64,000 bases of DNA from Asterias rubens (lineage: Eukaryota). Under the pieces are notes generated by a model. That model did no database searches. It was not told the DNA's origin and saw only the letters and a list, made by a program, of their open reading frames with translations. Position numbers and translations under genes: made by a program. Location: positions 1,364,001 through 1,428,000 of the forward strand of contig NC_047070.1 of NCBI RefSeq assembly GCF_902459465.1. Reading direction: 5' to 3'. This document shows positions 1 through 64,000 of the stretch, one piece after another; the stretch's first letter is position 1; each line of letters starts with the position of its first letter.

Positions 1-233
1 CGCAGAAGGCTATATTTTTCTGTATTCAATTTGCGCTTGTTTGACAATTATTATACCACAAAATTTCTATCTGAAATTAATGTTTGTATTACCTTCAGAT
101 AAGACTGTAAAGAGAATTAACATGTATGAAACATGACTATAAAATAATCAAAGTTTGAAAGAAAAAAGTAAATTTTGTGCCTTGTTGTTTACAATTATTT
201 TGGAGGTAATGCTTAAATAAAAGATAGACTTAC

Positions 234-3200
234 AGGGTAGTGTGTGACCCAGTGGATGACCTCTGACCCCGTCTCCTCATCCTTGTCAATCACATCCAGA
301 TTGATGACATAATTGTCCCATACTTTACGATACTCCAGATCCATCTGGACTTGGAAGAAAGCCTTGGCCGAAATGTCCATGAAACGTCCGTAAGCTAAGA
401 AGGAAGAAATTATTGTAGAATTGTACAAAGAGTGAAGTCAAATGTGATCAGTAATTTATACAAAATTTGTAGAAAAGGCATTCCAAAATGTTCATAATAT
501 TTTTGTGAGCGGTATGATGTTGCCTGTAGTGTATCCTGCCTATCTATTTCTTTTATCTAAGCATAGTGCGGACGATGCATTTCTATGGACACGTCATGCT
601 TCGCAGAGGTTTTGACAAAGAAATAATACAGTGGTCAGTAGAGGGAAAGAGAAGGAGAGGTGATCCAGCAACATCATGGATGACTGACATAAAGAAGTGG
701 ACTGGACAGCGAACAGCAGCTGCAGCGAGATCAGCAGTAGATCAAGATCTTTGGCATGAACTTGTGATGATCACCGCAGGACAATTGCGCCACCTTGCGC
801 CACCGGACTGAAGACAGAGAGAAGCGTAAGTATAGACTTGACAAATATTGAAAGAAAAAGAAAAACCTCTGCGACATGAACGACAAAATATTCTTACAAA
901 CCTTTGTACTCGTAGAGATAAGTATCATCTAACGGTCTTCTCCACACCTTCAGATGATCATTGTTGAAGATGGTGTCCCAAGATGCTTTAGTGAGGCTCA
1001 GCTCACCAGCAGACTCTAATCTCTCTAACTCAGCTACAACTTCAAAGTCATCTACGCATCTGAATAAAGTAGAACAAGTTATTGAAACACAAGTTTAGAA
1101 GTCAGGTTGGTGTATTGGTGTCTTGCCTCACCTTCCACCTCTGGGACCCTGGTTCGAATCCCACCAAAGGGGGCACTATGTGGATTGGGTTTTCAGCCCC
1201 TGCTACTTGACTGCGTGGGTTTTCCCTGGAATAAGTCTCTAAAACTGAAATTTCTTCATCATCTTCTCTTCTTGTATGGCAATAATAAGAGCGTTGAGAC
1301 TAATAAAACATGGAACTAATAAGATTGAAGTCACTGCTCTCATGTTTAAGCGTATTAGTCTACAGGAAATCATGATGTGGAATATATTACATAGATTATG
1401 GGGCTAAAAAGTAAGGTTTTTGAACAATGCATTTTGAAGCTGCTGCAATTTGTTTAGCCTCGTTAAAAATTTACAGTTCTTCAACAACCTTATTAAAAGC
1501 TAGTTATAACAAAGCAAAAAGGAATTAAAATATGAAGATACAACTGTGTCAATTTTCCAATTCAGTTAGAAGAAGTCAGCAGAATAATTGTTTTAAGAAT
1601 AATTTGACTTGTTGAAGAGAAGCACAAAAGGTGTCAAGCAAACCAGCCTGTTAAAAATGAAATGCCAGGCCTGTTCACACTTTCCCAAACCACAGCATAA
1701 ATACTGATGATGTGTACGACAAAAATGGGACAAGGATCTCTGCAACAATGCAGAGTATTGTTAGTACAGTATTGTCGGTGAGAGCAGGCTCTAAAATAAA
1801 AGAAAAAAAGCAGGCCTTGAATTTCACCTTAGAAAGGGCAAAGCTATTTTCATTTTGCAAAGGGCACGTCCCGTTGACAACTCTTCAAAGTTCAAGTCAA
1901 TGGAAAACTTTTGAAGGGGCACCAAGGCCAAAACATGGGGCAACAAAGGCCATAGCCTGAAAGTATGTATCCAAAAATGCTCACAAGCAGTCTCATTCAA
2001 AAACACACACTTCACACCATAGACACTGGACCCTGAAAAGATCGTTTAAAGGCAGTGGACACTATTGGTAATTATCAAAGACTAGCCTTCACAGTTGGTG
2101 TGTCTCAACATATGCATAAAATAACAAACCTGTAAAACTTTGAGCTCAATCGATCTTCGAACTTGCGAGATAATAATGAAAGAAAAAAACACCCATGTCA
2201 CACGAAGTTGTGTGCGTTTAGGTTGTTGATTTCGAGACCTCAAGTTCTAAATCCGAGGTCTCGAAATCAAATTCGTGGAAAATTACTTCTTTCTCGAAAA
2301 CTATGGCACTTCAGATGGAGCCATTTCTCACAATGTTTTATACCATCAACCTCTCCCCATTACTCGTTGACCACCAAGAAAGGTTTTATGCTAAAAATTG
2401 TTTTGAGTAATTACCAATAGTGTCCACTGCCTTTAACATTAAGACACAATGTGCCATTTATGTAGGGCACAGTATGTGTAAGATGCCTCTGTCAAAAAAA
2501 ATTTACAATTCAAAGCTTCTAAACTGGGGATTGACAATACTCTCTATACACATCATGTACTTAAAACAACCTGGGTTGCTGCTTGTAATGTGATTACAAA
2601 TCTAACATGATGTCAAAACGAATAGCATGTGACTTTTTGGACATCAGTTCAGATTGTTAAATTTGTTCTTTTCTTTTAAATATGGCATCTGATACAATCG
2701 TACTAATTTTGGAACATAGAATTATTTTGGTCACTCCCTGTTTTGATTTCTACTTGACTGTAGCATCAATGGTTGCAATCAGCAATCAAATGTATGGCTC
2801 CAAGTCTAATATGTTTTGTCTGCAATATATATGCAGCAATATGACCTGATGAGATATGCGCAAGGATCGAAACCATACAAAGACCCTTCCACACTAGTTG
2901 TGCAAACCATACTGTGGCCCTGCTCGATCCCCCTTTCTTATCAAAACTTTCTGGGTGGAGCAAGGACCAGATCAAGGCCAGATTATGATTAATGCAAGTA
3001 CCCTTGTAAATCCACACTGTCAGTCACACGTACGTGGTCACACGTACAGTTGCATAAATAATCGTAGCCCTCCATCCTTGAACGTCTGCTACCGTCGCCA
3101 TGAAGATAGAGGGATATGATTATCGCAGTTCATAAGCTGTGAATTAACCATTTTCACATACTGTGAATTTTTATGGAGTAATAAGTATTCTTACTTGTAT

Positions 3201-3887
3201 TTTAGCATGCTTAGGCCTACTAAAAGTACTAGATACATGTATATAAATTGTAGTAACAAGACATTTCCTGAAAATGTTTAAACTGACATTTTTATAAACT
3301 GACCATCACAACTAGTATTTTATATGGTTGCCTTCGGGAAATGTTCGGTAACCTGCCACAACTTTTTTATTTGTTACATCATTTATTAATTTAAAACATT
3401 ATACATGTACATTAAGAATGCAAATTTTAAAAACACCGCAACTGCCTAACCTATCAATTTCATTGTCGGATATTTTCTCCCTGTCCCACACAAAGCAGGC
3501 TCCTCCAAACAGAAAATAAAATGGTCGTTTCCTGCCCCTCAAGAATCTCCTTGAAAAGTTCGCCGTCAATGTCTGAAGCATATTTTCCGCATATATTGAG
3601 CCATAAATGCTTAGTACTCCTTCCATACGACGCAATTTCTGTGAAGCATAGACGTGAAGTTGCCGTTTGAGAAGTCTGAATATGGCATCCAAGCTCTCGG
3701 ACAGACTTTGTCCCCGCAATAGTGTCACTTGCACGGCGTGAATCCATCGCCACTTCGGTCGTCCAGCATGTCCGCCGTGTGTTCCACAATTCCAGTTTAT
3801 TTTCCTTGCAAAATCCAACTTGTTTCCTTCAACACGGGGTGTCAGAAGCCTCCTGGCTGCTCCTCGAATTGAGTTCTGAAATGCCAT
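234..3887 (-). CDS. STARD7: StAR-related lipid transfer protein 7 (START domain, mitochondrial PC transfer); 5' part, gene continues off the left edge
   Basis: Exons 3451-3887 (ACCATGG start; ends [15 protein letters not shown]), 902-1059 ([26 protein letters not shown]) and 234-394 ([15 protein letters not shown]...[12 protein letters not shown]). All have GT-AG ends and compatible phases; motifs match vertebrate STARD7 as I recall it. Confidence 0.93.
566..815 (+). mobile_element. 5'-truncated non-LTR retrotransposon 3' end (RTE-like) in STARD7 intron 2
   Basis: ORF 566-811 reads FYGHVMLR...[23 protein letters not shown]...DQDLWHELV, the typical GHV.R/G.R.RGRP...W.D.I/DR..WR tail of RTE-type RT proteins. 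Confidence 0.75.
1101..1300 (+). mobile_element. tRNA(Gly-like)-derived SINE, family S1
   Basis: A-box TGGTGTATTGG and B-box GGTTCGAATCC; near-identical copy on the - strand at 46460-46670. Confidence 0.75.
2046..2436. mobile_element. TTAA-flanked MITE family A (Kolobok/T2-type)
   Basis: TIR TTAAAGGCAGTGGACACTATTGGTAATT at both ends. Other copies at 10451-10827, 19064-19455, 24261-24647, 37780-38163 and truncated 36418-36545. Confidence 0.9.
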
Positions 3888-4452
3888 GGTTTTACCTTCA
3901 AAAACTGGTGTCAAAACCCTACAAAACTAGAACCTTGTGTGTGAAATAAGTTACGTAAATTTGAGCAGAAGTGCACGCCATTTTCACGTGAACGAACTTT
4001 TGTAACTAAACCGCATTTACTGGCTTCATGAAAGTGTCACAGTTGCGTTCATGTAGTTTAGCTAGCTTCAGCTTGGTAAAGATATGGAGCGCCAAAAGGA
4101 TGAAAATTCTTAAAAACGTTTCGATTAATCGCCTCGTTCCTTCCCCAGCAGGGTGGTGAGCAATCTCGCTGCGCCATTTCTTCCTAGCTTGATTTGCCCG
4201 CTCATACCGCCTCGAATTGTTTCATTAAAATGTGCTCGAATCTAGCACATTCTAATTTAGGCATGTGACTGATCTACTATTCCACTCTACATTGTGCTAG
4301 CTCAAGTATGGTAATGCGCAATAGAGGAATCAAGTAAAAGTCAAGTAAAAGTTTAGTCATGGTTGATCCCTCTCATTTCTTCTTTGATCTTGTGATGTGT
4401 GATGTGTAACTGTATGCAGCTAATTTCAGGTGGAAAGTTTAATTTGCATATG

Positions 4453-4485
4453 TGTTTGTTTGTTTGTTTGTTTGTTTGTTTGTTT
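4453..4485. repeat. (GTTT)n microsatellite
   Basis: Direct reading. Confidence 0.95.
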
Positions 4486-4632
4486 GGATAGCGGGTTTTA
4501 CGATCTTGCCATGCCGCCGTTTTCATTTTTTTGTTCCCAGATTGCATTGCTCGATCGTATCCCCTTGAGGTGTGACTTGAAAGTATCCAAATATTATGTG
4601 ATATTTCAATCAGTCCTGGTTTGGGGAATTAT

Positions 4633-4692
4633 TTAGGGTTAGGGTTAGGGTTAGGGTAAGGGTTAGCGCTAGGATTGTTATGGTTAGGGTTT
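4633..4692 (+). repeat. Interstitial telomere-type (TTAGGG)4 plus degenerate units
   Basis: TTAGGG x4 at 4633-4656, then TAAGGG, TTAGCG, CTAGGA and TTAGGG. Confidence 0.85.
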
Positions 4693-6236
4693 AGCATTGA
4701 GCGCACTGTGCTGTGAAGAAAACTTTGCGGTCAGTATTGCGTGACCCCCAAGTGAATACACCTTATACACGCACACGCATTAAAAAACTCACAGCATTTC
4801 GAATTATGCGCGTTATGGTAGCCAAAGACATCCAGGGGTTAGAGACGTACGCAAAGCTATCGGGCAATACGGCGCGCTGCCCATGGTATAGTAGCGCGGC
4901 TAGGTTTGTGACATAAAAATTTAAAGGTGCTATTTCCATCAAGATCATAGCGCACGAGAAAGAAATTAACATACAAAAAGCAGATAGAGTATTAGATTCC
5001 CTAATGACAGTAGGGAGATTGTAAGTGCCAAATAATGTTGTTCTTAAAGCACCATGTAATCTAGAAATAGATAACAATAATAAGTATAATTCTTTTCGTG
5101 TCAAAGTTCCTCTTTTCTCCGGACTGGTCCCAACCAACATTTTTGTTGAGGCGAAAATGAATACGATTCACAACACTTTTCGCCTGCTATACCAGTCCGA
5201 AAAACGTCGTGTTCCTAAACCTATTAACGCAACATGCTAACTTAATTGAACGTTGATTGTGGCACCAGACTAATGAAGGCGGAATGACGTGTTTACTTAT
5301 TTCGATGATTGCTTGTTTGTAAATTGTGGGGCATTTTAATAACTGAAATAAACACGTTGACGCACCCAGTCTTGTCTTGTGAAACATTTTTCTTGTCAGA
5401 CATCTATGAAGACATCAATGAATACAATTTGGGAACGTACTGTTTTCTAGTGGAACAAGACGTTGAAACGTAAGTGATCACTAAATGGAATTTAGACTTT
5501 CTCTGTTCCTTGTCTGCTGCCGGCCATAGTGCCACTACACTAGTACCAGCCGTGGTGGTGCGACTGCTGAGCCGAGGCAAGTGAGTGAGTCATGACTTGT
5601 GATGAGAGCATGACTGAGTGATTATATTGTGATTGATAGCCGGCCGGCAGCCCCATAAATAGGACCAATATTCTTAGTATCCTTCTTGGAAAGATTTCCG
5701 GCCCCATATCCTGCCACCATTTTTGTTTTTACTTATTAAAATTTAAATTAATTAATTATGTTTCATACAATCATCAATGTTTCTTATTAATCTTATTTCA
5801 TTATCCAAAATAATATCTCATTTGCGTATTTGAATTTGGCAATATCAGATCATGGCTCTAAAAAACTATATTATGTCTATGGTGAGGGTATCGCAAATAG
5901 CAAAATATAAGGAGAGTGTGCTGTTGTGTTGAACCTACACGGAGAATAGGCCATGCGTGCGCACGTCGTACCTACCTCCATGGTCGTACATGACAAAAGT
6001 GTAGTGGCAGTGGGGGTATACGGAAATGTTTCCAGTACACCTATTTATCCGACAGTAACACCTCTATATTTACTTAAATGATTAAAATTGGCAGATGAAT
6101 GCCTTACTTATTGTAAATCTCCATATTTGTAATGTCTTATTTACCTTCCAGGTTGATGAAGTAAAGTTAACGATACCAAACATCAACCCACAATAACTTG
6201 CATCAAAGAGGACGAGAAGACGAATCAGTCAGCAGA

Positions 6237-9192
6237 ATGAAGCTGTTAGCGATTACTGTCCTTTATAAAGGTCATCCCAAAGTCGTCACTCTATCAAGTG
6301 CCTATAATTTATCATCATTTGGCTACTTCCAAAAGGGCAGGTAAAGTTCAAATCCAGTTTTCATTGTAATGGATTGTTTGACAAAACATTGGTTTTCTCA
6401 AACAGCAAGAAGCTCTTAATATACAGTAAATTTCCATTGACACATAGGGAGACTGCCAACATAGGGCTATATAGCTCGGTTCGTAGAGTGCTAGCGTTAA
6501 TCTGGATGCCGTTCAAATCTCGCTACAGTGAATTTTTCTTTGTTCCAACCCAAAATCATAATTTTTAAACATAATTCATTATTCTAGTTGTCAGTGAAAC
6601 CAAGGAACTCACAACTGTGACCCGTAGGTCTGAAGATACCATGAAGTGAAGATTTAAGATTTGGATGCAGAGGGTTACTTCAATGCCTTCAATGTCTTAC
6701 AGATATATCCAGCTGCGTCTTGAGTGTTGATCTTGATTGTGATTGTGAAAATTAAATTGTTATGTTTATATTTTGTTTCATCTAATCAGTGTACAAGAGT
6801 ATATGAAGTTCACATCACGCATTGTTGTTGAAAGAAGTACGCCTGGCTTGAGAGCAACAGTAAAAGAACAAGGTTTGTCAAAACTTTAAAACCTAGGACA
6901 AAAAATAACTACCCTGTAACTGGAAACTATAAAAGTAAACATTTGGTTTTGGAAAGATAGCGGGCAGCCTTGCTACCATGGTCAGCGGGCTAACTTAAAG
7001 TGACTGCTTTGTATGCAGGCTTTGTAAAAATTTATCAACACTTGTAAGGCTCTTTTGGGGAACTTAAAAATGCTAAGATTTCGATGCAACACATTTCAAA
7101 TGAGTCATATTTGTATTAGGTGGTCACCCAATGAAAGGAGCCTGTTTGTTGTTCTGTGACTTGAAGCGTCTTTTGACAGCGCATTCTGCGTAGTCTCTAA
7201 ACACAGAATGGATCAACCGACAGACTAATTAAAATATCCAATATATTTTGATATGTTCCAGGTCACACTTCCAGCTGTCGAGATCGAGCAAGCACTCTGA
7301 TCATACACCACTGGGCACAAGGTTGGATAACGGGTGCTTGTTTTTCTCGATTACTAATTAGTAAAATGTGTGTTTATTTACAGAGTACAGTTGTCACACA
7401 TACGTCCGAAGCGATTCTTTATCGGGGGTCGTCATAGCAGATCATGAATATCCCTCAAGAGTAGCTTTTACATTATTAAACAAGGTATATATTTGTCTAA
7501 TCATTATTTTTTTGTGTGTTCCTGGGGAAAGTCTTCATAATAAAGTTCCCACAAAATTCTGTAAAAATCTTTGTTCTTCTTTTGTTATCAAGTAATAAAC
7601 CACAAGGGAAACTCAGGCCTGTATGCTCCGATTTTTTAAAGGGCAAGGGCACCAAGGCATTTTCTCCTTGGTAAAGGGCACCCTTTGGGGAAAAATCTAG
7701 CAGACAATAATGGAGGCAATCGCCTTCATTGCTTCCGTGAAGTATCAGGTCTGGAAACTGACTGGATAAATTGTTAAATACTTTTGGGTTGAAACATGGA
7801 ATCATTTTACTATTTTTGTTTAAATAAAACCTGTAGGTTTTAGATGAATTTTCAACTGAAAACTCTGCCAGGTCGTGGCCAACCTTGGCCGAGAATTCTG
7901 TGACGTTCAAACAACTTGATGCATACCTCGCAAAGTACCAGGTAAGTGTGGCAAGATTCAGTTTGAAAACGATACTGTGACCTTTCTTAATTTTTGGTTT
8001 TTAGAAATGCATGAACATCAAGTTTCATTAAATGATGTGGTTTATAAATTTTGTACTCCACTAATGTGACCCAAGTTGACCTTAGCTAACCCTAGTTGAC
8101 CTTGGACAAAAAAACCAGGATCCTAACCCTCATCGATCCTCATGACCTCATTTGACTTCATACTGGATTTGACAAATTTCACATTGTGTGACCATCTCGT
8201 TTGTCTCTCAGTTAGACCTGATTGAACGCCATCAAATTTTAACTTGAAAAAAAAGACTGAATAAATTACGTCCTTTAGTTCTAAAATGACTCTGTTTTGA
8301 ATGACTCTATTTGACAAGCTATGACTCTATTTGACCTGGTATGACTCTATTTGATCTGATATGACTCTATTTGACCCATTATGACTGTATTTGACCTGAT
8401 ATATGACTGTATTTGACCTGATATATGACTCTGTTTGACCTTTAGGATCCAGCACAGGCAGACCCTATGATGAGGCTACAGAGCGATTTAGATGAAACCA
8501 AGATTATAATGGTAAGTTTCTTAGTTTTGCATAAGACTCCAACAAAATTTCCTTTCCTTGAGTAAGTGACAGATATCTTTCTTGACATCCATCAAATTTG
8601 TTCTAGAGTTGTTTGGATGTAATACTTCATAGCCAAATCAATCATGCTGTTCAAGGTGTTGTACTATATAGTCTCATAACGTCATTCTTAACAAGCTCCA
8701 CCAATTTGAAATCTTGGGGCCAGGAGTGTCATTTTGTATTGACAGACTAGTCGCATTATAAATGTCCACTATTATGAATGTACACTATTATTAAAGCTGG
8801 CTATATTATGTCATATTCTATCCTCACAGCACAATACAATCGACGCAATGTTACAGCGAGGAGAAAAATTGGACGACCTTGTTGCCAAATCGAACGACCT
8901 CAGTTTACAATCAAAGACATTCTACAAAACTGTAAGTAGGCATTTCTATGGTTATACGTATAAACATTTTACGCAATCATCAGTTTAGCCAAATTAGATT
9001 TGATTTGAAGTTGATCATTATTTTCTTATGTCTAATGTGGGCTAACATTTTGTTAACAAATAATTTAAAAAAGAGCGACATAAAATATATATCTTTGATT
9101 GCAACTTCTTCAAAGACCTTAAAAGCACTGGACACTTTTGGTAATTGTCAAAATCCACTATTCTCAATTGGTGTATCCCAACATATGCATAA

Positions 9193-9229
<37 letters not shown>

Positions 9230-9742
9230 TTTATATAGCGCTTTATACTAAAAATAAGTTTCTAAGCGCTTCACAAAAAACAAATATAAATGATAAGTAA
9301 GCAAACGGGAAAATTAAAGCTAGAAATATACAATAATAATAAAATAACAAGTCTTTGACAATTTTGACTTAATTTGTCATCAAAGTTGCAAGAGAATAAC
9401 AAAGGGAAAAACTTTTTTGCACAAATTTGAGTGCTTCAGATGCCTAAAAAGGCTTCAGGCCTGAAGTCTTGTTTTATATTTGAGTGAGAAATTACCTCTT
9501 TCTAAAAAGAAAGTGAGCCGTTTCTCACAATGTTTAATACTATCAACAGCTCTCCGTTGCTCGTTACCAAAGAAGTTTTTATGCTAACAATTATTTTGAG
9601 TAATTACTAAAGTGTCCAGTGCCTTTAAAAGTGCACTTTTAAAGCACATTTTTGTCAGTGGTTTACATCCTAACTGGTTTGTTTCATCTGTTTACTTTTA
9701 TCTCAGGCCAAGAAGACGAACTCTTGTTGTGTTATCCAATAG
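6237..9742 (+). CDS. YKT6: Synaptobrevin homolog YKT6 (longin R-SNARE), 198 aa
   Basis: Exons 6237-6340, 6790-6872, 7384-7484, 7837-7941, 8446-8511, 8830-8931, 9707-9742 (597 nt). MKLLAITVLYKG...ADPMMRLQSDLDETKIIM...RGEKLDDLV...KKTNSCCVIQ*, with the CC-aaX lipidation motif. Confidence 0.97.
6444..6565 (+). mobile_element. Short tRNA-derived SINE family S2 with conserved 5' leader
   Basis: ATAGGGAGACTGCCAAC leader + GGCTAGATAGCTCAGTTGG...GGTTCAAATCC-like head + CTTTGTTCAACCCAAAATC tail; copies on the - strand at 46315-46430, 49500-49562 and 51862-52000. Confidence 0.7.
8286..8440. repeat. 20-bp minisatellite (ATGACTCTATTTGACCTGAT)x8 abutting the YKT6 exon 5 acceptor
   Basis: Eight 15-22 bp units read directly; the last unit ends 5 nt before the exon. 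Confidence 0.92.
9119..9628. mobile_element. TTAA MITE (A-related subfamily with CTTCAGGCCTGAAG palindrome) carrying a nested LINE-tail insertion
   Basis: TIR TTAAAAGCACTGGACACTTTTGGTAATT / AATTACTAAAGTGTCCAGTGCCTTTAA; uninterrupted sister copy at 43819-44177. Confidence 0.8.
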
Positions 9743-11086
9743 AAGCCGCCCTTTGGTGTCCAATTAACGGCTAAGCAGATTTTTGATGCTAAGCAAATTT
9801 TGTCATGTTTAGCAAATGAGGATAAGCTAATTAGCCAGATGAAATACATTAATGTGCTTGTTTGGTTTAACAATATTTGTATCACCAAAGGAGATATACT
9901 TGATTTCAAAGTGACCAGAGAAAATTTTACAAGCCTATCCAGCATAATTTGTGCTGTATAGTTGGCATCTAATTGAAACATACTTTACAGTTGAAGTCAG
10001 TGTTTGATTGTAGGACCCTACATGGATCACTGGCCCCCGTCTGCAAAACATTCACTGCGAAAACAGCCCTGAGACATCATAATTCGCTTCGCATTCGTAG
10101 GAAGTATGAACCGGGCTTTATTCAAGTGCTAACACTTGTCTGAGTGTAGCACTCGTGTAGGTTATACAAAATATAATTGCAATATGTATTCTTGTGATTG
10201 GCACCTTTGAATGTGCATGCAGTCTGGCAGCAATTTGCACCACACCTGAAGGGCAAAATTTCATTGTTGTTTTGGCTGGTGGTTGCCTAACTCAGTCGTT
10301 GCTTAGCAAAGACATTTGTCAACCAGTATTTTCTGCTAAACAGCTTTATGAAATTGGGCCCAGCTATTGCTCTTTTCCGATGCCACACAGGTCAACCTTG
10401 AAGCCCTGTTGTAATGACTTCAATTAAAAGTAATTAACAATCCACGCCCATTAATGGCAGTGGACACTATTGGTAATTGTCAAAGACTAGCCTTCACAGT
10501 TGGTGTATCTCAACATACGCATAAAACAACAAACCTGTGAAAATTTAACCTCAGTCGGTCATCGAACTTGCGAGATAATAATGAAAGAAAAAACACCCCT
10601 GTCACACGAAGTTGTGTGCATTTAGATGGTTGATTTTGAGACCTCAAGTTCTAAATCTGAGGTCTTGAAATCAAATTCGTGGAAAATAACTTCTTTCTCA
10701 AAAACTATGGCACTTCAGAGGGAGCAATGTTTTGTACCATCGACCTCACCCCGCCACTCGTTACCAAGTAAGGTTTTATGCTAATAATTATTTTGAGTAA
10801 TTACCAATAGTGTCCACTGCCTTTTAAACATCACCTCGTTTACTTGGGCAGTTTAGCAAAACTTAAATCCAGTTATTTTTATTACCGGGCTATGGAGTCG
10901 GCTCCTGTATTTTATCAAATGTATTGATTTATAAAGATGAAATATATTTGACAACACTTTGAATGAACTAACTCATCCAAAAACCAATAATATTCCATCA
11001 ATGTTTCAAGTTCTTTGGTAACAAAAGAAAGAACTGCAAACTGAAAGTTTTCTTTAAAAAAGTGTGAAAGTAACTTGAAAGAACTC

Positions 11087-11268
11087 GAGCCTTGTTCATA
11101 CTTCCTGTAATCTTTCTGCAAAGTGAATTTGATGTCAAAGTCAAAGCTCTGTTTTTGCTGCGAGTTCTTCGCAAGAGTTGAGCACAGCCAAACTCATGCG
11201 CATTGTTCGTTGCGAATTTGTGATGTCAAATTTGCTTCGCATTCGCAGAAAGTAAGAACCGGGCTTCT
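11087..11268. mobile_element. PIF/Harbinger-like MITE (TIR AGCCCGGTTCATACTTCC-like)
   Basis: Inverted termini; sister copies at 50765-50942 and partial 10033-10118. Superfamily is inferred from TIR style. Confidence 0.55.
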
Positions 11269-11699
11269 TGTAAATATTAAATGTAAGAACTTCTAAGAGA
11301 ATTGCTTCTCTTGAGTTCCATGTGTATTGTATTTCAAATGTATAGCCTATTATTAGTAAACCCATCGCAGTGTCTGAAATTGTGGCTACGGCTTTGGCTA
11401 GATTGCCATGTCATCATGAATTGGTGTATAGTTTTTCCTTAGCAACAGTCTTAGCCGCAGCTGCCAATTTTGGATACGGCTTAGGATTAATATCTGGTCC
11501 AATGTAAGGCCTGTGTTCAGAGAGCCCAGTTTCTCTACAATACAACTTCCTTTGTTTACAGAAACACATTTGACAATTGTGTGAATACAGCCTTTTTTTT
11601 GTTATTTTGACTAAACATGTAATATTTATACTTTAAAGAGGTATGGTGTGAGTGAAGCCAAGGCCTTTATAATACAAACTAAAAGAACAACTTATGTTC

Positions 11700-12035
11700 A
11701 TGGTGTGTCGTGGCGTAGCGGTTAAGAACACCGGGTTCAAGCTCTGATGTTTGATCAGCAGTGTGGGTTCGAGTCCCGACATGACACTTTGTGTCCTTAG
11801 GCAAGACACTGAACCATGATTGCTTTGTAAAGTTGGGGAGGTAGTGCTTTTTGCTGTACCAGCCAGGCTTCTCGTGGATGATTCCCAAGCCTACTTCCGT
11901 ATGGACTGTAAAGGGGGTAACCCCGTTTCAGCCCCAGGAGTAGGTGGCACTGGCCCCTGGCAAAAATAAAAAATTGTAGCCCACACCTTGAAGTGGCCTT
12001 CAGGCCTTGTGTGTATGGCGACTTGCATAAATAAA
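11700..12035 (+). mobile_element. tRNA-derived SINE with V-SINE-like core, family S3
   Basis: A-box TGGCGTAGCGG, B-box GGTTCGAGTCC, core GTGTCCTTAGGCAAGACACTGAACC; related copies at 27830-28090 (+) and 35555-35815 (-). Confidence 0.75.
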
Positions 12036-12364
12036 CATGTTGAAATTACACATCATATTCACTCAGGTTTCGATTGAAAATCGTTGGAATTTGTATGTAC
12101 GTGTTAATACTTTATTTAATTTGCATCTGCATAATAATTTTCCTCTGTTTTCCAAATTAAAGTGTATTTCTGTTGAACAAAAATTCACCGAGTTAATCAA
12201 GAATCTTTGTGCAGCGGCCATCTTGGCGATTTCCCTATTTGAATCGCTAAGACGAAACCGAAGCTGGATGGTAAGTCTGGTCCCATTTGGTTGAATGACA
12301 ATCGGTGATTGTTATATATGTTGACTCACACAGGGAGCCTGACATTATGGCAGCCTAACACCTA

Positions 12365-12647
12365 CAGACAGGCGCAGCAGAGACACGCCAAACTAAATAG
12401 ATTAGAAACTCTTAAGTTGACCCAAATAAATTTTGGTTTCTGAACATAACATAACATTTATATTGGCTCGGCTCGTGACAAGATCGATGTCTGAAACCAA
12501 AGCCCTTAATTCACAAGTACATCGATCTTTCGGTTTCTAGTGCTTCCAGTCGCTCCTTACTGTTTCAGAGGTCGACTGTTTCAGAGGTCGAGCTTTTCAT
12601 GTACTTATTCAGAGTTTGGTTTGGCACGACTCTGGAGCGCCCGTCTG
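12365..12647. mobile_element. MITE with CAGACAGGCGC... TIR (Tc1/mariner-like)
   Basis: Inverted ends CAGACAGGCGC..CCAAAC / GTTTGGC..GCGCCCGTCTG; second copy at 16002-16288. Confidence 0.65.
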
Positions 12648-13281
12648 AAAGTGCCTGTCCGAAACATCTCTTTGCTCTCTATGCTTTCAGTGTATTATGT
12701 TGTAAATAAAGTTGACAAATAAATGTGGTTATTTGGAGGAAGGTTTAAAGCTAATGAAGACTTCTGTTTCAAAGAATGATTGTCCACACTGGCCCACAGT
12801 TAGAAGTTCTGTACAAAACTTTATTATCAATTGTTAGTATTATTAATTAGCAGACTTAAAAAACTTATGTAAACCACAAACATTTGGAGGTTTGATTTTA
12901 TTCCAATACAAAAACCATCTTTGCTTAGAAAGAATTGTAAGGAACTTTACTATTTACATAATACAAACCAAGGCCAAAATGTTAAACTGTACAGGATGTA
13001 GTAATATCAGAGTTAAAACTAATTCCCCATTGCAACAATTACTCAAGCCAGGATAAATCGCATCATTTAGACCTCAGAAAACCCTCAAAATGGGGGAATT
13101 TACAAACTGCCACATTTTTCATTTGAGACATTTAAATCTATTCACAAAATAACAATGACTTGAGATAATTAGTTCTGCTGCATGTTTCAAAATGCAAATA
13201 CTGGTTTCCTTTGGACTGCAAAGCCAATCATATGAACTAAATAAAAGGCGTTACAAACGTGCAAAACAGCACTGTCAGATC

Positions 13282-13822
13282 TGAGCCCAATTTCACGGCT
13301 CTGCCAACCGTAAGCAAAGAATCAAAGCTTACAGAAGCAGGGATTTTTGTGCTTATGTCAAGCGTATTTCACAGGTAAGAAGGGAAGTTTTTTGCTTGTG
13401 CACATATCCCCATGCGTACTCCACCTTACTAGCCATTCTTAGCTTACACCTAGCGCATAAATTTGGGACGCGGTCAGGGCTTGAATTTAACACCACAGGC
13501 CCGAGGCCACCAGTGATTTTAGTGTCGGGCTAGAAACTCACAACTGGACAAATAAATAACAAGATTTTGAGGCTGATGAATATCTTCAGTTATGTAGAGT
13601 ACCAAAGTCTACTTGAAACCCATCGGACGAATGCAATCAATCTATTTTGCTCAAAACAAAAACAAACAGTTTATGTTAAAACTGTCTTGTCATTTTGAAT
13701 ATGGTCTTGTGAAACAAATTACAGTCCAGTAAAAATTCTGGGCCAAAAGCTCTGCAGTCTTGTGAATTTTCCCTCCAAATTCAAGCCCTGATGACAAGCA
13801 GAGGCATGAAATTGGGCCCTGA
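13282..13822. mobile_element. GGGCCCAATTTCA-TIR MITE containing a nested hAT-like element (13475-13790, TIR CAGGGCTTGAATTT)
   Basis: Outer TIR GAGCCCAATTTCACGGCTCTGC / GCAGAGGCATGAAATTGGGCCC; inner perfect 14-bp TIR. Outer family also at 25253-25500, 27565-27736, 28366-28655 and 40360-40610. Confidence 0.7.
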
Positions 13823-13918
13823 TGGTAGAGTTACTCTACACTGTAGGAATGTGTCTGAACCTAGGAATATTACACCCCCCCCCCCCCCCCCACACCTACA
13901 CCCCTGATGAGATGATGT

Positions 13919-16900
13919 CTATTTTGGTTTTGTTTCTTGGTCTGTAACTCTTCGGATGTAGATAGCGTCTTCAGGATGATCTTGTTCTCCTTCTTCAAAC
14001 ATGAAGGATGAAGCAATAGCCAAGACGGATCCATCCTTACTGTAAATAGAAAGACAAGAACCAAGTTATTTTGGTATAATACACAACACATTATGGGTAA
14101 CATTACATGGCAATACTAAAATGACATGTTGCAAAATTTAACAACTCTACAAAAGACATGCAAAATCTGGACCAGCCAGATGTTATTCAGCTATTAAAAG
14201 CAAAACAGACTACATGTATTTGTTGAGGCATTCAATGTGGTAATACTAATACTGTTACACTTGTAGACTATCCATGCTACATGGCAAGAGATCATCTGTC
14301 ACTTTAACTTCCAACACCCCCCCAAAATATATATTACACCAAAATCACCAACCATCGGCTGTGACTACAATTGTACTACTTTAGCTTCTAGTGGATCGTT
14401 TTTAACTTCACTACCACTTAGTGAGTTCTTAATTGGTCTCAACCCTTCGACTAGCTTGTTCTAGTCATCGTCAGGAGACTGAGGAAGGATCCTTCAAGTA
14501 AGTTACTCATGGGAGTCTGGATGAAGACTCACCTGAATGCCAGCGAGGATATACTTGTCGGATAACGGTGAAATTGACACAAACGTTTCTTATTGAATCC
14601 ATCCCAGATGTTGACGAATCCATCAGATCCTCCAGTAGCGAAGGTGTTATGACGATTGTGGAACGCTATAGCATTAACAGGGTAGATCTGTTCTACACCC
14701 TCTACCTAAATCAGAAACAAGCGTAGGATTATTAGTAACGGCAAATTTCAAAAGGAGCTTTCATTTAGTTCATTCAAGATACATTTTGTACATAAATTAA
14801 TCATCAAATAAACAATAAAAACTACTGCACAAAAAATAAATAATATTTTATAACATTAGAAAACCCCTGGAAGGAAGAAGCTCTTCGCTATGCTGCTCGT
14901 ACACCAATGTCACACGTGCGTTTTGACACACTATTTACTACTGATCTGCCACCTTTTGCGTCAGTGAGGGCGCTGTTTAAAAATGTGACATCATATGTGA
15001 GGAGTGTATTTATTTTTGTTAGATTTATTGATTTGACAATCAGTTGAATTGAACTGGTACAATACATAAAGTTTCTTTAAAAGTAGCTTAAAGGAACATT
15101 ACAGAATTGGTTTTGCTAGCAAAACAGTTGCTGGCAGTGTAAGCACTTTATTTAATCCACCATATAAACTGACAAACCTGTAGAAGTTTGAGATCGATCA
15201 GCCATCTCGGTCACGAGAGAATAGTGAAAAACCGATTTCAAGTTTTACGATGCATCGATGCCAAAATAAAAATGAATAAAACGCTCACTGAGCGATAAAC
15301 TCCAAACGTGAAATGGGATTATTTATTTCTCATTAAATATGACATTTCAGATAGAAATATTTCAAGGGATGTTTTCATCTATCATCATCATTAGACCGTG
15401 TAAGTTTTATGTAAATCTGTGATTCTTCACGATTTTGTTTATTGCCAATTCTGTATTACGTTCCTTTAAAGGATAAGCACACGATTTGTAACAAGCAAGA
15501 GCCTCACCTTAAGGCGGTGACATTTGAAGGCATATTTTTTCTTCTGAATCTCTGGGCTGGGATCAAGGTACTCCACTGCTACTCTCCCCTCGATGCTACT
15601 CAGGACGTACCCCTGCTTGTTAGGGAATGTACGGATACAACGAGTCTGGTACTTCAGGCTGGAATCTCGACGCTGCTGGACGTACCCCATGTTGCGCAGG
15701 TCCCAGACCAAAACTTTGCGTCCTGCTGTGCCGACAATTAGTCTGTCCCCACAAACTGCCATTGTGTAGACCTGCAAGTGAAGGTTTAATTACAACCTTT
15801 AATTTTATTACTTAAATTTGTATGCAATTTTTATGCAATTTCATTTTACTTATACATTTTATTTACAATGTGGTTTTCCAAAAAGTATGCAACAAGGTAA
15901 TGAAACATTGTATTTCTTTTAAGAAATACAATCTTTGATTAGCTTATTGAGCAATAAGAAACGCTCAAAGGCCCAATTAGTTAAAAGTCTTACACCTGAT
16001 TCAGACAGGCACGCCAGAGTCACGGCAACCAAATAGATAAGAAGCTACTCTACGTCGACCCAAATCAATTTTGGTTTTAGACATGCAACTTAACATAACA
16101 TTTACATTGGCTCAACTAATGATAAGATTAACGTCTGAAACCAAGGTGCTCCAGAGTCATTCCAAGCGACTGCTAACAATCAATCTTTCGACTTCTAGCG
16201 TGTCCAGTTGCTCCTTACTGTTTTAGATATCAAACTTTTCATGTACTTAATTCAGAATTTGGTTTGGCGCGGCTCTGGAGCACCTGTTTTAAAGGGATGT
16301 TACTGAGTAGATATGTACCTTATCTGGTTGTGAGAAGGATCCTGCATTACATGGTGTTCTTGGGTCCCATAGCTTTACTGTCTGGTCCCAACTACCTGTT
16401 ACAATAACATTCACCTCAGGGCAGTATTCTACACACTTTACTGGTAACTCATGTGTACCAACTACACTCTCTGTAACAAAAACAACAATAACAAAAAATA
16501 GTTTTAAGGCCTGACGTTTCGACCCTAACAGAGTTTTTATCGAAGGCTAAAAATAACAAACAAGTTTTACAAAGTCAATCAACATTTTCTTTTACAGTTA
16601 TACAACTTACCAAGAGAGCTTATTTCATTTCAACTGTTTCTATCTCATAATTTGAATTGGTAAATAACATTTAAAAAATTAGTGGCAGGCCTAAACATCA
16701 AAAGAACAAAACAATTCCTCCAAAAACAAATCATTTTAAATGACAAAGTATTTTTTTTATAAATTACTGACATAAGACAAACATATGTTGTTGTTTTTTT
16801 GAAAGTGCAAATTATTTTATAGATTACTGCCGTAAAAAAAAATATTTTTCTTTTAGGTTCGAGAGTGTTTGGAAAAAAGCAAAACGTTTCCTCTAAAAAC

Positions 16901-19766
16901 ATCTAATTTTACAAAGTGACAAATTATTTTTATATATTACTGCCAAAAGAAAAATATTTTTCTTCTAGTTTGAGAGAAAAAGCAAAACTTTTCCTACAAA
17001 AAAAAAAATAATTTTACAAAGTGACAAAGTATTTTTTATAAATTACACCAACAAGATAAATATTTGTCTTTTAGGTTTGAAAGGAGATATATTTGGAAAA
17101 GCTTACCAGTACTTGTGTTGATGTCAAATGTTTTTAACGTATGATCTAATCCTGCACTGTAGGTATGGGTTTGATCCTGTGTGGGAGAGAGTAATGTCAA
17201 CACAGAAAATGAGCTGTCTATTCATCAACAAATCAAAGGAAATGTAAATTGGAAGTTAAGAAATAAATCGTTGTTTATTATTATTATTATGGTTTATTTA
17301 TTAACTGCACTGGCGGCCAAGCAGGCCGAAAAAGTACATTTACAAGTAAAAATAGTTTGTTTAAAAAAATATGTATAAATATATATATATAAATAATGAA
17401 TAGGGTAGATGGCCTTAGCTTTCGATCCAATCCGGACCTTCTTCAGAGGCATAAAACAAGTACAAACAAATACATATCCATTTATAGAAAAAGAGAGGGG
17501 GAAAGGGATTAAGGAAAGGATCCAGAAAGAAGCGGGAAAATAACAGCCAATCAAAGTTCCTATTTCAGAAACAATATTGGTGGCTATGAACCAATAGGAG
17601 TGAAGTGGCGAGGACAAAGGATGTTTAGAATGAAAGGAAGGGTTACTGGACCATAAAAGTGGTAAATGTATTGTTCGACAACAATGCAGGGAGACATGAA
17701 AGGGTAGGATTAGAGAGCAAGTTGCATCATGATGCAACTAACAATGGTCAATTAATAAGAATAGCAAGATCAAAGGTATGATGATTTTAAAAATAGGTAT
17801 GAGGGACCTGTGGAAAAAAAGGGGGGGGGGGTTACTTACATCAGATAGTTACAGTGATGAATTTATAAAAACAACTTTAAACTAGGTTAATTTATACTTT
17901 ATGTACAGAATATATACAACATACAAGTTCTTAGGCAGAAGTGAAGTGGAGGGTAATGAGAAGTTATTTAACACCAGTGTTTATGTTAAGTCCAAAGGGT
18001 TTGACTGTCTTGAGTTGGTGAATCCAGTGTGATTCTCTATTCTTGCGGTGTGTGTCATCACCATTGCAAGCTTCAATCACCAGAAGTTCAACATCAATGA
18101 CACTATGATTGGGGCTGTTGAAGTGGATAGAGACTGGGTACGGTTTCTTAGCCTTTATGGAAGAGACATGATATATATATATATATATAAATATGTAATT
18201 ATTTTAAAATTAATTGCAAGAACAACGCAAAAGCACATTAAAAAGCTTGAATCAACACTGGTGGTCAGGCAGTCCAAAAAGAACGTATTACAAGTAAAAC
18301 GTATTACAAGATTAAAACTAAATGAATAATAAGCTTGGACATTCATAAAACTGTTGAGGGACCCAAAGATTGTTCCCTGAGCAAGTTCCCTGAGCAAGCA
18401 AAATTATAGTCAATAAAACAAAACATGTCACTGTGTGACCTGCTTGGATCAAATTAAACTTAAAGGGATACGTTGCCTTGCATCGGGCAAGTTGGTCTAT
18501 GAAAATAGTTGAAAAACACATGGTTAGAAAGATGTTTTAAAAGTAAAATACAGTGATCAACACAAGTAAGCCTAACAATTGATTGGTCCACCATTTAGTG
18601 GAGTCAAATATTTGACTCTACAAAATGGCGTGAGGTTAGTTTAAAATATTAAACATTTTCAGAAAAAACAAAAACTTTTGGATCATTATCAAAGAATGAC
18701 CCTACTATTTAGGCATACATATAATAAATAAATCTCATAAAAAATGATGAAATTCATACAAAATGATATTATTATGAAACACAGCCAAGAAATTAATTGT
18801 ACATGATTTACAATTAAAAAACAAAAGAAGTGAATGAAAGTTTACAGCAACGTTAAGTACATAACAAAAAATACATTAAAATATTGCACAGAGTAAACAA
18901 GTAAAAGAGTAAAAGCGGGAAATGGTACAAATAATTTGAGGGTTATTCAATGGGAATCTGTAAGGAAAAGAAACAATGAAAAAGTTTTCATCTGCAAGTA
19001 TATGGGACACTCTTGAAGGAGCACGATTATTTTGAGTAATTATCAACAGTCGGGTCCACTGCCTTAAAGGCAGTGGACACTATTGGTAATTACTCAAAAT
19101 ATTTATTAGCATCGAACCTTACATGGTAACAAGTAATGGGGAGAGGTTGATAGTATAAAACCATTGTGAGAAATGGCTCCCTCTGAAGTAATGTAGTTTT
19201 CGAGAAAGAAGTAGTTTTCCACGAATTTGATTTCGAGACCTCAAGTTCAGAATTTAAGGTCTCGAAGTCAAGCATCTGAAAGCACACAACTTCGTGTGGC
19301 AACGCAAGGGTGTTTTTTCTTTCATTATTATCTCGCAACTTCGATGACCAATTGAGTTCAAATTTTCACAGGTTTGTTATTTTATGCATATGTTGAGATA
19401 CACCAAGAGAGAAGACTTGTCTTTGACAATTACCAATAGTGTCCAGTGTCTTTAAAGATCTACATGTATCTAAGCTCTTTGTAAAGTTACACAATTTACA
19501 AATGATAGAACAAACAAAACTTTTAATAAAATGTTTTTGGTAAAAATGATCAGAAAACTTTGACCTACATAAAAGCAGCAGTCCAGAACAGCGTGGGTAT
19601 GATTGTATTTAGTTCTCATCACATTGGCCTCAATGTCGTACAATCTAACGCTCTCATCCCAGGACGATACCAGAAGAAACTGAGATGTGTTCGGACCAAA
19701 CTTGACTGATGATATGCCATCATTGGCACATTGGTTCAATTTGAACTCGTTCGATACTTCAGGCAT
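13919..19766 (-). CDS. BUB3: Mitotic checkpoint protein BUB3 (WD40), 325 aa
   Basis: Exons 19569-19766, 17107-17176, 16319-16470, 15508-15771, 14533-14705, 13919-14039 (978 nt). NEFKLNQ...DGISSVKF; [11 protein letters not shown]; EGRVAVEY; YAFKCHRLK; [12 protein letters not shown]; ...ETKPK*. The ATG exon acceptor is at 19780, so a non-coding first exon lies upstream. Confidence 0.97.
14435..14480 (-). ncRNA. Degenerate minimal hammerhead ribozyme motif (Penelope pLTR remnant, family H2)
   Basis: - strand GTCTC-CTGACGA-T-GACTAG(AACAAG)CTAGTC-GAAG-GGTT-GAGAC; GAAAC is mutated to GAAGG. Confidence 0.6.
15088..15469. mobile_element. TTAA MITE family B
   Basis: TIR TTAAAGGAACATTACAGAATTGG / CCAATTCTGTATTACGTTCCTTTAA. 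Confidence 0.85.
16509..16548 (-). ncRNA. Minimal hammerhead motif, U3-A8 variant family H3 (degenerate)
   Basis: - strand GCCT-TCGATAA-A-AACTC(TGTTA)GGGTC-GAAAC-GTC-AGGC. Confidence 0.55.
17400..18170 (-). mobile_element. Penelope-like element 3' fragment: GIY-YIG endonuclease C-terminus plus 3' terminal repeat
   Basis: - strand 18170-17964 translates [68 protein letters not shown], matching the PV..HF...RE..WI..L.T..P.GLN signature of Penelope endonucleases; hammerhead at the 3' end. Not in the ORF track. Confidence 0.85.
17411..17450 (-). ncRNA. Intact minimal type I hammerhead ribozyme motif (family H1)
   Basis: GCCT-CTGAAGA-A-GGTCC(GGATT)GGATC-GAAA-G-C-TA-AGGC: complete CUGANGA/GAAA core, 5-bp stem II, 4-bp stem I, palindromic AGCT stem III, CUA cleavage triplet. 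Confidence 0.75.
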
Positions 19767-19944
19767 ACTGGTGGATTATCTAAAGAAAAAAAAACAAAGA
19801 AAAAAACCCACCATTTAAATCGGTAAAGAATTGAGATTGCACAGAGAAACAAACTGTTAATGTCAAAATCAGCCTCACTTTCACTTTTACTCTTGTATTG
19901 GCTGGACTCGATGAGAGTATCATGCCAGGCTTGTGCTGGGAATG

Positions 19945-20219
19945 GGATTTTATTATAGCAGTTGCTTGAAATTTTTCAAGCTCTGTGCATTCACTAATGA
20001 GTCGTCTGGCTTGTTTTCTCCTCTCCTCGTGCCTTCGGTGCGGATGTAGTTGCCTTTGATGAATCTGGCAGAGCCTCTCTGTATTTTTTCAATGTTTTTG
20101 ATGTTTCCAATTCCTTTCTTATGGGGATCCCATGCCACTGAGGCGTATTTAACATGAAGTCGGACACGGCTGGAGTAGGCAGTCTTCTTTAGCTGTTCTG
20201 GGCAAGCATTATTGGTCAA
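19945..20219 (-). mobile_element. CR1/L2-group LINE RT C-terminal fragment, internally deleted
   Basis: KKTAYSSRVRLHVKYASVAWDPH...IEKIQRGSARFIKGNY fused to LVNAQSLKNFKQLL*, both classic CR1-group motifs. Confidence 0.8.
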
Positions 20220-23200
20220 AAGAGTACAGCTGTAGCGCCCCAGTTACTGGGTCTATGCAGCTACCTGAAACTTACTCGTAGTCCTAAATAGTATACAAAT
20301 ATTGACTGTCTGCAGTCAATATTTGTTTTGTAACAGCCCAAACATTTCTAAATACCGTACTATAATAAGTTACAGACCTGAATGCTACAATCCACGGACG
20401 ACGCATATACAAATTGCGAAAACTGTTACTGTGCTGCATGTAGTGTCATGTAATCTGAAATGGTTACAGACTATTAATTAATTTATCATCCTCGTACACG
20501 CAACTGACGTCTGGGTACTGTACGCCATCTTCGGACTAGCGCACAGCAAACCAAACCGATGCACTATCACACGGCCGTCGTCTAGTAAAACTAAGAGATA
20601 TCATGTGACGCGCTCTAAACCAATGAAAAGGCAGAATATTTGTAAGGGGTGTTATAAAACTGTTTAGGTTCATTCCGCTATCGTCTGGAGACGATAGCGG
20701 ACCTCATATCATAGTTCTAGGAGTTTGAAACTAAGGTAATAAACACAATACGTTTAAAATATCAGCTTAATTTCTATTCAATTAAATTTACTGCAAAGTT
20801 AGTATTATGAGTATGAGGAAAAGAAAAAAGCAACAGCTCTACTGTGGGTTTGTCACTGTGATTGTAATTTAAAAGCTACCAACCAAACCAGAATGAAAAT
20901 TTTCATTCCCTAAGACCCTATTTTATTTCTTCCTCCATACATAACCGAAAGAAGAATCTTTGGTTTATCCACATTTAATAAATGTTATAATATTGTTCCT
21001 TGCTCTATATGATAAAACACACGTTCATATATATACCGTATCTAGTGTAGAACGTAGTATTAAACAAGAGTCGGTCGGCGCGGCTTCGACGTAACAAATA
21101 ATTAACATAATCAAAAAGAGAAACAAATCTGTCGGAAATAGACGACCACCGCTTGATCATTGCGTTAGCCTCTTCTTCAGTGGTTCATGAATATCGTGTA
21201 AACAGCAACACAATCAGTCTTTTCCAACCGTTTTATTGTGAATAACCGACAGATAAAAGTAGTATTTATTTAAACATCCTATGGTTACAAAAATAAAGTG
21301 TGTAAATGTTCAATTTATAGTCATAAGAGTAGGAACAATTTAATTACCTGAACCAAAAACGTCGACAGACCACGAAAAGAACGTGTGATGTGAAGTTTTG
21401 AATTTGGATGACAAATTAGGCTGGTCCCACTTCAAAATATTCACATTTCAATATGTACGTTTAGGTTGGGTGCTAGACTCGTAGTATAGTCCAGAATTAT
21501 TCCGATTTTTTTTTTTGCCTTGTCCTGACACTTTATAATAAAGCACCAACCAATAAAACAAATATATCATGGATTTAGTTCTCTGTCCTTACTCTATGGT
21601 TAATTCAATTAACAACATTGATAACTGTCAAAGACCAGTTTCCGCATTTAAATTTCTGAAATAGCAAATCTATTAAACTTGAAAAAGCGCCGAACATGTA
21701 AAAGTAGGTCGAATCTCTAGAATTTAGAGGAAAAAAAGAGAGAAAAACTTGGTTTTCCTGTACAGGTTTTGATTTCATGAGATCAAAGTGATTTGATTTA
21801 TCCATTTCTCAAAAACTATGGCATTTCAGATTACATTTTTCCCAGGCAAATTGTCCATTATGACTATTTTTAACCATAAAATATGCATGTACACATCGAT
21901 AACCATTAATTTTGTTTTGCACCTAAGACTCAATTTACCAGAACCCAAAGCCTAAACAAACATGAACTACAAAATGGACTAGCTTGATCAACCTCTAGGA
22001 GGAGACCGTACCTAATCCCACTCATTAAAATAGAACAAGGAGTCAAAAGTAAAACAAAATGAAACAAACTCAATCATACATTTCCTATCTTATTGGTTTA
22101 TTTGGAATAAAAACACAAACTTTTTAGTTTTTGGTAAATTTTAACTAACTTTAAATATGACACAATTGTTTTAGAGAATACACACACACACACACATACT
22201 TTACAGTTTACTTAAAAAAGTTTTATACATAAATAATTAAAATGACAGGCATAGTACAGTTTTCGTTTTTGAAACCTCAAGAAAAATTTCGAGATAAAAA
22301 GTTAATTAAAGTCGATTAAAGTTTAGTCAAATTGAACAGTTCTCGGTTAAAATCTACAAAATAAACATAAATGTTTTTGTTTGTAGATTTTAAGACAAAA
22401 TTTGATTTCGTTTCCCCCCTCTACATATTTTCAAGAAAATGTATATAATATCTTAGACTAGTCTAGACTAGAGTTAAGACTAGTCTCATCGTTTTGGTTA
22501 TTTTTGGTTATTTTTGAATCTATAAATTGATTCTTTTGCATAAACTCAAAGACGTTAAATAGTTTTAATACACAAAAACACATCGTGAATACAGTTAAGA
22601 TTATTTCATGCAATATAACTCTGTTTTATAGATTAGTATATGTCAACAAAATTTAATATAAATTTAATATCAATCATTTCCATAAAATCTTTTGAGGTGG
22701 TATCAGGCACAATCAGAGAGTGACTCTTTTTTCCGATTGAGTAACTTTCCCTCTTCCAATAATGAAAGAATCCTTCTTTCTATCTTTCTCCTCCAAAGAG
22801 GCCGACAGCATTCCCACCCCATCTTACTGGGTAATGGCAAAAAAAAATGCTTAAAAAATCTCTGTATAGTAATCATGAGCAGAATACCAGTCACCATTTG
22901 AACAAGTGACGTGGAATTTTGGCTGGTAACCTTATTTTGGTATATAGCATATCTTTGTTTTGCTAACATTATTTTTTTGCTCAAGCAGCTCTTAGAAATT
23001 CGGGCCCGGGCCTATAACATAGCAACAAAATTCTTCGCAAGACAAATTGTCAGCATAACCATGGCGATTTGTATTGTGACGGCCAACTTAACTTAGCAAC
23101 TATGATTGATTTGCAGTTAAAAACCAATCTTAGCTCTTTGTGAAATTGGCCCCTGACCACCAAAGGCTTGAAACACATTTCATTGGAAATTGTGTTCGAC

Positions 23201-23278
23201 ATCCCTTGTGTTCGATAAAACATCTCTATTACCATGTAAAATTGCAAACAGTCTGAGGAGTTTCTGCTGACCATTCAT

Positions 23279-23666
23279 TTAAATGAACACGCTGCCTTGG
23301 ATCGGACGAGTTGGTCTATAAAAGCGTTTGTAACCGTTTTTTTATGAAATGCATATGGTTGGAAAAATGTTTTAAAAGTAGAATACAATGATCCACACAA
23401 GTTTGCCTCAAAATTGCGTGGTTTTCCTTTTACTGTGAGAACTATCACGGTTGACCATTTATGGGAGTAAAAAATTTGACTCCTATAAACGGCCGATCGC
23501 GTTAGTCGACGAGGTAAAGGAAGACCGTGCAATTTCGAGGCATGTTTGTGTGAATCATTGTATTCTACTTTTACAACATCTTTCTACCCATTGAATTTTA
23601 TAACAAACGGTTACAATCGCTGTTCAAAGACCAACTCGACCAATCCAAGGCAACTTGTTCCTTTAA
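23279..23666. mobile_element. TTAA MITE family C (nearly fully palindromic)
   Basis: Arms GAACACGCTGCCTTGGATCGGACGAGTTGGTC / GACCAACTCGACCAATCCAAGGCAACTTGTTCC; other copies at 52043-52412, 52413-52699 and partial 18460-18630. Confidence 0.88.
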
Positions 23667-23670
23667 TTCC

Positions 23671-23755
23671 AAGGCCGTGTCCAAAACGGCAACTTCAACA
23701 CTGGCAGACGCGCTGATCTTGCCGTAGATGAAGTTGCTGTTTCGGACACAGCCTT
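23671..23755. mobile_element. 85-bp hairpin MITE (Harbinger-like TIR AGGCCGTGTCCAAAACGGCAACTTCA)
   Basis: Inverted arms of about 27 bp; related element at about 11368-11482. Confidence 0.6.
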
Positions 23756-25696
23756 ACCTGCAAGTGTGATAACATTTCATTATTCGATGTTAAACATTTC
23801 GTTTACATTAGTGATATACATTTTTGCATTTACGACCTAAATACTTTAATTACTATTGTTGCAGTAAAATTCACTTTAAATAGTCACTGATGAAAATGAC
23901 TTGACGATTACTTAAATTTGTACCGTATAGTTGATTGAAACTTGTTTTGTTCAACCTTCAATTCCTCCCAACCCAGTTCAGAAATTATTTCACATTATTC
24001 TGATATTAAACACATAGTGAAGTGGCCATCATATTTTTGCTTCATAATAAAGAAACACTGTACCAAAGTGATCTAACTAACTAAGTAGTAAAAGGCAAAA
24101 TGTTGAACATAAATTAAACCACAAAATTGAATTTGCCAATTTCTTTTAAAAAAACCCACCTTGGTTAAACATTGAGGTCTCTTAAAAGTGTCTTAATTTA
24201 ACTTTGTCTGAAAGATATTTACCAGTTTTAACCCTCTCAATATTAGCACATTCTTAATAATTAAAGGCAGTGGACACTATTGGTAATTACCCAAAATATT
24301 TATTAGCATAAAAACTTTCTTGGTGACGAGTAATGGGGAGAGGTTGATGGTATAAAACATTGTGAGAAACAGCTCCCTCTGAAGTGCCACAGTTTTCGAG
24401 AAAGAAGTAATTTTCCACGAATTTGATTTTGAGACCTCAGGTTTAGAACTTGAGGTCTCGAAATCAACCATCTAATCGCACACAACTTCATGTGACAAGG
24501 GTGTATTTTTCTTTTATCATTATCTCGCAAGTTCGATGACAGATTGAGCTCAAATTTTCACAGGTTTGTTATTTTATGCATATGTTGAGATACACCAACT
24601 GTGAAGGCTAGTCTATGACAATTACCAATAGTGTCCACTGCCTTTAAAAGAGAAACACAACAATAAAACTTAGGGGAATTATTTTAATGGAGGTACAAAT
24701 ATCGACTGCTTTGAGCGCTATGGTTTAAGCTACCCCAAGGTGTTCCATTAAGCATTCTATTTATCCGTGTCAATGCCATGTGAAAAAATGCTGCTCCAGA
24801 TATCACAAGAAAGTTGTAGTTTTAACTATTGCTCAGGAAAATAAGTAAACATTTGTTACAACACCTGGGTATAGTACATTGGTTACTACAGGTATTATAT
24901 ATTGATTGCGTCGTGCTTGCACAGCTTTCTAGCAAAAGTAAGACATGTCAGATGGTGAGCTCTAAACCAATCAAAAGGTAGAATCCAAGTGGTGGGTACC
25001 ATAAAACAGCTAAAGGGGCACTGTCATTATGATCAGAGGGAGTCTGTGGACAGATATTTACTTCTTTTACTCTCACCCAGTTACAGCACACGCCTGTGCA
25101 AAAATAATGAAGGTGCCCTTCAAAGCTATTGTTTGTGCTATGATGGTTATCAAGCATGCATGCGGTGACTGGGTGAGAGTTCATGAGTCCATGTCTTGCC
25201 ACAAGCAGACTATAATCACGATGAGCGTACCTGTAAGTCGCACAAATTCAAGTTTGCCAAATTTCATGGCTCTGCTTACCCCCATATTCTGTGCTTACGA
25301 TCACCAGTCGCCGCTTACTATGCAAGCGCAGACGCTAGCTGTGTATGCGAAGAATGCCTAGTAACAAGGAGTACGCACACGCACAAGTAAAAATTCCATG
25401 CAAATCTGTGAAATACGCTTGACATTAGCCCATAATCTCCTGCTTCCATCCGTAAGCGTTGATTCTTTTATTACAGTAAGCAGAGCCATGAAATTGGGCC
25501 CAGATTAGGGTGGTGAGTTAACCATACAAATCTGATGACAAGGACAAAATTGTTTCCACAACTTCTGGAGGCAAGCCGGTAACTAATAAAAGAAAAAAAT
25601 CTACAAATTTGATTTGCAGCTGTTTGGTTTGAACAAATTAAGGCCACTTGAATTTGACTCTCTTTCGTTTGCAGCATCGGATGATTGGGCAAAATG

Positions 25697-28600
25697 TTAC
25701 CTTGCTTTGACGTTCTTCACTATCCACTCCATTCCTTCCTGTGTGATTCAAACAAATTGAGAATTAAGAGAGCTGTCAATATTCTTGAATAATAGTGAAG
25801 CATGTTTGAAGCTCAGGTTTGTTTGTTTGTTTGAATGATTTTCCCAAACAGGGAACTCGGCAAACTGTTTTCAGAGTAGTGTGGCGACGAAGGTTTAAGG
25901 TATAAAGAGTTGAAAATCAGTTTGAAACAAAGAAAGATTGGAAATTATTCACTTTTCACATGACAGCATTTTAACAATTTTCCCATGCTCAAGTTTGACA
26001 TTGTAGCTGAATCACTTGTGCAATATTTTAAGTTGTTTAATTTATCTACAAGTTTACTTTTTATTTATTTAATTGTTTTCTTTTATTGTTTATCCTTACC
26101 TTATCTGTAATTTCTACTTATTTATTTTAATTTATTTTTGTATTCTTATTATATATTTATAATTAAATTTGCTATTGGTTGTATAATTATCTGGTTTTGT
26201 TATTGCTTTGTGTACTATATTATGTTAAATCTATATTAATTTTATTGTGTACCCCAGATGTGGGGCAACAGATCTACGGATCATAGTATGTATTTGCTTT
26301 TGTTGTCCCTTGCCCATCTTGGGGTAATATTGTCAATGTATTTTGTTTTGTACTGTTATGGCAAATAAAATAATAATAATATAAAAACAAAAATGCACCT
26401 GGTGTGAATGAACAATAACTTGTGCACTGTTCCAAAAGTATGCCAACTTAGAGAAGTTTTTGCAAGGGATTATGGCCAGTCCAAATATTGTCCTTTCACA
26501 CAAAATGCAACTTGTAAAATTTCACAACCTTGCTAAAATAAAGCAACGGACTCCTGCTAAACTGCTGTCGTGTGAAAAGGGTTTGATAAGACAAGGAAGT
26601 TCTCACCTCAACTCCTTCCCCTGTGACTGCAGAGCAAGCATTGATCTGCCAAACACGGTTCCTTATTGTGTGAAGATTTAAGCCTTCCGCAATATCTGCT
26701 GATGTTGCTGCGCTAATAAGGTCCTGCTTATTTGCAAAGACTAGCAGTGGTACACCGGATAATTTCTCTTCTTCCAATAGCTGGCCAAGCTCCTTAAGAA
26801 AATAAAAGTGTTTTTTAAATTAAATTTGTACAATTTTGTCTTGTCTTGATTGATACTGCACCAACACCCCTTCTAAGTGATCACACAGACAGGGTTGGTT
26901 CTCCTTCTTCTTATCATGTCCACACACTAGATGTTGTGTTTCAGCCAGAACTGGACACAGCTCCTAGCAATATCATTATACTCTGCAAGGTCCTCAGGTT
27001 TGCATTCTGGCTCCAGTAGGGGGCATCCCAGGAGGTGCTCCACAGTTTGTGACTCTGTCTCACAAATGCAGGGTTGGTGGTGCATATGGAACTGACAACC
27101 ATGCCAGAAATACAGGGGCAAACCCCTTCTCTTAAAAGTGTACTTTTTACGGGCATACACAACACACAGGACTGACCAGTACATCCAATCCAAAGCTTAC
27201 TAACTACTTCCTGGGCTATGTAGGAAAATCAGTCAGTACTACTACTTCCACTTAGCATGCTTAGTGGATTGATGCGATTCCCATTATTAACTTCACTGCT
27301 AAGGAGTGAGTTTGAATTGATCTCACGTTTCGACTAGCCTGGTCTAGTCATTGTCAGGAGACTGAAGAGTGTTTAAGATGCTGGTCTTTTTATAGATGGA
27401 TTGCACTAAGCGTCATCAACCGCCTTAACTGATGATAAACAATGCAAAATTCATACGTGTTCATTTAAGCCAATGATAGCCTTGCATGTGCGCACATTTC
27501 ACCAAATATAGCATTGATGACACTTAGTGACATTAATCTATAGGGGTTCAGTCAGCACTGCTCAGTGCCCAATTTCATAAAGGTGTTAAGCAGAAAATAC
27601 TGCTTGAAAATTTTCTTTGCTAAGCAAAAATTGAGTCGTGCACCAGCCACAACAATACAAACTTGATGTTATTTGGGCTGGTAACTAGCCTGTTTCTGCT
27701 TAGCAATACTATTCTGGCTTAATGAAATTGGGCCCTGGTTGGTTCTTCTGAAAGAACAACTGTTGTTTGAGGGCTCGGGTTATTGTGTAGGCTTCCTTGA
27801 TTTCATAAATAAACTAACAAAAGTTAATTCAGTGGAGGTGTCATGGCCGAGCGGTCAAGATTACAGCCACCGAACTCAAGCTCTGACCAGATCAAGGGAG
27901 TATGGGTTCGGGAGTCGTGACACTTGTGTCCTTAAGCAAGACACTTAACCACTGCTTTGTCCTTCGGATGAGATGTAAAGCTGTAGGTATTATTATTGTT
28001 ATAACAACTATCAACGCACGCAAAAGACCCCAGTACCCACTTATCTCAAAGAGAAGGGGTTTGCCCCGGTTTGTCTGGTAGTGCGACTATCTTCAATTAT
28101 GATGACTGCACTTGAAAGGAAGAAGAAGAAGAAGAAGTATTACCTCTCCTGTTTCCTCCAAGCGTGTAGTGTCTGCACTGTCTATTACATAAATTAGAAC
28201 ATCAGCTTTCTCATAGTAGTTCCCCCAGTAAGGTCGAATCGTTCTCTGACCTATGGAATAAAGTTTTTAAGTATTAACTCTTTTGTTTTTAACCTATGAA
28301 TGCTTATACTTCTTTTTATGTTTTTTTTAAATTTTCAATTGACTACAAGTAGTCCAGCTGACCAAGACCCAATTTCATAGAGCTGCTAAGCACAGAAACT
28401 TGCTAAGCATGAAATTTCTTCCTTGATAAAAACAGGACTACCAGCCAAATTTCCATTTGTTGCATATTGCTTGGTACTGGTATTCACCTGTTGTTTGCTG
28501 ATCCTGAAAATCACATGGTGTTACCGCAAACTCTTCTATATCTTATTTCCACCATGCAAAGTTTCAAATCCTACTTGAAATTTGGTTGGTAATCCTGTTT

Positions 28601-30152
28601 GTTGTCAAGGAAGAAAATTCATGCTAAGCATATTTTCTTGTACTTAGCAGCCCTAGGAAATTGTTTTTTTTTCAGTAATTCAAAGCCAAGCTAGTGAAAT
28701 GACAAGCTAACTGGTTCTTCTGGCCAGTCATTGAAGACAGTACAGGGCAAACCCTGGTAGCCCATTACCATCTCCTCCAATTTTATTTAAAAAAACAAGA
28801 GGAATCAGGCCCAGGCCTTGGTAGGGAGGGGGAGGGGTGGTGTTATAGAAACAGACTAACAACAACCAGTGAAATTACAATCAGGTTTTACCCTAAAATG
28901 TTTCAGTTACTGTCTAGCAGGACCAATTAGCTTGGCATTACAATAGTCTGTCAGCCTTTTCACTGGTTTGTATTTCAAATGATAACACAGGGGCTTTTAA
29001 AACTGTCGAACCACTTGGAGAAATCTTTGACTGGTCTTCGGGTGTTTTAACTGCCATCTGGCCAGCGGACCACTGGATTTGGGTACTTTTTGTAACACAA
29101 AACACAATATCCACAGATTTACATAAACTTACACCTTTTGAAGATAATTATAGTCAAAAGCTTACCTTAAACCAATTAGTAGCTAAGGTGCTGTAGTAAA
29201 ATAATGTCAAGAAAATACGTTTTACATGCTAAAATTTTGTGACTTGTTTTACTCATTTCTCAAAAACTACAGTTACTCAGCAAGTAATATTTAAAGGGAA
29301 TCTTTCTACCACCATTATTTTTGAACTGTGTGAGTTTAATGTGGATCTGTGTGTACATTGTGTTTTGTGTCCTACAAAAAGTACCCTTAAAAGGGAGAAC
29401 GCTGACAACACTCACCTCCAACATCCCACACATTCAAGTCCACACCGTGGCATTTGACAGTCTTGATGTTGAATCCTAGCGTTGGTGTCATGTGACTGAT
29501 ATCTTCTTGAGCTAGTCCTCGAATGAGCGTTGTCTTGCCGGCGTTGTCAAGACCAAGGAGGAGGATCTGAAGTTTGCGGTTTGGGTTGCTACCCAATTTG
29601 GCCTTCAAAAAGGCCAGTAAGCCCTAAAAGTACAAGAAACGAAGAGAAGTTAATAATGATCCACTTAATAAGCTTAAGTAGTAGTCCCAGCCCATTTTCT
29701 AACTTCCGTCCAGGTAGTACCAGTAGTTAAAAAGCAGGACAGTTGTTTTCAGAACCGAGAAGTCTCCAGAATTCCAAGTACATGTGTATGTACCCATGGT
29801 AGAAGAAGGAAATGTATCACAGCAAAGAAGTCACTACAACTTAAAACTGCAAAATTTGATGGCTTATTATTTTAGCCTCAAGTAAAACTTAGCCAGCGCA
29901 GCAGCATTACAGCAATATCTCATTATTATTACAATAAACAAATAATATATGACAATCAAATGCAAATAAAACAGTTAAAATAAAGCCCCCCCCCCCTCCA
30001 AGTCTCTCTCCCTCTCTCGCTCCGGATCACTGAGATCATGGTCATGGATAGCTGCATAAAAAGACTAACTTACCAAAGAAGATTTAAGAAGTAAAACAAA
30101 AACCAATTCTACTGTCCAGAGTTATCAAGTTATTATCCATCATCATTACCAT
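25697..30152 (-). CDS. ARL3: ADP-ribosylation factor-like protein 3 (ciliary small GTPase), about 181 aa
   Basis: Exons 30150-30152 (ATG only; inferred micro-exon 30150-30190), 29416-29623, 28144-28250, 26607-26792, 25697-25738. [44 protein letters not shown]. The ATG exon is less certain than the rest. Confidence 0.9.
26905..27085 (-). mobile_element. Non-LTR retrotransposon C-terminal CCHC fragment (I/Nimb/Ingi-type) with GATAAGAAGAAG tail
   Basis: [19 protein letters not shown]...DL...ND.A..C..FW...I*; a similar C.CG..QTISHII.DCP fragment lies at 54590-54710 (-). Confidence 0.7.
27321..27363 (-). ncRNA. Degenerate minimal hammerhead motif, family H2
   Basis: TCTC-CTGACAA-T-GACTAG(ACCAGG)CTAGTC-GAAAC-GT-GAGA; G8A without compensation and 1 nt lost at the cleavage site. 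Confidence 0.6.
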
Positions 30153-30610
30153 AGTAATTATGTAACGGAATAACGTTGAGATGACTCTACCTACAAATTT
30201 AATTATACAGATCTGATTTGTCTGGTCTTGGCCCAATAGACCGATCCAGTAGTGCAGGACTTGCACTCATGAGTCACGACACAAGGTTGCGGGTTCGAAT
30301 CCCCCAGCTAACTGCTGACTTCACAATAAGGTTTATCGCCAATAGCAAAATATCAAGAGAGGGCGCTGTTGAACCTACGCAAAGGTATAGGCGTTGCGTG
30401 CAAGAGTCATAGAAACTGCATAGAAACTGCCCCATATTCCTTCCAATAACGCATTGCGTTTCTGAATCGCGATAAACCTTATGACTTGAATAAATATTGT
30501 CGTCTAGTTTTTAACTGAATCACAATTTCTTGATATGTGTAATTCATATATATAGATAGGCGTTTGCCGAGTTCTCTCTTGATGGCATGATGCCGATGGG
30601 ACGATCATTC

Positions 30611-30670
30611 AAACAAACAAACAAACAAACAAACAAACAAACAAACAAACAAACAAACAAACAAACAAAC
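30611..30670. repeat. (AAAC)n microsatellite
   Basis: Direct reading. Confidence 0.95.
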
Positions 30671-30764
30671 AACAACAAACCACACACACCATTGCATTGC
30701 ATGCCACCGCAATCGATTCTCAACACAGACAGAGCATGACAGAGCATGACAGTCACACACTCAC

Positions 30765-32559
30765 ATAAACATTAGATTATTGTTGAGTGTTTGGCGTAAC
30801 CGCGTAACCAACCAGACATTATTCATTAATGGCATTATCACAATAATTAATACTTCTGTTAATAGGTGAACATTGGTCTTTGAATAATTGTCCTTTTCAT
30901 TATCAAAAAAAAAATACCAAGCCATGATGAAAATCCTACCATTTGGAAGTAGTTTTCGGGTATTTTATACACCGCCTTCACTCTTTTTACTCTGTTGACG
31001 TCTTCGTTACCGATGCGATATACACGCAATTTGCTCGTGTGTGTGGTGGACCGACGGGAACGTACGGAATGATATGTACAGTACTGTACATATTATTATA
31101 CACATGTACATCGTTATCGTCAGTCAGAGTGACCCTTGACCCCTAAATTATAATATGTAGGTCACGCACAACATTTCCCTGACTTCTTATTGGTTGTTTC
31201 GTAGAGTAGAGAGAGTAGTTATTTCGCACTGTGCCCCATCCCGGCCCAGAGTGCATGCATTGGGGACTGGAAGATGAGGAAGATAAAACTGTTATGGAAT
31301 TCAGGCTTCACTCCCTTTTTGTAATATCATTGGATGGGAAGGCGTTATGATTTATTTATTAAATTTTCTGCACATCCAACAGTGCAAGCGTCATTGACAT
31401 GGATAAAAACATTGAATTCTATAAAGAATTCGGGCTTTCTTTCTCTTCTTGAAATAATCCTCCGCGAGGGATTGTTGTGACACTACTCTATTTGAGCATG
31501 GAGATAGGATTTGAGGCTGTGCATTGATGGATGTACAATTTGTTGATTGCTCATTGCTCATTTTAGTTGTTATTTTGTTTGTACAAAAAAAAACTTTCCA
31601 AGGTTTTCTCCATGGAATGTTATGGCATAACAAAAATCAAACAAGTCAACCCTTCCTACACCAACGTTCCCTAAGCCCAGCCGGGCCCACAATTTGCAAA
31701 TGGACAACACCTCCCTGATCCTTCACATCCGTTTGCCAACTGCCGCTCAAACAAAAACTTTATAAGATTCTCCCCGGCCGAAATTATGTTTCCTAAACTA
31801 TTCTTTTAGGATTTTTGTGAAAAGGGACAAATTTTGAGATACCCAAACCATGGAGGAATAGCCCACACCATTGAGTTAGAATTACCTCCATGCCCAAACC
31901 ATCCCAGTCATTGAACATGCCCTCCTCCTCCTCCCGGCCCCTCCTCCTCCCATCTGCAAACCACAGACATTTTGGAGGAGTTGTATTTAGAGCATTTCAG
32001 AGTGAGCTAATAAAAACATGTTGTTATGGCATTTTTATAAACAAGAAATAAACAAAGTGACCCGGACACACTGCCCACTTGTTTGCAATCTCATTAAGAC
32101 TACGTCATTTTAATTCAACGAAACCGTCGGGCCACGTCCACACACCACACACAAACCGCAACTCCCATTAATTAAAAAACGCCCACCGATATAAACTTAG
32201 AGTGCGCCATCATCGGCGTTGTGGCCCCAAAATAAACCCAAACCATAGAGAGCTATATATAGCTAGCTCTAAAGTATGACCCATACCCATCACCACACTT
32301 ACACGGCGGATATCGACAACGATCAGTGGGTTCTCTGCTTCTAAAAGAGCCCAAAATATCATTATTATAGAGTATCAATTGCATACAAGTTGAGATACAA
32401 TTATCTGAATAGCATTGTACCTGTGAGGAGATGAATCTACCATTGTTATGACATCGTTTGTAGACTATTAGAGATTTTATTTTGTTGCAGGGGAGGTTAC
32501 GCGATTACGATTTAGAAGTTTAACGATCGCTGTAAATTTCTACTTCCTTTAAATCCAAG
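30765..32559. promoter_or_regulatory. Divergent promoter region ARL3/CNNM
   Basis: Lies between the putative ARL3 non-coding exon donor (GTGAGT at 30764, -) and the CNNM ATG, which sits in AAGATGGCG context; CpG-richer patches. Confidence 0.45.
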
Positions 32560-37304
<4,745 letters not shown>

Positions 37305-40300
37305 CAAGTAACCTACTTGTAGATATCGTTAGATTTTGTGAATCCAAAAATCAATAGAGTTTTTTAATCGGTCACCAATACTACATGTAAACCGAAATAC
37401 ATACACATAATTTCAGTAATTCTAAATGCACTTCTTAAAGGAAGGGTCATACTTTTGATCTACCCCCCCCCCCCCCACCAATTAAAATAAATAAATAAAT
37501 ACAGTTCTAACCAAAAAGCTTCCTTGTTATAAAAACGGTATTGTACTGTATAGTAAGCATCCTGTAAAGTTATATTGTCTGAAATGCCATTGATTAGAAA
37601 TCAATAAAAACATTTGAATCCAAGAAAGATTATTGCATAGATTTGACATTCTTGTGAAAAACTGACAGTTTTTTTGCTGCTTTCTCAGCAAGTTGATACT
37701 TTAATCAGCTAAAACTTTCACATGAGGTGACTTGTATTGTATGTTTCTTTTATATTTGGCAAAAATGATGACCCTACCATGAAGGCAGTGGACACTATTG
37801 GTAATTACTTTAAATAATTATTAGCATAAAACCTTTATTGATTACGAGTAAAGGGGAGAGGTTGATAGTATAAAACATTGTGAGAAACAGCTCCCTTTGA
37901 AGTGAGGTAGTTTTCGAGAAAGAAGTAATTTTCCACGAATTTGATTTAGAGACCTCGGATTTAGAATTTGAGGTCTCGAAATCAAGCATCTGAAAGCCAA
38001 CAACTTCGTATGACAAGGGTGTTTTTTCTTTCATTATTATCTCGCAACTTCGATGACCAATGAGCTCAAATTTTCACAGGCTTGTTATTTTATGCATATG
38101 TTGAGACACACCAATTGAGAAGACTGATCTTTGACAATTACCAATAGTGTCCATTGTCTTTAAAACAAACAAAATATTTTAATTTAAATAATTCTCAGAA
38201 CACTTGATAAGATAAATCTATCAGCAGAATTGTTGTTGTTGCTTTGTTGTGGTCAAATGGCAGGTATAAACATAATAATCATGAAGTCTAAAGAAAATAT
38301 TAACAAGGACCATACTTACTTAGGGCCGTTTTAATTATCAACATTTTCACAAGCTTAAAAACCATACATTTTTTCAATACCTCCTACCTCCCCCTAAAAG
38401 TGTAAAATGAAAGATGTTGGTTTTATTCACAATATTCTACATAGAGATACTTGAATGTGAATTGCATGCGATCCATGTTTGTTATGAGTACAGATTCAGA
38501 TAAAAGAACATATAAAGAAGACGAGCAGAGTATACTGTTCGAAACGTTGAGTCCCAACCGGCTCTTTTCAGAGCCAACACTCACCCTAAGAGATTTACAC
38601 ATGGTTGTACCCGCAAGTTTACTGTTTAGTTATAGTTTCTTCTTATTTCTCCACACCATGCAAAGCTTCAAACAATACGTACACATGTTAAATACATGTA
38701 ATGCCGTAAATCGTAATTTCATGTGTATAAGACGCAGCTTATCTGTAAAACAGCTTCTTATCTACAGTGTGAAAAGGTTTTAAACCCCCTACCTCCCAGC
38801 GTACAGTTTGCACACTGGTGAAAATGTTGACAATTGTACAACCCCTTACCTAAGCATACTGTAACATTACTCTAGTGAGGTGTAAAGTCATATCATTGGG
38901 GACAGGTGTGCACTTTATAATGAAGTCTTCTTTTCATTCTATGATCTCACTAAACTATCTAATTACAAAGGGCTCTTCTGCAAGATGTTTCTGCAGTGGA
39001 TATTTGATGGTGATGAAAAATAACTGTTTTATAAGAGCTGGCTTTTTCAAGTGTCAAATATTCAATGTCCGAGGCCTAACAAAAAGGAAATGAAATCTTG
39101 TTTTGAAATGGGGAAGTATTAGGATTTTGTTGAAAGCTCTTTGTAATCAGGGATTATTGATTACATTCTAAAGTATAACAAAATTCCTTGGTTTATCTTA
39201 CTGAGTGTATTGCTGTATTTTAGCCCAGTCTCCCACGACCCAATTTCATTGAGCTGTTTTAAATCAGAAAATGGCACTTATTCATTTTGTTTCAGCTAAG
39301 CAGAAATTAGCAGGGAACCAGTCACAAACAATGTACATTAACATGGTACTTTGGTTGGTACAGGATGGTAACCTGTATCTACTAAGCAAGATTTATGAGG
39401 CCCAGTAATCAAGCAGTGCTTGGAAACTGGGTCCGCTCATAGACTTCACTTCATGAATAAAACTAATCTAGATCTACATGTAAAAACCCTTGGGCTAAGG
39501 GACCTGCTTGAAAATTGCTCAGTTTATGTAGATTGAAGTGGATAGATGTTTACTAATCATTGATATGTAGAATTCATATCAAACCAGCCTGCACATTTGG
39601 ACTGGGTCTGGAATTACATAGACCATGGTCTTTGTTGCCCCTTTATTGATTTCCCCATAGACTTTAAGATTTGTCAGATTTGTCAATGTTTAGAAGTGCC
39701 CTTTGAAATTTGAAGATGTTTGAATACGCCTGCTGTATTGTGATGTTGCAAGGCTCTAAGTTTTAGTTCCCATATGAGTAAATGATAACTGATTTTTTAT
39801 GTATACAATGTATAATTTTCTCATCCAATTTATAAGCTGAGTATTTAATTATTATTATTGCCAATCATCTGTCCATATTAAATAATCCAAAAACCATGGC
39901 AATGTGCATATATCTAAAAGTGCTAATTCGGAGGAACGATGGGGGGGGGGGGTGTCTTTAAGGTACTCCATGCTACCTTAGAAATGTGGAACCTGAGACC
40001 TGAAGTTGTAACCTTACTGTATGTATTGCACAAAATAACACCCAGTTATAAACACTTGATTTATTTTGATACAGCATTGTTCAGTATTTTATCTCAAACT
40101 CATAATGTAGAAAAGATTTTCACTTTTTTCACATTTTTGTAACCTGATACCACAAGAAAAGTTATTAATTAAGAAATGTAATCAAGATTCAAGTGTCATT
40201 GTCATCTAAACTTCCCTGATTAATGTACATCTACCTTAATAGGGATATAGTTGTATAACTACCCTAATTCAGATAATTTCCAGCCTGAATTGGGATATAA

Positions 40301-41310
40301 TATCCACCCTGATTTGAGATAGGGCGATAGAATTAGTCCCCTATCCGAAAAAACTCCAGGGCCTAATTCCACGGCTGTGCTTACTGTAAAATTCTACGCT
40401 TACACTATTCCCTGCTTAATACATGGTCACCATTCTGGCATTCTCTGCTTACCGAGTAAGCACCCAATTTCTGTGCTAGCAAAGAGTGCTTCGCAACTTG
40501 AAGTATGCACAAGCACAAACTGATTTTAAACTTGTGAAGTACACTAACGTTAAGAGCAGCGTTTTCTGCTGTCAGCAAGCACCATTACAGTAAGCAGAGT
40601 TTGTAGGGCCAAGGACCCTTTGAAGTAACGGTAGTAGTTATGCAACTTTAATTAATAATTAAAATGGAATCTATATACATTGGTGATTTGGGGGGATGTG
40701 TGTAAACAATGAATGATTTGCAATTGTAAGTTTTTAATTTTTATTCAAGACATTTTTCTAGTGTGCATGTTTCTTTAGTGTACTGTTCACAAATACAATG
40801 TAAAAACCACTCTGTGTTTTGTAAACCAATTGGGGTTGAATTAGACAGTGATATTATGATTTGTGTACAAATAAAACTAACAATCACAGTTTGAAGTAAG
40901 ATTGTATGATTTTCTCTTTTGTTTTGAATTTATCTCTAAATAATAATGTGTCAGTGCCTTCTTCTGAAGACGAGCAGGGTATGCCTATAAAATATGGTTA
41001 ACAACTTCAAGACCGTACCAACACAAAGGTAGCTCTCTGAGCACCAGGGTGTGAGACTCGTTACTCTGGGTTTGTTTGTTTATGTTTTTGCTAACATCCT
41101 GGGCTTTATAAACAGATAGCACCTCACTGGAGTTTAAAATCATTTTACCCAATATCATTATTGCATTTAATAACCTTTACATATTCAGCCCTGTGGTTTG
41201 ATCAGGAACATCTAGCTTTAAAAACAATTAACAAAAATGTTTTGGTTGAATAAATCTGCATCACTGACTAGTGGTTATCCATTCAAAACATTCAATGTGC
41301 TGGTAGATTG

Positions 41311-41704
41311 TTTAAAGGGAAGGTAGATTGTTTAAAGGGAAGGTAGATTGTTTAAAGGGAAGGTATCCATTGGTAAACACTTTAAAAAAAAAAGGCAAAA
41401 AACCATTTGGTTAGAAGCCTATTAGTAGCATTTGATAGCATTAACATTTTGAGAAACATTTCACTTTGAAGTAGGTAATGTGGTTATGTAAAACGATAAC
41501 AGTTTTTATGCCTTGAAATTTGAATCTTCGAAAACATTACCCGCGTAACGCTTCTCAGATTGTGTGTTCTTAAGGGATGAATCTTCCTGTTAGGAAAAAC
41601 TCACTTCCGAGTTTTCTCCAAAACGCGACCACCATAAACTTTCAGTTGTTAGTTTATTAAACAATCAAACAGTTCCAAAATCCAAAGGTATGCTTTGCCT
41701 TTAA
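41311..41704. mobile_element. Degenerate TTAA MITE family E with triplicated left junction
   Basis: TTAAAGGGAAGGTA ... GGTATGCTTTGCCTTTAA; the 20-bp unit GGTAGATTGTTTAAAGGGAA occurs x3 at 41302-41361. Confidence 0.55.
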
Positions 41705-42745
41705 GCTAGGCCATCTATTTATGCACGTTGCACATCGCTTATCAAATCACGCCCTCGCACTGTCAGACGGGATCGTAACCAATGGTCCAGACCTCCCTGC
41801 CGATATGATTAATTTATTCCAGATAAATTGATTTCCACTGTCAACCCATGAGCTTGGCATAAGGCATAAGCCGGCGACACTAAAGTAGCAATGCAGCTGG
41901 TTTGCCTACCTCCATGGTTTGTCTGAACATATTATTTGGAGGTTAAAGTTCAATCAGAGAATGGAATCCCTCGAGTAAAGAATCTTTTTTTTTTACCCCG
42001 GTGAGGGTCTATAGCCTGTATCGTTCATCTGCCATTTCATGTTTATACTCTACATTGTATCATTTCACGATATGCAGCACACTTACTTACATGGGAGTCA
42101 AAATGTTCATGTAAAGGAGTTGAACTCCCAAAATAGTGAAAATGGTCGAGGCATAAATGTGAAGGTACATTCCATGATGTGCAAGGGGTCAATATGCAAC
42201 TATGAAAACGGTTACACACCTGTGAACCGAAACCCTAGTGTATTTTCCTATTTCTGTTCCTAACCTTAACCCTAGCATTAAAATCAATTGAGGGGTTGAC
42301 GGAATATATAGGAGGGACGGAATATATAGGAGGGTCGGAATAAAGAGCAGCACCATCAAAACAGTCTCAAATTATGAAAAAAAGCAGAAAATACCATGGC
42401 ACTGAACGATTTCCCTTGTTTATCAGAGCAAATTGAGACGCAAAAAAGTATCAGTTGCTACTCAAAAATCACCATTTGCTATCTCAGTATTTGGCACTAT
42501 GTGTGCATATACTGTGCAAAACAAGTTCACTCAAAAAATTATGCAAAAATTGCTGGCTGAAATTGTTCTCTGTATAGCGTCTGACAATCAGCAACAAGAG
42601 GCAATTAATTAACCATTGATGTATTTACAGGTGCTCTCAGTACCTTGTTTTTATTTCCCTCCTGGAAGTGCAAGGTTTTTACGACTAATCTCAAGTTTAA
42701 AGAATGGAGGTAATTCTACCTCCATGTTCGAGTCAGTTCTGAATT

Positions 42746-43105
42746 GGTCTCAACGTTTCAATTAGCTTGCTCTAGTCTCTGTCCTTACTCTATGCTCTAG
42801 TCGAGTCATCGTCAGGAGACTCTTAGTCATCGTGGCAGTACAGTTGATTACGATCCTATAAGCTAAAGTAGTAGTCCAGTCTATTTCTATACCATCCGCC
42901 CTGGTAATAGTTAAAAAGCAGGACAGTTCTTTTCAGAACTGAGAAGTCTCCCGAACCTCCGATTATCTACTCCGCGGCAGTAGAATAAAGCAAGACAGTT
43001 CCCTAAGAACAACTCTACCTGGCAAGTAGATACACACATGGTGTTACCGCAAACCAAATACACATTGATACCTCACCAAAACCATGCAATGCCTCAAATC
43101 CTATA
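42746..43105 (-). mobile_element. Penelope-like terminal-repeat remnant carrying an H2 hammerhead (42748-42822)
   Basis: CTGACGA...GAAAC GTT GAGAC core intact, with about 30 nt inserted in stem II. Adjoining sequence recurs at 29715-29775 and 28525-28585. Confidence 0.6.
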
Positions 43106-43679
43106 TTCATTATCATTGTTGTTAAATTGCAGAGGGTCAAGTGTGCATACCCCCCTACCTGGAAATGATAACAGCATTAATTCCATGGATCTAGGGAGAT
43201 ATTACACTCTGAGGTAAAAGGGAGATCTAAAAGTTAAACAAAAGGATTGTTATTAAGGACCAATCCATTTTTAGATTTTATTTTGAATGCTTAGGATTTA
43301 TTTTTAATCTTAAAATATGGATAAATCCTTGATTATTTAATCTTGATTATTTGATTATTTTTAATCTTAATATATGGATAAATCCTTGATTTAAATCCAT
43401 TTAGAGTGTACCATACAGTGCTCGATCTCTGTATTGAACATTTAAAAACTCACCAAAGAAAGGCTATGTGCATCCTCACCGGCAAATAACTGTTGGGGGT
43501 TTACTTATTGATGTTTATGCAATGTGGAGAGGCATAAAACTTTGCTGGAAATAACTTTGTTGGTGTAAACAAACAAAACCTAACAAAGGCTCTCTCTATT
43601 CATGTAGGCCTATTTCTACTTGACTGCTTGTGTAACACTTTTTACACCTGCCATGTGTGTGTGTTGAGTTGTCATTAAT

Positions 43680-43715
43680 CCTTTGAGAAAGATTCTGACG
43701 GGTCGAAATGTCAGA
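43680..43715 (+). ncRNA. Minimal hammerhead motif, family H3 (degenerate)
   Basis: CCT-TTGAGAA-A-GATTC(TGAC)GGGTC-GAAAT-GTC-AGA. Confidence 0.55.
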
Positions 43716-46700
43716 CAATTTACTATTTTTAGCATTTCTATTGTATGTACTTTTTTTCTCAAAGATAGTTGTTTAGCATAAAATGTGCATATAAAGCAGA
43801 ACCATGTAAAAGTTAGGTTTAAAGTACCATAAGATGCACTGGATTAGTTACTCAAAGTAACTGTTAGCATACAAACTTCTGAGCATTAGAGAGCTGTTGA
43901 TTATAAAACATTGTGAGAAATGGCTCCCTCTGAAGTAAAGTTTTTGAGAAGAGGTAATTTATCACTTTATAAAAAAAAACGTCTTCAGGCCTGAAGCCTT
44001 TCATAAGGCATCTGAAAGCACACAAAGTTTGTCCAACAAGGGTGTTTTTGTCTTTCATTATTCGATTGCAACTTCGATGACCAATTGAGTCAAAATGTTC
44101 ACAGATTTGTTTAATAATGGGATACAAGTGAGAATACTTGTCTTTGACAATTACCTAACGTGTCCAATGCCCTTTAAGTACAATAAAATGACTCATGCAA
44201 AGTGGGATAACCTATGGGATTGGTGAGATCAAGTTGCCTGTGATCTATGGAGGTGGCTGATAATATGTAACCTTTGCAAAGAGTCCTTTTTGTTTAATCC
44301 TTGGAAATATAGGCCAGTTAAAATTTATGGATGTTTCTCATCGACCAATCTCTGGATATTGATGAGTAATTTCTTCTTTTTTTCCACTTTTTTTTTTTTT
44401 ATCCCTGTCAAAGAAAATATGCTTCCATAGAAGAAGAAAAAATTATAAAATAATACATTTCTTGGATGGGCATAAAAAAGGATACTATATTGACTACATG
44501 GAAATATATTAATAAATTAATAATTAATATTTTCCAAGGTGGGCCAAAAAAAAAACGCAGGTGTTGAAGAGAAACAAAATTTCAATTTTTATTGGCCTAT
44601 ATGGAATTTATTGTGGATGGATTTCTCACAAGATGACATTGGTCAATGAACCCTCATGGGGCGGCCATCTTGTTTATTTACCATCCAAATCAGTTGAGGA
44701 TGGAAGGAATCCCTCAATATAACATTATCGTGATTGCACAGAATTATTAAACAAATAAAAATGTAAACAGTTGAGTTATATACATGTACAAATTGATGAT
44801 CATTCTAGAAAGATTAATAATTTCACACACAAAAAATAATAAAATAAAAATGTTAAAAGAGTGAAAGGAAAAAAACCGAGTCAGCATTCATAAAAAAATA
44901 AAAAGTAACTCTCCTTGATTCTGGTAGACAGGATTGATACAGCTGCCAAAATAGTCGCAGGCAGTGTTCATGTTTTGTTTTTTCGCTCATATACAGGAAA
45001 TAACTACCCAGTGAAGTTTTTTTATTAAACCCGTTGTGTGAGAAAGTAATGAAAACATGCACAATATTTAGCATGTTAACACACTGTCCTTGATTTTTGG
45101 GTTGTAACAAATAAAATCAGATGTTGCGTTTTGGGGTGGTTTTCACAGCTAGTTTTCCAAACTATGATGTCATTTCCAACGCTCAATACCTTAAACACAA
45201 ACCATAAAACAATATTTTCACCCTAATATTCATATAGAAGTGTTATTATCAACCGACCAAAAGGAAAACACTCATGAGCAGATGTGTCGCCTGAGATCCA
45301 TACAAACATCAGAGCTACTTCACCCCGAGCCTAAAACCAATCAATAGTTAATTCCTGAAATGCAGTGACGTACTTCGACTCCCCCCTCCAAAGAGAGTCA
45401 CTAATGACGGAGACTCAGACCATTTTAGAAAAGGGATAATGTATTTATTGTCTCCATGATCTTAGCAATTAAATTATACGACCGCTTGTTGTTAGTCCAT
45501 GTGCAAAACCAGAGAAAATTATGTACAAAATATATATAACAGTTTTGTGTCCTTCAATTATTAAGCTTGAATATATAATCATGTAAACATTCGTTATAAA
45601 TGCAAAGTTATTCTCAATATGCTTTCATTATGTTATAAGACACGAATAATCATGAATATTTAAACAAGGTAAAACAATTTTCCTTTTATCTATCAAGTCA
45701 AAGTTGAATAATTAGTTCCTTGAGAAGTAGGGTATACCTTTGGTAATAACTCCAACATTTATTAAGCACAAAAACTTGCAGCTGTTGATAATGTATAACA
45801 TTTTGAGAAACAATTCCCTTCTAAAAGACATGATTTTAAAGAAAAGGATTCAACAAAAATTTCATGCAAAAAATATTTCTCTGATTGTGTATTCCAATTA
45901 AAGATTTATCTTCCGGCATGGACATAAAACTGCTCCTGATTTACAACTGAAAACGCTATAGCCTTATGAAATGAAAATTTGTACAGGTTAATTTTTGTTA
46001 TACATCTTCATTTCCAAAGTTCCAAAAACAAAAGGTATACTTCTAGTGCATGGAGTAAGTAAATCCTTTGTCTGCCAGGTCCGTATTATTGAAGCTAAAA
46101 ATGAAATTAGCATATGCAATCATAAACTCAGAGGTCATTTATTCTATTCAAGCAAGCTCAGGAGTAGATCAAAGACGCTGTTTTGGAAAATTAGTAAAAC
46201 AATAATTGATGATTGCTGGAAAAAAGATTGCAGAAATGATAAGGACAACACCAACATTAATCTGAATTTCTTGAGAAGCATAAACATCTTTCTGTTACAA
46301 AATATACAATTTCAGGTTGAACAAAGACAAATTTACTTCAGCTAGAGGATTTGAACCTGCGACCTCCAGAATAATGTTCCAGTGCTCTACTAACTGAGCT
46401 ATCTAGCCCTAACGTTGGTGGTTGTCAAGATCTTTGTTTTGGGGGGAGTTGGATATTATCAATGCTCTTATTAGAGACAAACGAGAAGAGAGAAGACAAT
46501 GAAGAAATTCTGGTTTTTGATGTGGGAGGAACACCCAAGAAAATTATTCCAGGGAAAACCCCCACAGTCAAGTAGAAACTGAAAACCCAATCCACATAGT
46601 GCCTTGATGGTATTTGAACCAGGGACCCAGAGGTGGAAGGCGAGGCAAGACACCACTACACCAACCTGACTAATAAGAAGCCATTCAACCTGTTAACTGT

Positions 46701-47042
46701 ACCTGCAGTATAGACAGGAATCACACCCAAGTTTAAAAAATATACAAAATACTTTTGTGAAAAACTGTTGGGACCCACGTAGATATAATTACACAGACAA
46801 CACAAAATCTACTTGGTAGTTTTTTTACAATAATAATTAAGACATAAAGTTGTATATTCTATTAAAACTTACAAGCGGAAACAAATTTCTTTGGATGACA
46901 ACATTACTTGATTATAACTGGACAACTTAACATTCACATTGTGATCCAACACACTACTTTTTGTCCAATGGAATGAACAAGTGCTCTCTTGAATCAGTTG
47001 ATATTGTTGTGAAAGGTATAAATGGGTGAATGAAATGTGGTT

Positions 47043-47396
47043 TAAGCCTGGGCAACTAGTTTGACTAGTGTCGAAGTCGCGACTATTGATTGCTATTTTC
47101 GAGTCGCGACTACCGTTTTTCAACTACTCGATTAATCGTGCTGTCACAACTACCTCTTTGGTGAATACACTGTGTCGCTCACGACTATTCACAACAACAT
47201 AATTTACTTACGAAACACAATCAGACATCAGTAACACAAACCTTCAATCCTTTCAGTGTGAATTTTACTATATTGCGTCTGCGGCAAACAATATGCCGTT
47301 GGCGGGAATTCAAAATTAATGGCAACTAGTGTCGAAGTCGCGTCTATTTGGGGCACCACTAGTCGATTTGTAAATTTCAGTAGTGGCCCAGGCCTA
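47043..47396. mobile_element. hAT-like non-autonomous element (TIR TAGGCCTGGGC)
   Basis: TAAGCCTGGGCAACTA / TAGTGGCCCAGGCCTA, with repeated subterminal ACTAGTGTCGAAGTCGCG; no clean TSD. Confidence 0.55.
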
Positions 47397-47609
47397 GTTA
47401 TGTACAATGTATACAGCTCACAAGAAAGGCTCTACATGCAAGGCAACCAGGCTGATTCCAATGCCTTCATCCAAAAATCGTGAGCCTGATTTAAGAAATG
47501 GATAAAATATAAATAGGGTAAAACGTTGATAAAAAAACATTCAATAAATAATGTTTTATAAAACATACCCCATCGACAAAGTAGGGAAAATAGGCGGTAC
47601 TTTTTGTAT

Positions 47610-48017
47610 TCATAATTTTGGTTGGTAAAACGCAACTCTTCCACACATACTACCAGACGCAAGGAGGCAATGCGTCGGCGAAAACCTTGAAGTCAAAACA
47701 GTACTCTTGTGTTTCACCAAGTATTTGATTTGCTTGAGTTCACGGACACCATGGGGCTGAATGTCGCATAATTCACTGCTTTTTGAGTCAAAGCCGAGTA
47801 ATCGGACTCCGTATCCATAGCAGGAGCAGATGAGACGACCGTCGGGGCTGACGCTAAGCTCCTTGATGTACCCTCTCCCATCTGTGGATTCTTTGGTGTA
47901 GTACATCAAGCGCTTAAGAGCTTGGGGTTGAGTGGTTGAACGAATGGAAAGACTCTGGTCTGGAAGTGGGTCTTGGAGATCATGTACACATGTCCACTAA
48001 AGAAGTAAACAAACAAA

Positions 48018-48082
<65 letters not shown>

Positions 48083-51000
48083 GTATTATTATTATTATAC
48101 AGTCTACAGTGCTAACACACATCGGTGCATATGACTAAAATCCCCAAATGGATATTACATGTATTGTTATTATTATTTATAAATTTGTCACAAAAGCACA
48201 GAATCAATATTTGCAAACAAAAGTTTAGCTACAGGAAGAAAAAGAATTAAAATTAAAAAAACATGTTTTACAGAACTACCTGTAGGCCTACAGGCTAAAC
48301 AGCAACTAAAACACTGGTTCTGAATGAAGATGACTGACAGAAGGTTTGGATACAACCAGGAACAAGTGAAGAATAGATGAGAGATGAGGGTAGATTGGCA
48401 GAACGAAAGTGAACAACGCAAGTTTCAAAATTTCTGCTAGCAAAAATATTGAAAAACTGTTCCGACCCCAAATTTCTAAATTTCTCACCTCAGCATCATC
48501 TTCTCTTGTTGTGTATCTCGATATCATACACCAGCCGTGTGGATGAAGAACCAAAGATGAAATACAAGATGCCTTACTGTCCTCAGGACAATCTAAGACC
48601 AACTCTGCACGATTTCTCGTCCTCGTAAACGGCGCTTCTCTACTCCAATGACCTTGCTCTGACCTCACTCCATCTTCCTCTTCCTGCATGGCGATGCGAT
48701 GGTACTCAACAAAGTCTACATTGGCAAGGTCAGAGTTAAGAGTTGAAAGGTTAAGGTTGTGAATGACAATGTAGAAACCTCTGGCAGTTGACATGACAAG
48801 CTTGGTGCAGTCCGGGGTTAGACGTGTCCTCATCAGAGACTCGATGTAGAAGATCTTTTCATGTGGCGCTCCGTTTTCCTCATAACTGTCCCAGAAACAA
48901 AAACAAAGTTAATTGCCTGAGGTTTGGACCCTAGCAGAATCTTTCTCGAAGGCTAAATGACAACAAAACAATCATGAACAGGTAACTAAGTGTCAAATGG
49001 GAAAAAAATGAACAGTGACCATTAAGAATTCTGCATTTCATATTTAAAGGTAAGTTGAACATTTTTGGTAATCACTCTTAAAATTAATGGCAATAAAAAC
49101 TATAGGTTAGAAGCCTACAGCAGCTTTGAATAGTAGAAGACATTTTGAAAAACTTGAAAAAGATAAAAATATATCGGTAGTTGTATCCTTAGAAGTGACC
49201 AATAGAGAGTCCCTTCTTACCTGTTGATGTCCCAACTAACTACTGCACCGTCAAAAGCCGAGGAAATAAGCCGTCGTGTCCGGTGGCAATATTCAATACT
49301 CTTCACCCAGTTTGTGTGTCCCTCCAAACAGCGGACCTTCTGTTTCAAATTACGAATATCCCATAAGGCAATGGTAGAGTCATCTGATCCCGACGCAAAA
49401 GTTCTGCTGTCTAAAAATCTTAAAGAACAAAATAAAAATCTCAGGAGGTAAATAAAACACTACAATGTATATAAAAAGCCACTATTATTATTATTTAAAA
49501 CTTACCAGAAAAGGACTTGTACCTGCGACCTCCAGGTTAACATGCCGGTGCTATCTAGCCCTCTGTTAGAAAATAGGCCGGAAGTGCCCACCTAAAATAA
49601 AGGTGCCCCAGTTGTGGCCCCCTTGAATGTTACCCTAGTTTTGGCGCTGCCCACGCAAGGAGTTAATCTATTCGGCTTGATACTTCATGATGACAACAAA
49701 GAGGATTGCCTACATGCCCCCTGGTCATTGCCTTAGTGCCCTTGAAACACTCACTTGCCCTTTACCAAGGAGAAAACGCCTTGGTGCCCTTGCCCTTTCA
49801 AAAAACCTAGCATACAGGCCTGCTATCTTACCTGATACAGTTGACACAGTCTCCATGCGCATTCCTTACAGCTGTTATATTCTTGGTTGTGAGTGGATCA
49901 AACAGTAACATGCTATTCTCCTCACATGCTGCTACTAGAATATCACTAAATACAGTTGGGAGAATTTGAAAAATAAACAAAAGCTGTGAATACCAAACTT
50001 CATTCAATTCAACTCAATGACGTTTGTTCTATACTCTTTTGAGAAAATAATTCAATATGAGAATATCAATACAAAGAAAGGTAACAAAATCAAAAGGGCA
50101 TATAAGCATACAAAAATAATGTAGTGTTAAACCAAATAATAAATGAATTAGGAACTAGGAAGAACTATGTAAAAGAGAAGAGCGAAAGCATGAGGCTGTT
50201 AGAGTAAGTCGAGGCTTGTAGAAAACAGCCTTCATACAGTCAAACAAACAAAAAAACAGCGAATCACGAAACGGGGACAAGACAGACAAGACGAACAATG
50301 ACATTATAAAATGCTAACGACAAAATACAAAGAATTAAAGTACTAGGCTAACTGAAGACGACAAAAGTAAATAGATAAGTAGCGAAGGAGAGAAAAAGCT
50401 AAGGATACTTTTAGGCCTACACTTTATGTGGGCTAAGTTCTAACTTGACTCATCAAAAGTGAAATTTTATTAATTTGATTAATTCACATAAAAACACTGA
50501 ATGTTTAATCCATTATTCAAAATAAATTCCACTTTTAAATGCTTACAATAAACATTTACACAAACAAATTAGAAAATGTTTCTTACAATTTTAATGTTTG
50601 GTATTAACAATGATACTGAATATGAAATAATAAAGTCTGACATTTTAAATTTTACAAACATTCAATCAGCATCTGAATGAAAAAATCAACTCTTACATTT
50701 AGGGAAAATTTCAAGTTGAAAATGTTAAAATAACTGTTTAAAATAATAGGTCTAGCCCTGTCTTAAGCACGATTCATACTTACTGTGAATGCGAATGCGA
50801 ATGCGAAGCAAAGTTTGACATTACAAATTTGCCAACGAATAATTCGCAACAGTTGCACTATGCTTGACTCCTGTGAAACATTCGCTGTGACGTCAAAATT
50901 CGCTTAGCATTCGCATTTTGTAGAAAATATGAACCAGGCTTTAAGGTACTGATGTGTGTTCAGCTGTCGCAGAAATACAAAAAGAAAACCACAACACTTT

Positions 51001-51420
51001 TGGGAATGAGGTTAGTTGCGATGATTGTTACCATCGATACTCCGCCGTCATGAGGATCGAGGGTTCTGATCATAGCAATAAGGGCAAGGTTTGTTAAGAA
51101 ACACAATTTATACTGTACCCGCTGGGTGAAAACTCCAAGTTGAAGATTGCTTCATGTCCTTGCACCTTAGAGAAATCCGAAAAGCCAGATGGTGCGACCC
51201 GGCCATACAAACAGCATTGTACCTCGTTAAGTAATCTCTGCTGACACGATCCTTGGTTTGCCTTGTAGTGAACACCAACGGCTGATCCTGCACATACTGA
51301 TGAGGGACTAACGACTTGACGATTCCATACCCATCTGGTGATTGATGTGTTCTTGGTAGTATTGCCGTTTGTGTTTGAGTTACTATCGTCATTGCCTTTA
51401 GATTTTTTATTCACTGCCAT
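47610..51420 (-). CDS. DCAF10: DDB1- and CUL4-associated factor 10 (WDR32), 465 aa
   Basis: Exons 51119-51420 (GCCATGG), 49832-49945, 49221-49418, 48489-48885, 47610-47996 (1398 nt). IFNLEFSP.G, SDDSTIALWDIR, GHTNWVKSIEY, MRTRLTPDC, GRGYIKEL.SPDGR, FSPTHC..ASG...GRVAFYQPKL*. Confidence 0.95.
48021..48100. repeat. (TAT)n microsatellite
   Basis: Direct reading. Confidence 0.95.
48915..48992 (-). ncRNA. Minimal hammerhead motif, family H3 (degenerate), with upstream pLTR sequence
   Basis: GCCT-TCGAGAA-A-GATTC(TGCTA)GGGTC-CAAAC-CTC-AGGC. Confidence 0.55.
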
Positions 51421-52794
51421 GGCAATCAACGTTTATTTTCCAAAAAACAACTAATAATAAATGCCAAATGAGTAGGAAAAATGTTTCTTGTGTGGTGTTC
51501 AAATTCAAAATCCTTTAATTTTGCAGCAATTTGTCTTGAATATGTAAATGAATATTTCGAGTATGCATGCTTGATCTTGATTCGCTACACACAAAACTTC
51601 TAAAAACCGTGAAATAAAAATCGACTGACAAATGTCCGCCACTTGACAATGCCTTGGCAAGTCATTGCTACAAAATGCTTTTAAATTCTCCAAAATAACA
51701 ATCAAGAACAAGAGAAAGAGTTCTACCCTAGGCCAGTCTACAAACAGTGTCCAGTGTCCGACGTACTACTGCACACATGTCGCCTTGAAACTGAGGACAA
51801 AAAGCAACAACACGAAAAGTTAAACAAAATAGGCCACTATTGCTTTGTTTTAAAATGTAATATTTTGATTTGGGGGTTGAACAAAGAAAGATTTACTGGA
51901 GTGGGACTCCAACCACAGACCTCTGGATTGCAATAAATGCCAGTGATCTACCAACCCAACTTAGCTGACTAGCCCTAAGTTGGCAGTCTCCCTATTTTGT
52001 AAATATTTTTGTTTTGGGTGCCTGTCAGAAGCCATAAAACCGTTAAAGGAACACGTTGCCTTGGATCGGACGAGTTGGTCTTTGAAAAGCGTTTGAAACC
52101 GTTTGTTATGAAATGCATATGGCTTAGAAAGATGTAGAGTATAATGATCCACACACTATAAGTATCACTCAAACACAGGATTTTCCTTTTACGTCGTGAA
52201 CTAGCATTTTATGGAGTCAAAATTTTGACTCAACAAAAATGGCCGACCTTATTTCTTCGCGACCTAAAAGGAAAACCATGCAACTTCGAGGCATGTTTGT
52301 GTGGATAATTATATTCTACTTTAAATTATCTTTTTAACCATGCATTTCATAACAAATGGCTTCAAATGCTTCTTAAAGACCAACTCGACCAATCCAAGGC
52401 AACGTGTTCCTTCGGCAGTCAAGTTTGTCTTTGAAAAGCGTTCTGTCACCGTTTGTTATTAAATGCACATGGGTAGAAAGATGTTGTAAAAGTAGAATAC
52501 AATGATCTACACAAATATGCCTCGAAATTGCGTGGTTTTCTTTTGACCTCGTCAACTAACACGGTCGGCCATTTATGGGAGTCAATGGCCGACCGTGTTA
52601 GTTCGCGGCGTAAAAAGGAAAACCGTGCAATTTTGAGTGATACTTATTACTTGTTGTAGACCAAATCGTCCAATCCATGTCGGCAACATGTTCCTTTAAC
52701 TGCCGTGTACTTGTATACAAGTTGTAGCCAGACCAGGGGGATCACAACCTGGGCATGCTGGGATTTGTGGGAAGCGGCAGCCAGGGGATCACCT

Positions 52795-53172
52795 TTATAG
52801 CCATTGGACCCTTTCGGTAAACAGTGTTGTCCAAGGCCCACACTTTGTGTACCACAACTTCTATATCAAATAACAAACCTGTGAAAATTTAGGCTCAATC
52901 GGTCATCGGAGTCGGGAGAAAACAACGGAACACCCCACCCTTGTTTCCACGTGTTTCGCAGTGTCATGACATGTGTTTAAAATAAATCCGTAATTCTCGT
53001 TAACGAGAATTTATTAATTGTTTTGCTGTTTTCTCAAAAAGTAAAGCATTTCATGGAATAATATTTCAAGAGAAGTCTTTTACCATTGCCTTCTGTAAAC
53101 CCTGTAAGTTATTTGTAAATCTGTGAACTTAGTTTTCTTCTTTTCTGAACGGAAAGGGTCCAATGGCTTTAA
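52795..53172. mobile_element. TTAA MITE family F
   Basis: TIR TTA(T)AGCCATTGGACCCTTTC / GAAAGGGTCCAATGGCTTTAA. Confidence 0.85.
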
Positions 53173-53327
53173 GCGACTTTTTGTTTATTAAATTAATCAA
53201 CATAAACCACAACTCACAATGAAGAGAAACTGACTGTGTACATTTTTTAAATTGAATGATTTTGGGTTTGAATGAAAAAATACAACACATAATAAAAATT
53301 AGGTCAGTCACTCATCACACTGATGAT

Positions 53328-53391
53328 TAGTTGCGATAACGATAACGTAACCCTCCTCGCCGTCGGAAGGAGGGTTACGTTATCGCAACTA
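53328..53391. mobile_element. 64-bp hairpin micro-element with 9-bp TSD
   Basis: TAGTTGCGATAAC..GTAACCCTCCT / AGGAGGGTTAC GTTATCGCAACTA, flanked by ACTGATGAT on both sides. Confidence 0.75.
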
Positions 53392-53916
53392 ACTGATGAT
53401 AAGCCTGAGGTAGGTCTGAGGAGCAGGAATTTTTTTTTCAAAATTCAAGTTTGTAAAAACAAAAACTAAAACAAAACTTAAATAAAATAAAAATAAAAAA
53501 AGTCTGAATCTGATTCTGAAAAACTCCAGTCCAGTCAGTAGCTTACAAATAAATATGGTCCAAACACGAAGGCAACAGAAAGAAAGGGCTTAAAAAATGG
53601 AAGAAATTAAGTTGACCCAAAACATTCTTATCAATCAAGTCAGAATAAGGAAACATAAAGAAATTTATAATCACACCAACCGGACTGTGTTACTTCATGG
53701 AGGCGGCCATCTTGAATGTAATTGCTGTGTCAATGATAGAGGGCGCACTCATTGAACACCGTTAATTATTTAATGGTCCTTTAATTCTCTACGGTTGAGA
53801 TCAAGCGGATTGACATCATCTCTACTTCTCTGTATACACTATCACGATAATAATACCTTCCAGTACAATCCAACCTGCAATCAAACATGTTGATAACTCA
53901 GAATAAAGTCAAAAGC

Positions 53917-53917
<1 letters not shown>

Positions 53918-53945
<28 letters not shown>
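53918..53945 (+). repeat. Poly-G tract (28 nt)
   Basis: Direct reading; other G/C homopolymers at about 13875, 17819, 35160, 37463 and 39941. Confidence 0.9.
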
Positions 53946-53947
<2 letters not shown>

Positions 53948-56900
53948 AACCTGTGCTTTGTTAAAATTCCAGTCATAAACAAATCATAAACAGGGTCAGA
54001 CATAATCATCATTGTCAAAAACTAATAAACAGGTGAAACTGAAACTGGAATGATTTTTATGGAGCAATAAAATACAAGCATTGATAAGTTAAAAATGTGA
54101 ACACTCGTATTATCTTTAAGTTCTAAACGTAGGCTACTAACCATCCAGGAGAATGTGTCTGTGAAACATGGTCAAAGTTGAGGAAATAATATAGGCATTT
54201 GAAGCTTATAGAGCCCACTGTGATTCCCCTCTATGAACCCACAGAATATTATCAAATAATAGTGAGAATACAATACATTTATAGGTAATTTTTTATTGCA
54301 GGAACCTCTAGCCTCTATGCATCACAACACAAAATATAAAACAATGAAATGAAATATAAAGCATATTGTTAAGAAACTCATTAAAAAAAACAAAGTGTTT
54401 ATTTTTTTTAAGTCCCCTGGAAATCTGAAGAAAGTCAGCTTGAAAAACATGAAGAGGTCAAGTCATTCAATAACAAAGGCGCAATGAAGTTTCACCATAT
54501 TTCTGCAACAAATAGTTAGCATCATTGACCAGCTTCTTGACATATTCGTTTGATCTCTTGACCAAAGGTGAACATTGAGTGTGATTAATTTGGTAGTTAG
54601 TGACTTCAAGCCACTTGATGGTCATCATTGAGGTCTCGAGTCCCTGCTCTCCCTCAGGGCAGTCATTAATGATGTGGCTGATGGTTTGTTGGGTGCCACA
54701 CTGACACAAATATTAGAGCAAATTTGGCTAGCAGGACATGAGGCAACCAGGAATACCTTTAAGCAGAAGATCAGATAGTCTGGAGATACTCCATGAAGAG
54801 CTTTGAAAGTGATGAGATTTATTGTTACTTTAGGCTGCCAATTTCAATTGCCATTCCCTGAAGTAAACAATTGAAATTAGCCTTGTTTTTGCACATTATT
54901 ATTTCCTTAACAAAAACAATAATGATTTTGCTGATTGATGACACTGTACAACTTTTCAACTTAACAAGAAATCTGCAAGAATATTCTGCTTAACAGCTTG
55001 ATGAAATAGGGCCCAGGTAAGTCTCAACGTGCTCACATTAAGACCATGCAATCACAAGGTTGAAGGTTTAAATCCGGTCAAGCTACCTACCACTGTTACA
55101 ATGACTAGAACTGTCTTCTATTTACTGAAAAACTCCCATTGGTCAAATTATGTAACACAACTTTTTCAGGTCTCCTTCTTTTCACTACGGTTTCTTTATA
55201 GAAGCAACGGATCACCATTTTCTCCCACTGTTTCCTTAACCAACAAAGGCAGCCCAACAAAAGATGTTTTTTTTAAACCTCCGGTTATCGGCAGCTTTGT
55301 TGAGAATCATTGATCAATGAAAACAGGAGAGCCTCTTTGAGATCTAATAAAAATGAATAGGTATTGATCCATACTAGGGGTTGGACAAGTAACAACCTGT
55401 CTTGACAGGTGATTGATGGGCTGGGACATGAATCCTATAGGTTTAGATCAAGGACACTTAAACATCATCCCCTTTCATTTTTTAGAGGCTAGGAGGCTGG
55501 GCTGATCAGCTTAAAGTCAATCCCTAACTGCTGGAGTATTTAACATTTTAGAAGCAAAGTTCATTTGTGTGTGTGTGATATTCAATTGATGTCAATGTAG
55601 AATATTGTGCATTTTCCCAGATGAATGGGTGGCACGAAAACAGCAAAATTTTGTTCAGAAGATCATAAACATCTGATCTAGTCTGTAATTAATTAACAAA
55701 TACAAACTTACAAACCAGTAAGTTTGTACAAATAAATGGACTCACAGAAAGGCAAATATTCAAGTTGTTATTCTTGTATTAATGTATACTTTCTTTGGCA
55801 TGACATTATACACGAAAAAATATGTGTTATATTTACAAAGTATGTACACACTAGAATCATAATTCCACCAAAAACCACTTACTAATAATTGTCAACATCT
55901 ATTACTTATATCCCACCCAGTTTATGGAAGCTCAAATGTTGTGTCCCAAACAAACTCAATATGGTACGTCAGACAGCAGAAGAAACTTAACGTTTCTACC
56001 CATACCACAAACTTTTTCATTCTGTTTCGAGATCTGGTTCAGAAAGGTCAGGAGAACAAGTTAACCAGAGGTCATTCCAACTCCCTTAGGACAACCCCTT
56101 TAACAAATTAAAAAAAATCTGAGCTTTCACAAAAAGGGCAGACTTCTTTTATGGCTATGCCACCATACCAATCCCAATTGGGTCTTCTTAATATGCTACA
56201 GTCTGGACTCCAGATTGTATAACAACATTAAGATAGCCATTATACAAACATTATTTTAAAAAACCCAACAACACTCCAATGTGGAGGTTTCTTTTGGTAT
56301 GAGAACATGCATAACTCTGCTCTGCTTACACCCTCATCTCATTTTTAAATTGCTAAGAAGTTGTTCTTTTTCAGTAAAAAAAACGAACACCGACAAAAAT
56401 CATCGATTGTGCAGCATTAGTATCAGGTCCAAGAGACAATGAGTTCAAAACGACAAGGCTTATAAAGAGAGATAGCCATACATGTCCTCAAAAAATTCTA
56501 ACAGTTTTAACGAGCTTGAAACTGTCAAAAACAACTGTTTTCTAGATACCATAAACATATTTTGTACACTTTTAAAGACTGAGAGTTAAAGAAATTGTAA
56601 CCTTATCATGTGTGTGGCCAACCAGTTGGCACATCACACACAACTCTTATATTTATATATAAAAATAGCACCACTGACCAAAACAAAAACAGATGCATGT
56701 AAACAACAAAAAACATCCCCAGTCTAATTCCTGTCCAATGGAATATCAACGTCAACTACACCTCATGGAACAAATCAAAGAACAGGATTTACTATCCTTT
56801 TTCAAATTAAGCCATGCTTTCCCCATTGTCATCTTTCTTTTGCCCCAATTTTAGGAAGGTTTTCCCAGTCATCGAAACTTTGCAAAAAAAAGTTAACGGT

Positions 56901-58429
56901 CTAAAGTTTTGACTCCAGCAGAGTCTTACTCGAAGGTAGTATTTTGTAACTTTCACAGAAAGTACTCCTTCTTTAATTTGTTACGGTACTTAGCCATTAT
57001 AGAAGTTTAGGTAATACCCATCCTTGTTCCATGAGACTGGATGCTCTGTTACATACAAACGCAAAATTTATTTTGACTGTAATAAAAAAATGATTATAGG
57101 GAACCATAAAGTATGCAAATTGTTAACCGCTGTAAACCATGAAAAGATAACAAAAATCTCCCTGCACCTTGCGGGACAACTCATCCACCTTGACGAAGGT
57201 TTCAACTCAATTGTCCAAACTTGCAAAAATCTTCCTCCAACATCCACTAATAATCAATAAGGTGTGTTTTGACACAGCGCTAATGAGTAACTTGAACTAA
57301 ATATATTTGTAAATACACAAGTATTCTAAATAAACCTTAAGGTAATAAATTATATAACAACATGACAGAAAAGGAGATTGCTGGGGCATTTATAATGCAA
57401 ATTTCAAAAGAACAAACAAGAAATTAACTTGATCCAAAGAGATTAACGTTATCTTCGGATACCGGTGAGAGATTCGGGAAATTTTACAAATTGCCTCTGG
57501 ACTTCATGAATTAATTGAGCGTACTCTAAAAGCGTTTTCAGATAAATGTTAAATTGAAAGACTAATGCAATCTTTACTTGTTTTCAAAACATTTAAGTAA
57601 ACAGTTGTTAAGTATACATTTCTACATGTAAATTGTTCATGCATTAACATACGATTTTTCATTGCTACATTTCTCAATCACAAAAGACTGGACAAGTACA
57701 ATTCAAATTCACATGAATAATGGATAGAGCCTTGCTACTTCAATACCTTTTTTAACGCAAAAACTCAAAACTACAATTCTGATAATAGAATGAAAAAGTT
57801 GAGAAATGGTCTTTCTTCTAACTAAACATGCAGACAAATATACAATTAACAATTAATTAATTGGCAATAAATGTACTATTGCCCATAGGTGGGTCGATTC
57901 GCTGCATATTATGCAACAGTCAGTGTATCTTTTAATTAAACAGGCACTAGATCGTTTTAAGGAAGAAAAAATCTTTAGTACAAAAAAATGTTCACTGTAT
58001 GCTTTAAACACTGTACATTGCACAGTTCCTTGGATACAGTCTTAAAGCTTAACGCGACAACAAAAACAGTTGAAGTTACTTTTTAAAATACCATCAACCC
58101 CGTAAGTCTTTACTCAAATCTCACCAGATTAAACAAACATCTTCGTTGATGGAATCAATTTTAAGCTCTTTTTTTGTGTGTCTAAATTAACTGTACTTTT
58201 CTTGCTTTCAACGCTTTTAAGTTTAAAGAATGAACTATAAAATCCAAACCAACATTTTCTGTAGTTTCAGTATTAAGCTATTAAGGAAACTTTCGGACTT
58301 AAAACAACATCAGCCATTTGTGTTCTTTAAGAAACAAAGGCAGCACTTAGAATCAATTCTTTAAAACCACTGTCCTTGGCAATCCCAAGAAGTGAATGCC
58401 TCGATGCATTGCGATGGACCTAAGCCTAA

Positions 58430-58645
58430 AGCCCCCTTTCACACAACAGCAATTTAGCAAGGGTCCCTTGCTAAATTATAGCATGGTTGTAAAATTTCAC
58501 AAAATGTACCTTGAGTGTAAAGGACAACCATTTTTTGTTACCGTCCAAGTTCTCTTGCAAAACCTTGTCAAACATTGCTACATTTTATAACCATGCTAAA
58601 ATTCAGCCAGGGACCCCAGTTAAATTGCTGTCGTGTGAAAAGCTC
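58430..58645. mobile_element. Harbinger-like MITE (TIR AGCCCCCTTTCACACAACAGCAATTTA)
   Basis: Inverted termini; a related right end lies at 26555-26585. Confidence 0.55.
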
Positions 58646-60432
58646 TTAGTTGCACCCACAGCTAATGACATGTTGCCTTGTGTTTTTGCTCCCTGTTTTT
58701 TGCTGTGGCAAAGTTCCAACTTTACACTCTCCTCATAGAGGTGGCTGTTACCCAAGGGTAATTGCTGGGCCCAGCTACACAAGCGAGTTCAAGGCCTGCA
58801 ACATTCTAAACTTACAGCTATCCATTTGTCCACATGTATAGCAAGGACTTTTTATGTGACAGGAAGTAAGCACATTTACAAGCATAATTCCCATGCTAAG
58901 CCATGCAATACTCCTGGGTTATTTATTACTTTACGCTTTTCAATAAGCTTTCAACTGGCTTAAAATGTCCCCTGCTCCAAAATCTCAACAGGAAACTTTG
59001 GCAAGCACAGAGAAAACAGTACTGTGTTATAAAATCCAGTGAAAAACAAAGTCAAAAACATTGAAACTGGTTACTTTTTTGCGAGGTCTTTTTCATGCGA
59101 GGTCATTTTGGATATATATACAAAAATTGTATTAAGCTTTTTTATATCTTTGTAAAATTAAAGATGATACTCTGAGCAATAGAGTTGTACTTATGAATAA
59201 ATTTGCATATGTATAAATATGCAAATCACTTTCATTGTCATGAGGGATTGCTGTCCAGCTTAACATGGTTTCAGTCAATTTCAAACATGAAAATGAAGAA
59301 GTAAATTGTTGTAATGCTAGAAAATTCACCACAGGCAATTAAACCAGCATTCAACACAACACTTTCTACAACAACAGAATTGTACACAATTTTCATTTTA
59401 CTCCCAGAATCTCCAAGTACATTTGGGATAGTTTTGTTCCTTCGATCATTCAACTTTTTTTCAGATAAAAGCCCCAGAGTAAAAACACAACAAGACCAAT
59501 ATTTGGGAAAACAGAATTGAGAAAATGAAATAAGTCTAAAGATAAATAATCTACAGCTGCCTCAGCTTTGCATTGCTAGTTTGCTAGAAACTAAAGAAGT
59601 AAACAACATCGATAAGATGTTAAAAAAATACTGAACAAGAGTTTGAAAATTTGAAAACTTGTGCTCAGTTCAAAAAAGAACTTTGCCCCAAGGACTGCCA
59701 AAAAAAGTTAGAAAACAAGGCCATCAATCTAGGTCTCAAGCCTTTTTTTTTCTCCGCACGCTATTTTTTCTTTTCACATGAGTAGAAGTGACTCATAGGA
59801 TCATGCACATCTGTAGGCAAGTAACTGTTTTAACTACGTGTAGGATCTGTGGAATCACACATGGCCATGCATCCAGTGCGTGATGTTTCCTCTTTAAGCC
59901 CCAAGTCATGTTAGGGTCAATGAGCTTAGTTTGACCTTACCTAGGGTAATGACAGAAATGCAACTATGGTTTTTTCTAGAATGGGAGGTTGTAAAGAGTT
60001 CTTTTGAGTTCCTCAAAATTGCCAAACCAAATAAATAGTATTTCCAGTGAAACAAATACATACAAACCGGGAATAAGTGCCTGAAAAAATGCGTATAAAA
60101 AAAATCACTGATTAAAAGCAGCTTAAAAAGTCTAAGTAGATGAACATAAATAAAGGATTCTGCCCAATAAAATGCATATTTTGAGACTTATTTTAAAGTT
60201 TTCCTTTCCCAAAACAGTTGTACAAATTAATAGTTCTCTAACCAGCTTCGCCTGTCAAACTTGAGATTTTATAACACCTTTGAGGTTAACTATAAACAAG
60301 GACACCCCACTAAAGAGAAAGATAATGGGGATTACAGAGGGGGGCGATGAGGCACCAGAATGGCAATACGATGCGTACAATTATTCGGTAGCGGAAAACA
60401 AACATTTACACAAAAAAAACAGCAAGGCTACC

Positions 60433-62592
60433 TCAAGTCAGCCTTGTCACATAGTTCAGAGAACCTTTATCGTTGATTTGCAAATCCACAATCGTCGATG
60501 TTACACCATGGTCCGTCGCCGTGGTATTCCCTGAATTTGGTGTGAGTGTTGGCGTGGCCGAACCACGCCTACTACTGCCACTTTGTTCATTATATTGCCT
60601 CAAGGGACTAGCGGAGGGCGACAGGTGCCTTGAAGGACTGCCAGCCAGGGAAAAGGACTTGGGAGATCTAGATACTGCTGGTGTCATCGCTGGCGTCGAA
60701 CACGGTGTAACTGTAGGTGTTGGTCTAGGTGTGGCAACAGGTGTGGCTAAGGGAGTCGGCCTAGGCGTGGCAGACGGTGTGGCTGCGGGCGTAGGCCTGG
60801 GCGTAGAGATAGGAGTTGACAGCCGAGGTGTCGGGCACGGTGACCTGACCGGTGTGGCACAAGGGGTCACCGCAGGGGTGATCGATGGGTTCAATGTCTG
60901 TGTAAGTGCCGCAGCCACGGCCTGCATTTCTCGCTCGCGAGATGATTCCATGATCAGTCTGTAGCTTGGTGGAGCCTCGCTGGAGTCCGGTGTTTCTAAT
61001 CTACTCTCCCCGTCACCCCTGGATTAAAAAATACAAATAAACACTTTTAAAATTACAAAATATTGACAGGTGTTTGAAAAACAAGTACCCAGTTATTTCC
61101 AATCATAAAAAATGCTCAAAGGTCAAGCTGCTGCGGCTCGATCCTTAAATACTGAATCAACATTGATATGCGGCCGGCATCATTGACCAGTGTTTGTATC
61201 ATCCAGGTCTTATCGGCCGTTGTGTGATTAGGGACAGGGGACTTTGGAACACAGTTCTAATAATATTGATAAAAATGCTGGTTCCAAAACAACTCAAGCT
61301 ATATCAGCACCTGAGTCCTTGCTCGTGTAAGGGCAACACTATGAGGACAATAAAATGAGTACTCTTGGGGGGCATTTCATGGGTGACCATGAGAATCACC
61401 AGGAGCATGGTAGCAATTGCTTCACTGAGAAACTTTGAAGTATTTATACAATTTCTTGTTTTTTAACGTTCTTTTTGTTTTTTAGCTCAATTCTGTCAAA
61501 GTAAAAGCTGGCCTGAAAATGAGGTAATGGTGAAGTCAAGAAATGCCAGGTTAGGCCTATTGACGAAAAAAACATCCATGCTCAAAAGGGAGTACTAGGG
61601 CAAATTATACAAAGAGCTTAGATTGATCGTAACTGCAAATCAACCGTAGTTGCCAAATAAGGTGTGATGTCAAAATATAAATCACTATGGTAATAGCAAT
61701 TATGACAATTTGTCTTGCGATGAGTTTTATTGCCTTGAAATCAACCCTAGGTTCTAGAAAATAAGGAATGGCCAACATACCCTGTATTTTCTATTGCAGC
61801 TTCCGTGAATCTCTGCGTCAACGGTGGAAGGCCACCGCTGCTGCAGGAGTGACAACCCGTACTGCTCCCAAACCCAGACGTAGCTGCTTGGATATAGTAG
61901 TATGTATAGGGCGGGGGAGGCGTGTCATAGCCGACAGTCTCCCCGATTTCAGAGTACGAGGGCAGCTTACAAGGTGGCACTGCAAATTGAAGACAAAAAA
62001 AATTATGTTTAAAACACCACAACAAATAAATGACAGCTTTCTTTAAGAGTTTGTTGGAATGAAGTTTAGCTCAACACATCTCGACAAGATGTTATTTCAA
62101 CTTGTAATCAACCGATTCATTTATAAAATGGTCAACACAGTAAATTAAACCTAACTCAACCAATGTCCCCACCTCCCATTTAAGGCAAAAAAAATCCAAA
62201 AATGTTACCACTTTAGTTTTGGAAAAAAAAGAAAAGAAAAAAAAAGATATCACTTGCAGCTCTGAATCTTCCCGGGACACAGAAAAAACCCAAAACACAA
62301 CAAAGTAATTCAATCAGAACTGGTTAAGATGCATTGTGTATTCCCCAGAAATACCCTTTGAAAATAATCCAATTGACAAATTTGCCTTGCATTTAGTTAC
62401 AAGCAACCCCGTCGATTTATGCGCGGACACGACACTCACCTGGAGTGATGTTTTCAAAATTGAATCCCCTGAGAAAATCTTGGATGGAGCATGTGCGGTG
62501 GTTGGGGTGGCCCCTCATGGGGTGGAAACGTTTCCTCTGCCAGACGCAAAAGCCGATGATAAACACGATGAGAAACCATACCAGCCAAAACC
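60433..62592 (-). CDS. WBP1L: WBP1/WBP1L/VOPP1-family single-pass membrane protein with PY motifs; 3' three exons, 5' exons not found in window
   Basis: Exons 62440-62592 ((W)FWLVWFLIVFIIGFCVWQRKR, TM plus basic stop-transfer), 61781-61979 (CKLPSY, TPPPPY) and 60433-61018 (PPSY, then TP repeats). Phases are consistent; family assignment rests on motif recall. Confidence 0.7.
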
Positions 62593-64000
62593 CTGAAATG
62601 GAAACAAACAAACAAACATTAAGCAACTCTACTTTGTATACTACACTACAGGAGGAATGATGGAACTTAATGCCAGGAAAAAAGCAGTTAACAATTTGAT
62701 AGAGAGGGACTCCATGGCCCAATTTCTTACAGCTGCCTAAGCACAAAAATAAGAATAAGCAAAACAATTTTTAAGTTACCACAGGCTTGCAATTACACAG
62801 AGGCCTTGGCCTCCATTGCCCTGGTTTTGGCCTTGGTGCCCCTTCAAATATCTCCCATAGACTGTAAACATTCTCAACGGACAGACCTTTGAAATGGCTT
62901 TGCCATCTCAAAGATGAAATTCCAGGCCTGTTACCAGCCAAAACACCATGTGTTCATAGCATTTTTTACCGGTAGCCTGCTTATTTCTGCTTGGCAGAAT
63001 TTGCAAAATTATCTGCTTTTAAAGCAGCTCAATGAAACTGGGCCCAGGTCTAATATCTAATATTATCAGTTTAAAACTCAACAACAGATTTGACTCATAG
63101 AAGCCCCTTAAAACCTAAATTGGTGAATATGAGTTTTGAATTTAGTTTCAAAATCGTGTATTAAAAAGATGATGCATTTTCAGAATCTGTAGACATCACT
63201 GTATCTGAATACATAGACTAAAGAGACTTGTTTACGCGCAAAGAATCATTTTTGCAACCTCGGAGGAAGGAAAATTCCTTCTCATCATTGAAAGATATCA
63301 AACTCTACTGGAAAGAACTCTCGATGACAAGTCCGATGCTCAAATTTCAGAGAAATTGTATTTGGGCTTGAGTTTATGTGGGTGCAAAAAAAAAGTAAAA
63401 GAAAAAAAAACATTCTAAAAACCTAATCCTTTGGCCTTGGGGGATGTGTGTAATCTACTCCTGTGACAGATCAAAGGCCATGAGATTCCCAAACGATACC
63501 ACAATGGCAGAAAGTAAGTTACACACCAGGGATCAAGAGGTGACATTACAGTGGGCCCGACTACTGGGAAAAACATTCATCTGTACAAATAACACTGCGA
63601 GTCAATCCATCCATTCACCCTCTCGTTTGTAGAAACAAAAAACCCACAACGCTGAGAGCCCCGTGTTCTTGGTGGGGTGTCTCTGCAGGTGCAGGTATTC
63701 CCAATAAAATCCCAACAATGGTGCATCTCATTATAAATACAAACTTAATGTACATGTAGGTTCTAAACAGCTGATCCTCTCAGACGACCAAATTTAGTCT
63801 CAGAAAAATTCACCCCAATTTGCGAACAATTATGAATGCTAGATTAGGCTAATGAACACAGTCCTTGGAAACCAACAAACAATGGAGTGAACTCATTTTA
63901 CATGTACATGTACAGGCACTTTATTCATTGCGAGAAAGAAAACAATACTAGTTACTAAGAACTGAGTAACTCTGATATTCCTCAACATCATCCTACAGTA

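What the first reader, a model, noticed from the sequence alone, without database searches (positions are those of the whole stretch)
17400..18170. Penelope fragment places an intact hammerhead ribozyme, in sense, inside BUB3 intron 2
A GIY-YIG endonuclease tail (17964-18170) is followed about 510 nt later by a complete minimal hammerhead (17411-17450): CUGAAGA core, 5-bp stem II, GAAA, a compensated G15.2-C16.2 pair (AGCT palindrome instead of ACGT) and a CUA site. Penelope-like elements are known to carry such loopless-stem-III hammerheads that cleave as dimers. Here a single intact copy is transcribed within an essential checkpoint gene. Inference: it could cut only in trans with a second AGCT-type copy (another BUB3 transcript or element RNA), a potential concentration-dependent RNA switch.
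Basis: partly seen in the sequence, partly recalled or inferred. Interest (0 to 1): 0.7.

Follow-up and report, generated by a model that had tools for sequence, protein, structure and literature searches.

The report
Penelope retroelement fragment in BUB3 intron
This is an ordinary, very young, cut-short copy of a Penelope-like jumping gene that landed in an intron of the BUB3 gene and carries the small self-cutting RNA motif typical of such elements; it is one of about 400 identical copies of that motif in this genome, and nothing suggests it regulates BUB3.

Summary
Window 17394-18170 (minus strand) is a 777-nt, 5'-truncated copy of a Penelope-like element (PLE). It consists of the last 68 codons of the GIY-YIG endonuclease, a 514-nt 3' UTR and a minimal type-I hammerhead motif (17412-17450, predicted cut between 17416 and 17415). 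It lies in sense in a 2,392-nt BUB3 intron (17177-19568), which RNA reads show is spliced out.

The motif meets every sequence criterion published for metazoan PLE "min-HHRs" (Cervera & de la Peña 2014). It is not special to BUB3:
- The 34-nt core occurs 408 times exactly in this 418-Mb genome.
- The family has over 1,000 copies at 98-99% identity.
- The window copy has only 2 private substitutions.

The "concentration-dependent RNA switch" has no support:
- There is no second motif in the 64-kb window.
- The predicted trans-dimer is weak (Kd about 0.1 mM).
- There is no pile-up of read ends.
- Published single min-HHRs do not cleave detectably.

Verdict: a known kind of element, and a recent, probably neutral intronic insertion. 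This scan has already noted other PLE-type hammerheads in this genome, including one in host-gene sense in an intron. Whether the insertion is polymorphic in the population could not be resolved.

The parts
17394..18170 (-). 5'-truncated copy (777 nt) of a high-copy Penelope-like retroelement, flanked by (TA)n-rich DNA on both sides
   Evidence: 40 scored genome matches at 98-100% identity out of 1429 candidates; all 29 other copies extend further 5', and all end at ...CTATTCATTA; the window region aligns to the last ~800 nt of a 4.45-kb unit; only 2 private substitutions.
17964..18170 (-). [quoted passage not shown]
   Evidence: One search gives the translation; 67/68 identical to residues 841-908 of the 908-aa ORF; that ORF has RVT_1 (6e-11) and GIY-YIG (3.2e-5, residues 813-895). 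On its own the 68-aa remnant gets no Pfam hit.
17451..17963 (-). 3' untranslated region of the element, between the stop codon and the hammerhead
   Evidence: It is conserved at about 99% among copies and holds no ORF of note.
17412..17450 (-). Minimal type-I hammerhead motif (PLE 'min-HHR'); predicted cleavage between 17416 and 17415
   Evidence: the isolated 42-66-nt RNA folds with stems I and II as its MFE structure. The features match PMC4209133. Rfam gives no hit.
17394..17411 (-). 3' tail of the element beyond stem I (the post-cleavage stretch AGGCCAUCUACCCUAUUCAUUA begins at 17415)
   Evidence: identical in 29 of 30 copies, and similarity ends at ...CATTA. In 14 of 30 copies it is followed by (TA)>=4.
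17177..19568 (-). BUB3 intron (2,392 nt, phase 0, GT..AG) that hosts the insertion; the first intron within the coding sequence
   Evidence: table 5: joint 17175->19568 (cut +1) in RNA run X21 (4 reads, 3 starts) and in a 1,125-nt transcript contig of X16 with 0 mismatches.
19569..19766 (-). BUB3 first coding exon ([12 protein letters not shown]...LDCCFY)
17106..17176 (-). BUB3 second coding exon ([23 protein letters not shown]...); the 3' boundary is approximate
   Evidence: The acceptor is fixed by the RNA joint; the donor was not verified.

Best explanation
A recent retrotransposition of a C-terminal-endonuclease Penelope-like element landed in an AT/(TA)n-rich spot of the first coding-region intron of BUB3. 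As is usual for this class, it was truncated at its 5' end, so only the last 777 nt remain. The element has a single 908-aa ORF with RT and GIY-YIG domains and a CX2-5CxxC linker of the Neptune/Nematis type.

The hammerhead motif is a standard part of the element's 3' end (pseudo-LTR). In the element's own life cycle it is thought to process multimeric or tandem transcripts by pairing two copies through the palindromic AGCU helix III. Its necessity for that is itself unsettled.

In the BUB3 intron the lone copy is a passenger. As a monomer it cannot form helix III. It is transcribed as part of the pre-mRNA and removed with the intron by normal splicing, and it has no demonstrated effect on BUB3.

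Shown here: the anatomy, copy number, youth, orientation and splicing. Inferred: that the copy is catalytically inactive at this locus and selectively neutral.
For: Family and anatomy:
- The 771-nt query finds 1429 candidates, and the 40 scored are 98-100% identical.
- All 29 other fetched copies extend further 5', and all share the same 3' end.
- A long copy shows a 4.45-kb unit preceded by a partial upstream copy, the pseudo-LTR arrangement.
- That copy has a 908-aa ORF with RVT_1 and GIY-YIG domains and a CX2-5CxxC motif at residue 774.
- 14 of 30 copies abut (TA)>=4, matching the published (TA)n target bias, 5' truncation and 3' HHR position of PLEs (PMC8557442).

Motif:
- 408 exact copies of the 34-nt core against 0 for the control.
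- 1142 AGCU-type pattern matches against 98 for the control. A second family has a stem II (GUAGU/GCUAC) that differs from GGUCC/GGAUC by compensated pairs.
- All published min-HHR hallmarks are present (PMC4209133).

Youth: 2 private substitutions in 777 nt.

Passenger status:
- One motif only in the 64-kb window.
- The intron is spliced.
- No read-end pile-up (table 6).
- RNA depth over the element tracks DNA copy depth bin by bin (table 2).
- Weak predicted dimerisation.
- In its 201-nt native context the hammerhead stems are not in the MFE fold, and the z-score is 0.
- Single min-HHRs were inactive in vitro (PMC4209133).
- HHR mutants did not affect PLE insertion in vitro, and no RNA-seq ends were found at the HHR site of another PLE (PMC11167929).
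Against: No cleavage assay was possible. The RNA runs laid were ordinary RNA-seq of a related organism or population (organism B shows fixed exon differences). Intronic flank depth was only 0-3 reads, so locus-specific cleavage could not have been seen. Family RNA is roughly 50 times deeper than BUB3 exons in those runs, so trans partners do exist in the cell. Nearest-neighbour energies ignore hammerhead tertiary contacts and possible protein chaperones. Whether the insertion is fixed or polymorphic was not resolved.
Confidence: 0.9

Rival explanations
1. The intronic hammerhead is cut in trans after pairing through AGCU with a second copy, either another BUB3 pre-mRNA or abundant element RNA. 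BUB3 output would then fall as the partner RNA concentration rises, making a concentration-dependent switch.
For: The motif has an intact core and a palindromic helix III that can only form between two copies. About 400 identical partners are encoded in the genome, and family RNA is present at roughly 50 times BUB3 exon depth. PLE min-HHR dimers show some cleavage in vitro (PMC4209133; Lünse et al. 2017, as cited in PMC6765202).
Against: Predicted dimer free energy is only about -5 kcal/mol (Kd about 1e-4 M), and the true double-hammerhead fold sits +2.7 kcal/mol above two monomers. No read-end pile-up was seen, and the intron is spliced. The copy is as young as its 1,000+ siblings, so nothing points to selection here. 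Published in vitro activity is low even for covalent dimers and needs non-physiological Mg2+ (PMC4209133). From general knowledge: slow ribozymes placed in introns generally do not reduce mRNA output because splicing is co-transcriptional.
Confidence: 0.03
2. The fragment matters to BUB3 through something other than ribozyme activity. For example, the pseudo-LTR part could act as an internal promoter that starts transcripts running into exon 2, or it could supply cryptic splice or polyadenylation signals.
For: PLE promoters are reported to lie in the pseudo-LTRs, which drive the downstream copy in a tandem (PMC6765202). The fragment is in sense, 217 nt upstream of the acceptor site. Downstream flank bins are slightly deeper than upstream ones (about 3-5 against about 1 read).
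Against: RNA depth across the element mirrors DNA copy depth with a nearly constant ratio, so there is no sign of an internal start (table 2). Flank depths are too low to mean anything. No joint linking the element to BUB3 exons was among those listed (15 of over 1,000 shown). The canonical exon1-exon2 joint is the one observed.
Confidence: 0.04
3. The hammerhead-like motif is not a working ribozyme in any context. Instead it is a conserved RNA element of the PLE with another role, for example recognition by the element's protein, or a parasite of the PLE.
For: HHR catalytic mutants did not change PLE insertion in vitro, and no RNA-seq ends were found at the HHR site (PMC11167929). HHR-less Naiad PLEs proliferate well (PMC8557442). 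Rfam models do not score the motif. The native-context fold does not favour the hammerhead stems.
Against: All catalytic core positions are intact in 408 copies, though the family's youth explains that too. Core mutations abolish, and compensatory changes restore, cleavage in another PLE HHR (PMC11167929). Between-family compensated changes in stem II preserve the hammerhead architecture.
Confidence: 0.03

Closest known systems
Minimal hammerhead ribozymes (min-HHR) of metazoan Penelope-like elements (Cervera & de la Peña 2014, PMC4209133; Lünse, Weinberg & Breaker 2017 as cited in PMC6765202)
   Same: Type-I topology and a CUGANGA...GAAA core. An unpaired nucleotide between A9 and G10.1. A G10.1-C11.1 pair. 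A short helix I (4 bp). No loop 3, with palindromic 15.2-16.2. Location in the element's terminal repeat. Most genomic copies are single motifs in truncated elements.
   Different: Nothing of substance. Helix II is 5 bp, against 7-8 bp in the Schistosoma families. The palindrome is AGCU rather than ACGU; the descriptor allows either, and both types occur in this genome. High uniformity (408 identical copies) resembles the D. virilis case of ongoing invasion rather than the usual heterogeneity.
Canonical C-terminal EN+ PLEs with a CX2-5CxxC linker (Neptune/Nematis clades; Arkhipova 2006 and Craig et al. 2021, PMC8557442)
   Same: A single ORF with RT then GIY-YIG. A CX2-5CxxC motif upstream of the GIY-YIG domain. 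Pseudo-LTR partial tandems, frequent 5' truncation and adjacent inverted copies. A (TA)n insertion bias. An HHR near the 3' end.
   Different: The clade assignment rests on motifs only; no phylogeny was made.
Conserved intronic hammerheads of amniotes (de la Peña & García-Robles 2010, cited in PMC4209133) and the CPEB3 intronic HDV-like ribozyme
   Same: A self-cleaving-ribozyme motif lying in sense inside an intron of a protein-coding gene.
   Different: Those are unique, deeply conserved, stably folding monomeric ribozymes with demonstrated cleavage. This one is a days-old (in evolutionary terms) repeat copy with no helix III, no conservation evidence and no cleavage evidence.
Animal non-LTR retrozymes (Cervera & de la Peña 2020, PMC7229834; Li, Clavereau & Pollet 2026 preprint, 10.64898/2026.07.22.740005)
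   Same: Type-I hammerheads derived from PLE pseudo-LTRs. This family does have 165-nt tandem mini-derivatives with two hammerheads elsewhere in the genome.
   Different: The window copy is a single, non-tandem, ORF-bearing fragment and cannot yield a circular RNA by double self-cleavage. The preprint reports retrozymes depleted from introns in vertebrates.

Membership tests
Hammerhead ribozyme, PLE minimal type-I variant (min-HHR) | Catalytic core C3 U4 G5 A6 N7 G8 A9 ... G12 A13 A14, with A15.1-U16.1 and H17 not G | tested here: met
   CUGAAGA ... GAAA, A15.1/U16.1 within AGCU, and A17.
Hammerhead ribozyme, PLE minimal type-I variant (min-HHR) | Helix II closed by a loop, with a G10.1-C11.1 pair and an unpaired nucleotide between A9 and 10.1 | tested here: met
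   GGUCC/GGAUC (5 bp), loop GGAUU, extra A at 17439. Helix II is in the MFE of the isolated RNA.
Hammerhead ribozyme, PLE minimal type-I variant (min-HHR) | Short open helix I (4-5 bp) | tested here: met
   GCCU/AGGC, 4 bp, present in the MFE of the 66-nt RNA. It is not in the MFE of the 201-nt native context.
Hammerhead ribozyme, PLE minimal type-I variant (min-HHR) | No loop 3, or a tiny one; palindromic 15.2-16.2 so that helix III forms only between two copies | tested here: met
   AGCU at 17420-17417. The double-hammerhead structure can be drawn as a nested fold, with energy -22.5 against -25.2 kcal/mol for two monomers.
Hammerhead ribozyme, PLE minimal type-I variant (min-HHR) | Structure kept through compensatory changes between families | tested here: met
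   a second AGCU-type family, CUGAUGA-A-GUAGU-UGUU-GCUAC-GAAAGCU. Three of its five helix II pairs are changed on both sides relative to GGUCC/GGAUC, and a fourth on one side (C-G to U-G). Helix I of that family was not examined.
Hammerhead ribozyme, PLE minimal type-I variant (min-HHR) | Recognised by the curated Rfam hammerhead covariance models | tested here: not met
   no hammerhead hit at gathering score or at E<=10. This is expected for loopless variants, which were found with relaxed descriptors (PMC4209133), so it is not disqualifying for the min-HHR class.
Hammerhead ribozyme, PLE minimal type-I variant (min-HHR) | Site-specific self-cleavage after H17 | tested here: inconclusive
   table 6: no position where many reads begin or end, at about 400x family depth. 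However, these are ordinary RNA-seq libraries and there is no locus-specific depth.
Penelope-like element (EN+, C-terminal GIY-YIG) | Single ORF with reverse transcriptase followed by GIY-YIG endonuclease | tested here: met
   on a long copy (RVT_1 6e-11; GIY-YIG 3.2e-5). The window fragment equals its residues 841-908.
Penelope-like element (EN+, C-terminal GIY-YIG) | Pseudo-LTR partial tandems, frequent 5' truncation, adjacent inverted copies | tested here: met
   a 1,789-nt partial copy lies directly upstream of a 4.45-kb unit; variable 5' ends, and a tail-to-tail inverted copy in L018.
Penelope-like element (EN+, C-terminal GIY-YIG) | Hammerhead motif near the 3' end or in the pseudo-LTR; microsatellite/(TA)n target bias | tested here: met
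   The predicted cut site lies 22 nt (stem I ends 18 nt) from the element end in all 30 copies. 14 of 30 copies are followed by (TA)>=4. The window copy has (TA)n on both sides.
Gene-regulatory intronic ribozyme (RECK/CPEB3 type) | Unique locus, conserved across species at the orthologous intron | tested here: not met
   Uniqueness fails: 408 identical copies. Cross-species conservation could not be tested because no relative genomes are available to the tools.
Gene-regulatory intronic ribozyme (RECK/CPEB3 type) | Folds into an active ribozyme on its own transcript | tested here: not met
   Loopless helix III, no second motif in the window, and a context-fold z-score of 0.
Non-LTR retrozyme | Tandem units, each bounded by hammerheads, that can release a unit-length or circular RNA | tested here: not met
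   A single motif at this locus. Tandem 165-nt derivatives exist elsewhere in the genome.

The most novel reading that the evidence does not exclude
The lone sense-strand min-HHR in the BUB3 pre-mRNA is cleaved in trans by abundant RNA of its roughly 400 identical sibling copies. Bursts of Penelope-element transcription would then lower the output of a single-copy spindle-checkpoint gene, giving a transposon-activity-to-checkpoint link.
Probability: 0.02. Interest if true: 0.6.

Novelty: already known. Interest (0 to 1): 0.1.

Why it matters
It matters little beyond annotation. It documents a very young, high-copy Penelope-like family with a uniform AGCU-type minimal hammerhead in what earlier notes of this scan call a sea-star genome, which I did not verify. 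It also shows that such copies sit in sense inside introns of single-copy essential genes without visibly disturbing splicing. The family could serve as material for the still-open question of what PLE hammerheads do, because it offers about 400 identical motifs, natural tandem mini-derivatives and expressed RNA. If the trans-cleavage idea were true it would be a new way for transposon activity to act on a host gene, but nothing found here favours it.

Tried and rejected
- **Rfam scans:** the whole window at gathering score and 17000-18600 at E<=10 gave no hammerhead hit. I did not take this as evidence against the motif, because loopless variants are known to escape such models.
- **Cis partner search:** relaxed AGCU- and ACGU-type patterns and BLAST of a full unit against the window found none.
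- **Cofolding:** the MFE dimer is a trivial strand-swapped duplex of the self-complementary helix II, not the double hammerhead. The true double hammerhead is +2.7 kcal/mol relative to two monomers. My first attempt, which kept helix I intramolecular, is a pseudoknot and was discarded.
- **Read laying (one call allowed):** it gave the splice joint and no end pile-up. Intronic flanks had 0-3 reads, so locus-specific cleavage is untestable. The RNA raw-read runs are of organism B, which shows fixed exon differences from the window.
- **Population presence/absence:** a junction-centred search had only 12 sampled words and no way to see which were held, so it was inconclusive. The first attempts at both run searches failed because the machine was busy.
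- **Lünse et al. 2017:** it could not be read and is cited only through PMC6765202.
- **Histone stem-loop:** I looked for one behind the hammerhead, as earlier notes report for another family. It is absent in this family and present elsewhere in the window.
- **BUB3 identity:** PDB hits were to human RAE1 (56 bits) and yeast Bub3 (44 bits) only. The low RAE1 score argues against RAE1 orthology, and an Atlas cluster named BUB3 scored 0.93. My recollection of human BUB3 also agrees. Not tried: a protein database search for a named full-length orthologue.
Full report
**What is there**

On the minus strand, window 18170 to 17394 reads as four parts:
- 68 codons ending in TAA ([22 protein letters not shown]...[12 protein letters not shown]).
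- A 514-nt untranslated stretch.
- The motif GCCU-CUGAAGA-A-GGUCC-GGAUU-GGAUC-GAAA-GC-UA|AGGC.
- An 18-nt tail beyond stem I, ending in ...CUAUUCAUUA.

Both flanks are (TA)n-rich. The hammerhead numbering fits exactly:
- C3-A9 lies at 17446-17440.
- An extra unpaired A sits at 17439.
- Helix II is 5 bp, with a G10.1-C11.1 pair.
- G12A13A14 lies at 17423-17421.
- A15.1-G15.2-C16.2-U16.1 forms a loopless AGCU palindrome at 17420-17417.
- A17 lies at 17416.
- Helix I is 4 bp (17450-17447 pairing with 17415-17412).

The predicted cut lies between 17416 and 17415.

**More than chance**

A relaxed pattern (CTGANGA, 8-38 nt, GAAAGCTH) occurs once in the window against 0.07 expected. The exact 34-nt core occurs 408 times in the 417.6-Mb genome and never in the reversed control. 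The relaxed AGCU-type pattern occurs 1142 times against 98 for the control. Rfam's curated hammerhead models do not score the motif, even at E<=10 on a 1.6-kb slice.

**What it belongs to**

The 771-nt stretch has at least 1429 candidate matches in the genome, and the 40 that were scored are 98-100% identical. All 29 other copies I fetched continue further 5' and share the same 3' end. The window copy is therefore a 5'-truncated insertion.

One long copy shows the full anatomy:
- A unit of about 4.45 kb directly preceded by a 1.79-kb partial copy of its own 3' part, which is the pseudo-LTR arrangement.
- One 908-aa ORF with reverse transcriptase (RVT_1, 6e-11) and GIY-YIG (3.2e-5) domains.
- A CX2-5CxxC motif just upstream of the endonuclease.

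The window's ORF remnant is 67/68 identical to residues 841-908 of that ORF. Fourteen of 30 copies are followed by (TA)>=4 and nearly all by AT-rich DNA. A tail-to-tail inverted copy and 165-nt tandem mini-derivatives with two hammerheads also occur.

Every one of these traits is described for canonical EN+ Penelope-like elements: 5' truncation, pseudo-LTRs, inverted copies, (TA)n targets, and an HHR near the 3' end (PMC8557442).

**The motif is the known PLE min-HHR**

Cervera & de la Peña (PMC4209133) list these features as emerging consistently:
- The G10.1-C11.1 pair.
- Palindromic 15.2-16.2.
- A short helix I (4-5 bp).
- Genome-wide families with compensatory changes.
- Most motifs being single copies in truncated PLEs.

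All are met here. A second family in this genome (CUGAUGA-A-GUAGU-UGUU-GCUAC-GAAAGCU) keeps the same architecture, with three of its five helix II pairs changed on both sides. The AGCU palindrome, as opposed to ACGU, is just one of the allowed palindromes.

**Host gene**

BUB3-like WD40 exons lie on the minus strand at about 19766-19569, 17176-17106, 16480-16330, 15771-15508, 14700-14535 and 14060-13922.

RNA reads give a joint that removes 17177-19568 with GT..AG ends. It appears in run X21 (4 reads) and in a 1,125-nt transcript contig of X16 that matches the exon without a mismatch. The element therefore lies in sense in the first intron of the coding sequence. It makes up a third of that intron, and the predicted cut site is 239 nt upstream of the acceptor. 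Whether this is 'intron 2' depends on an untested non-coding first exon.

The gene is single-copy in the assembly. Its identity as BUB3 rather than the paralogue RAE1 rests on four points:
- A low score to human RAE1 structures (56 bits over 78 residues).
- Full-length matches to yeast Bub3.
- An Atlas cluster named BUB3.
- My own recollection of the human protein.

**Does it do anything to BUB3?**

I found nothing that says so.
- **Age.** The copy has 2 private substitutions in 777 nt, so its intact core reflects youth.
- **No cis partner.** There is no second motif, and no second copy of the family, in the 64-kb window.
- **Weak pairing.** The isolated RNA forms helices I and II. The double-hammerhead fold is 2.7 kcal/mol less stable than two monomers in the nearest-neighbour model. 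The whole dimer ensemble is worth only about -5.3 kcal/mol, a Kd near 1e-4 M. In its 201-nt native context the hammerhead stems are not in the MFE fold, and stability equals that of shuffles.
- **No RNA signature.** At roughly 400x family depth, no position shows a pile-up of read starts or ends (table 6). RNA depth along the element follows DNA copy depth almost proportionally (table 2). This is as expected for passive transcription of many truncated copies, and gives no hint of an internal start or of processing.
- **Limits.** The libraries are ordinary RNA-seq of a related organism, and the unique intronic flanks had 0-3 reads. Cleavage at this particular locus could not have been seen.
- **Literature.** A single min-HHR gave no detectable cleavage, and dimeric or trimeric constructs gave little (PMC4209133). 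In another PLE, hammerhead mutants did not affect insertion, and no RNA-seq reads ended at the hammerhead site (PMC11167929). The biological role of PLE hammerheads remains unclear (PMC8557442).

**Verdict**

This is a known kind of element in an unremarkable situation: a recent, 5'-truncated Penelope-like insertion whose standard minimal hammerhead rides along in an intron that is spliced out.

Earlier notes of this scan describe other PLE-type hammerhead families in the same genome (some followed by a histone stem-loop), including one in host-gene sense in an intron. The present family lacks that stem-loop, but a decayed copy of the other family lies at 38530-38580 of this window.

Noticed in passing
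window 38530-38580 (+): The 3' half of a decayed ACGU-type minimal hammerhead (...CGAAACGUU), followed 12 nt later by a perfect histone-mRNA stem-loop GGCTCTTTTCAGAGCC at 38560-38575 (1 match against 0.08 expected). This matches the hammerhead-plus-histone-signal retroposon family that earlier notes of this scan describe. The BUB3-intron family has no such stem-loop.
   Followed up: partly
window about 19055-19465 (same BUB3 intron); related copies near 24300-24560 and 10510-10650: A MITE-like repeat of about 400 nt with terminal inverted repeats (CTTTAAAGRCASTGGACACTATTGGTAATT...). RNA depth is in the thousands in both RNA runs, and DNA contig depth is enormous.
   Followed up: no
L036:1230-1480 (G000:C2:8012230-8012480); also G000:C2:3838650-3838850: A 165-nt tandem mini-derivative of the same Penelope-like family: the 3' end with its hammerhead, about 85 nt of the element's 5' leader, then the 3' end with its hammerhead again. 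It is a retrozyme-like unit bounded by two identical hammerheads.
   Followed up: partly
genome-wide, e.g. G000:C1:11273739-11273768: A second AGCU-type minimal hammerhead family, CUGAUGA-A-GUAGU-UGUU-GCUAC-GAAAGCUC, whose helix II is compensated relative to the family studied here.
   Followed up: no
window 17431 (loop 2 of the hammerhead): About two thirds of family reads, in RNA and DNA runs of three coded organisms, carry U instead of A in loop 2 (GGUUU instead of GGAUU). The window's subfamily is therefore the minority variant across these samples.
   Followed up: no
window about 26500-29620 (-): Exons of an ARL-type small GTPase gene lie directly upstream of BUB3 on the same strand ([12 protein letters not shown]..., WDVGG..., NKQD...).
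   Followed up: no
window 46339-46408 (-): A tRNA hit at 35 bits (Rfam gathering score 29) with a defective T-arm. It is possibly a tRNA-derived repeat or a pseudogene.
   Followed up: no
L018 / G000:C7:2771050-2771434: A tail-to-tail inverted partial copy of a related subfamily (83-94% identity), separated from a family copy by about 30 nt of TA-rich DNA. This is the inverted-repeat arrangement described for PLEs.
   Followed up: no
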